Part shown: positions 1 through 64,000 of the stretch, in pieces
How positions within the stretch are numbered: position 1 is the stretch's first letter
How the letters are laid out: the number at the start of each line of letters is the position of its first letter
Origin: Mobula hypostoma
Lineage: Eukaryota
Direction of reading: 5' to 3'
Assembly (NCBI RefSeq): GCF_963921235.1
Contig: NC_086097.1
Coordinates: 20,772,001-20,836,000 of the forward strand
DNA length: 64,000 nucleotides
The notes under the pieces: model-generated
What the model was told of the DNA's origin: nothing
The model's database searches: none
What the model saw: the letters and a program-made list of their open reading frames with translations, nothing else
Translations under genes and position numbers: made by a program

Positions 1-592
1 TTTCTATAATTACAATGCATTCATGATGCTTCCTTTGAATCGCACATAATTTTAAACACCCAGTTTTCACACCAACTCACCCAAAATGAGTGTTAATCAC
101 TGCTGTCTCAGAGCTGCATTGATGCATATCTCAGGTGAATAATGTGTTTCCTGGTTTACAATCAACCCCAGTCTGCAGCTCTGGGAACACCATGTTTCGG
201 AGCTGCATTTTTTAAACTCAATCTACAGTCCACATTGAGATCTGAAGCCTGGTTGCTGTTGCAATTAGTATCTGCTGTCTTCTGTAACTCCAGGATATGC
301 CCTAACAGTCCTTCCCCATGGCCTTCCTGGATAAAAATAAATTTGTTCCAGACAGGCCAAACTTTGAGGAGGATCTAATCAAGCAGGCCAGCAAAGATGC
401 CCTGTACTTTAGAGCCCCTTCCCCAAACGATAAAGCTGCATTTTATCATATACTTACATTTACGCTATCACCTCTGATGACAACCTACAAGACTGAGCAG
501 AGCTTGTTCCAGAAATTTGACCAACAGTCGTTTTCTGCTGGCTGATTGCGGTTTAGTCACGTTCTTATTTTCACCCCTCCATTTTCTAATAG

Positions 593-895
593 AGTGGCGC
601 GTGGCCAAGTGGTTAGGGCGTTGGGCTTGTATCTGAAGGTCATGGGTTCGAGTCTCGGCCAAGGCAGCGTGTTGTGTCTTTGAGCAAGGCACTTAACCAC
701 ACACTGCTCCAGTCCACCCAGCTGAAAATGGGTACTGGCAAATGCTGGGGGTTAACCTCGCGATAGACTGGCATCCTATCCGGGGGGAGGGAGGGGGGTA
801 GTCTTGTACTCTCAGTCGCTTCACGCCACAGAAACCGGCATAAGCACTGGCCTGATGGGCCACAAGGCTCGGGACAGACTTTAACTTCTTTTAAA
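593..895 (+). mobile_element. tRNA-derived SINE with CORE/Meta-like central domain
   Basis: Pol III A box (TGGCCAAGTGG) and B box (GGTTCGAGTC), central GTGTCTTTGAGCAAGGCACTTAACC, T-rich tail. 12-bp TSD attttctaatag (581-592) / attctctaatag (896-907). Confidence 0.85.
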
Positions 896-3079
896 ATTCT
901 CTAATAGCAACTCTGAATAAAATTTGTATGTTCAGAGTGATCACATAAGATTTCACTTGTAAATATCAATACTTTCAGCTGGACCTTATCACATCATAAA
1001 GTGAATTGGTTTGAAACCAAGGAAGATGTTTTGTGTAAGGTAAGAGCTCTCTCCTCTCCAAAATATGTAACGGGATCCTTATCATTCATATGAATATTCT
1101 CTCAAACAGATGGAATTTGTTTTTAATGTCCCAACCAGACAACAATACCAAACTGCTGGGGAAAAATTTTTGCAATGTCTCATCCCACGAGACAAGACCT
1201 GTAGTAGTCAGCAGTCTGCCTTGAGAATGTGTGTGCAAACCCTGCCTTGAACTTCAACCCACAGCCTAATCAAAAGCACGCTCTCTTCTTGGAGAGGATA
1301 GAAGTCTGCCGAGGGTCATCAAGGGCCAATGCAGTGTTAATAAAAAGCAGCACTTTGCTTATAGCAGATATTGTTTGTTCCTCTGACAAGCAATGGTGCT
1401 GGAAGGAGGGGGTGGGGGAACCAGAACTGTTCTGATGCTCTTAAATTAGAACAGTCTGTGCTGTCTCAGAGGGCTTGTCGGTCTGAAGAGATCAAAGCCG
1501 GGCCAGATTCTGCCACAGGCACTGCCTCGCCCAATCCTGGAATTAGCAAAAACCTCTGGTAGTGCTCATTCTACCTACTGGAGTACATGGGAGTTGAGTA
1601 TTGTGACCTGCTCTGTAGTCTCGTCAGCAATCTAATCCTGGCTTCCATTTCGAAGACCATACTGCCTGGATATTTTAGCACAAAAATGGAGATGATAAAA
1701 CATCTTGTGCCTGGAGATAACGAGGTTCAGTTGAGGCAATTTGACATTGATTGTTCATCACCTCTACTGCACCCTCAATTTTGGTTAGGGTAATTAAGAG
1801 GTCAGAGATTAGCTTTATTTGTCACATGCATCGAAACATACAATTGAAGTGCATCCCTTTTGTGTCAAAGACCAACACAATTCAAGGATGTGCAAGTGTC
1901 ACCATGCAAACCAGAGCACCTGGAGGAAACTCACACACTCATGGGGAGAACATATAAACACTGTACAGGCAGCTGTGGGAATTGAACCCTGATTGGCGAT
2001 ATAAAGCCTTGCTGCATTACTGGTCTTTGTAGGTTTGCAGAATTCTTCCTAATCTCTGCAACGTGTCTTCAGGATTCCCTGCATTTCCTGCTCCCACATT
2101 CCCAGAATCTCTGGATTGACTTCAGAGGATTTAATAGAGTTTAGGTAAGAGATGCAAGTTAAAATCCCATCGTCTTTAGCTGTGCACAGTTGGATCTGAT
2201 TAATTAAAAGTATTCTGGTTTAAGTTATAACTTCACTAAAGATGAACCAGGAGCTACATGAGGAATATTCTTCTGCCATTTTTCTCTGGCCCAGTTTAAT
2301 GTGACTTCCCCTGAGCCACCTCTGAAATGGGAAATACCTTCAGTTCAAGGGCACTAAGCCATGGACAAGAACTACCAATCAGGACAAGAGCATATAATGA
2401 ATAACTATAAATGAATACTTGAGTGTAGATGAATGAGGCACAACCCCACTGTGAAACCAGCTCTTGAGGGAATTGGCAGGGTGGGCTCGGAGAGGAAGTT
2501 GTCTGACTAAAGCTTCTAAACTGAGGCGGGGGCTTGTCTGAAATCAAGAATTTTGCCATTACAGTCTGAGCTGAGGATTTTTATTTCACTCCATGTGGAA
2601 TGTGACTAGATGTTGAGACAGAGGTTGATGTAGCAGCGAATTGTATTACCTATTTGTTATCATTTTGTATCTCTGATTCTGTTTCTTGGAATCTATTACA
2701 TATTCCCATTTCACGTCCTGCAAAATTTTTAGTGTTTTGCTATTGCTGGGAGATGTTCGATCAATTAAGAGAGAAATTGATTCAACATCTCTTATGGATG
2801 AACTTTCCATGAGGAAAAAGGTCAAATTTCTGATTTGACCTTCCTAAAATTAATGTTGTATGGCCCAGGAGAGTTGACCCTATCTGTACTAGCTCTCACT
2901 TTCTTCATGCTTTCCCCTCTTTCCCTCAAGAGTATAGCTTTAAGGTGAGAAAAGGGAAGTTTCAACCATAAGGCATAGGAGAAGAATTAGGCCATTTGGT
3001 CCATCGAGGTGGTTCCGCCATTCCATCATGGCTGATTTCTTTAACTCTCAACCCCATTCTCCTGCCTCCTCCCTGTAAC

Positions 3080-3540
3080 GCTTCAAAGTTGAAAGTGCAT
3101 TTATTATCGAAGTATGTATACATTAAACAACCTTGTGATTCATCTCCTTACAGGCAGCCACAGAACAAAGAAACCCCAAAAGAACCCATAAAACAAAAAG
3201 ACCATCAAACATCCAATGCGCAGAGAGAGAGGAAAAGAACAAATTGTGCAAACAATAGAAGTAAGCAAATGGCTTCAGAACTGAAGGTTTGCGAAAGACA
3301 AAAAGCCAGACGCCACTGACCAACAGCCACAATCCATCGGGAAATCCAAGCAAAATGCAAGTCCACAGGTGTGAAGTCAGACATCACTCTAGCCAGTACT
3401 ACAGTTCAGCATAGAGCTGTCCTCGCCTTGCCTCTGGTCCCGACACCCTGGCCTTTTCAATCTGGCCCGGTGCTTAAATTGTTCAAACATCAGGTCGCTG
3501 CTCGCTCTGGGGCTTGGACCCCACCGCCACAATTTGGCCC
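3080..3540 (-). mobile_element. Non-autonomous retroelement with LINE-like tail, inserted in a CR1 fragment
   Basis: Starts on plus with ttcaaagttgaaagtgcatttattatc (reverse complement of AATAAA plus a short repeat tail). Homologous to 9226-9960. Confidence 0.6.
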
Positions 3541-5819
3541 TTTCTAACCAAGAACTAATCAACCTGTGCTTATCAACCCAGTGACTTGGCCCCCAGTGTC
3601 ATCTGTGGCAATGAATTCCACAGATTCACCACCGTCTGGCTGAAAAGAGATTTACAAGGCAAGTATTTTTGCACAGTGGTCTAGGTGCTTGGAACACACT
3701 GCCGGGGCCAGTGATGGAAGCAGTAATGTTAGTAATGTCTGACACACTTAGAGGGATAGAGACCGCGTGCAGGTAAATGGGTGTAGTTTAAATCGGGATT
3801 ATGGTCCGCACAGATACTGAGGGTCAAACAGCCTGTTCCTGTGCTATAATTTCTACTGCCCCTCTCCTCCCCCCCCGCCACCATCCTCTATTCCTCACTC
3901 TAACCTTTTACTTCTCACCTGCCTATTACTTCCCCCTGGGTCCCTGATGCACTATCAATCACTCCAAGAGACTGGAAGTCGAGTAAATATTGAAAGGCTT
4001 CTATTAACAGTAAATGGACACACGTCCATGCTGAATATCTGTCCTGGACTGAGGGAGGAGCAGTGGCACAATCGCCTTTATTCAGGGGTCTGTGGGAGGA
4101 GCCACAGGAGCAGTCAGCAGAGGGGCGTGTCCAGACAGGTAACCCAGTTACAGCATATATACGTGGTTTACCACAGTCCCCTCCTCCAACCCTTTCTCCT
4201 ATTGTCCACTCTCCACTCCTATCAACTTCCTTCCTCTCCAGCACTTTGCTTTATATTGTTCTATGTAAAGCTCTACTGAAGGACCTATGCATTTACCTGT
4301 GAAAGTTAATATTAAGTATATTCCCAATTACTCTTTGAACAGAGCGCTGTTATCAAAAAAACTGCTTAAAAATGATCTTAAATATCTTAGCGTAGGTTAA
4401 AAGGTTAGCACAACATTGTGGACTGAATGGCCTGTACCATTCTATGTTCTATATTTCTGCCACTATCAATCATGAAAAATGGTACATTGGTTTTTATTAC
4501 AAGAAGGTTTGATTGCAAGAGTAAAGATTTCTTGCTGCAATTACATGCAGCTTTGGAGAGACCATGCCTGGAGAATTGTGTACTGCTTTGATTTCCTTAC
4601 CCCTGCAGGCGGGGCGCTGAGTGCAGGGAGATGGGGATGGCTCGGCCTGTATTCTCTAGGAGAAAGAAGGAGATTTCATTGAAACTTGCAGCCTTCTGAT
4701 GGAACTCAACAGCTTGGCAGAGACATCTAAAAGCCTTCAGCTATTTTAGATTGATATGAGGAGGAAGTACTCCTCTCAATCCATGCTGAATTACTGGAAT
4801 TCTCTATTCCTGAGAGCTATGGAGCTCGAGTTATTGGGTTCATTCAAAGCAGAGATTGGGTATTTGGGGGATCAAGAGAATAGCAGCAGTGATGTAAAAT
4901 GGCTTTGAAGTGCAATGTCAGTCATGATCCTGCCATATGATGGAACAGAGTTGAAGGGCCAAATGGTCTTCGAATACTCCAGTTTGTTGTTTGGTCGTGT
5001 TTAGGAGATAATTAGTTTATTTTTTGAAAACAGGTTTTGTTGCAGGCCAAGCCATAGCACTGATGTTTGTCAAGTTGCCATGGTGATTGGTAGACACATA
5101 CCCCACCCCTCCCCTCTCCACAGTAGCAGGCACTTTGCTTCAGTGGTCATGCGCTAACCCGCATCAGGGGGTGAGCCCGAGGGTTCAACGTTGATGCCCT
5201 TCCTCCTGACCCTGAGCAGCTGACACTGAATGGGGAGCGGCAGAGAACAGGGGCGGAGGGCAGCTGGAGTCACAGCTACAGCAGTATCAGTATCACCCGT
5301 CAAGGACACCAGTGGAGTGGGCCAACCACAAGCAGCCGTCCTTTGGGAAATGAAATTGATTGTGATGGATCCTGCCCTGCCCTTTCCCATTTGTCATCTT
5401 TGCTTCCTTTCACATCTCTGCCTCTTTCCCCAATAATGTCCTTCAATTGGGATTGCTGGCAGATTCTCTTTCAGCCCTGCAATTTGAGTCCTCCCTGTCC
5501 TCTGCTTTCAGTGTTTTATGGTTCTCCCACCCCGCTGGGATTTATTTCTAATTGCTGACACTGACTTTGGTTCAGACAAACTATTCCTTTGTGACTCTGG
5601 TCACACACAGCATCTGCTTGTTCTGTTTGCTGGACCTTAACAGTACACTCTATGGAAAATGTTGCAGGCTCTTCCTTTCGTTTTAGTTCATGGCTCGTGA
5701 GGAGCTTCAAATTCCATTTATTAGAGTTCTAATCTCAGCTGTATCTTAAAGTGACTTGTGTGAATTTGTGACTGAGGGTTTGCTTTGGCAAGTAAAATCA
5801 CCTCTTTATTTTTGACTGC

Positions 5820-6127
5820 CGTCATCTATCTTTTCTCCTCTCCCTGACTTTTTCTACCCTCTTCCCTCTATTTTTTCCACTTTGCTCTTTCCTCTTCCCT
5901 CTATTTCTCCCTTGCACACTATCTCACTCTGCCCCATTCTACCCCTCCATCTCTGCCCCGTTCTCCCTCTCTGCACCCAGTCCCTCCCCTCCTTCTCTTC
6001 CTCCCTCCATCCCCCCCTCTCCCAACCTCTCTGCTCCCTAGTCTCCCCTCCTCCGTCTCTGCCTTCTCCCTTGATCTCCCCCCTCCCTCTGCACCCTAGT
6101 CTCCCCCTTCCCTCTCATTCTTTCCAC
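5820..6127. repeat. C/T-rich low-complexity tract
   Basis: Nearly pure polypyrimidine on the plus strand. Confidence 0.85.
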
Positions 6128-6649
6128 TAAACAATATTTAGACATAGAAACCTAATACCCATTTTGTGACGTGTATGTGGGACAGGAGCACTGTGTGCAC
6201 TATGTTTGAATGTTTGCCAATCGCTATCCCTTCCCTTTCAAAGCTTGGCCAGTCCCTGCCTTTATGAAAAGGCAGGAGACACAAAACAAAGACAATCAGT
6301 GTCCATGTTCCTCTCCGTTGAGTCATGGATAGCTACTGGCCCTTTAGCCAAGTGATTCCAGGCTGACCTTGGCACCCATCTGTTTTACACTAATTCTGCC
6401 CAATCCCACGTTATCAACAGTGACTTTTGTGCATGTGATTCTGCAACAAGTTACAGAGGCCAGTTAAATCAATCAACCACATGTCTCTGGGATGTGGGAG
6501 GAAATGGGAGCACCTGGAGGAAACCCATGCTGTCACAGGGAGAACGTACAAAATCCACCGAGCCAACACCCAACATTAGTATCGAACCTGGGACAGTGCA
6601 GCTGTACTGCTTGTGCCACTGTGCTGTCCGAAGAGATTGATGTGGACAA

Positions 6650-6820
6650 CTCAGCAGGCCAGGCGGCATCTACGGAAAAAATTGCAGTCGACGTTTCGGG
6701 CAGAGACCCACAACATCCACTGTAATCTTTTCCATAGATACCGCCTGGCCTGCTGAGTTCCTCCAGCATTTTGCGTGTGTTGCGCGGATCTCCAGCATCT
6801 GCAGAGTTTCTCCAGTTTGC
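6650..6820 (+). mobile_element. Penelope-derived fold-back fragment
   Basis: Inverted arms (ctcagcaggccaggcggcatcta / tagataccgcctggcctgctgag). TSD gatgtggacaa (6639-6649) / gacgtggacaa (6821-6831). Confidence 0.75.
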
Positions 6821-9225
6821 GACGTGGACAATTCATCGTCACTATCGTTGCTATTGCTGGACATGGGTGTTTTTGATCCAGAGGTTCGGAAGTCAAGGAT
6901 GCAGGTATACGGCTTGTTGCTGTCAACCATTTTATTAAGGGCAAACAAAAGATCGAACAAAAAAAAGCCGAGAACAAAGAAGTCGGGTCAATCTCATACA
7001 GAAAAACAAGTTCCGACTGAAAAGGTAGCCACATTCCAATGATAACAATTAATCTGTGTAATAGCCAAATGCAAGTGGTATGGCAGCTGCTATAGGAAAA
7101 GCTAAGAAGCTTCTAGAAAAATACACATAAACAGGTGATTATATAAGAGTATAAGCAAGCATTGTGAAGTTAAAGCTACAAGAAAAATATCAATCCTATG
7201 CCCTAATCCAACGCTATTCATGAAGATCCATGTCTCCACTGGCTATACTGGAACACGACCCCACCTTCAGTGGGCAGAAAGCATGAAGTCTAATAACCAG
7301 CTGAGGAGAAGTAAGCACAGGGAGAAGGCCTACTCACCTTTTCTGTTGAGCGTCGTGTGGAGGGGTACAAAGCAGAATAAATGTCAGTAGGCTGAGTTAA
7401 TTAAAGTTAGTGATGGTAGGTGGTTCTTCTAGTTAAATAAAATCATATGGATAACCCACAGAGTTTCACTCCACAAATTCAAAATTAAACAGCATCTGTT
7501 TTTTATTTGAAATTTCTTAGCACCAGACATCAGGCAGGAATGTAATCTGCTAAAAGTGCACGTTAAAAACACTCTTCAACTGTCATTGTATTCTGTGTCT
7601 GAAGCAACATTAATCTCCCGTTAACTAAAATTCATAAGTGTTTGATCTAGTGTACATCTTTTCACTCAAGCTTTCATGCATGTGCTCATGATGATTTTAT
7701 ACATGTTTGTGGCATATGCAAATTTAAGTGAGTGTTTCTGTAAATGCGTAGCGTGTCTACGTGTGGAGATCTCAGACCCCTTGGCTGAAAATGCTTTGCA
7801 CGCATTTGCATGCAGTGAAAGCTCTTTGCTGGCTTTTTCCCTCATCTGTTTGCTGATAATTGTTTCCAAACATTCCAAAAGGGAATGACTCCCGGAATTC
7901 TATTCCACTTCCCAGCTTATTCCACAAACCACTTTTTATTTTTCTTTCCGGCGTAAGTGACAGGGACAGGTGTCCAAAGACGTAGTGATTAGCTTAATGT
8001 ATTTAGAGCTAGTGACCTATATTCAGTTACACCGCAGTCTGTCAGGAGTTTGGACGTTCTCCCCGTGACTGCATGGGTTTCCTCTGGATACTCCAATTTC
8101 CTCCCACATTCCAAAACAGGTTAATTGGCCACCTGGGTGGAATGGGCTCATTGTGCTGGAAGGCTGTGGGATATGATTGATCATTAAAATTTATTTTGTG
8201 GAGTGCCCCTGCCAAGCGTTAGTCTGGCTGTCTGATTTGGACTTGGGTGGTGATGATTAGAGTGACCAAGCATGTTCAAATGCATGCCCAACCAAGTAGA
8301 AGTTAATGTACCTGTACTGACCACTTCCTCTGGCAGTTCAGTCTATATAAGGACCACTCTCTGGGTGGGAAAGATGCCAAGACTTGTTCTGGACCACACA
8401 ATCCAGGTCCACATTTCACTCACTCCTGGGAGGAGGTGCTGTCACAGAACAAGCCTTGATTTGGTGAAGGTGCTACGGAGAAACTCTATCAACTGCCTCC
8501 GGTAATCTTGAAGGATCTTGCAGCCCTGTCTGATGAAGGTTACAGAAGTTATCCGCAGTTCCTGATTAATCCTTTCAGCTTCGCCATGGTTACTGTACCG
8601 TGGGCTTCATGGTCGCGCGGAAGTTGGTGGAACACTTTTCAGCACCAGCAGTAAGATCAGGATTCAATTTCCACTGTTGTCTGTGAGGAATTTCCTTTGG
8701 GTGCTCCCGTTGCCTCGCAAATTCCAAAAGACGCATGGGTTAGGTTTAGTAAGTTGTGGGCTGAAGGCATGGTGGCACTTCCGGTCTGCACCCAGCTAAT
8801 CCTCAGACTGTGGCATTTGTTCCATATTTCGCTGCATGTTTCAATGTTTTGATGTACGTGACAAATGAAGCTAATCCCTAATTTAATCTGGTTTTTAATC
8901 TCTACAAGAGGCAGACCATCTGGTATCTGGGAGATCTCTGCTGGTGGGAGATTGCAATCGTGTCAAGGCTGCATTTGCGATGTCCCAAGGAGCTGAAATG
9001 TCTCCTAAAGATGCATGTTAGCTCTTTCTGAGGTCCTTTACTACAGTGTGGAGAGGGTGAAAGGATGATCAGCAACATCACCCCCTTCTTCGTGCTTCAG
9101 TGATATGATGTGGGGGATTTGACTGAAGGTAAAGAAATTATTTCCTCAAAGGTGATTTGTTAACAAAGATCATAAACCTGCGAGCCCAAAAGTGGAAGGG
9201 TATAGAAAGAACATTTCCCACAAAA

Positions 9226-9960
9226 GGTTCAAAGTTCAAGGCACATTTATTATCGAGGTATATATACATTTTACAACCTTGATTTGTCTCCTTACAGGCG
9301 GCTGCAAAACAACGAGACCCAAAAGAACCCATTTTTTAAAAAAACGTCTAGCACCCAATGTGCAAAGAAAAAAATAGCGGCAAACAATAAAAGCAAGTAA
9401 ATAGTGTTAAGAATTGAAGTCCACAAACGAGAGTCCGTCCACAGATACAGTCTCAGTTCGGTGCAGAGCCAAGTAAATGTCTTGGAGCAGGGAGATGAAC
9501 CGGCCCATCCCCCACCTCAGGCCCCGACACTCTGACCTTTCCAATCTGGCCCGGCACTTAAATCGTCATCCAAACACTGGTTCTCTCGTCTCGATACGCT
9601 CTGAGGCCTGGACCCTGCCACCTCGATTCAGTCTGTTCCTGACCTTTCCAAACTGGTCCCGCACTTAAATTGTCGTCCAAACATCGGGTTCAGCTGCTTC
9701 GACATGCTCTGAGGCCTGGAACCCACTGCCTCAATTTGGCCTGTACCTGATCTTACCAATTCGGCCTGGTGCCTAAATCGATCAAACCTCGGGTCCTGGC
9801 GACGGGCTCACTGCCTCGCCTCAATTCGGTTCTGCTGCATCCAATCGCCTCCAAGTCCAGAGGGAAGTTGGAGGTGATTGCTTGTGATGGTCATTTACCG
9901 GAAAAAGTGCGATTAACAAAATGTTTAGTTGACCTTAGTTCACCAGTACTATCTTAAAAC
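9226..9960 (-). mobile_element. Non-autonomous retroelement with internal ~105-110 bp tandem units
   Basis: Same end as 3080-3540. The unit (ctgacct..ccaa..tggccc.gcacttaaat.gtc.tccaaaca...ctctgaggcctgga) is repeated about 2.5 times at 9530-9790. Confidence 0.6.
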
Positions 9961-11312
9961 CTGAATTGTGTAGATGCGGAGAGGATTACCAACAAAGATT
10001 TGCATTTTATTAGCACCTTTTGTATCTATTTCAGCCAATGAATGCAGCAAGCTTGACAGACAATGTATGCACAGTAAAATCCCACAAATAATGACCAGAT
10101 AACCCCTCTCAGAGATGAGTCCTTTGGATACACTCGGGATAACTCCCATGTTCCTCTATGAACGACGGAATGGATTCTGATCTCCAGCTGAGAGGACAGG
10201 CAATATAGCACTTCCCCAGCACTGGGGTGGAGTATCCGGCTTGGATTTTCCTGCCCATCCGGAGCTTGATTTGAAGTTGCATCCGTCTGATATGAGAGTG
10301 TTACCCCTGAGGCCATGGTCAACACTGTAAGGGTCTTATCAAGGAGTATGACTGATTCTTCACAGAGGCTGAGCTGTTTAGTTATGTACGGCCTGGGGTT
10401 TCTTCTTTGATGGTTGCCCTTTCCTAGGGTCACAGAGCTGTCAGGAATCAAGGAAGGCTGTCATATACTGTCATTAGACTCCTGTCGTTATCAGGATTGG
10501 GCAGGAGTTATTTTATACACTGAACACTCGCAACTTGCCGGTCAGGCTGCACTTTGGATGGCTGAGAGCAGTTCTAGTCACCACGTCACCTCTACTGAGC
10601 ATTATTTATTGATGTAGCAACACAGCATGGAATAGCCCCTTCCACCACTTCGAGCCCCACCGCCCCTCCAACCCCACCATGCCACAACCCCAATTAACCC
10701 TTCCCTAATCACGGGGGAGTTTACAACTTACCATTTAAACTACCTGGTACATCTTCAGACTATGGGAGGAGAGATGGGAAAAATCCACACATTCCACGGG
10801 GCGGACGTACGGAATGGTGCCGGAATTTTACTCTGGAATGCCCCGGGCTGTAGCTAACTGCTAATTTACCACGGTGTTCTCTACAAGGAGTGCTGCGGCA
10901 AGAAAACAGCATCCATCATCAAGGACCCCATCATCCAGGACATGCTCTCTTCTTGCTGCTGCATCAGGTAGGAGGTACACGAGCCTTGGGTCCCAAACCA
11001 CCAGATTCAGGAACAGTTATCACCCTTCAATCATCAGACTCCTGAACCAGTGTGGATAACTTCACTCATTTCAACTCTGAACTGATTCTACAACCTGCTG
11101 ACTCATTTCAAGGACCCTACAACTCATGTTTTCCTAATTATTCGCTTTTATATGTCTTCTTTTGCACCTTGGTTGTCATTCTTTGTTACAGAACGTAGAA
11201 CATAGAAGAGTACAGCACAGGAGCAGGCCATTCAGCCCACAGTGTTGTGCTGAACCAGCCAAAAAGCAAATTGAAAACACCCTACCACTAATCCCTCCGA
11301 CCTCCTATTGTA

Positions 11313-11538
11313 AACAACAGGAATTCTGCAGATGCTGGAAATTCAAGCAACACACATCAAAGTTGCTGGTGAATGCAGCAGGCTATGCAGCATCTCTAGG
11401 AAGAGGTGCAGTCGACGTTTCAGGCTGAGACCCTTCATCCTGACGAAGGGTCTCGGCCTGAAACGTCGACTGCACCTCTTCCTAGAGATGCTGCCTGGCC
11501 TGCTGCATTCACCAGCAACTTTGATGTGTGTTGCTTGA
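11313..11538. mobile_element. Young Penelope-derived palindromic insertion
   Basis: Arms of about 94 bp (11343-11436 / 11445-11538) with 3 mismatches. TSD cctcctattgta at 11301-11312 and 11539-11550. Near-identical to the left end of 24135-24808. Confidence 0.85.
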
Positions 11539-11550
11539 CCTCCTATTGTA

Positions 11551-12575
11551 GATGTTATTGATAATAATATCTCCTCGCTGACGATCAACACTGGCGCATC
11601 TCTGAAATGTGTGCTTAGCTCTCTGCTCTGTCTACACCCACGACTGTGTGGCTAGGTAGAGCTCAAACACCATCTATAAACTTGCTGAGGATGCAACCAT
11701 TGGTGGTGGAATCTCAGATGGAGAAAAGAGGGCGTACAGGAGTGAGATATGTCAGCTAGTGGAGTGGTGTCACAGCAACAACCTCACACTCAATGTCAGT
11801 AAGACCAAAGAGCTGATTGTGGACTTCAGGAAGGGTAAGATGAGGAAACACATACCAATCCTCATAGAGGGATCAGAATTGGAGAGAGTGAGCAGTTTCA
11901 AGTCCCTGGGTGTCAATATCCCTGAGGATCAAACCTGGTCCCAACATATCAACGTAGCTGTACAGAAGGCAAGACAGGGGCTATATTTCATTAGGTGATT
12001 GAGGAGATTTGGTTTGTCACCTAAAACACTCGAAAATGCCTACAGGTGTACCATGGAGAGCATTCTGACAGGCTGCGTCACTGTCTGGTATAAGTGGGGG
12101 TGGGGGGAGCTACTGCACAGGACTGAAAGAAGCTACAGTAAGTTGTAAAATTAGTCAGCTCCATCACTAGCCTCTGTAGTATTTAGGACATCTTCAAGTA
12201 GCAGTGCCTCAGAAAGGCAACATCCATTATGAAGGACCCCATCAACCAGGATGTGCCCTCTTATCATTGTTACCATCAGGAAGGAGGTACAGGAGCCTGA
12301 AGACACACACTCAACGATTCAGGAACAGCTTCTTCCCCTCTGCCATCTGATTCCTAAATGGATATTGAACCTATGAACACTACCTCACTTTTTTTCCTGT
12401 TTTTGCAGCATTTTTAACTTGACTATTTAATGTGTGTATGTATGTGTGTGTATATATATATATAAAAAATATACTTACTGTCACTGATTTACCTTTTTTT
12501 CTACATTATCATGTATTGCATTGTTCTGCTGCCACTAAGTTAACAAATTTCACGACATATTCCAGTGATTCTGAA
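11551..12575 (+). mobile_element. Rex1/Babar-like LINE 3' fragment (degenerate RT C-terminus and tail)
   Basis: Translates EWCHSNNLTLNVSKTKELIVDFRKG...SSFKSLGVNI..D.TWSQHI, with stops and frameshifts; tail ends in gattctga. Confidence 0.8.
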
Positions 12576-12576
12576 T

Positions 12577-13890
12577 CTATACCATGTCTATATCCCTCCG
12601 TCATCCTTACATCCACGTGCTTATCCAAACACCTCTTAAAGGCCTTTAATGTACTTGCCTCTACCAGCTTACCAGGCAGCACATTCCAGGCATCTACAAC
12701 TCTCTGAGTAAAAAACTTATCCCTCACATCACTCTTAAACCTACCCCCTCTCATCTTCAATACATGCTCTCTGGTATTCGACATTTCAATCCTGAAAACA
12801 GATGTTCTCTGTCCACTCTAGCCGTGCCTCTCAAAATCTTGTAAATCTCTATCAGATCTCCCCTCAACTTTTGATGTTCCACAGAAAACAACTCAAGTTT
12901 ATCCAGCCTCTCATGATATCACATGCCCTCTAAACAGGCAGCATCCTGGTGAACAACTTCTGCACCCTCTCAAGCCTCAACATCCATAAGTCTTTTTAAC
13001 CACCTTATCAACCTGTGGAGCCACTTTCAAGGAGCTATGAACTTGGATCCCAAGATCTCTCTGCTCAGCAACTCTGTTAACGATCTTGCCCTTAACGGTG
13101 TACTGTCTCCTTGCATTTGCCCTACTGAGATGCAACACCTCACATTTATCTGGGTTAAACTCCATCTGCCATTTCTCTGCCCATGTCTGCAAATGATCTC
13201 TGTTGTGCTATATTCTTTACCAGTCTTCTACACCATCTACTCCACCAGTCTTCATATCATCTGCTAATTTACTAACTCACCCACCTATATTTTCATCCGG
13301 GTTGTTTATATACATCACAAACACCAGAGGTCCCAGCGCATTGTGGTGTCCCTGCGGAATGCCACTAATTACAGACCTCCAGCTCAGGTAATTCCCTTCA
13401 ACCACTACCTTCTGTCTTCCATAGACAAGCCAGTTCTGAATCCAAAGAGCTAATGTGCCACAGACTCCATGCATCTTCTGGATTCGCCTCCCATGAGGGA
13501 CTTTCTCAAACACCTTACTAAAATCCATGTAGACAACATCCACTGCCCTATCCTCATCAATCTCTTACGTCACCTTGTCAAAAAACTCAAATCAAGTTGC
13601 TAAGGCACAAGTTGCCCTGCACCAAGCCATGCTGGCTTTCCCTAATTAGGCCACAAGATTCCTATCCATAAGAATTTTCTCCAGCAATTTCCCTACAACT
13701 GATGTGCTTCTCACCGGTCTATAGTTCCCAGAATTTCCCCTTATTCCATCTTAAATAGTGGTACAACATTAGCAACTCACTGGTCCTCCAGGACCTCACC
13801 CATGGCCAGAGAGGACACAGAGATTCTGGTCAATGGCCCAGCAATCTCGTCTCTTGCCTCCGTCAATAACCTGGGGTAAATCCCATCTGG
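12577..13890 (-). mobile_element. CR1 LINE fragment; its 3' tip is displaced to ~11190-11300 by nested insertions
   Basis: RT remnants DVVYMDFSKVFEKVPH, WAEKWQMEFNPDKCEVLH and FFTQRVVDAWNVLP. Confidence 0.85.
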
Positions 13891-14629
13891 TCCTTATCAT
13901 CAGTTGCTTCTCATCAGTTGTATTTTATTTCTATATTCCTTTGTAAATGCCTGCAAGAAAATCTCAAGGCTGTATATGATAACATACAGTATACATGCAT
14001 TTGATAATAAATTTGACTTTGACGGGAAGGATGTGTTGGAGCTGGGGAGAGACGGGATGAGATTCCTGGATTGGACGGTCTCAGTTTTGGGGAGATTGGG
14101 TGGGCTGGGCAAAGAAGGTTCAAAAGGTTGTACTGATAGAACTTCATGTGATCATGGGAGGCACAGAGATGATGAAAGTCTTTTTTTTTCCTCAAGGCTT
14201 GGGTATATTTAAAAAACAAGAGGTTCGCGGTGAGAGGAAAGAGGATTTCAGAGCCTGAGGTGGTGAGGCATAGATTAGAAACAGGCCCTTTGGACCACAC
14301 AGGGTGCCTGCTTTCTGATCCCACTTTCCCGCATTAATTCCACATGCCTCAATGCACTACTCTTTCAAGTATCTCTGAAGTGTTGTTACTGTCGTGATGT
14401 CACTACCTCATCTGGCAACTCATTCCAAATGCTATCTACTCTCTGTGTGAAAGGAGTATCCCTCAGATTCCCTTTAAACCTCTGCCCCCTTATCTTAAAC
14501 CCACATCATTACTATGGCAACCGGTCTCTGTCCACCCTCCTCTCTAAGCCTCCCCTAATTTTGTGTGGTTCTATCAGGCCACACCTCAGACTCCTTCAGT
14601 CCAGGAAAAAAAAAGACTCCTTCTGTGAG

Positions 14630-15205
14630 ACGTAGAAGCAGAATTAGGTGATTTGGCACACTGAGTCCACCATTCCATCGTGGCTGATTTATTATCCCTC
14701 TCAACCCCATTCTCCTGCCTTCTCTCCATAACCTTTCACACCCTTACAAATCAAGAACCTATCAATCACCACTTTAAATATGCCCAATGACTTGGCGTTC
14801 ACAGCCCTCTATGGCGATAAATTCCACAGATTCATCTCCCTCTGGCTAGAGAAATTTCTCCTCATCTTCGTTCGAAATGGATGTCCCTCTATTCTGAGGC
14901 TGTGCTCTCTGGTCCTAGACTCCCCCTCTCCACGTCCACTCTGTCTAGGTCTTTCAATAAGATGCCCCCTCATTCTTTGATTCTCCAGTGAGTACAGGCC
15001 CAGAGACATCAAGCAGTGCTCAAACATTAACCTTCTCATTCCCAAGATCATTCTTGTGAACCTCCTTTAGACCCTTTTCAATGCCAGTACATCCTTTCTC
15101 AAATAAGGTCCCCTACACTGTTTACAATACTCCATGTGTGGTCTGACCAAGCGTGACATCCTTCATTTTATATTCTAGGCCTTTCAAAATGAATGCTAGC
15201 ATTGG
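14630..15205 (-). mobile_element. CR1 LINE 3' fragment
   Basis: LGLYSLE..RMRG.LIE and MRRNFSSQREMNLWN motifs. Confidence 0.8.
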
Positions 15206-15233
15206 GCGTTCTTGGGCAGGATCTGGTCCAGGT

Positions 15234-15531
15234 TGACGCGTGGCCAAGTGGTTAAGGCATCGGTCTAGTGATCTGAAGGTCACTATTTCGAACCTCAGCT
15301 GAGGCAGCGTGTTGTGTCCTTGAGCACTTAACCACACATTGCTCTGTGGTGCCGGTGCCAAGCTGTATTGGCCCTAGTGTCCTTCCCTTGGACAACATGG
15401 GTGGTGTGGAGAGGGGAGACTTGCAGCATGGGCAACTGCCGGTCTTCCATACAACCTTGCCCAGGCCTGCGCCCTGGAAACCTTCCAAGGCACAAATCCA
15501 TGGTCTCACGAGACTAACAGATGCCTATTAT
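15234..15531 (+). mobile_element. tRNA-head SINE with an RTE-type 3' tail
   Basis: Head and core closely similar to the SINE at 593; tail ccatggtctcacgagactaacagatgcctatta. Exact 12-bp TSD tctggtccaggt (15222-15233 / 15532-15543). Confidence 0.85.
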
Positions 15532-17069
15532 TCTGGTCCAGGTGATTTATCTACCTTCAGACATTTCAGCTTCCCAAGCACCTTCTCCTTCGTAATAGTG
15601 ACTGCACTCACTTCTTGTCCCAACACTCCAAAATTTCTGGCATGCATTTAATGATGCAAAATACTTATTAAGGTTGTCTGTCATCTCCTTGTCCCACATA
15701 ACGACCTCTCCAGCAGTCTAATATCTACTCTTACCTCTCTTTATATCTGAAAAGCTTTTGGTATTGAACTATGGCATAGGTGTCCATACTATTCTGTGTT
15801 CTGATATGGTCTTACTGCGCGTAAATAGGATTGGTGCGGGCAAAGGGTCAGTATGGACATGGTGGGCTGAAGGGCCTGTTAAAGAAGCTGAATTCTTGAA
15901 AGATGAATTTCCCGGTGAGGAGATTGGGACTGCAGTAGGTCATTCAGCAGGGGGCCGAGGGGTGCCAGAGGAACAGGCTGACTGCATTGCCCTTTGCTTG
16001 TACTTGACAACAATAAGCTTTCTTCAGTAATATCTCTGTGGGAGGATAAGTGTTCCCAGCCCAGGTCTGCGGGTAAAGCGTTGGTCATCGTGTGCTGTTT
16101 GCGTAACTGCATTCATGTGAAGGCAGCACTGTGCTACAAAGCCTTCAAAGGGATTTCAGGATCTTGACATGTGCCAGCAATCTTGCTCACTGTGATGGTC
16201 AAATTAATTTACTGCGGCCTTCTTTGTTCCCTCACAAGTCTTTAGTGGAACCAGATGTTTTAGCATCAGTGGAGCCATTAGACTAAATTAACCTGTTTCA
16301 TGTACTCAACAAAACGCAGAGCAAATGGCAGCTCAGATGTTTGGGGATCACTCGGTCCTTTTACTCACTCTTTGCTCTGCCTGGTGTTTGGCAGCAGGGG
16401 GGAAGGATTAGCTGAATGACATTGCCTGGGTTCTAACAGCCTGTATATGGCAGTGGTGATTTGAAAGGACCAGTTTATTATGATAACTGATCAGATCCCT
16501 CTGCTCCTCTGACTGAAAGGAAGGTCAGAACAGGGCTTAGCCACAGAAGAGCTGACTGTGGAATAATATAGCATGGAATCAGGCCATTTGGCCCAACACA
16601 TCCATGCTGACCAAAAGGGCATCAGCTTGCATTTGGCCCACATCCCATTAAATCTCTCCTATCCATGTACCTGTCCAAGTAGCTTTCAAATATTGCTATT
16701 AAATGTAATTATCTCCTCCAAGAAGTTTCAAACATGAACAGTCTGTTGAAAACACACAATTTAGGGTACCCGGCTTTCATCGCAGGTGTCCTTACAGACC
16801 AGCAGTTAGTAGAGCTGCTGCCTCTCGGTTCTTGCTACTTGGGTTCAGTCCCAATCTCCGTTGCTGTCCGTGTGGAGTTTGCAGGTTCTCCCCGTGACCA
16901 TGTGGGCTTTTCTCTGTGTCTTCCAGTTTACCCCACATCTCAAAATTTTAAAAATATATATATTCTTAAAATACAGCTTGATAGGCTAATTCGCTGCTGT
17001 AAATTTCACCTAATATAGGTGGGTGGTGGAATCTGAAGGTGGGGTGTGTGTGGAAATTGATGGTTTTGT

Positions 17070-17830
17070 ATGGAGGATGTGGAAGCTTTAGAAAGGATGC
17101 AGAGGAGATTTACCAAGATGCTGCCTGAATTAGAGAGCATGTCTTATGAGGAAAGTTTGACCAAGCTCTTTGGAGGGAAGGGGGATAAGAGCTAACTCAA
17201 TAGAGGTGTACAAGATAAGAGGCATAGATAGAGTGGACAAACAGAGACTTTCCCAGGGCAGAACTGGCTAATACAAGAGGGCATAATTTTAAGTTGATTG
17301 GAGGAAGGTATGAGGAGGTTGTCAGAGGTAGGGTTTTTTACACAGAGAGTGGTGGATGCTTGGAATGCACTGATGGGCGTGGTGGTAGAGTTAAGTTCAA
17401 GGTAAATTTTATTATCAAAGCACATATATGTCACCATATTCAGCCTTGAGATTCATTTTTCTGCAGGCATATTCAGCAACTCTTTAGAATACCAACTATA
17501 ACAGGATCGATGAAAGATTGACCAGAATGCAGAAGACATCACACTGTGCAAATATAAATAAATTGCAATAAAAAACGAGAACAAGAGATAAGGAGATAAA
17601 GAGTCCTTAAAGTGAGATAATTGGTTGTAGGAACATTTCAGAAATGGGGCAAATGACAAGCGACAGGGTAGACGCAGATACATCAGGGACATTTAAGAGA
17701 TGTTTAGATGGATGAAAGAAAAATGGAGAGCTATGTGGGAGGAAGGGTTAGATTGATCTTGGAACAGGTTAAGGAGTTGTCACAACATCATGGGCCGAAG
17801 GGCATAAACGGTGCTGTAATGTTCAATGTA
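17070..17830 (+). mobile_element. CR1 LINE 3' fragment with an internal insertion (~17390-17660)
   Basis: gaggagatttaccaagatgctgcctgaattagagagc and ttttacacagagagtggtggatgcttggaatgcactg, typical of the CR1 RT end. Confidence 0.75.
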
Positions 17831-18234
17831 CAGGGGAATACATTGTAAGCCTGCATGGAACGGCCTCCACTGTCATGAGAAAATACGTAGAAAATGCAAT
17901 GAGTTACTCTAAAGAAAATCTCAGCCACAGATATCTTGCTCTGACTGTTCAATCCAGGTCTGTTCTCTGTTCTCTCCCAATTTTCTTTCTGACCATTTAT
18001 CTGCTTTGTCTATTCCTATGGTTCAGCCTTTTGTCCTCTCACACACAGGAGGCAGGTGTCAACCAGCAGGCCCAATATTGATTGGCCAACCCTAATTGTC
18101 TTTGAGAAGGTAACTGTAAACTGCCTCTTAAGCATCATCTGGTAAAGGTGTTTGAACCATGCAGTAATATATGAATGAGTTTTAAAATTTGATTTTCAAA
18201 ATTTAAGTTTATTTATCACATCTATACCAAAACG

Positions 18235-19008
18235 TATATTCAGTGGCCACTTTATTAGGTACACCTGTACACCTGCTCGTTAATGCAAATATCTAATCAG
18301 CCAGTTGTGCGGCAACAACTCAATGCATAAAGCATGCAGACAAGATCATGAGGTTCAGTTCAAACCAAATATCAGAATGAGGAAGAAATGTGAACTGTGA
18401 ATTTGACCATCGAATGATCGTTGGTGCCTGATGGAGTGGTTTGAGTATCTTACACGTGCCCATCAGTCTCTAGAGTTTACCGAGAATGGTCCAAAAAACA
18501 AAAAAATAATCCAGTGAGCAATGGTCCTTTGGGTGAAAATGCCTTGTTAAGGAGAGAAGTCAGAGGAGAATGGTTAGACTTGTTCAAACTGAAGGGAAGG
18601 CTATAGCCCTTCATCCTTCACTTTCTCCCATGATCCCATCTCCCCTCCTATTAAGTTTCTTCTTCTCCAGCCCTTTGCCTTTTCCACCTACCACCTCCCA
18701 GCTTCTTACTTCATCCCCACTCCCCCACCCACCTGGCTTCACCTATCGCCTTCGAGCTTGTCGTCCTTCCCCTCTCCCCTCATTTTCACTCTGGTATCAT
18801 CCCCCTTCCTTTCCAGGTCTGATAAAGAGTCCTGGCCCAAAACATCGACAGTTTATTCTTTGCCACTGAGTTCCTCTAGCATTTTGTGTGAATAACTCAA
18901 ATAGCCGTGTGATACAGCAGTGTTGTGCAGAAGAGCATCTCTAAATGAAATGGATGGGCTACAGCAGCAGAAAACCACACTGGGTTCCACTCCTGTACCT
19001 AGAGTGTA
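18235..19008 (+). mobile_element. Tc1-like non-autonomous DNA transposon interrupted by a Penelope fragment (~18600-18890)
   Basis: Left end cagtggccactttattaggtacacc; partly deleted right end cctgtaccta..gagtgta. Confidence 0.65.
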
Positions 19009-19739
19009 CAATGAAATGTGTCATCTGCACTAAACTTGAAACTGTTTGAACAATGCTGTAAGGTGGAGCTGAATTTCTCTTGTGGAGAAGTTTTGAGCAG
19101 GAACTCCTCTGAGGAATTAGGTGGCTGACTGAGTAAGTTACAGCCAGAGTGTGGAAGGGCTAAAGAGAAGATCTTTCCCTTTATGGCCTCATTTTGTCCA
19201 ATACTTGCTGAAAAACTGGCAATTCTGGATTTACAATTCCCGCAATACTGATTGGAGGAAATATCACTTGCTCCGTTCCCCCCCCCCAACACTATTAATG
19301 GGAGTGTCATGCCGAAGGGCAAGGCTGGAGCAGATTGTTGGAATTAGCTTGGCTTTCCTTTCTCCAGCTGGCGAATGACCCCAGCGGCAGGAAAGGGCAG
19401 GGGGCTGGAATGCCATCCCACATCCAGCCCTCCTTTGCATACACACAGCCCACCATAGTGTAGCTCCATTCCTGCTCAAAGTGTTTAAAACAATGCGTGA
19501 TCTGATACCTGCTGCGTTATTTGCTCTTTGCCAAAATAAAGAGGGGCCCTCTGTTACATCCAGTGAGTACAATATGTGGCTGACTCGATCAGGTCCTCCC
19601 CAAATGAACACTCGACTTATACAGCCAAAAGTCTATATTCTCTCCTCTTCCCCTTTCCAGCATGTAGATGAGCACTTGGGAGACCAGTAGGGGGAATTTG
19701 CTGGCTGCTGTGTGGGTGCAGGCATCTTCTGACTTGTGG

Positions 19740-20150
19740 AAACACACACAAAATGCTGGAGGAATTCAGCAGTTCAGGCAGAATCTGTGGTGAGGAATAA
19801 ACAGCAGCATCATACAGCCCAGGTGAAGGGTCTGGGCCTGAAACGTCAACTGTTTATTCCCCTCCATAGATGCTACCTGACCTGCTGAGTTCCTCCAGCA
19901 TTTTGTGTGTGTTGCACTGGATGTTCAGTGTCTGCAGAATCTCTTGTATTTATGATTTTCTGCCCTGTGGGCACTTGATTTGCTCCAACCATATCAGTGC
20001 AATGGCTAAGAAAACATATCAACACCTCTCTTAGCCCCCTTCCTTTCCAGTCCTGATAAGGGTCTTGGCCCGAAACTTTGAGTGTTAACTCCCCTCCGTA
20101 GATGCTTCTTGGCTTGCTGAGTTTCATCCAACATTTTGTATGTGTTGCTA
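19740..20150. mobile_element. Two Penelope-derived terminal fragments, the first a fold-back
   Basis: aaatgctggaggaattcagcag ... ctgctgagttcctccagcatttt; degenerate hammerhead-like cores at ~19820-19850 and ~20048-20078. Confidence 0.65.
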
Positions 20151-20699
20151 AGGAAATTTGTCATGTCCCTTTGACCCTCACCGGTTCTGATAGATGCACC
20201 ACAGAAAGGATTCAATCTGGATGCATATCGTTTTGGTGTGGCAACTGTTCTGCCCGAGGCTGAAAGAAAGTGCAGAGAGTTGTGAACGCACTCAGTACAT
20301 CACAGGAACCAGCCTCCCCTCTCTGGACTCTGTCCACACTTTCAGCTCAGTAAAGCAGCCAGCATAATCAAAGACCCCACCCACCCCAGATATTCTCTCT
20401 CCTTCCCCTTTCCAACGGGCAGAAGCTACAAAAGCCTGAAAGCACATACACCACAAGGCTCACGAACATTTTATGTTCCACTTTGCACTAAAATAGAATT
20501 TGTTTTTATTTGTTCCAATTGTGTCCTTTCTTGGAAAATTGTTTAATTTTTTTTTGTCAGCAGTCCTGCTTATTTGATGCTATGTGCCTGTGATGCTAGT
20601 GCAAATGTTTTTCATTACACTTGCACAAACTTGTGCTTAAGAAAATAAACTTGATTTTGGATAGAGAAGGTATGGACACATGTGGAGCAAAATGAGACA

Positions 20700-21360
20700 A
20701 ATGAGGCAAAACTTTGCCTGCGAACCTGCTGGGGTCGTCCGTTGTATCCGGTGCTCCTGATGCAGCCTCCTCTATATTGGTAAGAGCCATCGTAATTTGG
20801 GGGACTGCTTCGTCGAGCACCTCCGCTCCATGCGCCAAAAACAGAACTTCCTGGTGGCCAAACATTTCTGTTCTGATTCTCATTCCCGTTCCAACTTGTG
20901 CCACGAAGGGGCCACCCTCAGGGTGGAGAAGCAACACCTTATGTTCTGTCAGAGTAGCCTTCAACCTGATGGCATGAATAACGACTTCTCCTGGTAAAAA
21001 AACATTTCCTCCCCCTCTCCTCTTCTATTCCCTACTCTGGCCTCTTACATCTGCTCACCTGCCTCTCACTTCCCCCGGGTTCCCTCCTCTTTCCCTTTCT
21101 CCTATGGTTCACTCCTCTCGCCTATCAGATTCTTTCCTCTCTGCCCTTTTATTTTTCCCACCTACCTGGCTCTATCCTCCTCCCCCTCCCCCAACCTTCT
21201 TATTCTGGCGACTTCCCCCTTCCTTTCCGGTCATGGTGAATGGTTTCATCCTGAAACGCCAACTATCTATTCCATACATGCTGCCTGACCTGCAGAGTTT
21301 CTCCAGCATTTGTGTTTGCTGCTTTGGATTTCCAGCATCTGCTGACTCTCTCATGTTTAT
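20700..21360 (+). mobile_element. Penelope-like element 3' fragment with degenerate GIY-YIG endonuclease
   Basis: Reads GVVRCIRCS*CSLLYIGKSHRNLGDCFVEHLRSMRQK...QPDGMN, followed by the pyrimidine-rich terminal region. Confidence 0.8.
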
Positions 21361-21934
21361 GAGACTAGTTTAGATGGTATCTGGGTTAGAATGGGCCAAA
21401 GGGCCTGTATCCATTCTGTATGACTGTACAGTCCTGCTGAGTCACATCCTACAGCACTCAGCACTCAGGAATGCAGGTTTGTCTCTCCGTGTGCCTTTCC
21501 TTCAGTTTGGCTAATGTGTCTGTGAATAATGACCGGCCCAGTGGCTGAGGGGTAGAAGCCTGGAGTCCTGTCTAGGAGTAGGAGGACTGTGTGTGTGTGT
21601 GTGTGTGGAATAGAGGAAGGGGGCGTGTTTAGTTGTTGTTGCGTTGTTTCTTGTGATCTGCTTCGTTGTGTTCTGTGTTGGTCTGTCAAGCAGTATGGGC
21701 CTACTCTGTTGGTGCTGGAACGTGGGTGCTTGGGTGTGTTGGGTGTTAATGCAAGCAGCGCTTTTCACTTTGATGCACATGTGGTAAATACGTCTGTCTC
21801 TGAGAGGATACACTCCAGGCTGAGCAATCGGCAGGTCAGGGATACAGCCATGGAAGACCAGCTGAAGTTGGGAAAGGAAGTCCAGAGGGTCAGCAGGGGT
21901 AGGGACCTGAGGAAGGGCTGTGGTCACCCATTCC

Positions 21935-22645
21935 AATTCGACTTCCCATTCCCATTCCCATTCTGATATGTCTGTCCATGGCCTCCTCTATTGACACTGT
22001 GAGGCCAGACTCAGGTTGGAGGAGCAACACCTTATATTCCGTCTAGGTAGCCTCCAGCCTGATGGCATGAACATTGACTTCTCCAGCTTCTGGTAATTTC
22101 TCCTCCGTCACCCTTCCTTTTTTTCCATTCCCATTCTGGTTCCCCTTTCATCCCTTCTCATCTCCTCTTTCCCCCTGTTGGGTAGAAGATGCAAACTTAA
22201 AGGAATTCTCTAACCTGACATTGATTTCTCTAACTTCTGGTAATTTCTTTCCCCTCTCCTTTCTCTCTTTTTTCATTCCCAATTCTGGTTCCTCTTTCAC
22301 TCCTTCTCTTCACTTGCCCATCACTTCCCAGTCGTTCCCCTCTTACTTCCCAAACTTCCATAGTCCTCTCCTATCAGATTCCTTCTTCTTCAGCCCTTTA
22401 CCTCTTCCACCTATCATCAGCCAGCTTCTTACTTCATCTCTCCCTCTCCCACCTTTCCCCTCACCTGGTCTCACCTATCACCTGTCAGCTTGAACTCCAT
22501 CCCCTCCATCCCCACCTTCTTATTCTGCCTTCTGCCTCTTCCATTCCAGTCCTGAAGAAGGGTCTTGGCTGGACATTTTGACTATTTATTCCCCTCCGTG
22601 GATGCTGTCTGATTTGTTGAGTCCATCTACCATTTTATGAGTTGT
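21935..22645 (+). mobile_element. Penelope-like element 3' fragment(s)
   Basis: Reads SHSDMSVHGLLY...RLEEQHLIFRLGSLQPDGMNIDFS, followed by the terminal region with a degenerate hammerhead core at ~22546-22585. Confidence 0.8.
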
Positions 22646-23349
22646 GTGCTGAGGGATTCCTGGATCAGGTACTGAGAGGCATTAACGGGGATTAGCAAGA
22701 GCATGCACCTTCCTCCAACCAGTCATCATTAGTGATCCCTGCACCGAGGCACTTAAACTGCCCCTATTTTCCACTGCCTTGGTAGAGCAGCCAACATAAT
22801 CAATGTCCCCTCCCACCCTGCTCAATCTATGTTTCAATGACGCAAAATGCTTGTGAACTCTCACCGATAGGCTGAAGGACATTTTCTATCCCATTGTTCT
22901 AAGACCTTGAATGGACCTCTTCATTTCTCAATCTACCTCATCGTGGCCCTTGCATTTTCATTGTTGGCCATCAATGCACTTTATAACTGTAACAGCAGAA
23001 CCTGCCTTCTGATTTGTTACCCTTTGGACCACCTCAATGTATTAACACATGGAATGATTTGATTGGAAGGATCACGAACAAAACAAGCTTACTGTTGTAT
23101 CTTGGTACATGTGACCAAAATAAGCCAGCTACCAAATTGCCAAAAGCAGTCATTAAAAACAAATTAAATTACTAAGAAAATCTCTGCTGAATGAATATTG
23201 GGGATCGGGACCATCATAGGAAGGAAGTGGAAGGTTTAGAGAGGGTGCAGACATGATTTACCTGGATTACAGAGATCATGTCTTATGAGAAAGGTTGAGT
23301 GAACTAGGGCTTTTTTCTTTGGAGCAAAGTGGGATGAGAGACCTTCTAT

Positions 23350-23860
23350 TGGTTGGGGTTGACCAGGGATGTTACATCCCAGCTGTCTGTGTGATATGAA
23401 ATCCAGTACGCAAGCCAGGGCAGTGCGATATGGAGAGCGAATTGTTGCCCGTGCCACAGGCCCTCTCCACGCAGCAGAGACTAATACAGTTTAGCACTAG
23501 CGGCACTGCAGGAATTGTCAGTCAGTGCTGAACTCAACATAGGACTACCTTAAGGACTGCAGCTCCGAATTTTTCCTCAGGGTTTACTCCCAAAGCCTTC
23601 CCCATGAGTGGGTATAGTGGCAAAGCAGCAGAGGTTTTCCCTCCTCTAGATGAACTGCCAACCGTGGCTGACATGCCTATCAGCCTGAGGTGACTGTTTT
23701 TAAGGCACCAGTAACCTGCTTTTGCCACTTCTGTCAGTAGAAATGGTTCCGCTAGGCTTGGTAATTAAACCACATGTGAAGGCCAGGAGCTAGACTTGCT
23801 TTTCAGAGGCTATTTGAGATGTACACCATTGGGAGCATTTAATAGGTAGTGGGAGATGAC
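23350..23860 (-). mobile_element. RTE/BovB-type non-autonomous element inserted in a CR1 fragment
   Basis: Shares the gtggagaggg...gggcaac...ctccata...gccctggcttgcg block with the SINE at 15234. CR1 sequence resumes on both sides. Confidence 0.6.
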
Positions 23861-24134
23861 TTGACAAAGGTGTATAAGATGAACGGAAGCAGTGATAGAG
23901 ATTCATATTGTACAGACAGCACTTTTTTCCCAGGACGGCAATTACTGGAACAAGAGGGCATAATTTTAAAGAGATTTGGGGGAATGTCATGGGTAGTTTT
24001 TTTTTTACACAGGGAATACTAAGTGTGTGGAACAGACTACCAGGGGTCATGGTAGAGGCAGGTGCATTAGGGAGATTTAAGAGACTGCTACGTAGGCACA
24101 TGAATGAAGAAAAAAATGGAGAGCTATGTGGGAG

Positions 24135-24808
24135 TAAACAACAGGAATTCTGCAGATGCTGGAAATTCAAGCAACACACATAAAAGTTGCTGGTGAACAC
24201 AGCAGGCCAGGCAGCATCTCTAGGAAGAGGTACAATCGACGTTTCAGGCCGAGACCCTTCGTCAGGACTAACTGAAGGAAGAGCTAGTAAGAGATTTGAA
24301 AGTTGGAGGGGGAGGGTGAGATCCAAAATGATAGGAGAAGACAGGAGAGGGAGGGATGGAGCCAAGAGCTGGACAGGTGATTGGCAAAAGGGATATGAGA
24401 GGATCATGGGACAGGAGGCCCAGGGAGAAGGAAAAGGGGGAGGGGGGGAAAAACCCAGAGGATGGGCAAGGGGTATAGTCAGAGGGACAGAGGGAGAAAA
24501 AGGAGAGAGAGAGAAAGAATGTGTGTATATAAATAAATAACGGATGGGGTACAAGGCGGAGGTGGGGCATTAGCGGAAGTTAGAGAAGTCAATGTTCATG
24601 CCATCAGGTTGGAAGCTACCCAGACAGAATATAAGGTGTTGTTCCTCCAACCTGAGTGTGGCTTCATCTTGACAGTAGAGGAGGCCATGGATAGACATGT
24701 CAGAATGGGAATGGGATGTGGAATTAAAATGTGTGGCCACTGGGAGATTCTGCTTTCTCTGGCGGACAGAGCGTAGGTGTTCAGCAAAACGATCTCCCAG
24801 TCTGTATC
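24135..24808 (-). mobile_element. Young 5'-truncated Penelope-like element (GIY-YIG C-terminus, 3' region, hammerhead)
   Basis: Open frame 24809-24570 reads RYRLGDRFAEHLRSVRQRKQNLPVATHFNSTSHSHSDMSIHGLLYCQDEATLRLEEQHLIFCLGSFQPDGMNIDFSNFR*. Exact 14-bp TSD gagctatgtgggag (24121-24134 / 24809-24822). Confidence 0.9.
24233..24270 (-). ncRNA. Minimal type I hammerhead ribozyme motif
   Basis: Minus strand reads TAGTC-CTGACGA-AGG(GTCTCGG)CCT-GAAAC-GTC|GATTG: intact CUGANGA and GAAA boxes, stem II, GUC cleavage triplet and a 5-bp stem I including 2 G-U pairs. Confidence 0.75.
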
Positions 24809-26154
24809 GAGCTATGTGGGAGAGAAGGTTAGATTGATCCAGGGTTAAGAGTTTTGGAAAACATCATGGGATGGAAGGACAGTACCATGCTGTAGGGTTC
24901 TATGTTCTATGTTACTAGGACCTTCTCAGGATTCATGGTTGGGTTTTGAGAGGACTGCAGGACTTAGGCTATTTTTATTCATTAATATCTCACTAACTGG
25001 ATTATCTGAAGTGACAAGATGTGGTAACCTCCTCTGGTGCCCATCACTTCACTGGGGTTAACTCAGGTTGCAAGGCAATGGTTGCAGACCTGGATCCAAG
25101 CTCCTAGTGAACTCCACCATCTGCCTAATTGAACACGCCATCTTCAGCCCCTAATACATCACTCACTCAGTAACTGTTGGGTGTAATTTGAAAACTAGAG
25201 GCATCCTGTGTAGCATTTTCTGACTTTCTGCACTTCTCACTGCCTCAGTAAAACAGCCAACATAATTAAATACTGTAAGACATAGGAGAAAGATTAGGCC
25301 ATTTGGCTCATCGTGGGCTGTGTCCTCTGGTCTTGGATTCCCCCACCATAGGAAACATTCTCTCCACATCCACTCTATTGAGGCCTTTCACCACTCGATA
25401 GGTTTCAATCAACCCCCTCATTCTTCTAAATTCCAGTAAGTTCAGACCCACAGCCATCAAATGCTCCTCGTATGACAAGCCTTTCAAATTGGAATTACTT
25501 TTGTGAACCTCCTTTGAACCCTGTCCAATGTCAGCACATCCTTTCTTAGATAAAGGGTCCAGAACTGTTCACAACATTCCAAGTGACCCCATTCACAGCA
25601 AATATTCTCTCTTCTCTCCCCCTCCCACCAGGCACAAGATACAAAAGGCTGAAAGCAGGTAGTACCAGACTCAAGGGTAGCTTCTACCCTGCTGTATAAG
25701 GCCATTCAGTGCTCCCATAGTACGATGAGATAGGCTCCTGACCTCCCAATCTGCCTCCTGAATTCCATGTTCGCATCTGCGGAAAATGGTCACCTACTAA
25801 TAGTCATGTCTGCTGGGCAAATCCCACAAATTGGTTAGTACACACTCCAAGAGGCTTAATATGTGAGTAAATGCCCTGATTAAGACATACTGTCTCATCC
25901 TATCAGACGCTCCCTTTGGGCTACACTACTTGGCGTCATCTTTTCTCTTACTGAAAACTAGCTTGCAAGTCTCTCTGTCCCATCTTTGACAAAGGCCCAA
26001 AACTGTTCACAATATTCCAAGTGACCCCATTCGCACCAAATATTCTCTCTTCTCTCCCCCTCCCACCAGGCACAAGATACAAGCAACTGGAAATGTTGTA
26101 TGTTTCTTTCCACAGCTGCTGCTGAGTTGTTTTCCCAGCATTTCCTGTTTTCAG

Positions 26155-26780
26155 AACACTGAACATAGATCAGTAAAGACCCATGACACGGTGCTGACCT
26201 TTTCACCTTCAATGTAAAACTTTCTCCCACATAGCCTTCCATTGTTCTATCATCCATCTGCTTATCAATGAGTCTCTTAATTGTCCCAAATGTATCTGCC
26301 TCCACCACCCCCATCTGCCCCCTAGCAGCGCATTCCACACGCCTAAACTTACCCCTGACATCCTTCCTATACTTTCCTCCAATCACCTTAAAATTATGCC
26401 CTCACGTATTGGCCATTTCTGCCCTGGGTAAAAGTCTCTGGCTATATACTTACCCTACGGTCCTTCTCATCTTGTACATTTCTATCAAGTTACCCCTCAT
26501 CCTCCTTAGTGCTGAAGAGGAAAGCCCTAACTCACTCAACCTCTCCTCATTAGAAATGTTCTCTAATTCAGGCAGCATCCTGGTAAATCTCCTCTGCACT
26601 CTCTCTAAAAGCTTCCACCTCCTTCCTATAATAAGGTGACCAGAACTGAGCACAATATTCCAAGTGTGGTCTGACCAGAGATTTATAGAGCTCTTGAACT
26701 CAGTCCCAATTAATGAAGGCCAACACACCATGCACCTTCTTAACAATCCTATCAACTTGTGCAACAACCTGGAGGGATCA
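26155..26780 (-). mobile_element. CR1 LINE 3' fragment
   Basis: LERVQRRFTRMLPELENISNEERLSELGL...RMRGNLIEMYKM. Confidence 0.85.
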
Positions 26781-26885
26781 AATTTTATTTCAGAATTTCA
26801 GCATCTGCCTTGTTATTATTTCATTATCATAACTAAAACTTAAACTGAGATAAGCAAAAAATATATACATTTGCCAGTTAATAAT

Positions 26886-26891
26886 TTTATT
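26886..26891 (-). promoter_or_regulatory. Candidate poly(A) signal (AATAAA on the minus strand), possibly a distal ism2 3' end
   Basis: Plus-strand tttatt at 26886. On the minus strand it is preceded by about 600 bp of AU-rich, apparently non-repetitive sequence and followed by a U-rich tract (tatattttttgc). Confidence 0.35.
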
Positions 26892-27659
26892 GAAAGACAA
26901 AATAGATGATAAATGATGCCTTCTTTTCACATTGAACATAGGTCCCTTAGAAACACATTGTCTCACAGTAGTGCACCTTCAATCATGTAAAACAATTAAG
27001 TCTTATTTCTTAAGCATTAAACACAGACAATAAATACTGTACAAGAAACTCACAATTACAGTAAGCTATTAAGTTCTTACATTATGCACAAGATTCCTTT
27101 ATACAGAGAGATAATCGCAGCAACTTGTTTGCAGGTAATCTTGAGAACAGTGGGATCTCATTTTGAAATGTGACAAGAAAATATAATGGAAGAAATCTCA
27201 GTAAAGTGCCTCAGATTTGGAGCAAGAATCTGTATGTTACTCCAAAATGTTATACGAGCTAAACTTCTTAGCGCCCTGATTTTTGTTTCCAAGGTGTGGT
27301 GGACCTGTGTCAATGTACATAAGGTCCCTTGGATACATAAAGCATTCTGCTATTGCTCCCTCACAAGTCAATGCGTTTGGTGTGATGTCATGCATTTTGG
27401 CTGAATGGATTGCCATCCCTTCAACTGTCCACATCGCAGGGAAGGGGTCACCAGATCGGGAAATCACCACTTTTCTGGTCTGGTTGACACTGATAGCAGT
27501 GTACAGGGTGCCCTAGCCTTTATAATGAAGTCAACCTAAGGAAGTGGTAGAAACGTTAGGTGCAGGATCAGCAAACATGGTCACTTCATGTCCATCCAAG
27601 GATTCTCAGTGAGCAAAATCCCAGTGACTGTATCGGTCAGACAGCCCAAGAGGTCACAA

Positions 27660-27790
27660 AGACAGAGAGAGAGAGAGAGAGAAAGAAGAGGGAAGAGGAC
27701 AGAGAGGAGCCAGAGAGAGAGAGTGAGAGAGACAAAGAGAGGGAAAAAGCTAGAGAGACAGAAAGAGGATGATAGAAGGGGGGGGGTGAA
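27660..27790. repeat. (GA)n-rich purine tract
   Basis: gagagagaga... visible directly. Confidence 0.85.
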
Positions 27791-29319
27791 ATAGACAGAC
27801 GGATGAACAGACCAACCGATGCTAGAGTGGTCCAGTGAGATCCTCTTGTTGCCTATGAAGTGAACCCAACTATCGCCCTGCGTATAACTGAACCAACAGG
27901 GCACAGAAGGGCTTCACTGATGGAAGGAAGTGTCCTTTACAATTCCACACAATGTTCCATAGCCTATTCGGATCAGCGTCCTGAGGCAGGCCTGGGGTTT
28001 ACCCACTTCAGTCCCACCCTCCCACTCTCCTCCTGCCACCTCTTCAACAATACAACAGCACCGAAGCTCAGGGAACAAGTCATTAGACACACACTGCTTC
28101 AACACTGATAACAGGAAGCCAGGGCTCAGTCTCGTGGAGGTATTCAAGCTAAACCCCCACAAATGGTGTTGCTGAATTCTTTAAAGTAATTTCTTCCAGT
28201 CCTTTGTCAAATCAACCTTGAAATAACTGGAAGCCAAATCCAGTTAAAATGCCTCCAATGAAGAGGCGATGTTGCATCCTGTTCTGTGTGACAAAATGCC
28301 AGCAGCTGAGATTGATGGATGATGTTTAAGATATACACCACCAGCTCCTGTGACACTTTGATCACATTCATTTAATACAACACCAGAGTTTATGGCAGTG
28401 GATGTGGAAGGAGACTTCATCATGGCTAGAGGAGGGATGTTTGACTTCTGCTAATGATTTATAAATGATCAGGTCCCATCTCCCATTTCCAGAGCCACAA
28501 CAGGGCATAGGTTGGTCCTGTTCTACTGGGTATACTATGTTGGCATAGCAACATTTGCAGGCTCTCCCCAGCACACCATTGCACTGTGTTGGTTGATAAC
28601 ACAAGTGACACATTTCACCATATGCACTGATGTACATGTGGCAAATAGCAGTAATCTTTTTAAAAAAAATTAGCCCAGACCTTCCTGAATGCTCTGAAGG
28701 TCACTATGACCCTCTCTCCTCCCCTCACCTGTTAGACGCCTTACAACAACAGGGTGGGGATGTGGTGGTCTGATATACTGATGCCATCACAGTAGTTTTG
28801 GTGGGCATTTGGTGTGAACATTGGAAAATGATGACCTTCATCAACTAAAATTACCTCACCTACCTTCAAATCCGCGTGGTCTCCTTGGAACAGCTTCCAG
28901 TCGCTCAAGCACTGATAGAATTCTAGTAACATTGTAAGTGTTACATGCAAGATGTTTTGGAAAATACACCCTTACACAGTCTTCCAGTACCCTGGGCAAA
29001 GTCGCATGGACTCAGAGATTTGAAATGTTGAATCTCAGTAGAAAGGTCTTTCTGAAGGGATTGGCAACATGGTCTTGAGGTGTTTCTCATGCTCCAGACA
29101 ACTGTACCAAGGATACGGTGCCAGAACACCACAGTGAAGAGATTTACATGAAGATTAATTTCCAACACCAAGGTATTTAAACACAAGAAACTCTCGACCC
29201 AGGATTCTGCCTTCTGCCCCTTTCCTTTCCAGTCCCAATGAAGGGTCCTGGCCATAAATGTCAAATGTCTATTCTCCTCCATAGATACCACTGACTGGCT
29301 TAGTGCCTCCAGTCCCCAG

Positions 29320-29356
<37 letters not shown>

Positions 29357-30187
29357 GCCCAGGATTTCTAGCATCTGCAGAATCTCGTATCATAGAATAT
29401 AATTTAATATCCATTTTTGAGACTGTGATGGTGAGCCATTGCCCACATTATAGTGAAGGCACCTTCATAGTGTTAGGTGAGGAGATCCAGGACTTTGTTC
29501 CAGTGATGATCATGGAACAAGGAACCTGTGGCTAGTGATATTCCTTGGGCTTTCTGTCTTTAACCTTCCAGTTGCAAGTGGCCAAGTTTTTGGGAGATGA
29601 TGCTGTAAATGATAGAGGGTGTGCGTAGTTAATGGGAATTCAATCAAGCTTGTTGCTCTGTCCTTGACCTTAACCTCTTTAGTGTTTCTGATTGACAAAG
29701 GAAAGATTAGATAGGCTGCGTAGTTTTTCCGGAAGCAGAGGGGTAATGATTTGATAGAAATATTTATTCAAAATTATCAAGGGGATTGTATTGGGTAAGT
29801 AGAATCATCTGTCTAAACTAAAAAGGTATAAGGTGAGCAACTCTCAAAAAGGTGGTCAGGCATCATCTATGTCAAATAATCAACCTGAAACACTGACTGT
29901 TTAATTCCCCTCCATTGATGCTGCCTTACCTGCTGAGTTCCTCCATTTAGTGTCAGTCACTCAAGGTTTCTATTATCTGCACAATCTCCTATGGGAGCCT
30001 TTAGAAAGGATCTGCTGGGTGATATTTTCCACACAGAGATCTGGTACGCTCTGCCTGAGGAGGTGTTGGAGGAAGGTGCCCTCATAATATTGAAGAAGGA
30101 CTGAGACAAGCACCTGACCTACCAAGGCATTGAGACTACATACCCTAATGGGGAGAATGGGACTAGTATAGTAGTATGGGTGTGGGG

Positions 30188-30747
30188 TGTATGGGGTGTC
30201 AGGGAGGGGTAGCACCTCTGGTGGGGTAACATGTCGCGTCCTTTTCAGGGCGGTTAGTCCACCTTTGGTCCCCACCTGGCACTCAGCTCTCACCTGTGAC
30301 TCCCCGTAGCTGTTTGCATGTGACAGCGGCCACATCCCGGGCAACGGCTTCGACAAGCCGGCTAAACCAGGTGAGGGTAGCCGACGGGTCTCAAACCCTC
30401 GGTGTGGTAGGGAGTTGTCTATCCCAGCATGTGAAGACAGACTCCGGCGGATTGAGTGGACGAGACCTATGGAAGGTCCAACGGTCAAGAAGGCGGTCTC
30501 TGCAAGCGTCGTGGAACGTGTAGAACAGGACAAGACACAGAAGACGTCCTGGTCATCCACTGCGTCTAGTCCCATCTCCAGCCGTCTAGACTCTGTCTTG
30601 CCACCGGATCCAGATGGGATTTGGGAAGAGAGAGCGAGGCCGACGCTGCGCAACTCTCCCTCACTTAAATCCAAATCACGCGCTAGTCTCCACACCATCA
30701 TAATGGTGTCGAGGTCCTCATCGACGTCAACGATGGACGAACAACCG
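30188..30747 (+). mobile_element. Young RTE-type non-autonomous retroelement
   Basis: CpG-rich relative to flanks; 11-bp TSD tgggtgtgggg (30177-30187 / 30748-30758); RTE-like end tcatcgacgtcaacgatggacgaacaac; no Pol III boxes seen. Confidence 0.75.
30193..30375 (+). ncRNA. Candidate HDV-like self-cleaving ribozyme
   Basis: P1 GGGGTGT (30193-99) / ACATCCC (30332-38); P2 CTCACCTG (30289-96) / CAGGTGAG (30368-75); L3-like TCCCCG; P1.1 GG (30339-40); P4 CGGCTT-CGAC-AAGCCG; J4/2 GCTAA with C30362. Confidence 0.6.
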
Positions 30748-31650
30748 TGGGTGTGGGGGGCTGTGTGGCCTGATTCTCTGCTGTACAACTCTCTGTGACT
30801 CTTTTTAATGGAATGGCTGCCAGACGATCTGCCAGCACTTGCATGTTGGAGGTTGGTTGTGGGTGCAGGGAGGGATTCAGTGATGGGGAGGTGGGCCGAT
30901 TATCCAAGAGGCAACTCCTCGAAGAGCTCAGCTCTCCCTCTCTGCAGCTTGGATCACACGCAGCTACCCAGAGTGGAGCCTGAACAATGGCCCTCCGACA
31001 CAGTCAGGACCCTCAAGTGAACTGTAATTTCCAGAATTACACTCCATGTCTCATTTTGTGCTCACCACAGTTCACATTTATACGAGACTATCAAAATTAG
31101 CTTCATTTGTCGTTTGTACATCAAAGCAGGCAGTGAAATACGTTGTCTTGTGTCAAATCAAATCAGTGAGGGATGTGCATACTTCTGGCACCAACATACT
31201 CACTAACCCTGGCCTGTATGTGTTTGAAATGTGGGAGGAAATTGGAGCACCCGGGGTGAACGTACAAACTCCTAACAGGCAGCAGAAGGTATCAAACCGG
31301 TGCTGTAAAGAGTTGCACTAGCCACTACGCTAGTGTGTGTCCCCTTTGAATTTAGATATAAAAACAAAACCTCCTTTACTTTGAAACCAATGCATTCAGA
31401 AATATATTTTCATGTTAGGAATGTATGAAATGAATAAAGTCCTTGCAGGTGCTGGGAGGGTTGACACTGGGAGACAGGAGGATCAGGGGCTGAGGACTGA
31501 GGTGAAGAAAGATTTGAGGGTTGTGAATGTGAGGGCCTCTTCTACCAGGAGAGCAGTGGCTGTTTGCACTTTAGAACATTCAGATCTGTCACTGGCACAT
31601 TGTTGGATGGCCAGAGAGAGTGGCACGGGGGAAGTAGAACTGAGACTGTG

Positions 31651-31830
31651 GGCAGCATGGTAGTGTAGCGGTTAGCATAACACTACTACCGCGACAGTGA
31701 CCTGGGTTCACTTCCTGCAGCTGTCTGTAAGGAGTTTGTACGTTCTCCCCGGGACCGTGTGGGTTTTCCTCTGGGCGTTCTGGTTTCCTCCCACGTTCCA
31801 AAGATGTACGGGTTATGGTTAGCGAAGTGA
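31651..31830 (+). mobile_element. V-SINE-like tRNA-derived SINE (representative of many copies, e.g. ~8000, ~16850, ~38090, ~51000-51260 minus, ~57960-58170 minus, ~63400)
   Basis: tRNA-like head plus V-domain ggagtttgtacgttctcccc..gtgtgggttttcctctgggcgttctggtttcctcccac. Confidence 0.8.
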
Positions 31831-31848
31831 TCTAGGGCTTTCCTCATA

Positions 31849-32343
31849 AAGGCTGATTTATACTTCTCGACGCCGTAGGTACGGTGTCGCCGCAACCTAT
31901 ACACAGAGCCTACACAGATCCCTACGCCGTAGCCTGACGCGCACCTCTCCCAAAATGTAACCGCACGTCGCGGCAACACGGACCACAACAGCGGTGATTG
32001 GTTCACTTGGTAGCATCGCATTTCCTCCTACACTGCAATAGCTTCCCATTGGCCGTCTGAAGGGCAGGGAAGGAACTCTGGCTGCAATACTTTCCATAAA
32101 GCTTTACAGACCTCTGGAATTATGGAGGACACATTTCGCTTTTACGAAAAAAGACGCTTGCTTTAAACTTGTTTACCCTGAGAACGACCACGATGACCAT
32201 GAAGCATTGCACGGGCAGGTGTGTGCGCATGCGTGACATGCCCGAATTGCAGAGCGACGCAGACACACCAACGCACAAGTATAAATGCTCGTAACGTGCG
32301 TAGGCTACGGCGTCGAGTTGACGCACAAGTATAAATCAGCCTT
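31849..32343. mobile_element. Young MITE (Harbinger-like or TA-targeting) inserted in a CR1 fragment
   Basis: Perfect terminal inverted repeat aaggctgatttatactt / aagtataaatcagcctt; CpG-rich; splits CR1 sequence tcctcata|gacatgctc. Confidence 0.85.
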
Positions 32344-33682
32344 TAGACATGCTCCCTAGTCCAGGGAGCATCCTGGTAAATCTCCTCTGCACCCTCTCTA
32401 AAGCTTCCACATCCTTCCTATTACGGTCCTGATCCCAGTGTTCATTCAGAAGGGATTTTCTTAAGCTTTAATTTTTACCCTCTCTAATGCTTCCACATCC
32501 TTCTTACAATGAGGTGACCAGAACTGAACACAATACTCCAACCAGCAACCTAAGGAAGGATGATTATATTTGCTCTGCAGTCCTCTGCTCTGCCAGCTGA
32601 GCTATTGAATGAAAGCCAAAGGAACAATTGGATTCACGGATGCTCAAGAGGCCAGAAAAAGGAGCAGTTACTCCCTTGATTTGTTCCCTGGAAACTGGAC
32701 ATAAACAAAAAAACAAGTTGAAATTCTGGAAGTCAGATTTTCCTTTGACTTTCGGCCCTGGCTTGGCAGAGTTAGATGGTTCGCTGAACTGAGGTAAATT
32801 AACCAGCGGTAAATGGCAGTTGTGTGCAGGGGTTTATGGACAGGGGCCTGTTGTTCCTCAGGCTTGGTTGCACAATTATGAGAATTATAGACAGTGAACT
32901 CTGCTTTGAAAGGATGGCCATGTTGACTAGTCTGAGTCAGCAAGCAGCCATTATGGCAAAAGGCAGCTGCAGCAAGATGGATCTGTCACAATATCAGATG
33001 TCCCAAAGCAAGTTACATTCAGTAGAATACTTTTAAAGCTGTAATGTAGGGATTTCAGCCGACATCTACAGATGTTTACAGAGCTATTGTGTAATAATGA
33101 GCTCCCTCAAGATGCTCCCCCACCGAGGCACATCCCTCTTCCTCAACCATCCACCCTCCAGTGAGATTCGCTTTAAATCCTGCGGCGATGCAAAGGGAGA
33201 GTCGCGGGTTTGAGCGATGCCGAAGATCCCGCAGATTATTCCTCCAGAAGTCTGGTGTGAAGTGGGTCCGGGAAAGCCAAGGAGATGGGATCTTGGTGAA
33301 GATGAGATGGGCACCTTTTGGGTCTCGGAGCTGCTGGGAAAATGGGCAAAGCGATCCGACTGTGCAATCCCAACAATGTTACTGAGTGTGAACCATGGAA
33401 CTTCCCGCTGTACCACACAAGGGCTGTGAATAAAACGCAGGGAAGTCACAACGGTGACATATCTCAGTTTATCCTCTTGTGCTCAACACTTGTTGCAGAA
33501 ATGGTCCCTTTCTTTGGATGAACACATAGTTATATGCAAATATATATATTTTTTAATGTTAGCACCAGCCCGGTACTGTTTCTAATCAATATTGATGGCT
33601 GCCAGGTAAAAGCTGGCTGATATTACCAGATGTGAGGTGGTTTGTCATCAATGAAAAACATCCATTTTTGCAATTATTTTTC

Positions 33683-34291
<609 letters not shown>

Positions 34292-35519
34292 TTAGGCCCG
34301 TCAGAAATGGGGAACATAGAGATAACAAGAGAAGCGCAAGCGGGACTCCACGCGTCAAGCAGCGTGAAGGTCTAAGAAAGATTTATTATCAAAGTCTGTA
34401 CATATCACCATACACCTTGAGATTAATTTTCTTGTAGGCATTTACAAGGACATAAAGGAATAAAATAGAATTTATGAAAAGTTATGTCTAAACAAGGACT
34501 AACACACAGCGAGAGTTATGGAGGGTTGAGTTGCGGGTCAAAGAGACTAGACAGTTCAGCATGGACTAGAAGGGACAACGGGGCTATTCCTATGCTGAAG
34601 TGCTCTATGACTCGAAAACAACCAAATTATAAGAATAATAAAAATACTGAGAACATCAGCTGTAAAGAGCCATTGAAAGTGAGTCTATAGGTTGTGTGGA
34701 GGGGGAAGGAATTGTCAGTGTTTTGACTGGAAGCTTGATGGAGTGTTTTGACCCGAAATGCAGACAATTCTTTCTTTCCGCAGATGCTGCTTGAGCTGCT
34801 GAGTTCCTCCAGGCTGGTTGTATGTCGCTCAAGATTCCAGCATCTGCATCCCCTTGTGCCTCTGAGGCTCTGGAGAAATAACCCGACTTTGTCCAGCTCA
34901 CACCCTCTATTCCAGGCAGCGACCCGGTAAACCTCTTCTCTACCCTTCTCAAAGCTTCCACATCCTCCCTATAATGGGACAGCCAGAACTGCACACAATA
35001 CTCCAAGTGCAACATAACCAAAGTTATTATCTAGCTGCAAGCTGACTTCCTCACTCTTTGAGACATGACAGTCTGTAGATGCTGAACTCTGGATCAAACA
35101 AAACTGCCTGATAGATAGATTCATTGGATTGAGCAATATCTACAGAGGGTTAAGAACTGTCTACATTTTAGGTCAAAACCATGCACCAACAATTCCTTCT
35201 CACCGCCAACAGATGAAGCACATCACATGTTGTTCCTTAACTATTATACTCAATGCCCCATTCAGTTTCCCATGGACTCCACCCAATCTTCCCTTTCATT
35301 CGGTGGCCAAATATTTTTGGCCACAGACAGGCTGGAATGTGGATCTTGCTCCCACAGTGTGAGGTTGAAATGCTCAAAAGGAGGCAACCTAGTACATGTG
35401 TGAGAAGGCCCACCAGTGAATGCTTTGGTGGGAGAGGCTGGGAGAAGTGACACCAGTTTAGGGCTATTGGGTTGCTGCTCCAGTGCTGTGTTAGATTTAT
35501 GGAACTGATAACACTAGGC

Positions 35520-36262
35520 ATCATTGACAGTGCAGAAGGCCGTCATAAATTGACCAGCTGTGGAAGTGGGCCAAGGAATGGCAAATGGAGTTTAATTCAG
35601 ATCAGTGTAAGGTGTTACATTTTGGGAAGTGAAACCAGAGTAGGACTTTCACAGTGAATGGCAGGGCCCTGGCGAGTGTTGTAGAACAGAGGGGTGGACC
35701 TAGGAGTACAAATACATAGTTTCCTGAAAATTGGAGTCACGTGTCGATAGAGTAGTGAAGAAGGCTGACCTTCAGTCAAGGCATTGAGTCTAGGAGTTAA
35801 GATGTAATGTTGCAGTTGTATAAGTCATTGGGTGAGTTATGCTTGGTTTCGGTTAACCTACTAAAGGAAAGATACCACTAAACTGTAAAGAGTGAAGAAA
35901 AGATTTATAAGGACATTGCCAAGATGAGAGACTGGGCAGGCTAAGATTTTATACCTTGGAGTACAGGAGACTGATGGGTGACCTTATGGAGATGTAAAAC
36001 ATTATGAAGGGCATCAGTAGGGTAAACTCATACAATCTTTTTTTCCAGGATTGGGGATCAAAAGGTAGGGCGTGGTCCATATATGGAACGAACTGTCGGA
36101 GGAAGTGGTTGAGATAGGTAGATTAACAACATTTAAAAGATATTTAGACAGGTACATGGATAGGAAGGGTTTAGAGAGATATATGTCAAGCACAAGTAAA
36201 TGTGGTTTGGGCTTCTTGGTTGGCATAGATGAGTTGGGCAAAAGGGCTTATTACCATGTTGA
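35520..36262 (+). mobile_element. CR1 LINE fragment
   Basis: tggcaaatggagtttaattcagat (WQMEFN) and VHIWNELSEEVVEIG..TFKRYLDRYM. Confidence 0.8.
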
Positions 36263-36274
36263 CTGACTGTGATA

Positions 36275-36525
36275 ACTCTGCCATGGACGGTCCCAGGCCC
36301 AACTGCAGAAGGAGGTAGGTTGGGCATGGGCTCGCAACCCATCCCATAAAAGCCCAGAGGCTACAGGAACACCAACAGAAGTTCCAAAGACCGCATCCCT
36401 GGGAAAGGAAGGAGAAGATGGGCTGCACCTGGGATATCTTGAAATATTGGCCCGGGACAGAGGACTCTGGTGAGCTGGTGTCGGCAGCCTATGCCCCATA
36501 AGGGATAAGGGGCTTAACTCAACTC
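36275..36525 (+). mobile_element. RTE/RTEX-type short non-autonomous element
   Basis: End gacagaggactctggtgagctggtgtcggcagcctatgcccc...gcttaactcaactc resembles RTEX 3' ends. Confidence 0.45.
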
Positions 36526-36817
36526 ATGACTCTGACTCTACTTGAAGCCCAGAGATATTGGACAACCTTGGGGTTGTTAAAGTCAAATTACAATTGCAGA
36601 CTGACACTTTACTAGAACTCCCTCCTCTTACCAGCAAGAGAGCTTGGACTTGCACTTTTTCTGAATACAATCCCAGGCAGAAAATGAACCAATGAGTTCT
36701 GGGTGTCAGGGTATACAGACATGCCTGGTGTTACCAGAAAGGACTGGCTGACCCATTCTTTCTGTTTCCCCCAGCCAGCGTATTTTCACCATGTTGATGT
36801 TGAGACTGTGCACTCAC

Positions 36818-36895
36818 CTGTGTCAAACAACTCTGTTCCATTTTCTTTCTCATCCAGAATTTTTTCTGTGGCTGCGCTCACATCATCTTCCATCC
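36818..36895 (-). CDS. ism2: Isthmin-2-like short linker exon (GMEDDVSAATEKILDEKENGTELFDT)
   Basis: Acceptor ttttcctgcag|GG and donor ACAG|gtgagt; 78 bp, phase 1-1, no stop. Joins the TSP1 exon to the AMOP exon in frame and resembles the isthmin TSP1-AMOP linker. Not in the ORF track. Confidence 0.88.
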
Positions 36896-39796
36896 CTGCA
36901 GGAAAAGAGCACTGTCAGTTTCCAGCTTGGTCCAACAAATCAGCCCGTCAGAGGAGTGATTTTCCCACAGGAACACTCAGTACCAATTTGAAAACCGCCC
37001 CAATAGCTACTCGATACCTGGTTTTTTGTTGGACCTGCCGCAGTTTTGTTCAATTGAGCCAATCAAGTTCTGGAATGGCCTTATTGCAACGATTCCTCAT
37101 CCCAGAACTTCTATGGATCAGGAATAGAGTTTTACATCCCAACTACTGAGCATTTAGTTGGTAAATATATTGGTAGCATATTATTCTCACACATACCAAG
37201 GTGCAGTGAAACACTGTCTTGCATAGTTTGTGTACATACCTATGTTAATAGATTCATTAATGCATTATAGTATTGTTGGAAACCACTATTTTTTAATAAT
37301 ACTTTTTATAAGATTTGTACTTTTTAACAAACTTATATATTTTTCACACTCACTGGCAGAAAGTAGTATAGCAGCTAAATAACGGTTTATCACCTTTATC
37401 ATTGGCTAAGTACTAGAACATTACCCACATGGTGTAACTGTTTCAATTACATAGCCTGTTAACTAATCAATTTCTATTAAGGAATTTCTTTATCTTATCT
37501 ATAAAAGAGATTAATTTTTCATAAGTGCCATCTTGGCTTCTTCTTTATTCCATTGTCCTGTACCTCTTAGCATTGTTTCCTAGCTCTTTACTTAGTTTGC
37601 TCAGTATTTGAATATTTGTTTGTATTCTAAAATAAACTGAAATTTTTGAACTGTCACCTGCCATCTTGTACTCCTTCAGCTCACCCCACTTTCTGATTCT
37701 GGCTTCTTCCCCCTTCCCTCCCTGTCCTGATAAAGGCTCTCGGCCTGAAGCGTCTTCTCCATGGATGCTGCCTGACCTGCTGAGTTCCTCCAGCATTTTG
37801 AGTGCAATGCTCTGGATTTCCAGCATCTGCAGAATCTCTTGTGTTTATAATTACTGGGCAGTTCGCTTTAACTTCAAGAGGTGGGCAAATTATTAGAACT
37901 ATCCCTCATGGACAGTCTAAGCCTTGGTTTAGAAAGGCACAGATTAACCGGGGATAGTCTGCATGAATTTATTAAGGGAAAGCCAGATTGGGCTAATGAC
38001 TTAATTTTTGAACAGGTGGAGGGTCTGTAAGGGCCTTGGCTTTGATGTCATGTTCATGAATTTTTTTACAGTTCGACAGAGAGACATGATAGCGTAGCAG
38101 TTAGCACAGTTGCTTTACAGTGCCAGTAATCATCAATTGGGTGTTTGATTCCTTTGCTGTCCTATAAGGAGTTTGTATGTTCTCCCCATGACTGCGTGTT
38201 CCAGTTTCTCCCACATCCCAAAGGCGTATGGGTTAGGGTTAGTGAGTTGTGAGTATACTGTGTTGGTACCGGAAGCATGAAGAGACTTGCGGGCTGCTCC
38301 CAGAACAACTCATTGACACAAAATGACACGCTTAGATGCGTGTGTGACTGATAATATAGCTAACCAAGTTCTGCATTACAACTCGCCAAAAACTACGTGG
38401 CTGTAAAAGGTGCTTAATGGCAGGAAGCAAAGGGGAGTGAGTTATCAGTGTTTTTGCGACTGGAAGGCCGTGGAACGCTGTGAGTTCAGAACCCAGTTCC
38501 TTTGTTTTGTAACATAGATGGATGTTTAAGACCTAAATGTACAGAGTTCACAGTTCATACAAAAATTGGCCTTACAATTGATGGGGGGGAGGCAAAGATT
38601 TATTTTTGACTTAGACAATGACAGGAATTGAACCCAGGTCACCTGTACTGCAAAGTGTTGTGCTAACCACTACACCACCGTGGTACCCCAATGATGAAAG
38701 GTGTCCATCGGAAATTAATCCAGAGAAGAGTGAAGGAATGATTTTGGGAACCGAAGTGAGACAGTGGAATAAATCGAAGTGGGAGAAACAGAGAGACTTT
38801 GGCGTGGATATCCACAGGCCACTATAGGCAACAGGATAGATAGAGAAAGTGGTTAAAAAAAGAAAAGATTGATGATAAAGACCATACAACACAGGAGCAG
38901 AATTGGCCATTCAACCCATCAAGTCTGCTCCACCATTCCATCAAGACTGATTTATTATCCATCCTTTTACCTGCCTTCTCCCTGTAACCTTTGACGCCCT
39001 AATCAAAAGCCTATCAGCCTCCGCATTAAATATACCCGGTGACTTGGCCTCCAGAATTCAGATCAGCTTTATTTGTTACATGTACAAAACAAAAATGCAT
39101 CATTTTGCGTCAAAGTCTGAGGATTTGCTGGAAGAAGTGTAAGTGGCACCAATATAGCATTACTAATAGTGATTGTACATCTTCAGAATATGGGAGGAGG
39201 CAGAAGCACCCAGATAAAATTCACATGGTCATGGGAGAACATACAATTTCTTTACAGACTGTAGCGGGAATCAAACGCTGATCTGTGATCACTGGCACTG
39301 TAATGCATTTGCGCTAATGGCTACTTTACTGCGCCACCTCAAAGGGATATAGGATCGCTTTTTTCTTCCAGGCTGTCAAAGAATTCTTAAAATACAGCTT
39401 GATACCAGACTTCAAGTGTGAATCTTAGTTACGTAAACTTGCAACTTAATTGGGAAAACACAGGATGTCCACAAGATCACAAAGCTTTAGCAACATACAG
39501 CCTTTTTAACTCTATGTTCACAATTTTCTTCCATATAAGCCAAGTCATTGAATATAAGGGCAGGAAAGTTAGTTAGGGAATCCATGTGGAGGTTGCCAAC
39601 ACTGGAACATTGTATCCATAAGGAAATATTTGATATCTGGGGATGTTTTTCTTTGGAAAATAGGAAGCTAACGGGAGAGTTAGTTCGAAGAGTCTAGATG
39701 GAGTAAATGGGAAGGATCTTCAACACACAAGGAGCAGAGAGCTCAAAAACCAGGGGGCAGGGATTTTAAATTGTAAAGTAATTGGTAGAAGGGTTA

Positions 39797-41616
39797 GAAA
39801 CATAGAAACATAGAAAATAGGTGCAGGAGTAGGCCATTCGGCCCTTCGAGCCTGCACCGCCATTTATTATGATCATGGCTGATCATCCAACTCAGAACCC
39901 CGCCCCAGCCTTCCCTCCATACACCCTGACCCCCATAGCCACAAGGGCCATATCTAACTCCCTCTTAAATATAGCCAATGAACTGGCCTCAACTGTTTCC
40001 TGTGGCAGAGAATTCCACAGATTCACCACTCTCTGTGTGAAGAAGTTTTTCCTAATCTCGGTCCTAAAAAGCTTCCCCTCTATCCTCAAACTGTGGCCCC
40101 TCATTCTGGACTTCCCCAACATCGGGAACAATCTTCCTGCATCTAGCCTGTCCAATCCCTTTAGGATCTTATACGTTTCAATCAGATCCCCCCTCAATCT
40201 TCTAAATTCCAATGAGTACAAGCCCAGTTCATCCAGTCTTTCTTCATATGAAAGTCCTGCCATCCCAGGAATCAATCTGGTGAACCTTCTTTGTACTCCC
40301 TCTATGGCAAGGATGTCTTTCCTCAGATTAGGGGACCAACACTGCACACAATACTCTAGGTGTGGTCTCACCAAGGCCTTGTACAACTGCAGTAGTACCT
40401 CCCTGCTCCTGTACTCGAATCCTCTCGCTATAAATGCCAGCATACCATTCGCCTTTTTCACCGCCTGCTGTACCTGCATGCCCACTTTCAATGACTGGTG
40501 TATAATGACACCCAGGTTTCGTTGCACCTCCCCTTTTCCTAATCGGCCACCATTCAGATAATAATCTGTTTTCCTATTTTTGCCACCAAAGTGGATAACT
40601 TCACATTTATCCACATTAAATTGCATCTGCCATGAATTTGCCCACTCACCCAACCTATCCAAGTCACCCTGCATCCTCTTAGCATCCTCCTCACAGCTAA
40701 CACTGCCACCCAGCTTCGTGTCATCCGCAAACTTGGAGATGCTGCATTTAATTCCCTCATCCAAGTCATTAATATATATTGTAAACAACTGGGGTCCCAG
40801 CACTGAGCCTTGCGGTACCCCACTAGTCACTGCCTGCCATTCTGTAAAGGTCCCGTTTATTCCCACTCTTTGCTTCCTGTCTGCTAACCAATTCTCCACC
40901 CACACCAATACCTTACCCCCAATACCGTGTGCTTTAAGTTTGCACACTAATCTCCTGTGTGGGACCTTGTCAAAAGCCTTTTGAAAATCCAAATATACCA
41001 CATCCACTGGTTCTCCCCTATCCACTCTACTAGTTACATCCTCAAAAAATTCTATGAGATTCGTCAGACATGATTTTCCTTTCACAAATCCATGCTGACT
41101 TTGTCCGATCATTTCACCGCTTTCCAAATGTGCTGTTATCACATCCTTGATAACTGACTCCAGCAGTTTCCCCACCCCGACGTTAGGCTAACCGGTCTAT
41201 AATTCCCCGGTTTCTCTCTCCCTCCTTTTTTAAAAAGTGGAGTTACATTAGCCACCCTCCAATCCTCAGGAACTAGTCCAGAATCTAACGAGTTTTGAAA
41301 AATTATCACTAATGCATCCACTATTTCTTGGGCTACTTCCTTAAGCACTCTAGGATGCAGACCATCTGGCCCTGGGGATTTATCTGCCTTCAATCCCTTC
41401 AATTTACCTAACACCACTTCCCTACTAACATGTATTTCGCTCAGTTCCTCCATCTCACTGGACCCTCTGTCCCCTACTATTTCTGGAAGATTATTTATGT
41501 CCTCCTTAGTGAAGACAGAACCAAAGTAATTATTCAATTGGTCTGCCATGTCCTTGCTCCCCATAATCAATTCACCTGTTTCTGTCTGGAGGGGACCTAC
41601 ATTTGTCTTTACCAAA
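39797..41616 (-). mobile_element. Young 5'-truncated CR1 LINE with near-intact reverse transcriptase, in an ism2 intron
   Basis: 427-aa ORF 39892-41175 (QHGF, YLDFQKAFDKVPH, GVPQGSVLGP, FADD) plus upstream ORF piece KSPGPDGLHPRVLKE...PGNYRPVSLTS; one frameshift near 41177; tail (tttctatg)n at 39797-39820. Confidence 0.95.
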
Positions 41617-42239
41617 GAGGTAAGAGGAGAGATGAAAGAAGATCTTCTTTCCCTCAGAGGGTGAGAACCTGCTTCTTGAAAGGACAGTGGAAACAAAAGC
41701 CCTTCTCATGAGGTGGTAGGTTAACTTGCCACTGTCAATCACTCTGAGTGTATAGAATCTAGACGAGAAGGGAATTGGTTGTAATTTGGGGAGAATAAAG
41801 TAGGTTTGGTGTAGATGGTGCTTTATGGTTGCCACAGACTGGGCCTGTTTCTATGTTTGTGACTGCAGTATTTGAAATTACATTGACGTGCACTTAAAGA
41901 GCCAGGAACTCTGACTCAGTGATGGAAGCCAGGATTAGGCTGGATGGACCTTTTTCAACTAGAACAGACACAATGGGCTGAGTGGCCTGCTATGGTGTGA
42001 ATGTGCAAGATTCAAGTTCAGAAAGATACACTTCAAAGCAGTGAATTGGAAAATATTTCTCTGTTGAATATGAGATGTCTGTTAAGAGTTGCTCAATGCT
42101 TTTGAAGACAAGTCAATACATCTGTCATTCATATGTTGACTGGCATCCAAATCTTTACTTGGAGGGTGTTAATCACAGAACCTTAGAGATTTGTGGCCAG
42201 TCAGCACATTGTGACCATGCTGAACAAATAAAGAGCATA

Positions 42240-43030
42240 AAATATCGTGTGGGAAAGTGTATGATCATGCATTTTGGTAGAAAGAATAAAGGTGCAGACT
42301 ATTTTCTAAATGTGGAATGAATTCAGAAATCAAAGATGCAAAGAGACTTGGGAGTCCTTGTGCAGGATTCCCTAAAGGTTAACTTGCAGGTAGATTTGGT
42401 GGTAAGGAAGGCAAATGCAATGTTAGCATTCATTTCGAGAGAGCTAGAAAATAAAAGCAAGGATATAATGTTGAGGTTTTATGAGGCATTGGTCAGACCA
42501 CACTTGGAGCATTGTGAGCAGTTTTGGCCCCTTATCTAAGAAACGATGTGCTGACATTGGGGAAGGGATCAGAAGAGCATCATGAGAACGATCCTGAGAA
42601 TGGAAGTGTTAATGTATGAGAAGCATTTGGTGGCTCTGGGCCTGTGCTCGCTGGAGTTTAGAATATTGGGAGGGGAGAATCACGTTGAAACCTACCAAAT
42701 GTGGAAAGTACAAGATAGAGTGGACGTGGAGAGGATGCTTCCTGTGTTGGGAGAGCCTAGGATCAGAGGGCACAGAGATGAGGAGGAATTTCTTTAGCCA
42801 GACGGTGGTGAATCTCTGGGATTCATTGCCACAGACGGCTGTAGAGGCTAGGTCACTTGACATATTTAAAGCAAAGTTTGATAGGTTCTTGATTAGTCAG
42901 GGCATTAAAGGTAATGGAGAGAAGGCAGAAGAATGAGGTTGAGAGGGGTAGTATATCAGTCATGATGGAATGGCGGAGCAGACTTGATGGGCTCTATGGC
43001 CTAATTCCACTCCTATATATTAATGGTCTT
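42240..43030 (+). mobile_element. CR1 LINE 3' fragment
   Basis: QRDLGVLVQDSLKV...KANAMLAFISR...LVRPHLEHCEQFW. Confidence 0.85.
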
Positions 43031-43144
43031 ATTGAGCCTGATCCCTCTTTCCAGCTCTCGGTCCCTAACACAACATACCAAGTGTTCAGCTTGTATGTGG
43101 GGGGTGAGAGTTCTGGCCTCCTCTCTCAGCTCCTATCACTGTCA

Positions 43145-43414
<270 letters not shown>

Positions 43415-43789
43415 TCAGAGTTGCCCCAGGCACAGGGGAGCCCAGGCAGTGTGCCAAGTGACATTGCAGGTAAATACAGCTGCAGACGAGGCCGCAGTCA
43501 CACCTGCTCATACCCAGTAAGGTGCTCGGGCTGGAAACAATGCAGAATCCTTTATCGTGTTCAGTTTTGGTCGTCCCGTTGTAGGAAGGATGCGGAAGCT
43601 TTAAAAAAGGTGGAGAGGAGATTTACCAGGATGGTGCCTGGATAGGTTGAGTGAGCTAGGGATTCTCCCTTTGGATGAAGGAGGAAGAGAGCTGACGATA
43701 GAGCTGTGTAAGATAATAAGAGACAGAGATGGAATAGTTAGCCAGAGAAATTTTCCCAGGGTGGAAATGGCAAATATGAGGGGGCATAA

Positions 43790-45540
43790 TTTTACCACCT
43801 TTGTGCTAAAGAAATTCCTCTCATCTCTTTTCTAAAGGGACGTCCTTGTATTCTAAGGGTGTGTCCACTGGTCCTGGATCCCCCCAAGATAGGAAACATC
43901 CCCTCCAGGTCCACTCTATATAGGTCTTTCAATATTCAATAGGTTTCAAGGAGAACTGCCGTCATCCTTCTAAACTCCAGTGACTACAGGCCTAGAGCCT
44001 CCACAGATATTAACCCTTTCATTCCCGGAATCATTCACATGAACTTCCTCTGGATCCTCACCAATGCCAGCATACCATTTCTTAGATAAGGGGCCCAAAA
44101 CTGCTCACAATACTCCAAGTGATGTTTGAGAAATGCCTTGTAAAGCCTCAGTATTACATCCTTGCTTTTATTATTCTAGTCCTCAAAATGAATGCTAAAA
44201 TTGTATTGCCTTCCTTACCACCTTTGATTTTGGAATTTTCTCCCTGTTTAGAAAATAGATAACGCCTTTATTGCTTCTACCAAAATGCATGATCATACAC
44301 TTCCCAACACTATATTCCATCTGCCACTTCTTTGTCCATTCTCCTGATATGTCTAAGTCCTTGTGTAGACTTTACTTCCTCAACCTACCTGTCCCTCCAC
44401 TATCTTTGTATCATCTGCAAACTTGGCCATAAGACCATCAATTCCATCATCTACAGAACTGTGCAAATGTCTTAGGCACACATATATATAGCTAGGGTGC
44501 CCAAGACTTTTGCACAGTTCTGTATTTGTCAACGTGGATTGGAGAGCGAATTTGTAAATCTGGTGGGAGCAAGAGATGTTGGGAATGAGGAGGGTGGAGC
44601 GCTGTGGGAAGGGTGTGGGACAGGAAGCAGAGAAGGAGTGCCAGGGGCAGGGGCTTGGTGTAGACGAGCCCTGCCCCGAGACACCAGGCAAGATAATTTG
44701 ATTCCAAATAATTGGTTTATTGATCATTACAGAATGTCTCTCTGGTGCTTACCACTCCCTTCGCTCTCCCTTCCCCTTTTCCCAACCTTGATTCCCCTCT
44801 TCCTGCCCCCTTCTCACTCTCTGTCCACAGCAGAGACCCCTATCAGAATCAGGTTTATTATTTGTTTTGTTTTTACAGCAGCAGTACAGTGCAATACATA
44901 AAATTAGTACAGTACTGTGCAAAAGTCTTAGGTACCCTAGCGACATATATGTGCCTGACAGTTTTGCACAGTACTGTAAATCATTGACATATAACTCGAA
45001 AAGAAGCAGGTCCCAATACTGACCACTATGGGGTACTACTAGTTACCATTTGCCAAGCTGATAAGACATCCTTTATTTCCACTCTTTGCCTCCAGCCAAT
45101 CTTCTATCCATGCCAGTAACTTTCCTGTCATACCATGGGCTCTTATCTTGTTAAGCAGCCTCATGTGTGGCACCTTGTCAAAGGCCTTTTGAAAATCGAA
45201 GTAAACAACATCCACTGACTCTCCTTTGTCCATCCTGCCTGTTATTTCTCAGAGGATTCTAACAGATTTGTCAGGCAAGGACACCATGCTGACTTTGGAC
45301 TATTTCATCAGGTGTATCCAAGTATCCCGAAACTCCATCCTGAATAATAGACTCCAACATCTTCCTAACCACTGATGTCAGGCTAGCTGGCCTATAGCTT
45401 CCTTTCTTCTACCTCCCTCCCTTCTTAAAGGGTTCATAAAGAATTTGCAATTTTCCAATTGTCCAGAACCATTCCAAAATCCAGTGATTCTTGAAATGAT
45501 CATTACTAATGTCTCACAATCCCTTCGATTACCTCTTTCA
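43790..45540 (-). mobile_element. CR1 LINE fragment interrupted by a Tc1-type MITE
   Basis: DKGESVDVVYFDFQKAFDKVPH and MAKFADDTKI remnants. Confidence 0.8.
44454..44976. mobile_element. Composite Tc1/mariner-type MITE
   Basis: TIR cag(a/t)actgtgcaaa...tttgcacagtactg, TA duplication (44452-53 / 44977-78), splits CR1 attccatcatc|aatcattgac. Confidence 0.85.
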
Positions 45541-48500
45541 GTATACTCAAGACGTTGGTATACTGCAGTCAGCACATTAAACACACGCGGGAGTCACGCT
45601 ACAATATTCAGACAGATTATGCCATTTCTAATCTTCAACCTGAAACTGCCAGCACATTGTAATCCACATTTTCCAAGAACAAACACCCTGATTGACCTGA
45701 CCCGTACACAACAAAGCACAGTAACATAATGACTAGGCTTTAGAGGATCCCGGCATTACTGCAGCAAGAGAATGCATTCCTGGGGCTACTCCCCCCGACT
45801 ACACGATGCACGGTGTCTGAGGAGGTACATTCGGACTGTATCTGGGCTCGTTTACCACGTTCACAAAAAACTGCATGTTTGGCTGCCTAGTTTTCTGTTG
45901 CAAGTTTCTGTCACCAAGTAGATCTGGAATTTCTCCACATCTGGTTTACTCACTAGGCTAATAAACAAGCTTCGTAGAGCAGGCCAGCGAATGGTTTCTG
46001 TGCTCAGTAAACACTAACACCTGCACGTCACTGACAGTCCCCATATCATTAGCTTGTTGAGACGTTCCACCAAGTTATTTGAAGTGAGAGTTAATTAACC
46101 TCAAGGTCTGCTGCAGAAATGTAAGTGGCACACACGTGCGTGTGCGTGTACGTGTGTGAGCGAGCCCGTGTATGTGCATTTATACCTCTTCCCTTCTCTT
46201 CCCCTCACCTCTCTCTGGTTCCTCTCCTCCTTCCCTTTCTCCCATGGTCCACTGTCCTTTCCTATCAGATTGCTTCTTCTACAATTCTTTACCCCTGTCA
46301 CCTATCATCTCCCAGCTTCTCATTTCATCCCTCCCTCTCCCACCCACCTACCTTGTCTCACCCATCACCTGCCAGCTTGTACTCCTTCCCCTTCTCCTCC
46401 CTATTCTGGCTTCTTTCCCCTTCCTTTCCAGTCCTAATGGAGGGTCTTGGCCTGAAACGTCAACTGTTTATTCCCCACCATTGGTGCTGCCTGTCCTGCT
46501 GAGTTCCTGCAGCATTGTGTATGTTTTGATGTGCATCTAGTCTATGTATGTTTGCTCATGTACGTACGTGTCTGTACATGTGTTTGTGCGTTTATGTGCC
46601 TGTGCACGTATGTGTGTGCATTTGTATGTCTGTGTTACTATCATGTAAGAGCGTTAGTGAAGTATCTCGCCCCGAAACGTTGACCATTCATTTCCTTCGA
46701 TAGATGCTGCCTGACCCGCTGATTAACTCCTGCATTTTGTAAGCATCGATGCAGATTCCCAGCACCTGCAGGATTCCGCCTCTCTGTATGGGAGTTGAAT
46801 GTTTTTTGAAAAACTTCTGTGAATTAGTTTGGGCTGATGACTGCTTGATGCTCCTTAAGCAACACACACAAAATGCTGGAAGTAGGGAGCAGTCGTGTAG
46901 GGGAATAAACTGTCAACGGTTCAGGCTGAGACTCTTCAGCTATTCAAATAATTTTTTCTTTAAGGAATCTTAGTGATTTTATGACACTCACTGATAATAT
47001 TAATGAATACTATCAATAATCAGGACCTGTCATCACGGGACCATCCATCACAGAAAAAGCCCTCCCCACCAATAAGCATATTTACAAAGAGCATTGCCAC
47101 AAGAGAGCAGCATCCGTCACCAAGACCCCCACCACCAAAGCCATGTCCTGCTCTCGATGCTGCCGTCGATGAGGAGGTACAGGAGCTTTGGGTCTCATAC
47201 CATCAGGTTCGGAACAGTTAACATCCTTCAACCATCAGGCTCCCGAACCAGCGTGGATAACTTCTCTCACTTCAACACCGAACACAACTTATGGACTCAC
47301 TTTCAGGGTCTGTACTACTCATAGTCTCAGTATTTTATTTACTTTATCTAGAGATTCAGCCCGTATCAGGCCCTTTTGACCCAACAGGGAGGAACAATCT
47401 CCTCACAGACGACGTCGGAATTGAACTCTGAATTTCGATGCTGAGCTGTAGTAGTCACACTAACTGCTACACTACCATGGTGCCCTATTAATAATTATTA
47501 CTTTTTTTTATATATATGCAGTTTGTCTTCTTTTGCACATTGGTTGTTTATCTGTCTCTGTGCAGTTTTTCCATTAATTCTACTGTATTTCTTTGTTCTA
47601 CTCTGCGAATACCTGCAAGAAAATGAGTCTCAGGCTGAGAGATCTACATATTTCAATTATAAATTTACTTTGAACCTTGAACTGACCGAAGCAATTGAGA
47701 GATTGATTGATAACAGATTGTTCACACGATTAACTGGAAATGCAGTTTGCAAAACAAGGTTGAGAAATGAAGGTGAAATGATTCTTTCTTTATTCAGCTT
47801 TGCTTACAGCCCCAAACAACTTCAGTCCAATATCAGCACCAGCTGGCAGGATCCAGCGATAATTACAATTGAATGTGCCAAACTCGGAATGTGTGCAATG
47901 CGAATAGGAAATAATTGACACAATAACAATCAGAAATTGCTGAGAACAGTGAAAAGACAAAGAATCTGTTCCCAGTTATCTCAAAGTAAGATCTAGGCCA
48001 GCAAACTATACAGACGCAGGTCCGACCATTGATGGTCGGGAACACCGGTGCCAGAGGACTCCATTAACCCAGGAGACTCATCAATCACTGGAGCCTGTCG
48101 ATGAGGAGGTAAGCTTAGAACCCTAGGGAATGCAAACCTTCCTTGGGAGAGATTTGATTTGGATTACTTGGTGCTAAATACACACAGAGTTTCAGCTGCT
48201 GCTTGTTCTCTTCACCTGGACATCGGCTTTTAATGTGCCAAAGTTGCTGAATGAAGACAACCGGTGGACGGTAGATACTCGGTGTCTGTGATCAAAGTCA
48301 AACCTCCCCCTCAGAAGCTCTGAGTCACTGGGCAAAGTGGCTTTACCACTGAGCAGTTCCAGGCCAGTCTGTGATACTCTACCCTGGAGTCTACAGTCCT
48401 GGTCGGGTATTGCTGGAGCTTTAATCACATCGTTCTCCCTGCCACCCCTGTGGCTGACCAGAACATTTATCCCCACTCTGAGCAAATTCCCAGGCCAACT

Positions 48501-48589
48501 GGATCAAAAAATAAACAAATTGCTGGAGGAACTCAGCAAGTCAGGCATCATCTGTGGAAGGAAAGGGATTTCGGGTCATAACCCTGTAT

Positions 48590-50740
48590 TAGAGTCACAG
48601 AGTCATACTGCACAGAAACAGGCCCTTCAGCCCATCTAGTCCATGCTAAAACCATTTAAACTGCCTATTCTTGACCTGCAGTGGGCTCATAGCCCTCCCT
48701 ATCCCTACTATCCATGTACCTATCCAAACTTCTCTTAAACATTGAAATCAAGCTCACATGGACCATTTGTGCTGGCAGCTCATTCCACGCTCTCATGACT
48801 CTCTGAGTGAAGAAGTTTCCCCTCACGTTCCCCTTAAACTTTTCACCTTTTACCCTTAACACATGACCTCTGATTGTAGTTCCACCCAACCTCAGTGGAA
48901 AAAGCCTATCTATACACTTTATAATTTTGTATACCTCTATCAAATCTCTTCATAATCTTCTATGTTCTAATGGAATAAAGTCCTAACCTATTCAATCTTT
49001 CCTTATAACTCAGGTCCTCCAGACCCAGCAACATCTTTGTAAATTTTCTCTGAACTCTTTCAACCTTGTATACATCTGTCTTCAGGAAGGACTTCAGGAG
49101 GAGTAAGACGAAAGAACACATACCAATCCTCAGAGGGATCAGAAGTGGAGAGAATGAGCAGCTTCAAGTTCCTGGGTGTCAAGGTCTCTGAGGATCTAAC
49201 CTGGTCCCAACATATGGATGTAGTCATAAAGAAGGAAAGACAGCGGCTATACTTTATTAGGAGTTTGAAGCGATTTGGCATGTCAACGAACACACTCAAA
49301 AACTTCTATAGTTGTACCGTGAAGAGCATTCTGACAGGCTGCATCACTGTCTGGTATGGAGGGGCTACTGCACAGGACTGAAAGAAGCTGCAGAAGGTTG
49401 TAAATCTAGTCAGCTCCATCTTGGGCACTAACCTACAAAGTACCCAGGACATCTTTAGGGAGTGATGTCTCAGAAAGGCAGCATCCATTATTAAGGACCT
49501 CCAGCACCCAGGGCATGCCCTTTTCTCACTGTTACCATCAGGTAGTAGGTACAGAAGCCTGAAGGCACACACTCAGCAATTCAGGAACAGCTTCTTCCCC
49601 TCTGCCATCTGATTTCTAAATAGACATTGAACCTTTGGACACTGCCTCACTTTTTTTTAATATACAGTATTTCTGTTTTTGCGTGTTTTTAATCTATTCA
49701 ATATACATAATTGATTTACTTGTTTATTAATTAATTTTTAAATTTTATTTATTATTTTTTTTATCTGCTAGATTATGTATTGCATTGAGCTGCTGCTGCT
49801 AAGTTAACAAATTTCACATCTCATGCCGGTGATAATAAACCTGATTCTGATTCCTGTAGGTAGGTGACCAAAACTGCACACAATACTCCAAATCACGTCT
49901 CATCAATGTCTTATACAACTTCAACATAACATCCCAACTCCTGTACTCAATACATTGATTTATGAAGGCCAATGTGCCAAAAGCTTTCTTAACAACCCTA
50001 TCTACCCGTGACACCACTCTCAGTGAATGATAGACCTGTATTCCCAGACCTCTTTGTTCTACCAGACTCCTCACTGCCCTACTGTTCACAGTGTAAGGCC
50101 TACCCTGGTTGGTTCTACCAAAGTGCAAAAACTTCGCACCTGTCTGCATAAACTCCTTCTGCCATTTTTTAGCCAATTTTTCCAGCTGGTCCAGATCCCT
50201 CTGTAAGCCATGATAGCCTTCTTGCAGTCCACTACACCCCAAATTTTGGAGTCATTCACAAATTTGCTGATCCAGTTTACAGCATTATCATCCAGATCAC
50301 TGATATAGATAACAAACAACAAAGGACCCAATACCGATCCCTACAGCACTGGCCTCCAATCAGAGAGGCAACCCTCTCCCACAAAGCCAATGTCTAATCC
50401 AATTTACTGCCTCATCTTGAATGCTGATCAACTGAACCTTTTTGACCTGCCTCCCATGCAGGACTTTGTCAAATGCTTTGCTAAAGTCCATGAAGACAAC
50501 ATCCACTGCCTTGCCCTCGTCCACTTTCCCAGTAAACTTCATCGAAAAACTCTACAAGACTGGTTAGACGTGACCTACCAGGCAGGAAGCCATGCTGACT
50601 ATCTTTAATCGATCCATGTCTATCCAAACACTTACATATCTGGTCCCTTAGAATACCTTCCAAAAACTTACCCGCAACTGATGTCAGACTCATTGGTCTA
50701 TAATTTCCTGGTTAATGTTTACAGCCTTTTTTAAACAGTG
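48590..50740 (-). mobile_element. CR1 LINE fragment with a nested Rex1/Babar fragment
   Basis: SQHGFLPGRS, DVVFMDFSKAFDKV, GPLLFVIYISDLD and FFTQRVMRAWNELP. Confidence 0.85.
49081..49853 (+). mobile_element. Rex1/Babar-like LINE 3' fragment
   Basis: ERMSSFKFLGVKVSEDLTWSQH...QRLYFIRSLKRFG...SILTGCITVWYG; tail aataaacctgattctgatt. Confidence 0.85.
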
Positions 50741-52980
50741 TTTTTTTTGTGCTGCATTGGATCCAGAGTAACAATTGTTTTGTTCTCCTTTACCATTGTG
50801 CACTGGAAATGACATTAAACAATTTTGAATCTAAAACTGAAGTTTTGATCTCACACTCTATGCCATCATGGACTGAACACCCTTATTTGTCAACTGCTCT
50901 GCACTTCCACTGTAGGTGAACACCATAATGTGCTTCCTGTTGTTTTTTTCTCTCTTGTACTTATGTATGGAATGATCTCTATTCTATTTTGGTTTTTTAT
51001 CTAGTGACATGGCACGGTAACAGCCCTTCTAGCCCGACAAGCCCGCACTGCCCAATTACACCCCTGCGACCAATTCACCTACTAACCCTACCGTATTAAC
51101 CGTACATGTTTGGTATGTGGGAGGAAACCAGAGCACCTGGAGGAAACCCATCAGTCACGGAGAGAACGTACAAACTTCTTACAGGCGGTAGCGGAAATGG
51201 AACTTGGAGCGTTGGCACTGTAATAGAGTTATGCTAACCGCTATGGTACCATACTGCCCTTGTCTGAGTGGCATGGAAAACAAAGTTTTTCACTGTATGT
51301 TAGTACATGTGGTTAAAATAAACCAATTACCATTGGGGCCTGATGATTAATTTCCAGTTAGAGTCTCTCAAGATGAATCCTTGCATCTAGCCACCTTCTA
51401 CTCACAGTCTGTGCTGTGCCATTGTTGAGCTCTTCGATTTAGATATTGACATGACTTTATCAGTGAATGACTTCCTCTGTGTGTTTAGGGTGGGAAAGAG
51501 AGGAGTTGCATTTATATAGCACCTTCATGACTTCAGATCATTGCAAAGCACATTATCACTACTATGGAACTAAACTCATAATCATGGAGCACTACAGCAC
51601 AGAAACAGGCCCTTCAGCCCATCTAGTCCATATCAATCTGTTCATCTGCCTAGACCCATTGACCTGCACCTGAACCAGAGGCCTCCATATGCCACCTATC
51701 CATGTACTTACCCAAATCTCTCTTTAATGTGGCAATCAGACCCATATTCACCAGCACCACTGGCAGCTCGTTCCACACTCTCACCACCCTCTGAGTGAAG
51801 AAGTTCCCTCTCGTGTTTCCCTTAAATATTTCACCTTTCACCCTTAACCTGTGACTACCACCACCAGGTTTAGGAACAGTTAACAGCTTCAACCATCGGG
51901 CTCTTGAACTAAAGGTGATAGACTTCACTCAACTTCACTTGCCCCGTCACTGAAATGTTCCCACAACCTATGGAGTCACTTTCAAGGACACTTTATGTCA
52001 TGTTCTTGATATTTATTGCTTATTTATTTTAATTTTTGTATTACAGTTATTATTCTATAAATTTATTGAGCATGCCCACAAGAAAATGATTCTCAAGGTT
52101 GTATATGGTGACATATATATACTTTGATAATAAAATTTACTTTGAACTTTGACCTCTAATTCTAGTCTCACCAAACTGAAAAAAGCTGGCTTGCTTTTAC
52201 GCTATCTTTATTTTATATATCTCTGTCAAATCTCTCCTCCGCTCCAGGGAATAAAATCCTAACCTATTCAGCCTTTCTCTTTAACTCAGGTTCTTGAGTT
52301 CCGGCAATTAGAAACACAAGAGACTTTGTTGGTCAGTGCAGATTGGAATTGTGAAGTTTGGATACCTGCTTGTGGCTCTGCGCGGAACATGGCTAGCTGC
52401 TGAAACACCTTACAAGTGCACCCACAGAGCTCTCACCAGTGGGTCAGCCTGAATCAGGATCACTTCATCCTGACTAATCCAGAAGTGGTAATGGAACTCA
52501 GAATGAATCCATACCTGAGTCAGATGGGTTCATGTAAAACTGACCCTCCTGAGAATAAGTTACCCTGTCTCATTTGAAATGTTCCCTCTAATTTGTAATG
52601 ACTGGTGTGCGTAAAAATCTTGTGCCGTGCAATTTTTTGCCCAGTGACAACATGTGCACACTGAATAATTTCTTCAATAAAAATAGCATAAGTAAGCCAG
52701 TTCTAAAATCTGCAGATAAATCATCACAAACTCCACATTGTCAACACTGTCGGCATCACAAACTGGAAAAGGAAATGTGATTGCATGCAAGCATGAAATA
52801 TACTTAACATGCCAATGAGGCAGAGGGTGACAACCTTTTGTGCACAGTTTAAATGACCACAATCCTACTGACGTTGGAGGAGGTAAATGAACCTTCCGTT
52901 ACTTTGATTGGACCCGAATACGATTCGTGCAGTGGGGCCCCATCAGGTGAAAGAATGAAACCCAGAATTACTCAACTCAC

Positions 52981-53296
52981 CGTAGTTAAACTTCTCCTTG
53001 GAGGACCAGCTCTTGTGTATTGGCCAGTTCCTATCCCAAACTCCATCCAACGTGCTGAGGAATGTATCCTCCCCCTCGTACTCCACTGCATAATCCTCCT
53101 CTTCATCACCGTCCATCCCGTTGGCCGAGTCCAAGCTTCCCATCTCAGACGAGTCCGGATACTCCCAAAACAAGGGCCAGAAGATGTCCTTGTGAGACAG
53201 CCATTCAGCCGAGGAGATGGACCAGTCATTCCGGTTCCCCTTTAGCAGATCCATCTCGATTTCCGCCTGGGGGTCATCTACCACCTCGATGGTTAC
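52981..53296 (-). CDS. ism2: Isthmin-2-like coding exon (acidic linker: VTIEVVDDPQAEIEMDLL...KEKFNY)
   Basis: Acceptor ttcgatag|GTAACC at 53296 and donor TACG|gtgagt at 52981; 316 bp, phase 0 to 1. The VTIEVV.DPQAE..DLL motif is characteristic of isthmins and closest to ISM2. Confidence 0.9.
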
Positions 53297-54249
53297 CTAT
53301 CGAACACAGAAGATAAATACCATTTGTTCCCAATAATTATAATCTTTTTTTTTGTGTTAAAACCCCAACTTATTTTAGAGTCATAGAATTCAGCAGGCCC
53401 ATTGGCCCAACCTATCCACACCAACCATGTTATCTGCTGGAGCATTTGACCCATATCCCTCTCAACTTCTCCTATCCAGGAACTTTTTAAATATCTTTTA
53501 CACATTTGTTTCACCTCCAGGAAAATACATTGCCTCTCTCAGTGAGACTGGATATCTCTCAATCCTTTAGAATTCCGTTGACTTTATTTTATGATTGGCC
53601 ATCTGCTATTGGGTTTATTGACATTCAAGTTATTAACAGCTGTCGCGTTCAGTTTTGCTGCTTGCCAAGTCAGATTTTAACTTCATTCGTCCAGGAGCCT
53701 TCCTTGGAACTTCTATGTATCTTTCTATTTCTCAGTAGTGGTTCTCTCCCCTCTCACACAACCCTCCTGAAGCCATTGGCTCACAAGACCATCAGACAGT
53801 GGAGCTATCAAGTCTGCTCCAGCATTCGATCGTGGCTGATTTAACAAGGAACAAAAGCAATGCTTCAGTCCTATTCCATCCACCCTGTAAGATCCATTAT
53901 ATCATAAGACATTGGAGCAGAATTAGGCCATTCATGACCTATCTTATGCCTAGCTCACTTTCCCAGATAATCCTTGCTTTGAAAACCATTCAACCTCAGC
54001 CCATTCCGTGACTGGGCATCCATCTCCTCCTTGGATAGTGAACCTCAAAATATCACAGCCCCCTGCATAAAGAATGTTCTCCTCACTCCTGTCCACTATG
54101 GCTGGCCTTCTATTCTTATATGTGGCCCCAAGTTCTAAACTTTCCAACCAAAGGAAGCAATCCAATAGTATATACCTCCTCTTCCCCATCAGGATCTCAT
54201 GTGACTCAGTCACTGCTCATTCTTCCAATCTCTAGTGAGAATGATCAAT

Positions 54250-54960
54250 TTAGAACATAGAGCAGTACAGCACAATACAGGTCCCTTGGCCCACACTGCA
54301 GTGCTGCCCTTTTAACCTGCTCAAAGTTCAATCTAACCCGTTCTGCCCACAGAACCGTCCATTTTTCTATCATCCATTTGCCTATCTTAAGAGTCTCTTA
54401 AATGTCCCTAATGTGTCTGCCTTTACCATCTGATAGTGCATTCCACACACCACCACTCTGTGTAAAAATCTAGCTCTGACATCCTCCTTATACTTTCCTC
54501 CAATTACCTCAAAATTATGCCCTCTTGTATTAGTCATTTCCACCCTGGGAAAAGATTTCTGGTTGTCCACTCCATCTGTGTCTCTCTCAAGTCCCCTCTC
54601 ATCCTCCTGTCCAAAGAAAAAACCCTTAGCTCACTCAACTTATTCTCATAAGACATGCTCTCTAATCCAGGCAACATCTTGGTAAATCTCCTCTGCATGC
54701 TCTCTGAAGCTTCCAGCTCCTTCCTATAATGAGGTGACCAAAACTGAACACAACACTCCAAGTGTGGTCTCACCAGAGTTTTAAAGAGCTGCAACATTAA
54801 ATTGCAGCTCTTGAACTCAATCCTCTGAATAACGAAGGCCAAAACATATTATGCTTTCTTAACCAGCCTATCAACTTGTGCGGCAACTTTCAGGGATCTA
54901 TGGATGTGGACACTGAGATCCCTCTATTCCTTCACACTGCTAAGAATCCTGCCAGTAACT
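54250..54960 (-). mobile_element. CR1 LINE 3' fragment
   Basis: [23 protein letters not shown]...QRRFTKMLPGLE. Confidence 0.85.
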
Positions 54961-55387
54961 GCCTTCAAGACTGACCTTCCAAGATTTTATTCAACCTCTT
55001 ATCCTGGATTGAGTCACCTCTGGCACCTCTCTGCATCTCCAACTCTGTGGCAGGTGTATTTACCAGAATGTCACATAGTGCTCCAGGTTCATCTCCCGTC
55101 CACTGCAAATTCTGTAGTAGTTGCCTCCAATGTACTTGTTCACTCTGTCAGAGTCCTGGGACCCGGGACTTCGGTTCAGCGTTTGTCTGGTTTTAGTTTT
55201 ATTTATTAACCCACTCAGATCTATTTTATACTGGGCGGTACAGTGATATTGTTACTATCACTGGGGGGAGGCCATTCAGGCCATTGAGTCCATGCTGGTT
55301 CTCAGCAGCCCCCTTTATCTCAATTCCACTTTTCTTCCTTCCTTGTATCTTGCAGAGATTAAAAGATCTTTTCGAGCTTAATTTTAT

Positions 55388-55700
55388 TTGTCACCCTCCA
55401 AGAGGACCACAACCTTGTCGTAGGATTTGGAGGCTTGCGTGCCTCAATGACCCAGAGAGTCAGGGCCTCATGCTTTGACCCCTGCCAAACAGGTCAAAGG
55501 GTAGAGGCCAGACTAAGAGTGGTCCACCGGTCCTCCAGGTTCAGGAGATCAGCTCAGGACCAACAATCCTGACTGGTAAAACAAAATTGTTATGGAAACA
55601 GCAATGAAGAATCCTTCTACATTTGAATGTGACAGTGTTCCGGAGTCTCCACCCTGGACTTGCATGACTGGCGGTAGTGAAAACCGAGAGGAAACTGGAG
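55388..55700 (+). mobile_element. RTE (Expander/Rex3-like) 5'-UTR-derived fragment
   Basis: accttgtcgt..ggaggcttgcgtgcctcaatgaccc resembles RTE 5' ends; from recall only. Confidence 0.45.
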
Positions 55701-56599
55701 CAGCCTGAGGAAACCCATGCAGTCACAGGGAGAACATACAAATTTCTTACGGGCAGTGTCGGGAATCGAACCCAATAGGGTGATCGCTGGCACTAACCAC
55801 TACCTTTGCCACATCCCTACACAAAGGATAGTTTTGATAGGCACTCAACCCATCAACACCTTGTAGGGGTTGCGGGGGTGGGGGGAGGGGTAATGGAGAA
55901 CCCTGGGAAACCCACATGGTTACAGGGGGAGCATGCAGACTTCACACAGCCCCAGGGAGAACGTGTGGACTCCACTCTGCACACAAGAGCGGGATTAAAC
56001 CTGGCAGCTGGACTTGTGAGGCAGCAGCATGAATTCGACCAGCAACCCAGAGGTCAGGACTCTCTTGTGACCTGATACCAAATCCCTGAGGAAGTTAAAA
56101 ACAAAATGTCTGAGCAATGATGGCCAGGAAACCACAGGATTCTTGTAAAAAGTATCCTGAGGGAAGTCTGTCATCCTCACTCAGTCTGGTATGTGAGTGA
56201 GGACCCGTAGTACCGTGGTTACCTCTGAAGAATTGGTAATTGGTGCATTATTGTCACTTACAGTGGGGAAGGTTCTTGCTTGCATACATTTCAGATGAGC
56301 CATTTCCTTACAGGATTACATCAAGGTAGTAAAAAGTGGAAAAAAAGACAGAATGGGAAATCTTGTGTTACAGTTACAGAGAAAATACAGTGCAGGTAGA
56401 CAACATGGTGCAAAGGCCACAACAAGAGAGAATGAGATATCAGAGATTCATCATCAGCGTATGAGAGATGTCTTCAAGAGTTTGATAACAGTGTGTTGTA
56501 AGCTGTCCTTGAGCCTGGTTGTACCTGTTCTTAGGCTCCTGCATTGTCTGCCAGACTTGAGGGGGTAAAGAAAGACTAGGGTGAGCGGGGTCTTTGACT

Positions 56600-57715
56600 A
56601 TAAGACCACAAGACACAGAAGCAGAATTAGGCCATTCAGCCCATCAAGTGTGTTCTGCCATCCTAGCATGGCTGACTTATTATCCCTCTCAACCCCATTC
56701 TCCCTGTAACCTTTGGTGTCCTGACTAATCAAGAAACTATCAACCTCCACTTTAACAGACCCATTGACTTGGCCTCCATAGCCGTCAAAGGCAATGGATT
56801 CCACAGATTCACTAACATCTGGCAAATGAAATACTTCCTCATCTCTGTTCTAAATGGACAGCCCTCTATTCTGAGGCTGTGCCCTCTGGTCCTCAACTCC
56901 GCCACCATAGGAAAGGTCCTCTCCACATCCACTCTATCTAGGCCTTTCAATATTCCATAGATTTCAATGAAATACCCCTCATTCTTCTAAACTGCACTAA
57001 ATACAGGCCCAGAACCATCAAACGCTTCTCATATGTTAATTGCTTCACTCCTACTATCATTCTTGTGAACCTTCTCTGGACCCTTTCCAATGCCAGCACA
57101 CCTTTCCTTAGATAAGGGGCCCAGATCGGCTCACAATACTCCCAAGTGTGGTCTTCCTAATGCCTTATAAAGCCTCAGCATTACATCCTCGCTTTATATT
57201 TTAGTCCTCTCGAAACGAAAGCTAACATTGCACTTGCCTTCCTTTCCACTGACTCATCTTGCAAGTTAACCTTTCAGGAATCCTGAACAAGGACTCCCAA
57301 GTCCCTTTGCATCTCTGATTTTTAAATTTACTTCCTGCTTAGAAAATAGTTTACGTCTTTATTCCTTCTACCGAAGTGCATGACCATACACCTCCCTACG
57401 CTATATTCCATCTGCCATTTCTATTTCCGTTCTCATCTGCCTACGTCCTCCTGCAGACTCTCTGCTTCCTGAACACTACCTGACCCTCCCCCATCTTCAT
57501 ATCGTCTGCAAACCTGGCCACAGAGCCATCAATTCCGTCATCCAAATCATTGACGTACAAGATGAAGAGAAGTGGTCCCAACTCCAATCCATGCGAAACA
57601 CTACTAGTCACCAGCAACCAACCAGAAAAGGGCCCCCTTCATTCTTACTCTTCTCCTCTTGCCTGTCAGCCAATTTTCTATTCCTGCTAGTATACCCTAA
57701 TACCAGGGGCTCTTG
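56600..57715 (-). mobile_element. CR1 LINE fragment
   Basis: KGLDRVDVERTFP...TRGHSLRIEG; tttgcagacgat (FADD) on the minus strand near 57505. Confidence 0.85.
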
Positions 57716-60239
57716 TAGTGGGTGCTTTGCTGGGACAGAGGGAGGTGTAGGCGTACGCCATTGGAAGGGAGGCTGGCTTGTGTGATGAACCGGGCTGCAG
57801 TTTCTTGCGGTCAGGGGTGGAGCAGTTGCCAGGCCAAGCTGTGATACATCTAGATGGGGTAAGTTCTCTGGTGCATCAATAAAACTTGGCGAAGGCCATC
57901 TGGGACGAGTAAAGGTGGCACAGGGCAATTAGGAGCAGGTATTCATTTATTTATTTAGGGATACAGCATGGTAGCAGGGCTTTCCAGGATCGCCCAGTTA
58001 CACCCGCGTGACCTACTAACCCACTAACTTGTACATCTTTGGAAACCAGAACACCCAGAGGAAACCCAGGTGGTCATGGGGAGAACGTACAAATTCCCCA
58101 CGGGCAGTGGTGGGAATTGAACCCAGTAATAACATTACGCTAACTGCTCTGCTGACTGTGCCTCCCCAGTGCAGAGGGACGCGAGTCAGGAAAGGGTATG
58201 TCGAGCTGTCGGGGCAGGCTGTGGAAAAACAACACAAAGGTGGTACCTTGGTCAATCGTGTAGACATCATCCCCAGATAAGACTAACAAGAAAGTTGGAG
58301 GTCTTTGGAACCCAAGTCATTGCTATTGATGTGAGCCTAGACATTGTGTTGCAGCTCGAAACAGACCGGAAATCCAGTGTATTCCCAAAACCAGCAAGGC
58401 CTGCCGAGTGTAGAGTACATTCAAGATGCTGAACAGACAAAATCGGAATCAGAATCGGGTTTAATATCACCGGCATGTGTCATGAAATTTGTTGTTTTGC
58501 AGCAACACTACAGTGCAATATTCAATAAAAATGCCATAAATTACAGTTTGATACATATAGATTAAATGAAATAAGAGAGGGGAAAGATAGTGAGGGAGTA
58601 TACATTGGCTCATTGTCTATTCAGAAATCTGAAAGTGGAGGGAAAAAAGCTGTTCCTAAAACGCTGAGTGTCTGTCTTCAGACCCCTGCACATCCTTCTT
58701 GACGGTAGCAATGAGGAGGGCATGTTCTGAATGATGGGGGTCCTTAATGGCGTTGGTGGACAGCGACGTAATGCCCATTATCAGCTGCGATGATACAAAA
58801 ATTGGCGGAGCTCTGGATAGAGAGAAAGGTTACCAAAGGATTCAGCAGGGATGTAGGCCACTTGGAAATCTGGGCAGAGAAGTGGTAGATGGCATTTAAT
58901 CTGGAGAGCGAGGTGCTGCATTTTGGGAGGTAAGAGGGGAGTATACAGTAAATGGTAGAGCCCTTAGGAACACTGAGGTACAGAGGGATCTCGGGGTTTA
59001 ATTCATTGCTCCCTGAAATTGGCACAGTTAGGGTGGTTAAAAAGGTGTGCAGCATGCCAGCCTTCATCAGTTGGGGCATTGAGTGGCAAAGTCCAAGTTG
59101 TAGCTATACAAGACTTTGGTTAGGGCACATCCAGAGAACCACCATACAGACCATGCTCTCTTTATGCTCCTACCATCAGGCAGGAGGTACAGAAGCCTTC
59201 GGTCCCACACCACCAGGTTCAGGAAGAGGATGAGAGAGGGGAAGTTTAAAGGAGATTGATGAGGCAAGATTTTTTACATGGAGAGAAGTAGACACCTGGA
59301 AGGCAAGTGATGAAAGCAGATATGACAGTGAGGTTTAAGAGCTATTTAGACAGACACATGAACAGGCAAGGAATGGAAGGATTGAGATCTCATGCAAGCC
59401 TTTGTGCTGCTTAGACTGATCTCACGGTTGGCACTGGCATCATAAGCCTGTTCGTTTTCTATGTTTGGCGAACAATGTAGATTCCATAACACTGACTTGC
59501 GGTGGATAATGTTTCAGATCCCCAGGGCAGCATACAGAATGTAGAGGGACATGAATCAGCGGGCTGTTGGGGGATCACAAGGTTATCAGGCTGAGGGTCA
59601 ACAGGTCAAAGGTTATCAGTTTAGCTCTGAAGACGGCAGATTAGCCCACTCTCTTATCAGTCCAGATCATGCCTCTACTGAACTGCTCAAAACCTTCAGC
59701 CTCAAGCTGTGAGAATTGTTTTGAACTGGTCAGTGAAGTAGCAGCTATGGCAACTTCCTCTCTGCCACCGCGCCGGTGAAGTGTTTAATGAGCCTTTCTG
59801 TCCAAGGTTTGAGCTTTCACCTCAGGCACTGGTAAGGAGACACTTCACTGCCTGAAGCTTTAAACTGTGATGGGGTTACACAGGTCAGGCCAGCCCGTAC
59901 AACACAGACACTGGAAATGGATACTGGCTGTCCAGCTGTGGGACCAAAACCCGAGAGGAACTGGGAAACCAACACTAACGAACTTTCAAAATATTTTAAA
60001 TGATAGAATGGGATGGCATATTTGTTTAAAATTTTAGATTAGAAAAGCAGAGAATGAGCAGCGTGTGACAGACTGAGAGAGACATGGAGGGCAGAAGATT
60101 TTACTGTAACTTACTGGAACCAGGTTAAAATTAAACCTGAGTTAATCTCAATAGCTCTTGAAACTTCAAAGCTGCTGTTTTCAAAGTGTGTAAAAGAGAA
60201 CTAAGATTTCCCATAACAAATTAACAGTCTAGGATTTAA

Positions 60240-60749
60240 CATTCTGTACAAAAGTCTTAGACACCCGAGCTTTTGCGCAGCACTGTAGTAATTTTACGTA
60301 TTGCACTGTACTGCTGCTGCAAAAAAAATTCATGACATATGTGAGTGATGATAAAACTGATTCTGATATGGGACTCTGTTGTGGACTGAGAATGGGGAAG
60401 GGGACAGGGAGAGGGGAATCATGGATGGGAAAAGGGGAAGAGAAAGGGGAGGGAGCAGGAAATACCAGAGAGACATTCTGTAATGATGAATAAACTGATT
60501 ATTTGGTGTCTCAGGGCTGGGTGTGTCTGGGTGTGTCTGCACCTGCGCCACCCCCTGCTCCTGGCACTCTTTCTCTGACATCCGTCCTACACCCCTCCCG
60601 CAACAGTCCACCCTCACCATTCCCAACATCCTTTGCTCCCACCAGACTTACAAACTCGCTCTCCACTCCTTGCTGACAAATACGGTTCTGTGTAAAAGTC
60701 TTATGTATCCTAGCTATGTATACATGCCTAGGACTTTTGCACAGTATTG
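60240..60749. mobile_element. Second copy of the composite Tc1-type MITE, opposite orientation to 44454-44976
   Basis: Ends ctgtacaaaagtcttag / ctaggacttttgcacagtattg. Interior is the reverse complement of 44525-44905. Confidence 0.8.
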
Positions 60750-61064
60750 TAGATGTAATTTAAAACACAGTCTTCAGCATTGCTCTGCAGATTTTTTCTC
60801 GTAACAAGTTAACAGTCTAGGAATTAGATGTAAACCACAATCTGACCAGTACTTCGAGATTCATGTACAGATTTTTGAGGAATTGTCTATGGATGCAATG
60901 TAAAAGATTTTATTAGGCTACTCTGCAGTGTACTTTAACTCATTCTGACAAGGATTCTCTTCATTGTCAGTAACAAGCACTAATATCTACATTGTGCTTT
61001 AAGTAGAAAGAAGCATTCCAAAATGCTGTTTAGCCAGTGAACCAAACAAGATGTAAAGGTGAAC

Positions 61065-61800
61065 ACTACACAAACTGCTGGAGGAACTCAGCAGGTCAGG
61101 CAGCATCAATGGAGAGGAATAAACAGTCAACGTTTTGGGTGACTGCCCTTCATCGAAGTTCTAAAGTTCACAGTCAAAGTACATATATGTTACCATACTA
61201 TCAAATATGGTGACCTGTATGTCACCATATTATCTAAGTACATGTATGTCACCATATACAACCTTGAGATTCATCAGGACCTTAATAAATGTCTCCATGG
61301 TTTCCATGGCCTCCTCTTGTGCCAAAATGAGGCCACGCTCAGGGTGGAGGAGTAACACCATATATTCCATCTGGGTAGCCTCCAATCTGATGGTGTGAAT
61401 ATCGATTTCTCCTTCTGGTTAACAAATTTCCCCCTCCCCCTTCCTCTATTCCCCACTCTGACCTTTTACCTCCTTTCACCTGTTGGTTAATTCCTCCTGG
61501 GACCCCTTCTCCTTCTCTTTCTCCTATGGTCTACTCTCCTCATCTATTGGATTCCTACTTATCCAGCCCTTGACCTTTCCCACCCACCTGGCTTCCCCTA
61601 TCACCTTCCAGCTAGCCTCTTTCTCCTCCCCCAACCTTTTTATTCTGACATCTCCCCTTCCTGCTCAGTCCTAAAGACTCTCAGCCCAAAACATCGACTA
61701 TCTACTCATTTCCATAGAGGCTGCCTGACCAGCCTGAGTTTCTCCAGCGTTCTGTGTGTGTTGCTTTGGATTTCCAGCATCTGCAGAATCTCTTGTGTTT
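61065..61800. mobile_element. Penelope-like fragments (inverted terminal piece plus direct 3' end)
   Basis: ctgctggaggaactcagcagg at 61075, endonuclease C-terminal remnant at 61305-61420, and terminal ccagcatctgcagaatctcttgtgttt. Confidence 0.7.
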
Positions 61801-61850
61801 AAGGTGAACTCTATTCTTGATTGGAGAGAGTAGTGTAGCAGGTAGTACTA

Positions 61851-62188
61851 TGAGGGGTGATTGATAAGTTCGTGGCCTAAAGTAGAAGGAGTCTATTTTA
61901 GAAAACATTTATTTTTGAACATAGTCCCCTCCTGCATTTACACACTTAGTCCAGTGGTTGTGGAGCATACCGATCCCTTCTTTGTAGAAGTCGGTGTCTT
62001 GGAGCTCCAGAAAGCAGTCCACAGCAGGGGTGATTGATAAGTTCGTGGCCTACGATAGAAGGAGATGAGTTATACAGCTCTTGTTACATGCACATGCAGT
62101 TCAACTCTTTGAGTGATTATGCAGAAAGTTTGAAGTTAATAACTCATCTCCTTCTACCTTAGGCGACAAACATATCAATCACCCCTCG
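61851..62188. mobile_element. Mariner-type MITE
   Basis: TIR (t/c)gaggggtgattgata / tatcaatcacccctcg, flanked by TA (61849-50 / 62189-90); extra internal TIR copy at ~62026. Confidence 0.85.
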
Positions 62189-63769
62189 TACTGCCCCACC
62201 ACTCCAGGGACCTGGGTTCGATCCTGACCTAATGTGTTGCAGGGTGCACTGGTTTCCTCCGGAATCCCAAAGATGTGCTGGCAGGGTAACTGACCGCTGC
62301 AAATAGCCCTAACTGACCCTCAGTGTCGGTTAATGGAACAGGAATCAGAGGGGATGCTGCTGGGCATGGGAGGGAGACTGGGTACTGGGAAATAAGCAAA
62401 GAGTTCCGACAAAGAGTACATGATCCTGAAAACCCAAACGCAGTGTCTTAGGAACAGCTTTTCCCCTCTGCTATCCAATTTCTGAATGTTCCATGAACCC
62501 ATGAACACTAGCTCTCTTTTTCAAAGTTCAAAGTAAATTTAATATCAAAGTATGTATACGTCACCATATACTTACTTTTCTTGTTGGCAGTTTTGCGCTA
62601 TTTATTTTTTAAAATATATTCCTAATTGTAACTTATAGTAGTGCTTTATGTTTAACACTGTACTGCTGCAACAAAACAACAAATTTCACGACATTTGACA
62701 GTGATAATAAGCATGAATCTCATTCTCCTTCCACAGATTCTGCCTGACCCGCTGAGTGTCTCCAGATCTATTTTTATATTTCATTATGATCTTGCACTTA
62801 TAGTTTCCCTGCACTGCACTCTCTGTAAATGTAACACTTTATTCTGTATTCTGTTGTTGTTTTCCTGTGTTCTAGCTCAATGCACTGTGTAACCAGTTGG
62901 TCTGTTTGACAAGCTTTTCACCGTATCTCAGTACATGTGACAATAATAAACCAATTCCAATTCCAATAAGGTTTTAGGTCGGGATCTCTCATCAGAACTT
63001 CTATCAGTGCTTTTTTAATCTCCCCTACATTCTCTCCAGTACAACCACATCCTTCCTACAGCGTGGCAATATTTTAAGGGTAGTATAATTACATCAGCAA
63101 TTTTGTACTCAGGTGGGTCCCATCAATGAGGTGAATGGCCAGTAATTCTGAGGGAACGTTTTGTCCCGAAACGTTGACAGTTTATTCCCCTTCGTAGATG
63201 CTGCCTGACCCACTGAATTCTCCACCGTTTTTTTATGTTGCTCGTATTTTTATTTCAGATTACTAGCACTTGCAAGATTTTAGATTTTCATTGAAAACAA
63301 GGTTTTGTTTGGGGACCAGGGGATGCTTTTTTTGTTTTAGAAGGTGAAAAGTGATGGGGAGGCTACAAATTTGAGGGGAAAATGGAGTGAGTGGGCTGCA
63401 CCGTTGCTGGAGCTGCTACCTCATTTAATCCTGATTTAGAGTGCTGCCTATGTGGAGTTTACACGTTTTCCCTGTGACCACACTGGTCTCCTCCCAGGTG
63501 CTCCAGTTTCTTCCCATGTCCCAAAGACGTCTAGGTTGATCAGTTCGATGGCTGCTGTAAGCTACTGTAACTCTGTAAGTGAGTGGTACAGTCTGGGGAG
63601 GGGGGAGCTGATGGGAATGTGGGGAGAATCAATTGTAGGGAATATTGGTTGGGAATGGAATTGTCCTTCAACCCATGGGACAGTGTTGTCCAGGATGACC
63701 TCATAGAAATTTATAAAATAAGGTGGATGGTCACAGCCTTTTCCCCAGGGTTGGGGAAAGGGTATGTAT

Positions 63770-64000
63770 TGTTACAAGGAGGTCTGTGGTTTTTTTTTGG
63801 GAGAATGATGTAATGGTCTTTTGGAGGTCACCTGATGTAATTTTCCCGCTGATGTGAGGTCACGTGATGACGTGCACTACGGGTATATAAGGGAAGACCA
63901 GTTAGTTTTTAGTTTTTAGATTTCCAGCTAGAATGTACTGTGTCTCCGTTTCTGTTGTGTATTTGTTTTGATGATGCAACTTCATTTTTAAAACGGTTGT
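63770..64000 (+). mobile_element. Probable start of an LTR, truncated by the window edge
   Basis: Begins TGTTAC where a CR1 fragment breaks off; contains CACGTG, TGACGT and TATATAAG (63884-63891). Confidence 0.45.

What the first reader, a model, noticed from the sequence alone, without database searches (positions are those of the whole stretch)
30193..30375. HDV-like ribozyme fold at the 5' end of a non-coding RTE-type element
Seen: nested pairings in HDV order, namely P1 GGGGUGU/ACAUCCC, P2 CUCACCUG/CAGGUGAG, P1.1 CC/GG, P4 CGGCUU/AAGCCG and J4/2 GCUAA (putative catalytic C30362). The predicted cut (5' of G30193) lies within about 5 nt of the left TSD. Atypical features are a ~90-nt J1/2, an extra hairpin GCUGU...ACAGC next to L3, and an A-C mismatch in P3. 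Established: RTE LINEs use HDV-like ribozymes to process their 5' ends. Inference: a promoterless non-autonomous retroelement released from host transcripts by self-cleavage, possibly with a variant fold.
Basis: partly seen in the sequence, partly recalled or inferred. Interest (0 to 1): 0.75.

Follow-up and report, generated by a model that had tools for sequence, protein, structure and literature searches.

The report
Ribozyme-headed retroposon, cut site shifted

Summary
The element spans 30184-30746 and has well over a thousand relatives in this genome (1,896 core-pattern matches, 0 in the control). It is an internal deletion of a ~4-kb endonuclease/reverse-transcriptase LINE found in the same genome. 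Copies start at G30184 (44 of 71 loci; 2 of 71 at G30193). Distant relatives show paired changes in P1, P2, P4 and the L3 hairpin (7 of 25 counted pairs, plus one P1 pair). The A-C in P3 is decay of this copy (27 of 30 copies have G-C), so this copy is probably inactive. A long structured J1/2 and ribozyme-headed two-ended retroposons are known. The 28-nt L3 with a hairpin falls outside the published descriptor, and I found no such build in print. Cleavage and promoterlessness are untested. The scan noted this family before on other copies in this genome and in other genomes. Verdict: new variant of a known kind.

The parts
30177..30187 (+). Left target-site duplication TGGGTGTGGGG; its last four G are also the element's first four bases
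   Evidence: Sequence; exact 11-bp repeat
30184..30746 (+). Whole non-autonomous retroposon copy, 563 bp, 2.5% from the majority of the 30 best copies
30184..30190 (+). P1 5' strand GGGGUGU; predicted cleavage 5' of G30184, the modal 5' end of the family
   Evidence: compensatory P1 pair in L228
30194..30284 (+).
   Evidence: MFE fold; an equivalent stem of different sequence in L152, L186, L228
30286..30296 (+). P2 5' strand (core 8 bp 30289-30296, extendable to 11 bp)
   Evidence: 3 of 8 pairs change on both sides
30298..30300 (+). P3 5' strand GAC; A30299 replaces the family G and breaks the middle pair
   Evidence: 27 of 30 copies have G
30301..30307 (+). Canonical-like part of L3, UCCCCGU, matching the published TYYHCG-Y pattern; holds the P1.1 5' strand CC and the U20/G25 equivalents U30301 and G30306
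   Evidence: Descriptor in supplement of PMC4870747; alignment
30309..30327 (+). Extra hairpin inside L3 (6 bp, -7.4 kcal/mol), between the U27-equivalent position and the P3 3' strand
   Evidence: 2 of 6 pairs change on both sides, both in L152
30329..30340 (+). P3 3' (30329-31), P1 3' (30332-38; U30335 replaces the family C, giving a G-U) and P1.1 3' GG (30339-40)
30345..30360 (+). P4 hairpin
   Evidence: 2 of 6 pairs change on both sides, 3 on one side
30361..30378 (+). J4/2 GCUAAAC with the predicted catalytic C30362, then P2 3' strand 30368-30378
   Evidence: the C is kept in LINE copies picked by their endonuclease motif, not by the ribozyme
30379..30702 (+). Rest of the parent LINE's 5' untranslated region
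   Evidence: 87-92% identity to L123-L127 over element positions 1 to about 521
30688..30713 (+). Stem-loop across the deletion junction: the 5' arm comes from the parent's 5' UTR, the 3' arm from its 3' end; loop 30699-30702
   Evidence: 11 bp in the family majority; C30691 breaks one pair here
30701..30746 (+). Last ~45 nt of the parent LINE and short (AAC/AACC)n tail
   Evidence: 80-87% identity to the 3' ends of L123-L127; tails
30748..30758 (+). Right target-site duplication

Best explanation
A two-ended, non-coding derivative of an RTE-type LINE whose 5' 192 nt are predicted to fold as an HDV-like ribozyme that likely cleaves 5' of G30184 and so sets the element's 5' end. Shown: the element consists of the first ~520 and last ~45 nt of a ~4-kb endonuclease/RT LINE in the same genome. 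Copies carry TSDs, short AAC/AACC tails and a sharp 5' boundary at G1 of P1. The helices covary across families. Inferred: a source copy is transcribed by read-through or from an internal promoter; P1.2 and the extended P2 bring P1 and P2 together; C30362 acts as the C75 equivalent; the LINE protein then binds the 3' end in trans and copies the RNA by target-primed reverse transcription, running off at G1. The L3 hairpin is likely extruded at the U27 position and leaves the U20-G25 core intact. This particular copy is likely weak or dead, because the middle P3 pair is broken.
For: Boundary at G1. Contigs of two other coded organisms also have loose ends before 30184 (117 and 10 contigs). The full-length parent copy L124 has its 11-bp TSD flush with G1. 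Covariation: 92.8% of cells paired, 7 of 25 pairs with changes on both sides, 0-1 of 500 shuffles as high on each measure, slid controls at most 47.5% paired; one P1 pair G-C to U-A in L228. In L152 and L186, BLAST similarity to the element is confined to the ribozyme core, and an endonuclease frame follows. A second LINE family in this genome begins with a different-sequence HDV fold with a canonical 7-nt L3. 5' junctions show microhomology and extra bases, as described for R2 elements cut at their exact 5' end (PMC3774820). No excess G at -1, as copying of a cap might give (4 of 41 against 21% background). Single P3 mutations nearly abolish HDV and CPEB3 cleavage (PMC9901934).
Against: No cleavage data. 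No raw RNA reads were offered, so RNA 5' ends were not seen. L3 is 28 nt against 7-8 nt in the published descriptor, which could impair the core. The nine aligned sequences were chosen by me. Six came from patterns that fix the P3, L3-start and J4/2 letters (and, for the three metagenome loci, P1.1), so invariance there is partly built in. The hairpin's double changes come from one sequence (L152). P4 is weak in L152 and L186. T at -1 in 27 of 41 full-length copies could also mean that some template RNAs began one base before G1. A loose descriptor gives 0.28 hits per shuffled window.
Confidence: 0.8

Rival explanations
1. The 5' end is set by an internal promoter that starts transcription at or next to G30184. 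The HDV-like fold is inherited from the parent and is kept for another job (RNA stability, protein binding, translation of the parent ORF) or cleaves only as a back-up, as in the dual promoter/ribozyme head of L1Tc and NARTc.
For: The L1Tc/NARTc precedent (PMC3383444). Copies are dispersed, and this one is antisense to the nearest host exon found. Kojima considers bipartite LINEs very likely Pol II transcripts. T at -1 is enriched (27 of 41, p=1.5e-5).
Against: No extra-G signature at the junctions (4 of 41). The boundary coincides exactly with G1 of a 7-bp P1. The J4/2 cytosine is kept in LINE copies picked without reference to the ribozyme. Promoter and ribozyme are not exclusive.
Confidence: 0.12
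2. One reading: P1 uses 30193-30199 and the RNA is cut 5' of G30193, as the main site or as a real second site.
For: The second GGGGTGT pairs 7 of 7 with the P1 3' strand. L051 and the full-length L123 start there with their own TSDs.
Against: Only 2 of 71 loci and at most 4 of 100 rows start there, with no peak above the truncation tail. It costs 12 kcal/mol. The equivalent 7-mer does not pair with P1 3' in L228, L152 or L186.
Confidence: 0.04
3. The L3 hairpin has disabled catalysis, and the fold is a structured, non-catalytic 5' leader descended from a ribozyme.
For: L3 is part of the active site and is 7-8 nt in the descriptor read. No tested L3-hairpin ribozyme turned up in searches.
Against: The first 7 nt of L3 still fit the canonical pattern, G25 is kept in 8 of 9 rows, and family 5' ends still fall at G1.
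Confidence: 0.04

Closest known systems
[quoted passage not shown] 2011, PMC3308841, not held; seen only as cited in passages of PMC6765202 and section 23 of PMC5786205)
   Same: Nested double pseudoknot at the first base of a non-LTR element; predicted release from longer transcripts.
   Different: A 28-nt L3 carrying a 6-bp hairpin, outside the 7-8 nt L3 of the RNArobo descriptors. I could not check whether Ruminski's RTE examples include such an L3.
drz-Agam-2-1 with its P1.2 domain (Webb et al. 2016, PMC4908430; passages read; its link to RTE is recalled)
   Same: Long structured J1/2 closed by a P1.2 helix with short linkers, and an extended P2 (11 bp here, 12 bp there): the 'pinch' architecture.
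   Different: No L3 hairpin is mentioned in the passages read; different sequence and host.
Bipartite non-autonomous RTE LINEs such as RTESINE1/2, WALLSI3, MAR4_MD, Bov-A (Kojima 2018, PMC5786205; passages and section 23 read)
   Same: Only the 5' and 3' parts of an autonomous LINE, no ORF, original 5' end retained; Kojima suggests the ribozyme explains this.
   Different: Here parent and derivative are both located in one genome, and the junction sits in the loop of a stem formed by the parent's two ends. No sequence comparison with the named families was possible.
R2 SIDEs of Drosophila (PMC3414825; passages read) and NARTc of Trypanosoma cruzi (PMC3383444; passages read)
   Same: Short internally deleted retroposons headed by an HDV-like ribozyme shown to cleave.
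   Different: Different clades. SIDEs are rDNA site-specific; NARTc also has a proven internal promoter; cleavage is untested here.

Membership tests
HDV-like ribozyme | Nested double pseudoknot P1, P2, P3, P1.1, P4 in HDV order | tested here: met
   (family majority fully paired; this copy has one P3 mismatch)
HDV-like ribozyme | 7-bp P1 starting with a G at the cleavage site, which is the RNA 5' end | tested here: met
HDV-like ribozyme | L3 begins TYYHCG-Y (U20, P1.1 pyrimidines, G25) | tested here: met
   UCCCCGU at 30301-30307 against the descriptor in the supplement of PMC4870747; sister families vary at the 4th, 5th and 7th positions
HDV-like ribozyme | L3 length 7-8 nt | tested here: not met
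   28 nt with an inserted hairpin; hence filed as a variant that works like the family, not as a canonical member
HDV-like ribozyme | J4/2 CNRA with the catalytic C | tested here: met
   C30362-U-A-A; kept in LINE copies picked by the endonuclease motif
HDV-like ribozyme | Covariation of the helices | tested here: met
   P2 3 pairs, P4 2 pairs, L3 hairpin 2 pairs; P1 1 pair in one sequence; P3 and P1.1 do not covary in the set (partly fixed by the search patterns)
HDV-like ribozyme | Match to an Rfam HDV-type model | tested here: inconclusive
   No match, but a canonical-L3 control with long J1/2 is missed too
HDV-like ribozyme | Mg2+-dependent self-cleavage leaving 5'-OH and 2',3'-cyclic phosphate, lost in the C-to-U mutant | not testable with these tools
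   Needs a bench assay; only contigs, no raw RNA reads
Bipartite non-autonomous RTE LINE | 5' part from the 5' end and 3' part from the 3' end of one autonomous LINE | tested here: met
   5 of 5 fetched parent loci match both parts
Bipartite non-autonomous RTE LINE | No protein-coding frame | tested here: met
   All three sense frames of the majority carry stops; no Pfam hit for the two overlapping stop-free frames
Bipartite non-autonomous RTE LINE | TSDs and a short tandem-repeat tail (TPRT marks) | tested here: met
   Exact TSD of 8 bp or more in 26 of 37 full-length copies with a located 3' end; AAC/AACC tails
Bipartite non-autonomous RTE LINE | Parent belongs to the RTE clade by RT phylogeny | not tested
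   No tree built. The parent is ~4 kb with APE endonuclease then RT (Pfam) and a C2H2-like end (a lead); the RTE label rests on this layout and recalled motifs
Promoterless element relying on host co-transcription | No internal promoter | not testable with these tools
   Indirect only: no extra-G excess at -1; this copy is antisense to the nearest host exon

The most novel reading that the evidence does not exclude
A distinct subclass of HDV-like ribozyme with a sixth helix inside L3, spread across RTE-type lineages and missed by the published descriptors and by Rfam, in which the hairpin is needed for folding or rate. Its integration machinery also tends to leave U at position -1 of new copies, the fastest -1 base measured for the genomic HDV ribozyme, so each insertion would be primed for release.
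Probability: 0.3. Interest if true: 0.65.

Novelty: new variant of a known kind. Interest (0 to 1): 0.43.

Why it matters
The strategy is known: ribozyme-defined 5' ends on RTE-type LINEs and on their two-ended derivatives. If the L3-hairpin form cleaves, it widens the accepted HDV fold at a loop that is part of the active site. It would also mean that descriptor surveys limited to a 7-8 nt L3 and a J1/2 of about 50 nt have missed a high-copy class. The same genome holds a LINE family with a canonical L3, which gives a natural comparison. The corrected cut site matters in practice: a construct starting near G30193 would lack the real P1 strand and the cleavage site.

Tried and rejected
Rfam scan: no HDV family; uninformative, since a control is missed too. 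Covariation among the 30 closest copies: too alike (0.9-2.5% from the majority), so diverged families were used. A pattern for families with a different P2 in the own genome gave 89 matches, nearly all mutated copies of the known families. External pattern scans gave 234 loci; 3 were real relatives (L228, L152, L186, all from metagenome contigs), L207 (E 0.001) was dropped as a probable chance match, and the other 230 gave no profile hit. The metagenome scan covered only 11 of 64 parts. Expression: no RNA holder listed on record, and contigs cannot show RNA ends. The tandem at L046/L047 first looked like 5' transduction from an uncleaved RNA; the shared variants fit a DNA-level circular permutation better, so it is not used as evidence on cleavage. 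The P2 column was mis-indexed and was redone. Atlas searches did not name the clade. Ruminski 2011 and Webb & Luptak 2011 were not held; their figures and supplements may already show an L3 insert.

Full report
Observation. A descriptor of my own finds this site and no other in the 64-kb window. It accepts two P1 registers, G30184 and G30193, and it fires 11 times in 40 dinucleotide shuffles of the window, so the pattern alone proves little. The 201-nt stretch folds at z = -2.0. Rfam has no HDV-type hit, but misses a canonical control as well.

The element. The 561-nt query has 3,995 first-look candidates in the window's 3.48-Gb genome; the 39 best other matches are 96-97% identical. A pattern over the ribozyme core has 1,896 exact matches against 0 in the control; this counts some sister-family copies and misses mutated ones. 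Copies end in short AAC or AACC tails, and 26 of 37 full-length copies with a located 3' end have an exact TSD of 8 bp or more. This copy runs 30184-30746 inside the 11-bp TSD TGGGTGTGGGG.

Copies share GGGGTGTAT before G30193. Of 30 loci picked by the core alone, 20 begin at 30184 and 1 at 30193. Of 71 distinct family loci (alignment score 300 or more, which drops heavily truncated copies), 44 begin at 30184, 63 within four bases and 2 at 30193. Of 100 listed copies, counted by eye with a few ambiguous rows, 67 reach 30184, 29 start at positions 2-8 and 4 at position 9 or later. Contigs from two other coded organisms also break off before 30184. In L228, L152 and L186 only the upstream 7-mer can pair with the P1 3' strand; in L228 it does so through a G-C to U-A change. 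Against this, L051 and the full-length L123 do start at the second repeat, so a rare second site is not excluded.

The parent. A recalled endonuclease motif gave 142 matches. Of the 30 loci returned, L121 was 90% identical to element positions 10-521 and ran on into the endonuclease frame. Five loci of that family, each about 4 kb, match the element's first ~520 nt (87-92%) and last ~45 nt (80-87%). They carry decayed endonuclease and RT frames (Pfam PF03372, PF00078). L124 has an 11-bp TSD flush with G1. The short element is thus an internal deletion. The junction lies in the 4-nt loop of a stem whose arms come from the parent's 5' UTR and 3' end. The RTE label rests on layout and recalled motifs; no tree was built.

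Covariation. An older sister family (359 pattern matches; about 530 nt, mostly 67-77% identical over the long matches), a third small family and a second LINE family share the fold. Three of 234 external loci are true relatives. Two of them match the element only in the ribozyme core and are followed by an endonuclease frame (about 30% identity to the parent's). On nine hand-picked sequences, 92.8% of cells pair and 7 of 25 pairs change on both sides (P2 3, L3 hairpin 2, P4 2); 0-1 of 500 shuffles reach each measure, and slid structures pair at most 47.5%. Limits: the sequences are related; the search patterns fixed P3, the L3 start, J4/2 and, for the metagenome loci, P1.1; the hairpin's double changes are all from L152; and P4 is weak in L152 and L186. 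Free of that bias, LINE copies picked by the endonuclease motif keep the J4/2 cytosine. Another LINE family in this genome opens with an HDV fold of different sequence: P1 GUGUGUG/CACACAC, P3 GCC/GGC, a 7-nt L3 and a J1/2 of about 200 nt or more (8 of 9 copies parsed).

The three 'atypical' features. The P3 A-C is decay: 27 of 30 copies have G. Single changes in the 3-bp P3 leave almost no activity in HDV and CPEB3 (PMC9901934, passages), so this copy is probably inactive; 12 of 30 close copies keep all core pairs. The long J1/2 is known: a P1.2 helix with short linkers and an extended P2 speeds cleavage (PMC4908430, passages), and the corrected register gives this layout (3-nt and 1-nt linkers, 11-bp P2). 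The L3 hairpin is the real variant. The first 7 nt of L3 match the published TYYHCG-Y, and the hairpin follows; those descriptors allow 7-8 nt of L3 and about 51 nt of J1/2 (supplement of PMC4870747, passages). Searches (plus 51 and 71 for shark and marsupial RTE ribozymes) returned no paper on such an insert by title or abstract listing. The two most relevant papers were not held.

5' junctions. Among 41 full-length copies the base before G1 is T in 27 (background 33%, p = 1.5e-5) and G in 4 (background 21%). Where extra bases lie between an exact TSD and G1, they end in T in 10 of 13. This fits RT running off an uncapped RNA and adding bases, as described for R2 elements cut at their exact 5' end (PMC3774820, passages and section 12), and gives no sign of a copied cap. 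It could also mean that some templates began one base earlier. U at -1 is the fastest base for the genomic HDV ribozyme (PMC1874588, passages); a functional link is speculation.

Mechanism. Shown: composition, boundaries, parent, TPRT marks, covarying fold. Inferred (0.8): self-cleavage 5' of G1 defines the RNA, and the parent's protein mobilises it in trans. Open: where transcription starts. L1Tc/NARTc combine promoter and ribozyme (PMC3383444, passages), and this copy is antisense to an AMOP-domain exon at 33686-34291.

Known context. HDV-like ribozymes on RTE and other non-LTR elements are established (PMC6765202, passages; PMC5786205, passages and section 23). Ribozyme-headed internally deleted elements are established for R2 (PMC3414825, passages) and L1Tc. 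PMC13708176 (passages) added nothing on RTE ribozymes. Earlier notes of this scan describe the same family on other copies, some with the same 9-nt correction. I had recorded the correction before seeing them, and they are not independent evidence.

Verdict. A real feature: a known strategy with a variant fold, a corrected cut site, and a probably dead copy. New variant of a known kind; interest 0.43.

Noticed in passing
L046/L047/L092 (G000:C1, about 21,776,200-21,777,420, minus strand); window 30115-30705: About 1 Mb away, two copies sit in tandem, joined by this window's own 69-nt left flank (100% identical; only two places in the genome). The first shares this copy's rare 3' variants, the second its 5' variants. 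This fits a circle of window DNA (30115-30705) re-integrated into another copy by a single crossover.
   Followed up: partly
window 30688-30713; L123, L124, L126: The deletion junction lies in the loop of an 11-bp stem formed by the parent's 5' UTR and its 3' end, about 3.3-3.8 kb apart in the full-length LINE.
   Followed up: partly
L096, L102, L108, L109, L112, L115, L117, L119: A separate LINE family starts with an HDV-like fold with a canonical 7-nt L3 and a J1/2 of about 200 nt or more; Rfam misses it in the one copy tested.
   Followed up: partly
L065, L068, L077: 5'-truncated copies of the older sister family share the same upstream flank, which looks like the end of a Tigger/pogo transposase (recalled); either a composite element or an insertion hot spot.
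   Followed up: no
window 29973-30899 (-): A 308-codon stop-free frame runs antisense through the element and is also open in the family majority (184 codons); no Pfam hit. Probably chance.
   Followed up: partly
window 33686-34291 (-): AMOP-domain exon (Pfam PF03782, E 1e-25), probably the last exon of an isthmin-type gene (recalled); the element lies about 3 kb beyond it, antisense.
   Followed up: no
window 39895-41187 (-): A 431-codon stop-free reverse transcriptase frame of another LINE (PF00078).
   Followed up: no
G000:C5:123,956,770-124,177,670: Eight near-identical old-family copies within about 220 kb, all on the same strand: probably a tandem segmental duplication.
   Followed up: no
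window 30040-30183 and 30759-30800: The two flanks read as one decayed 3' end of a CR1-type LINE into which the element inserted (recalled resemblance).
   Followed up: no
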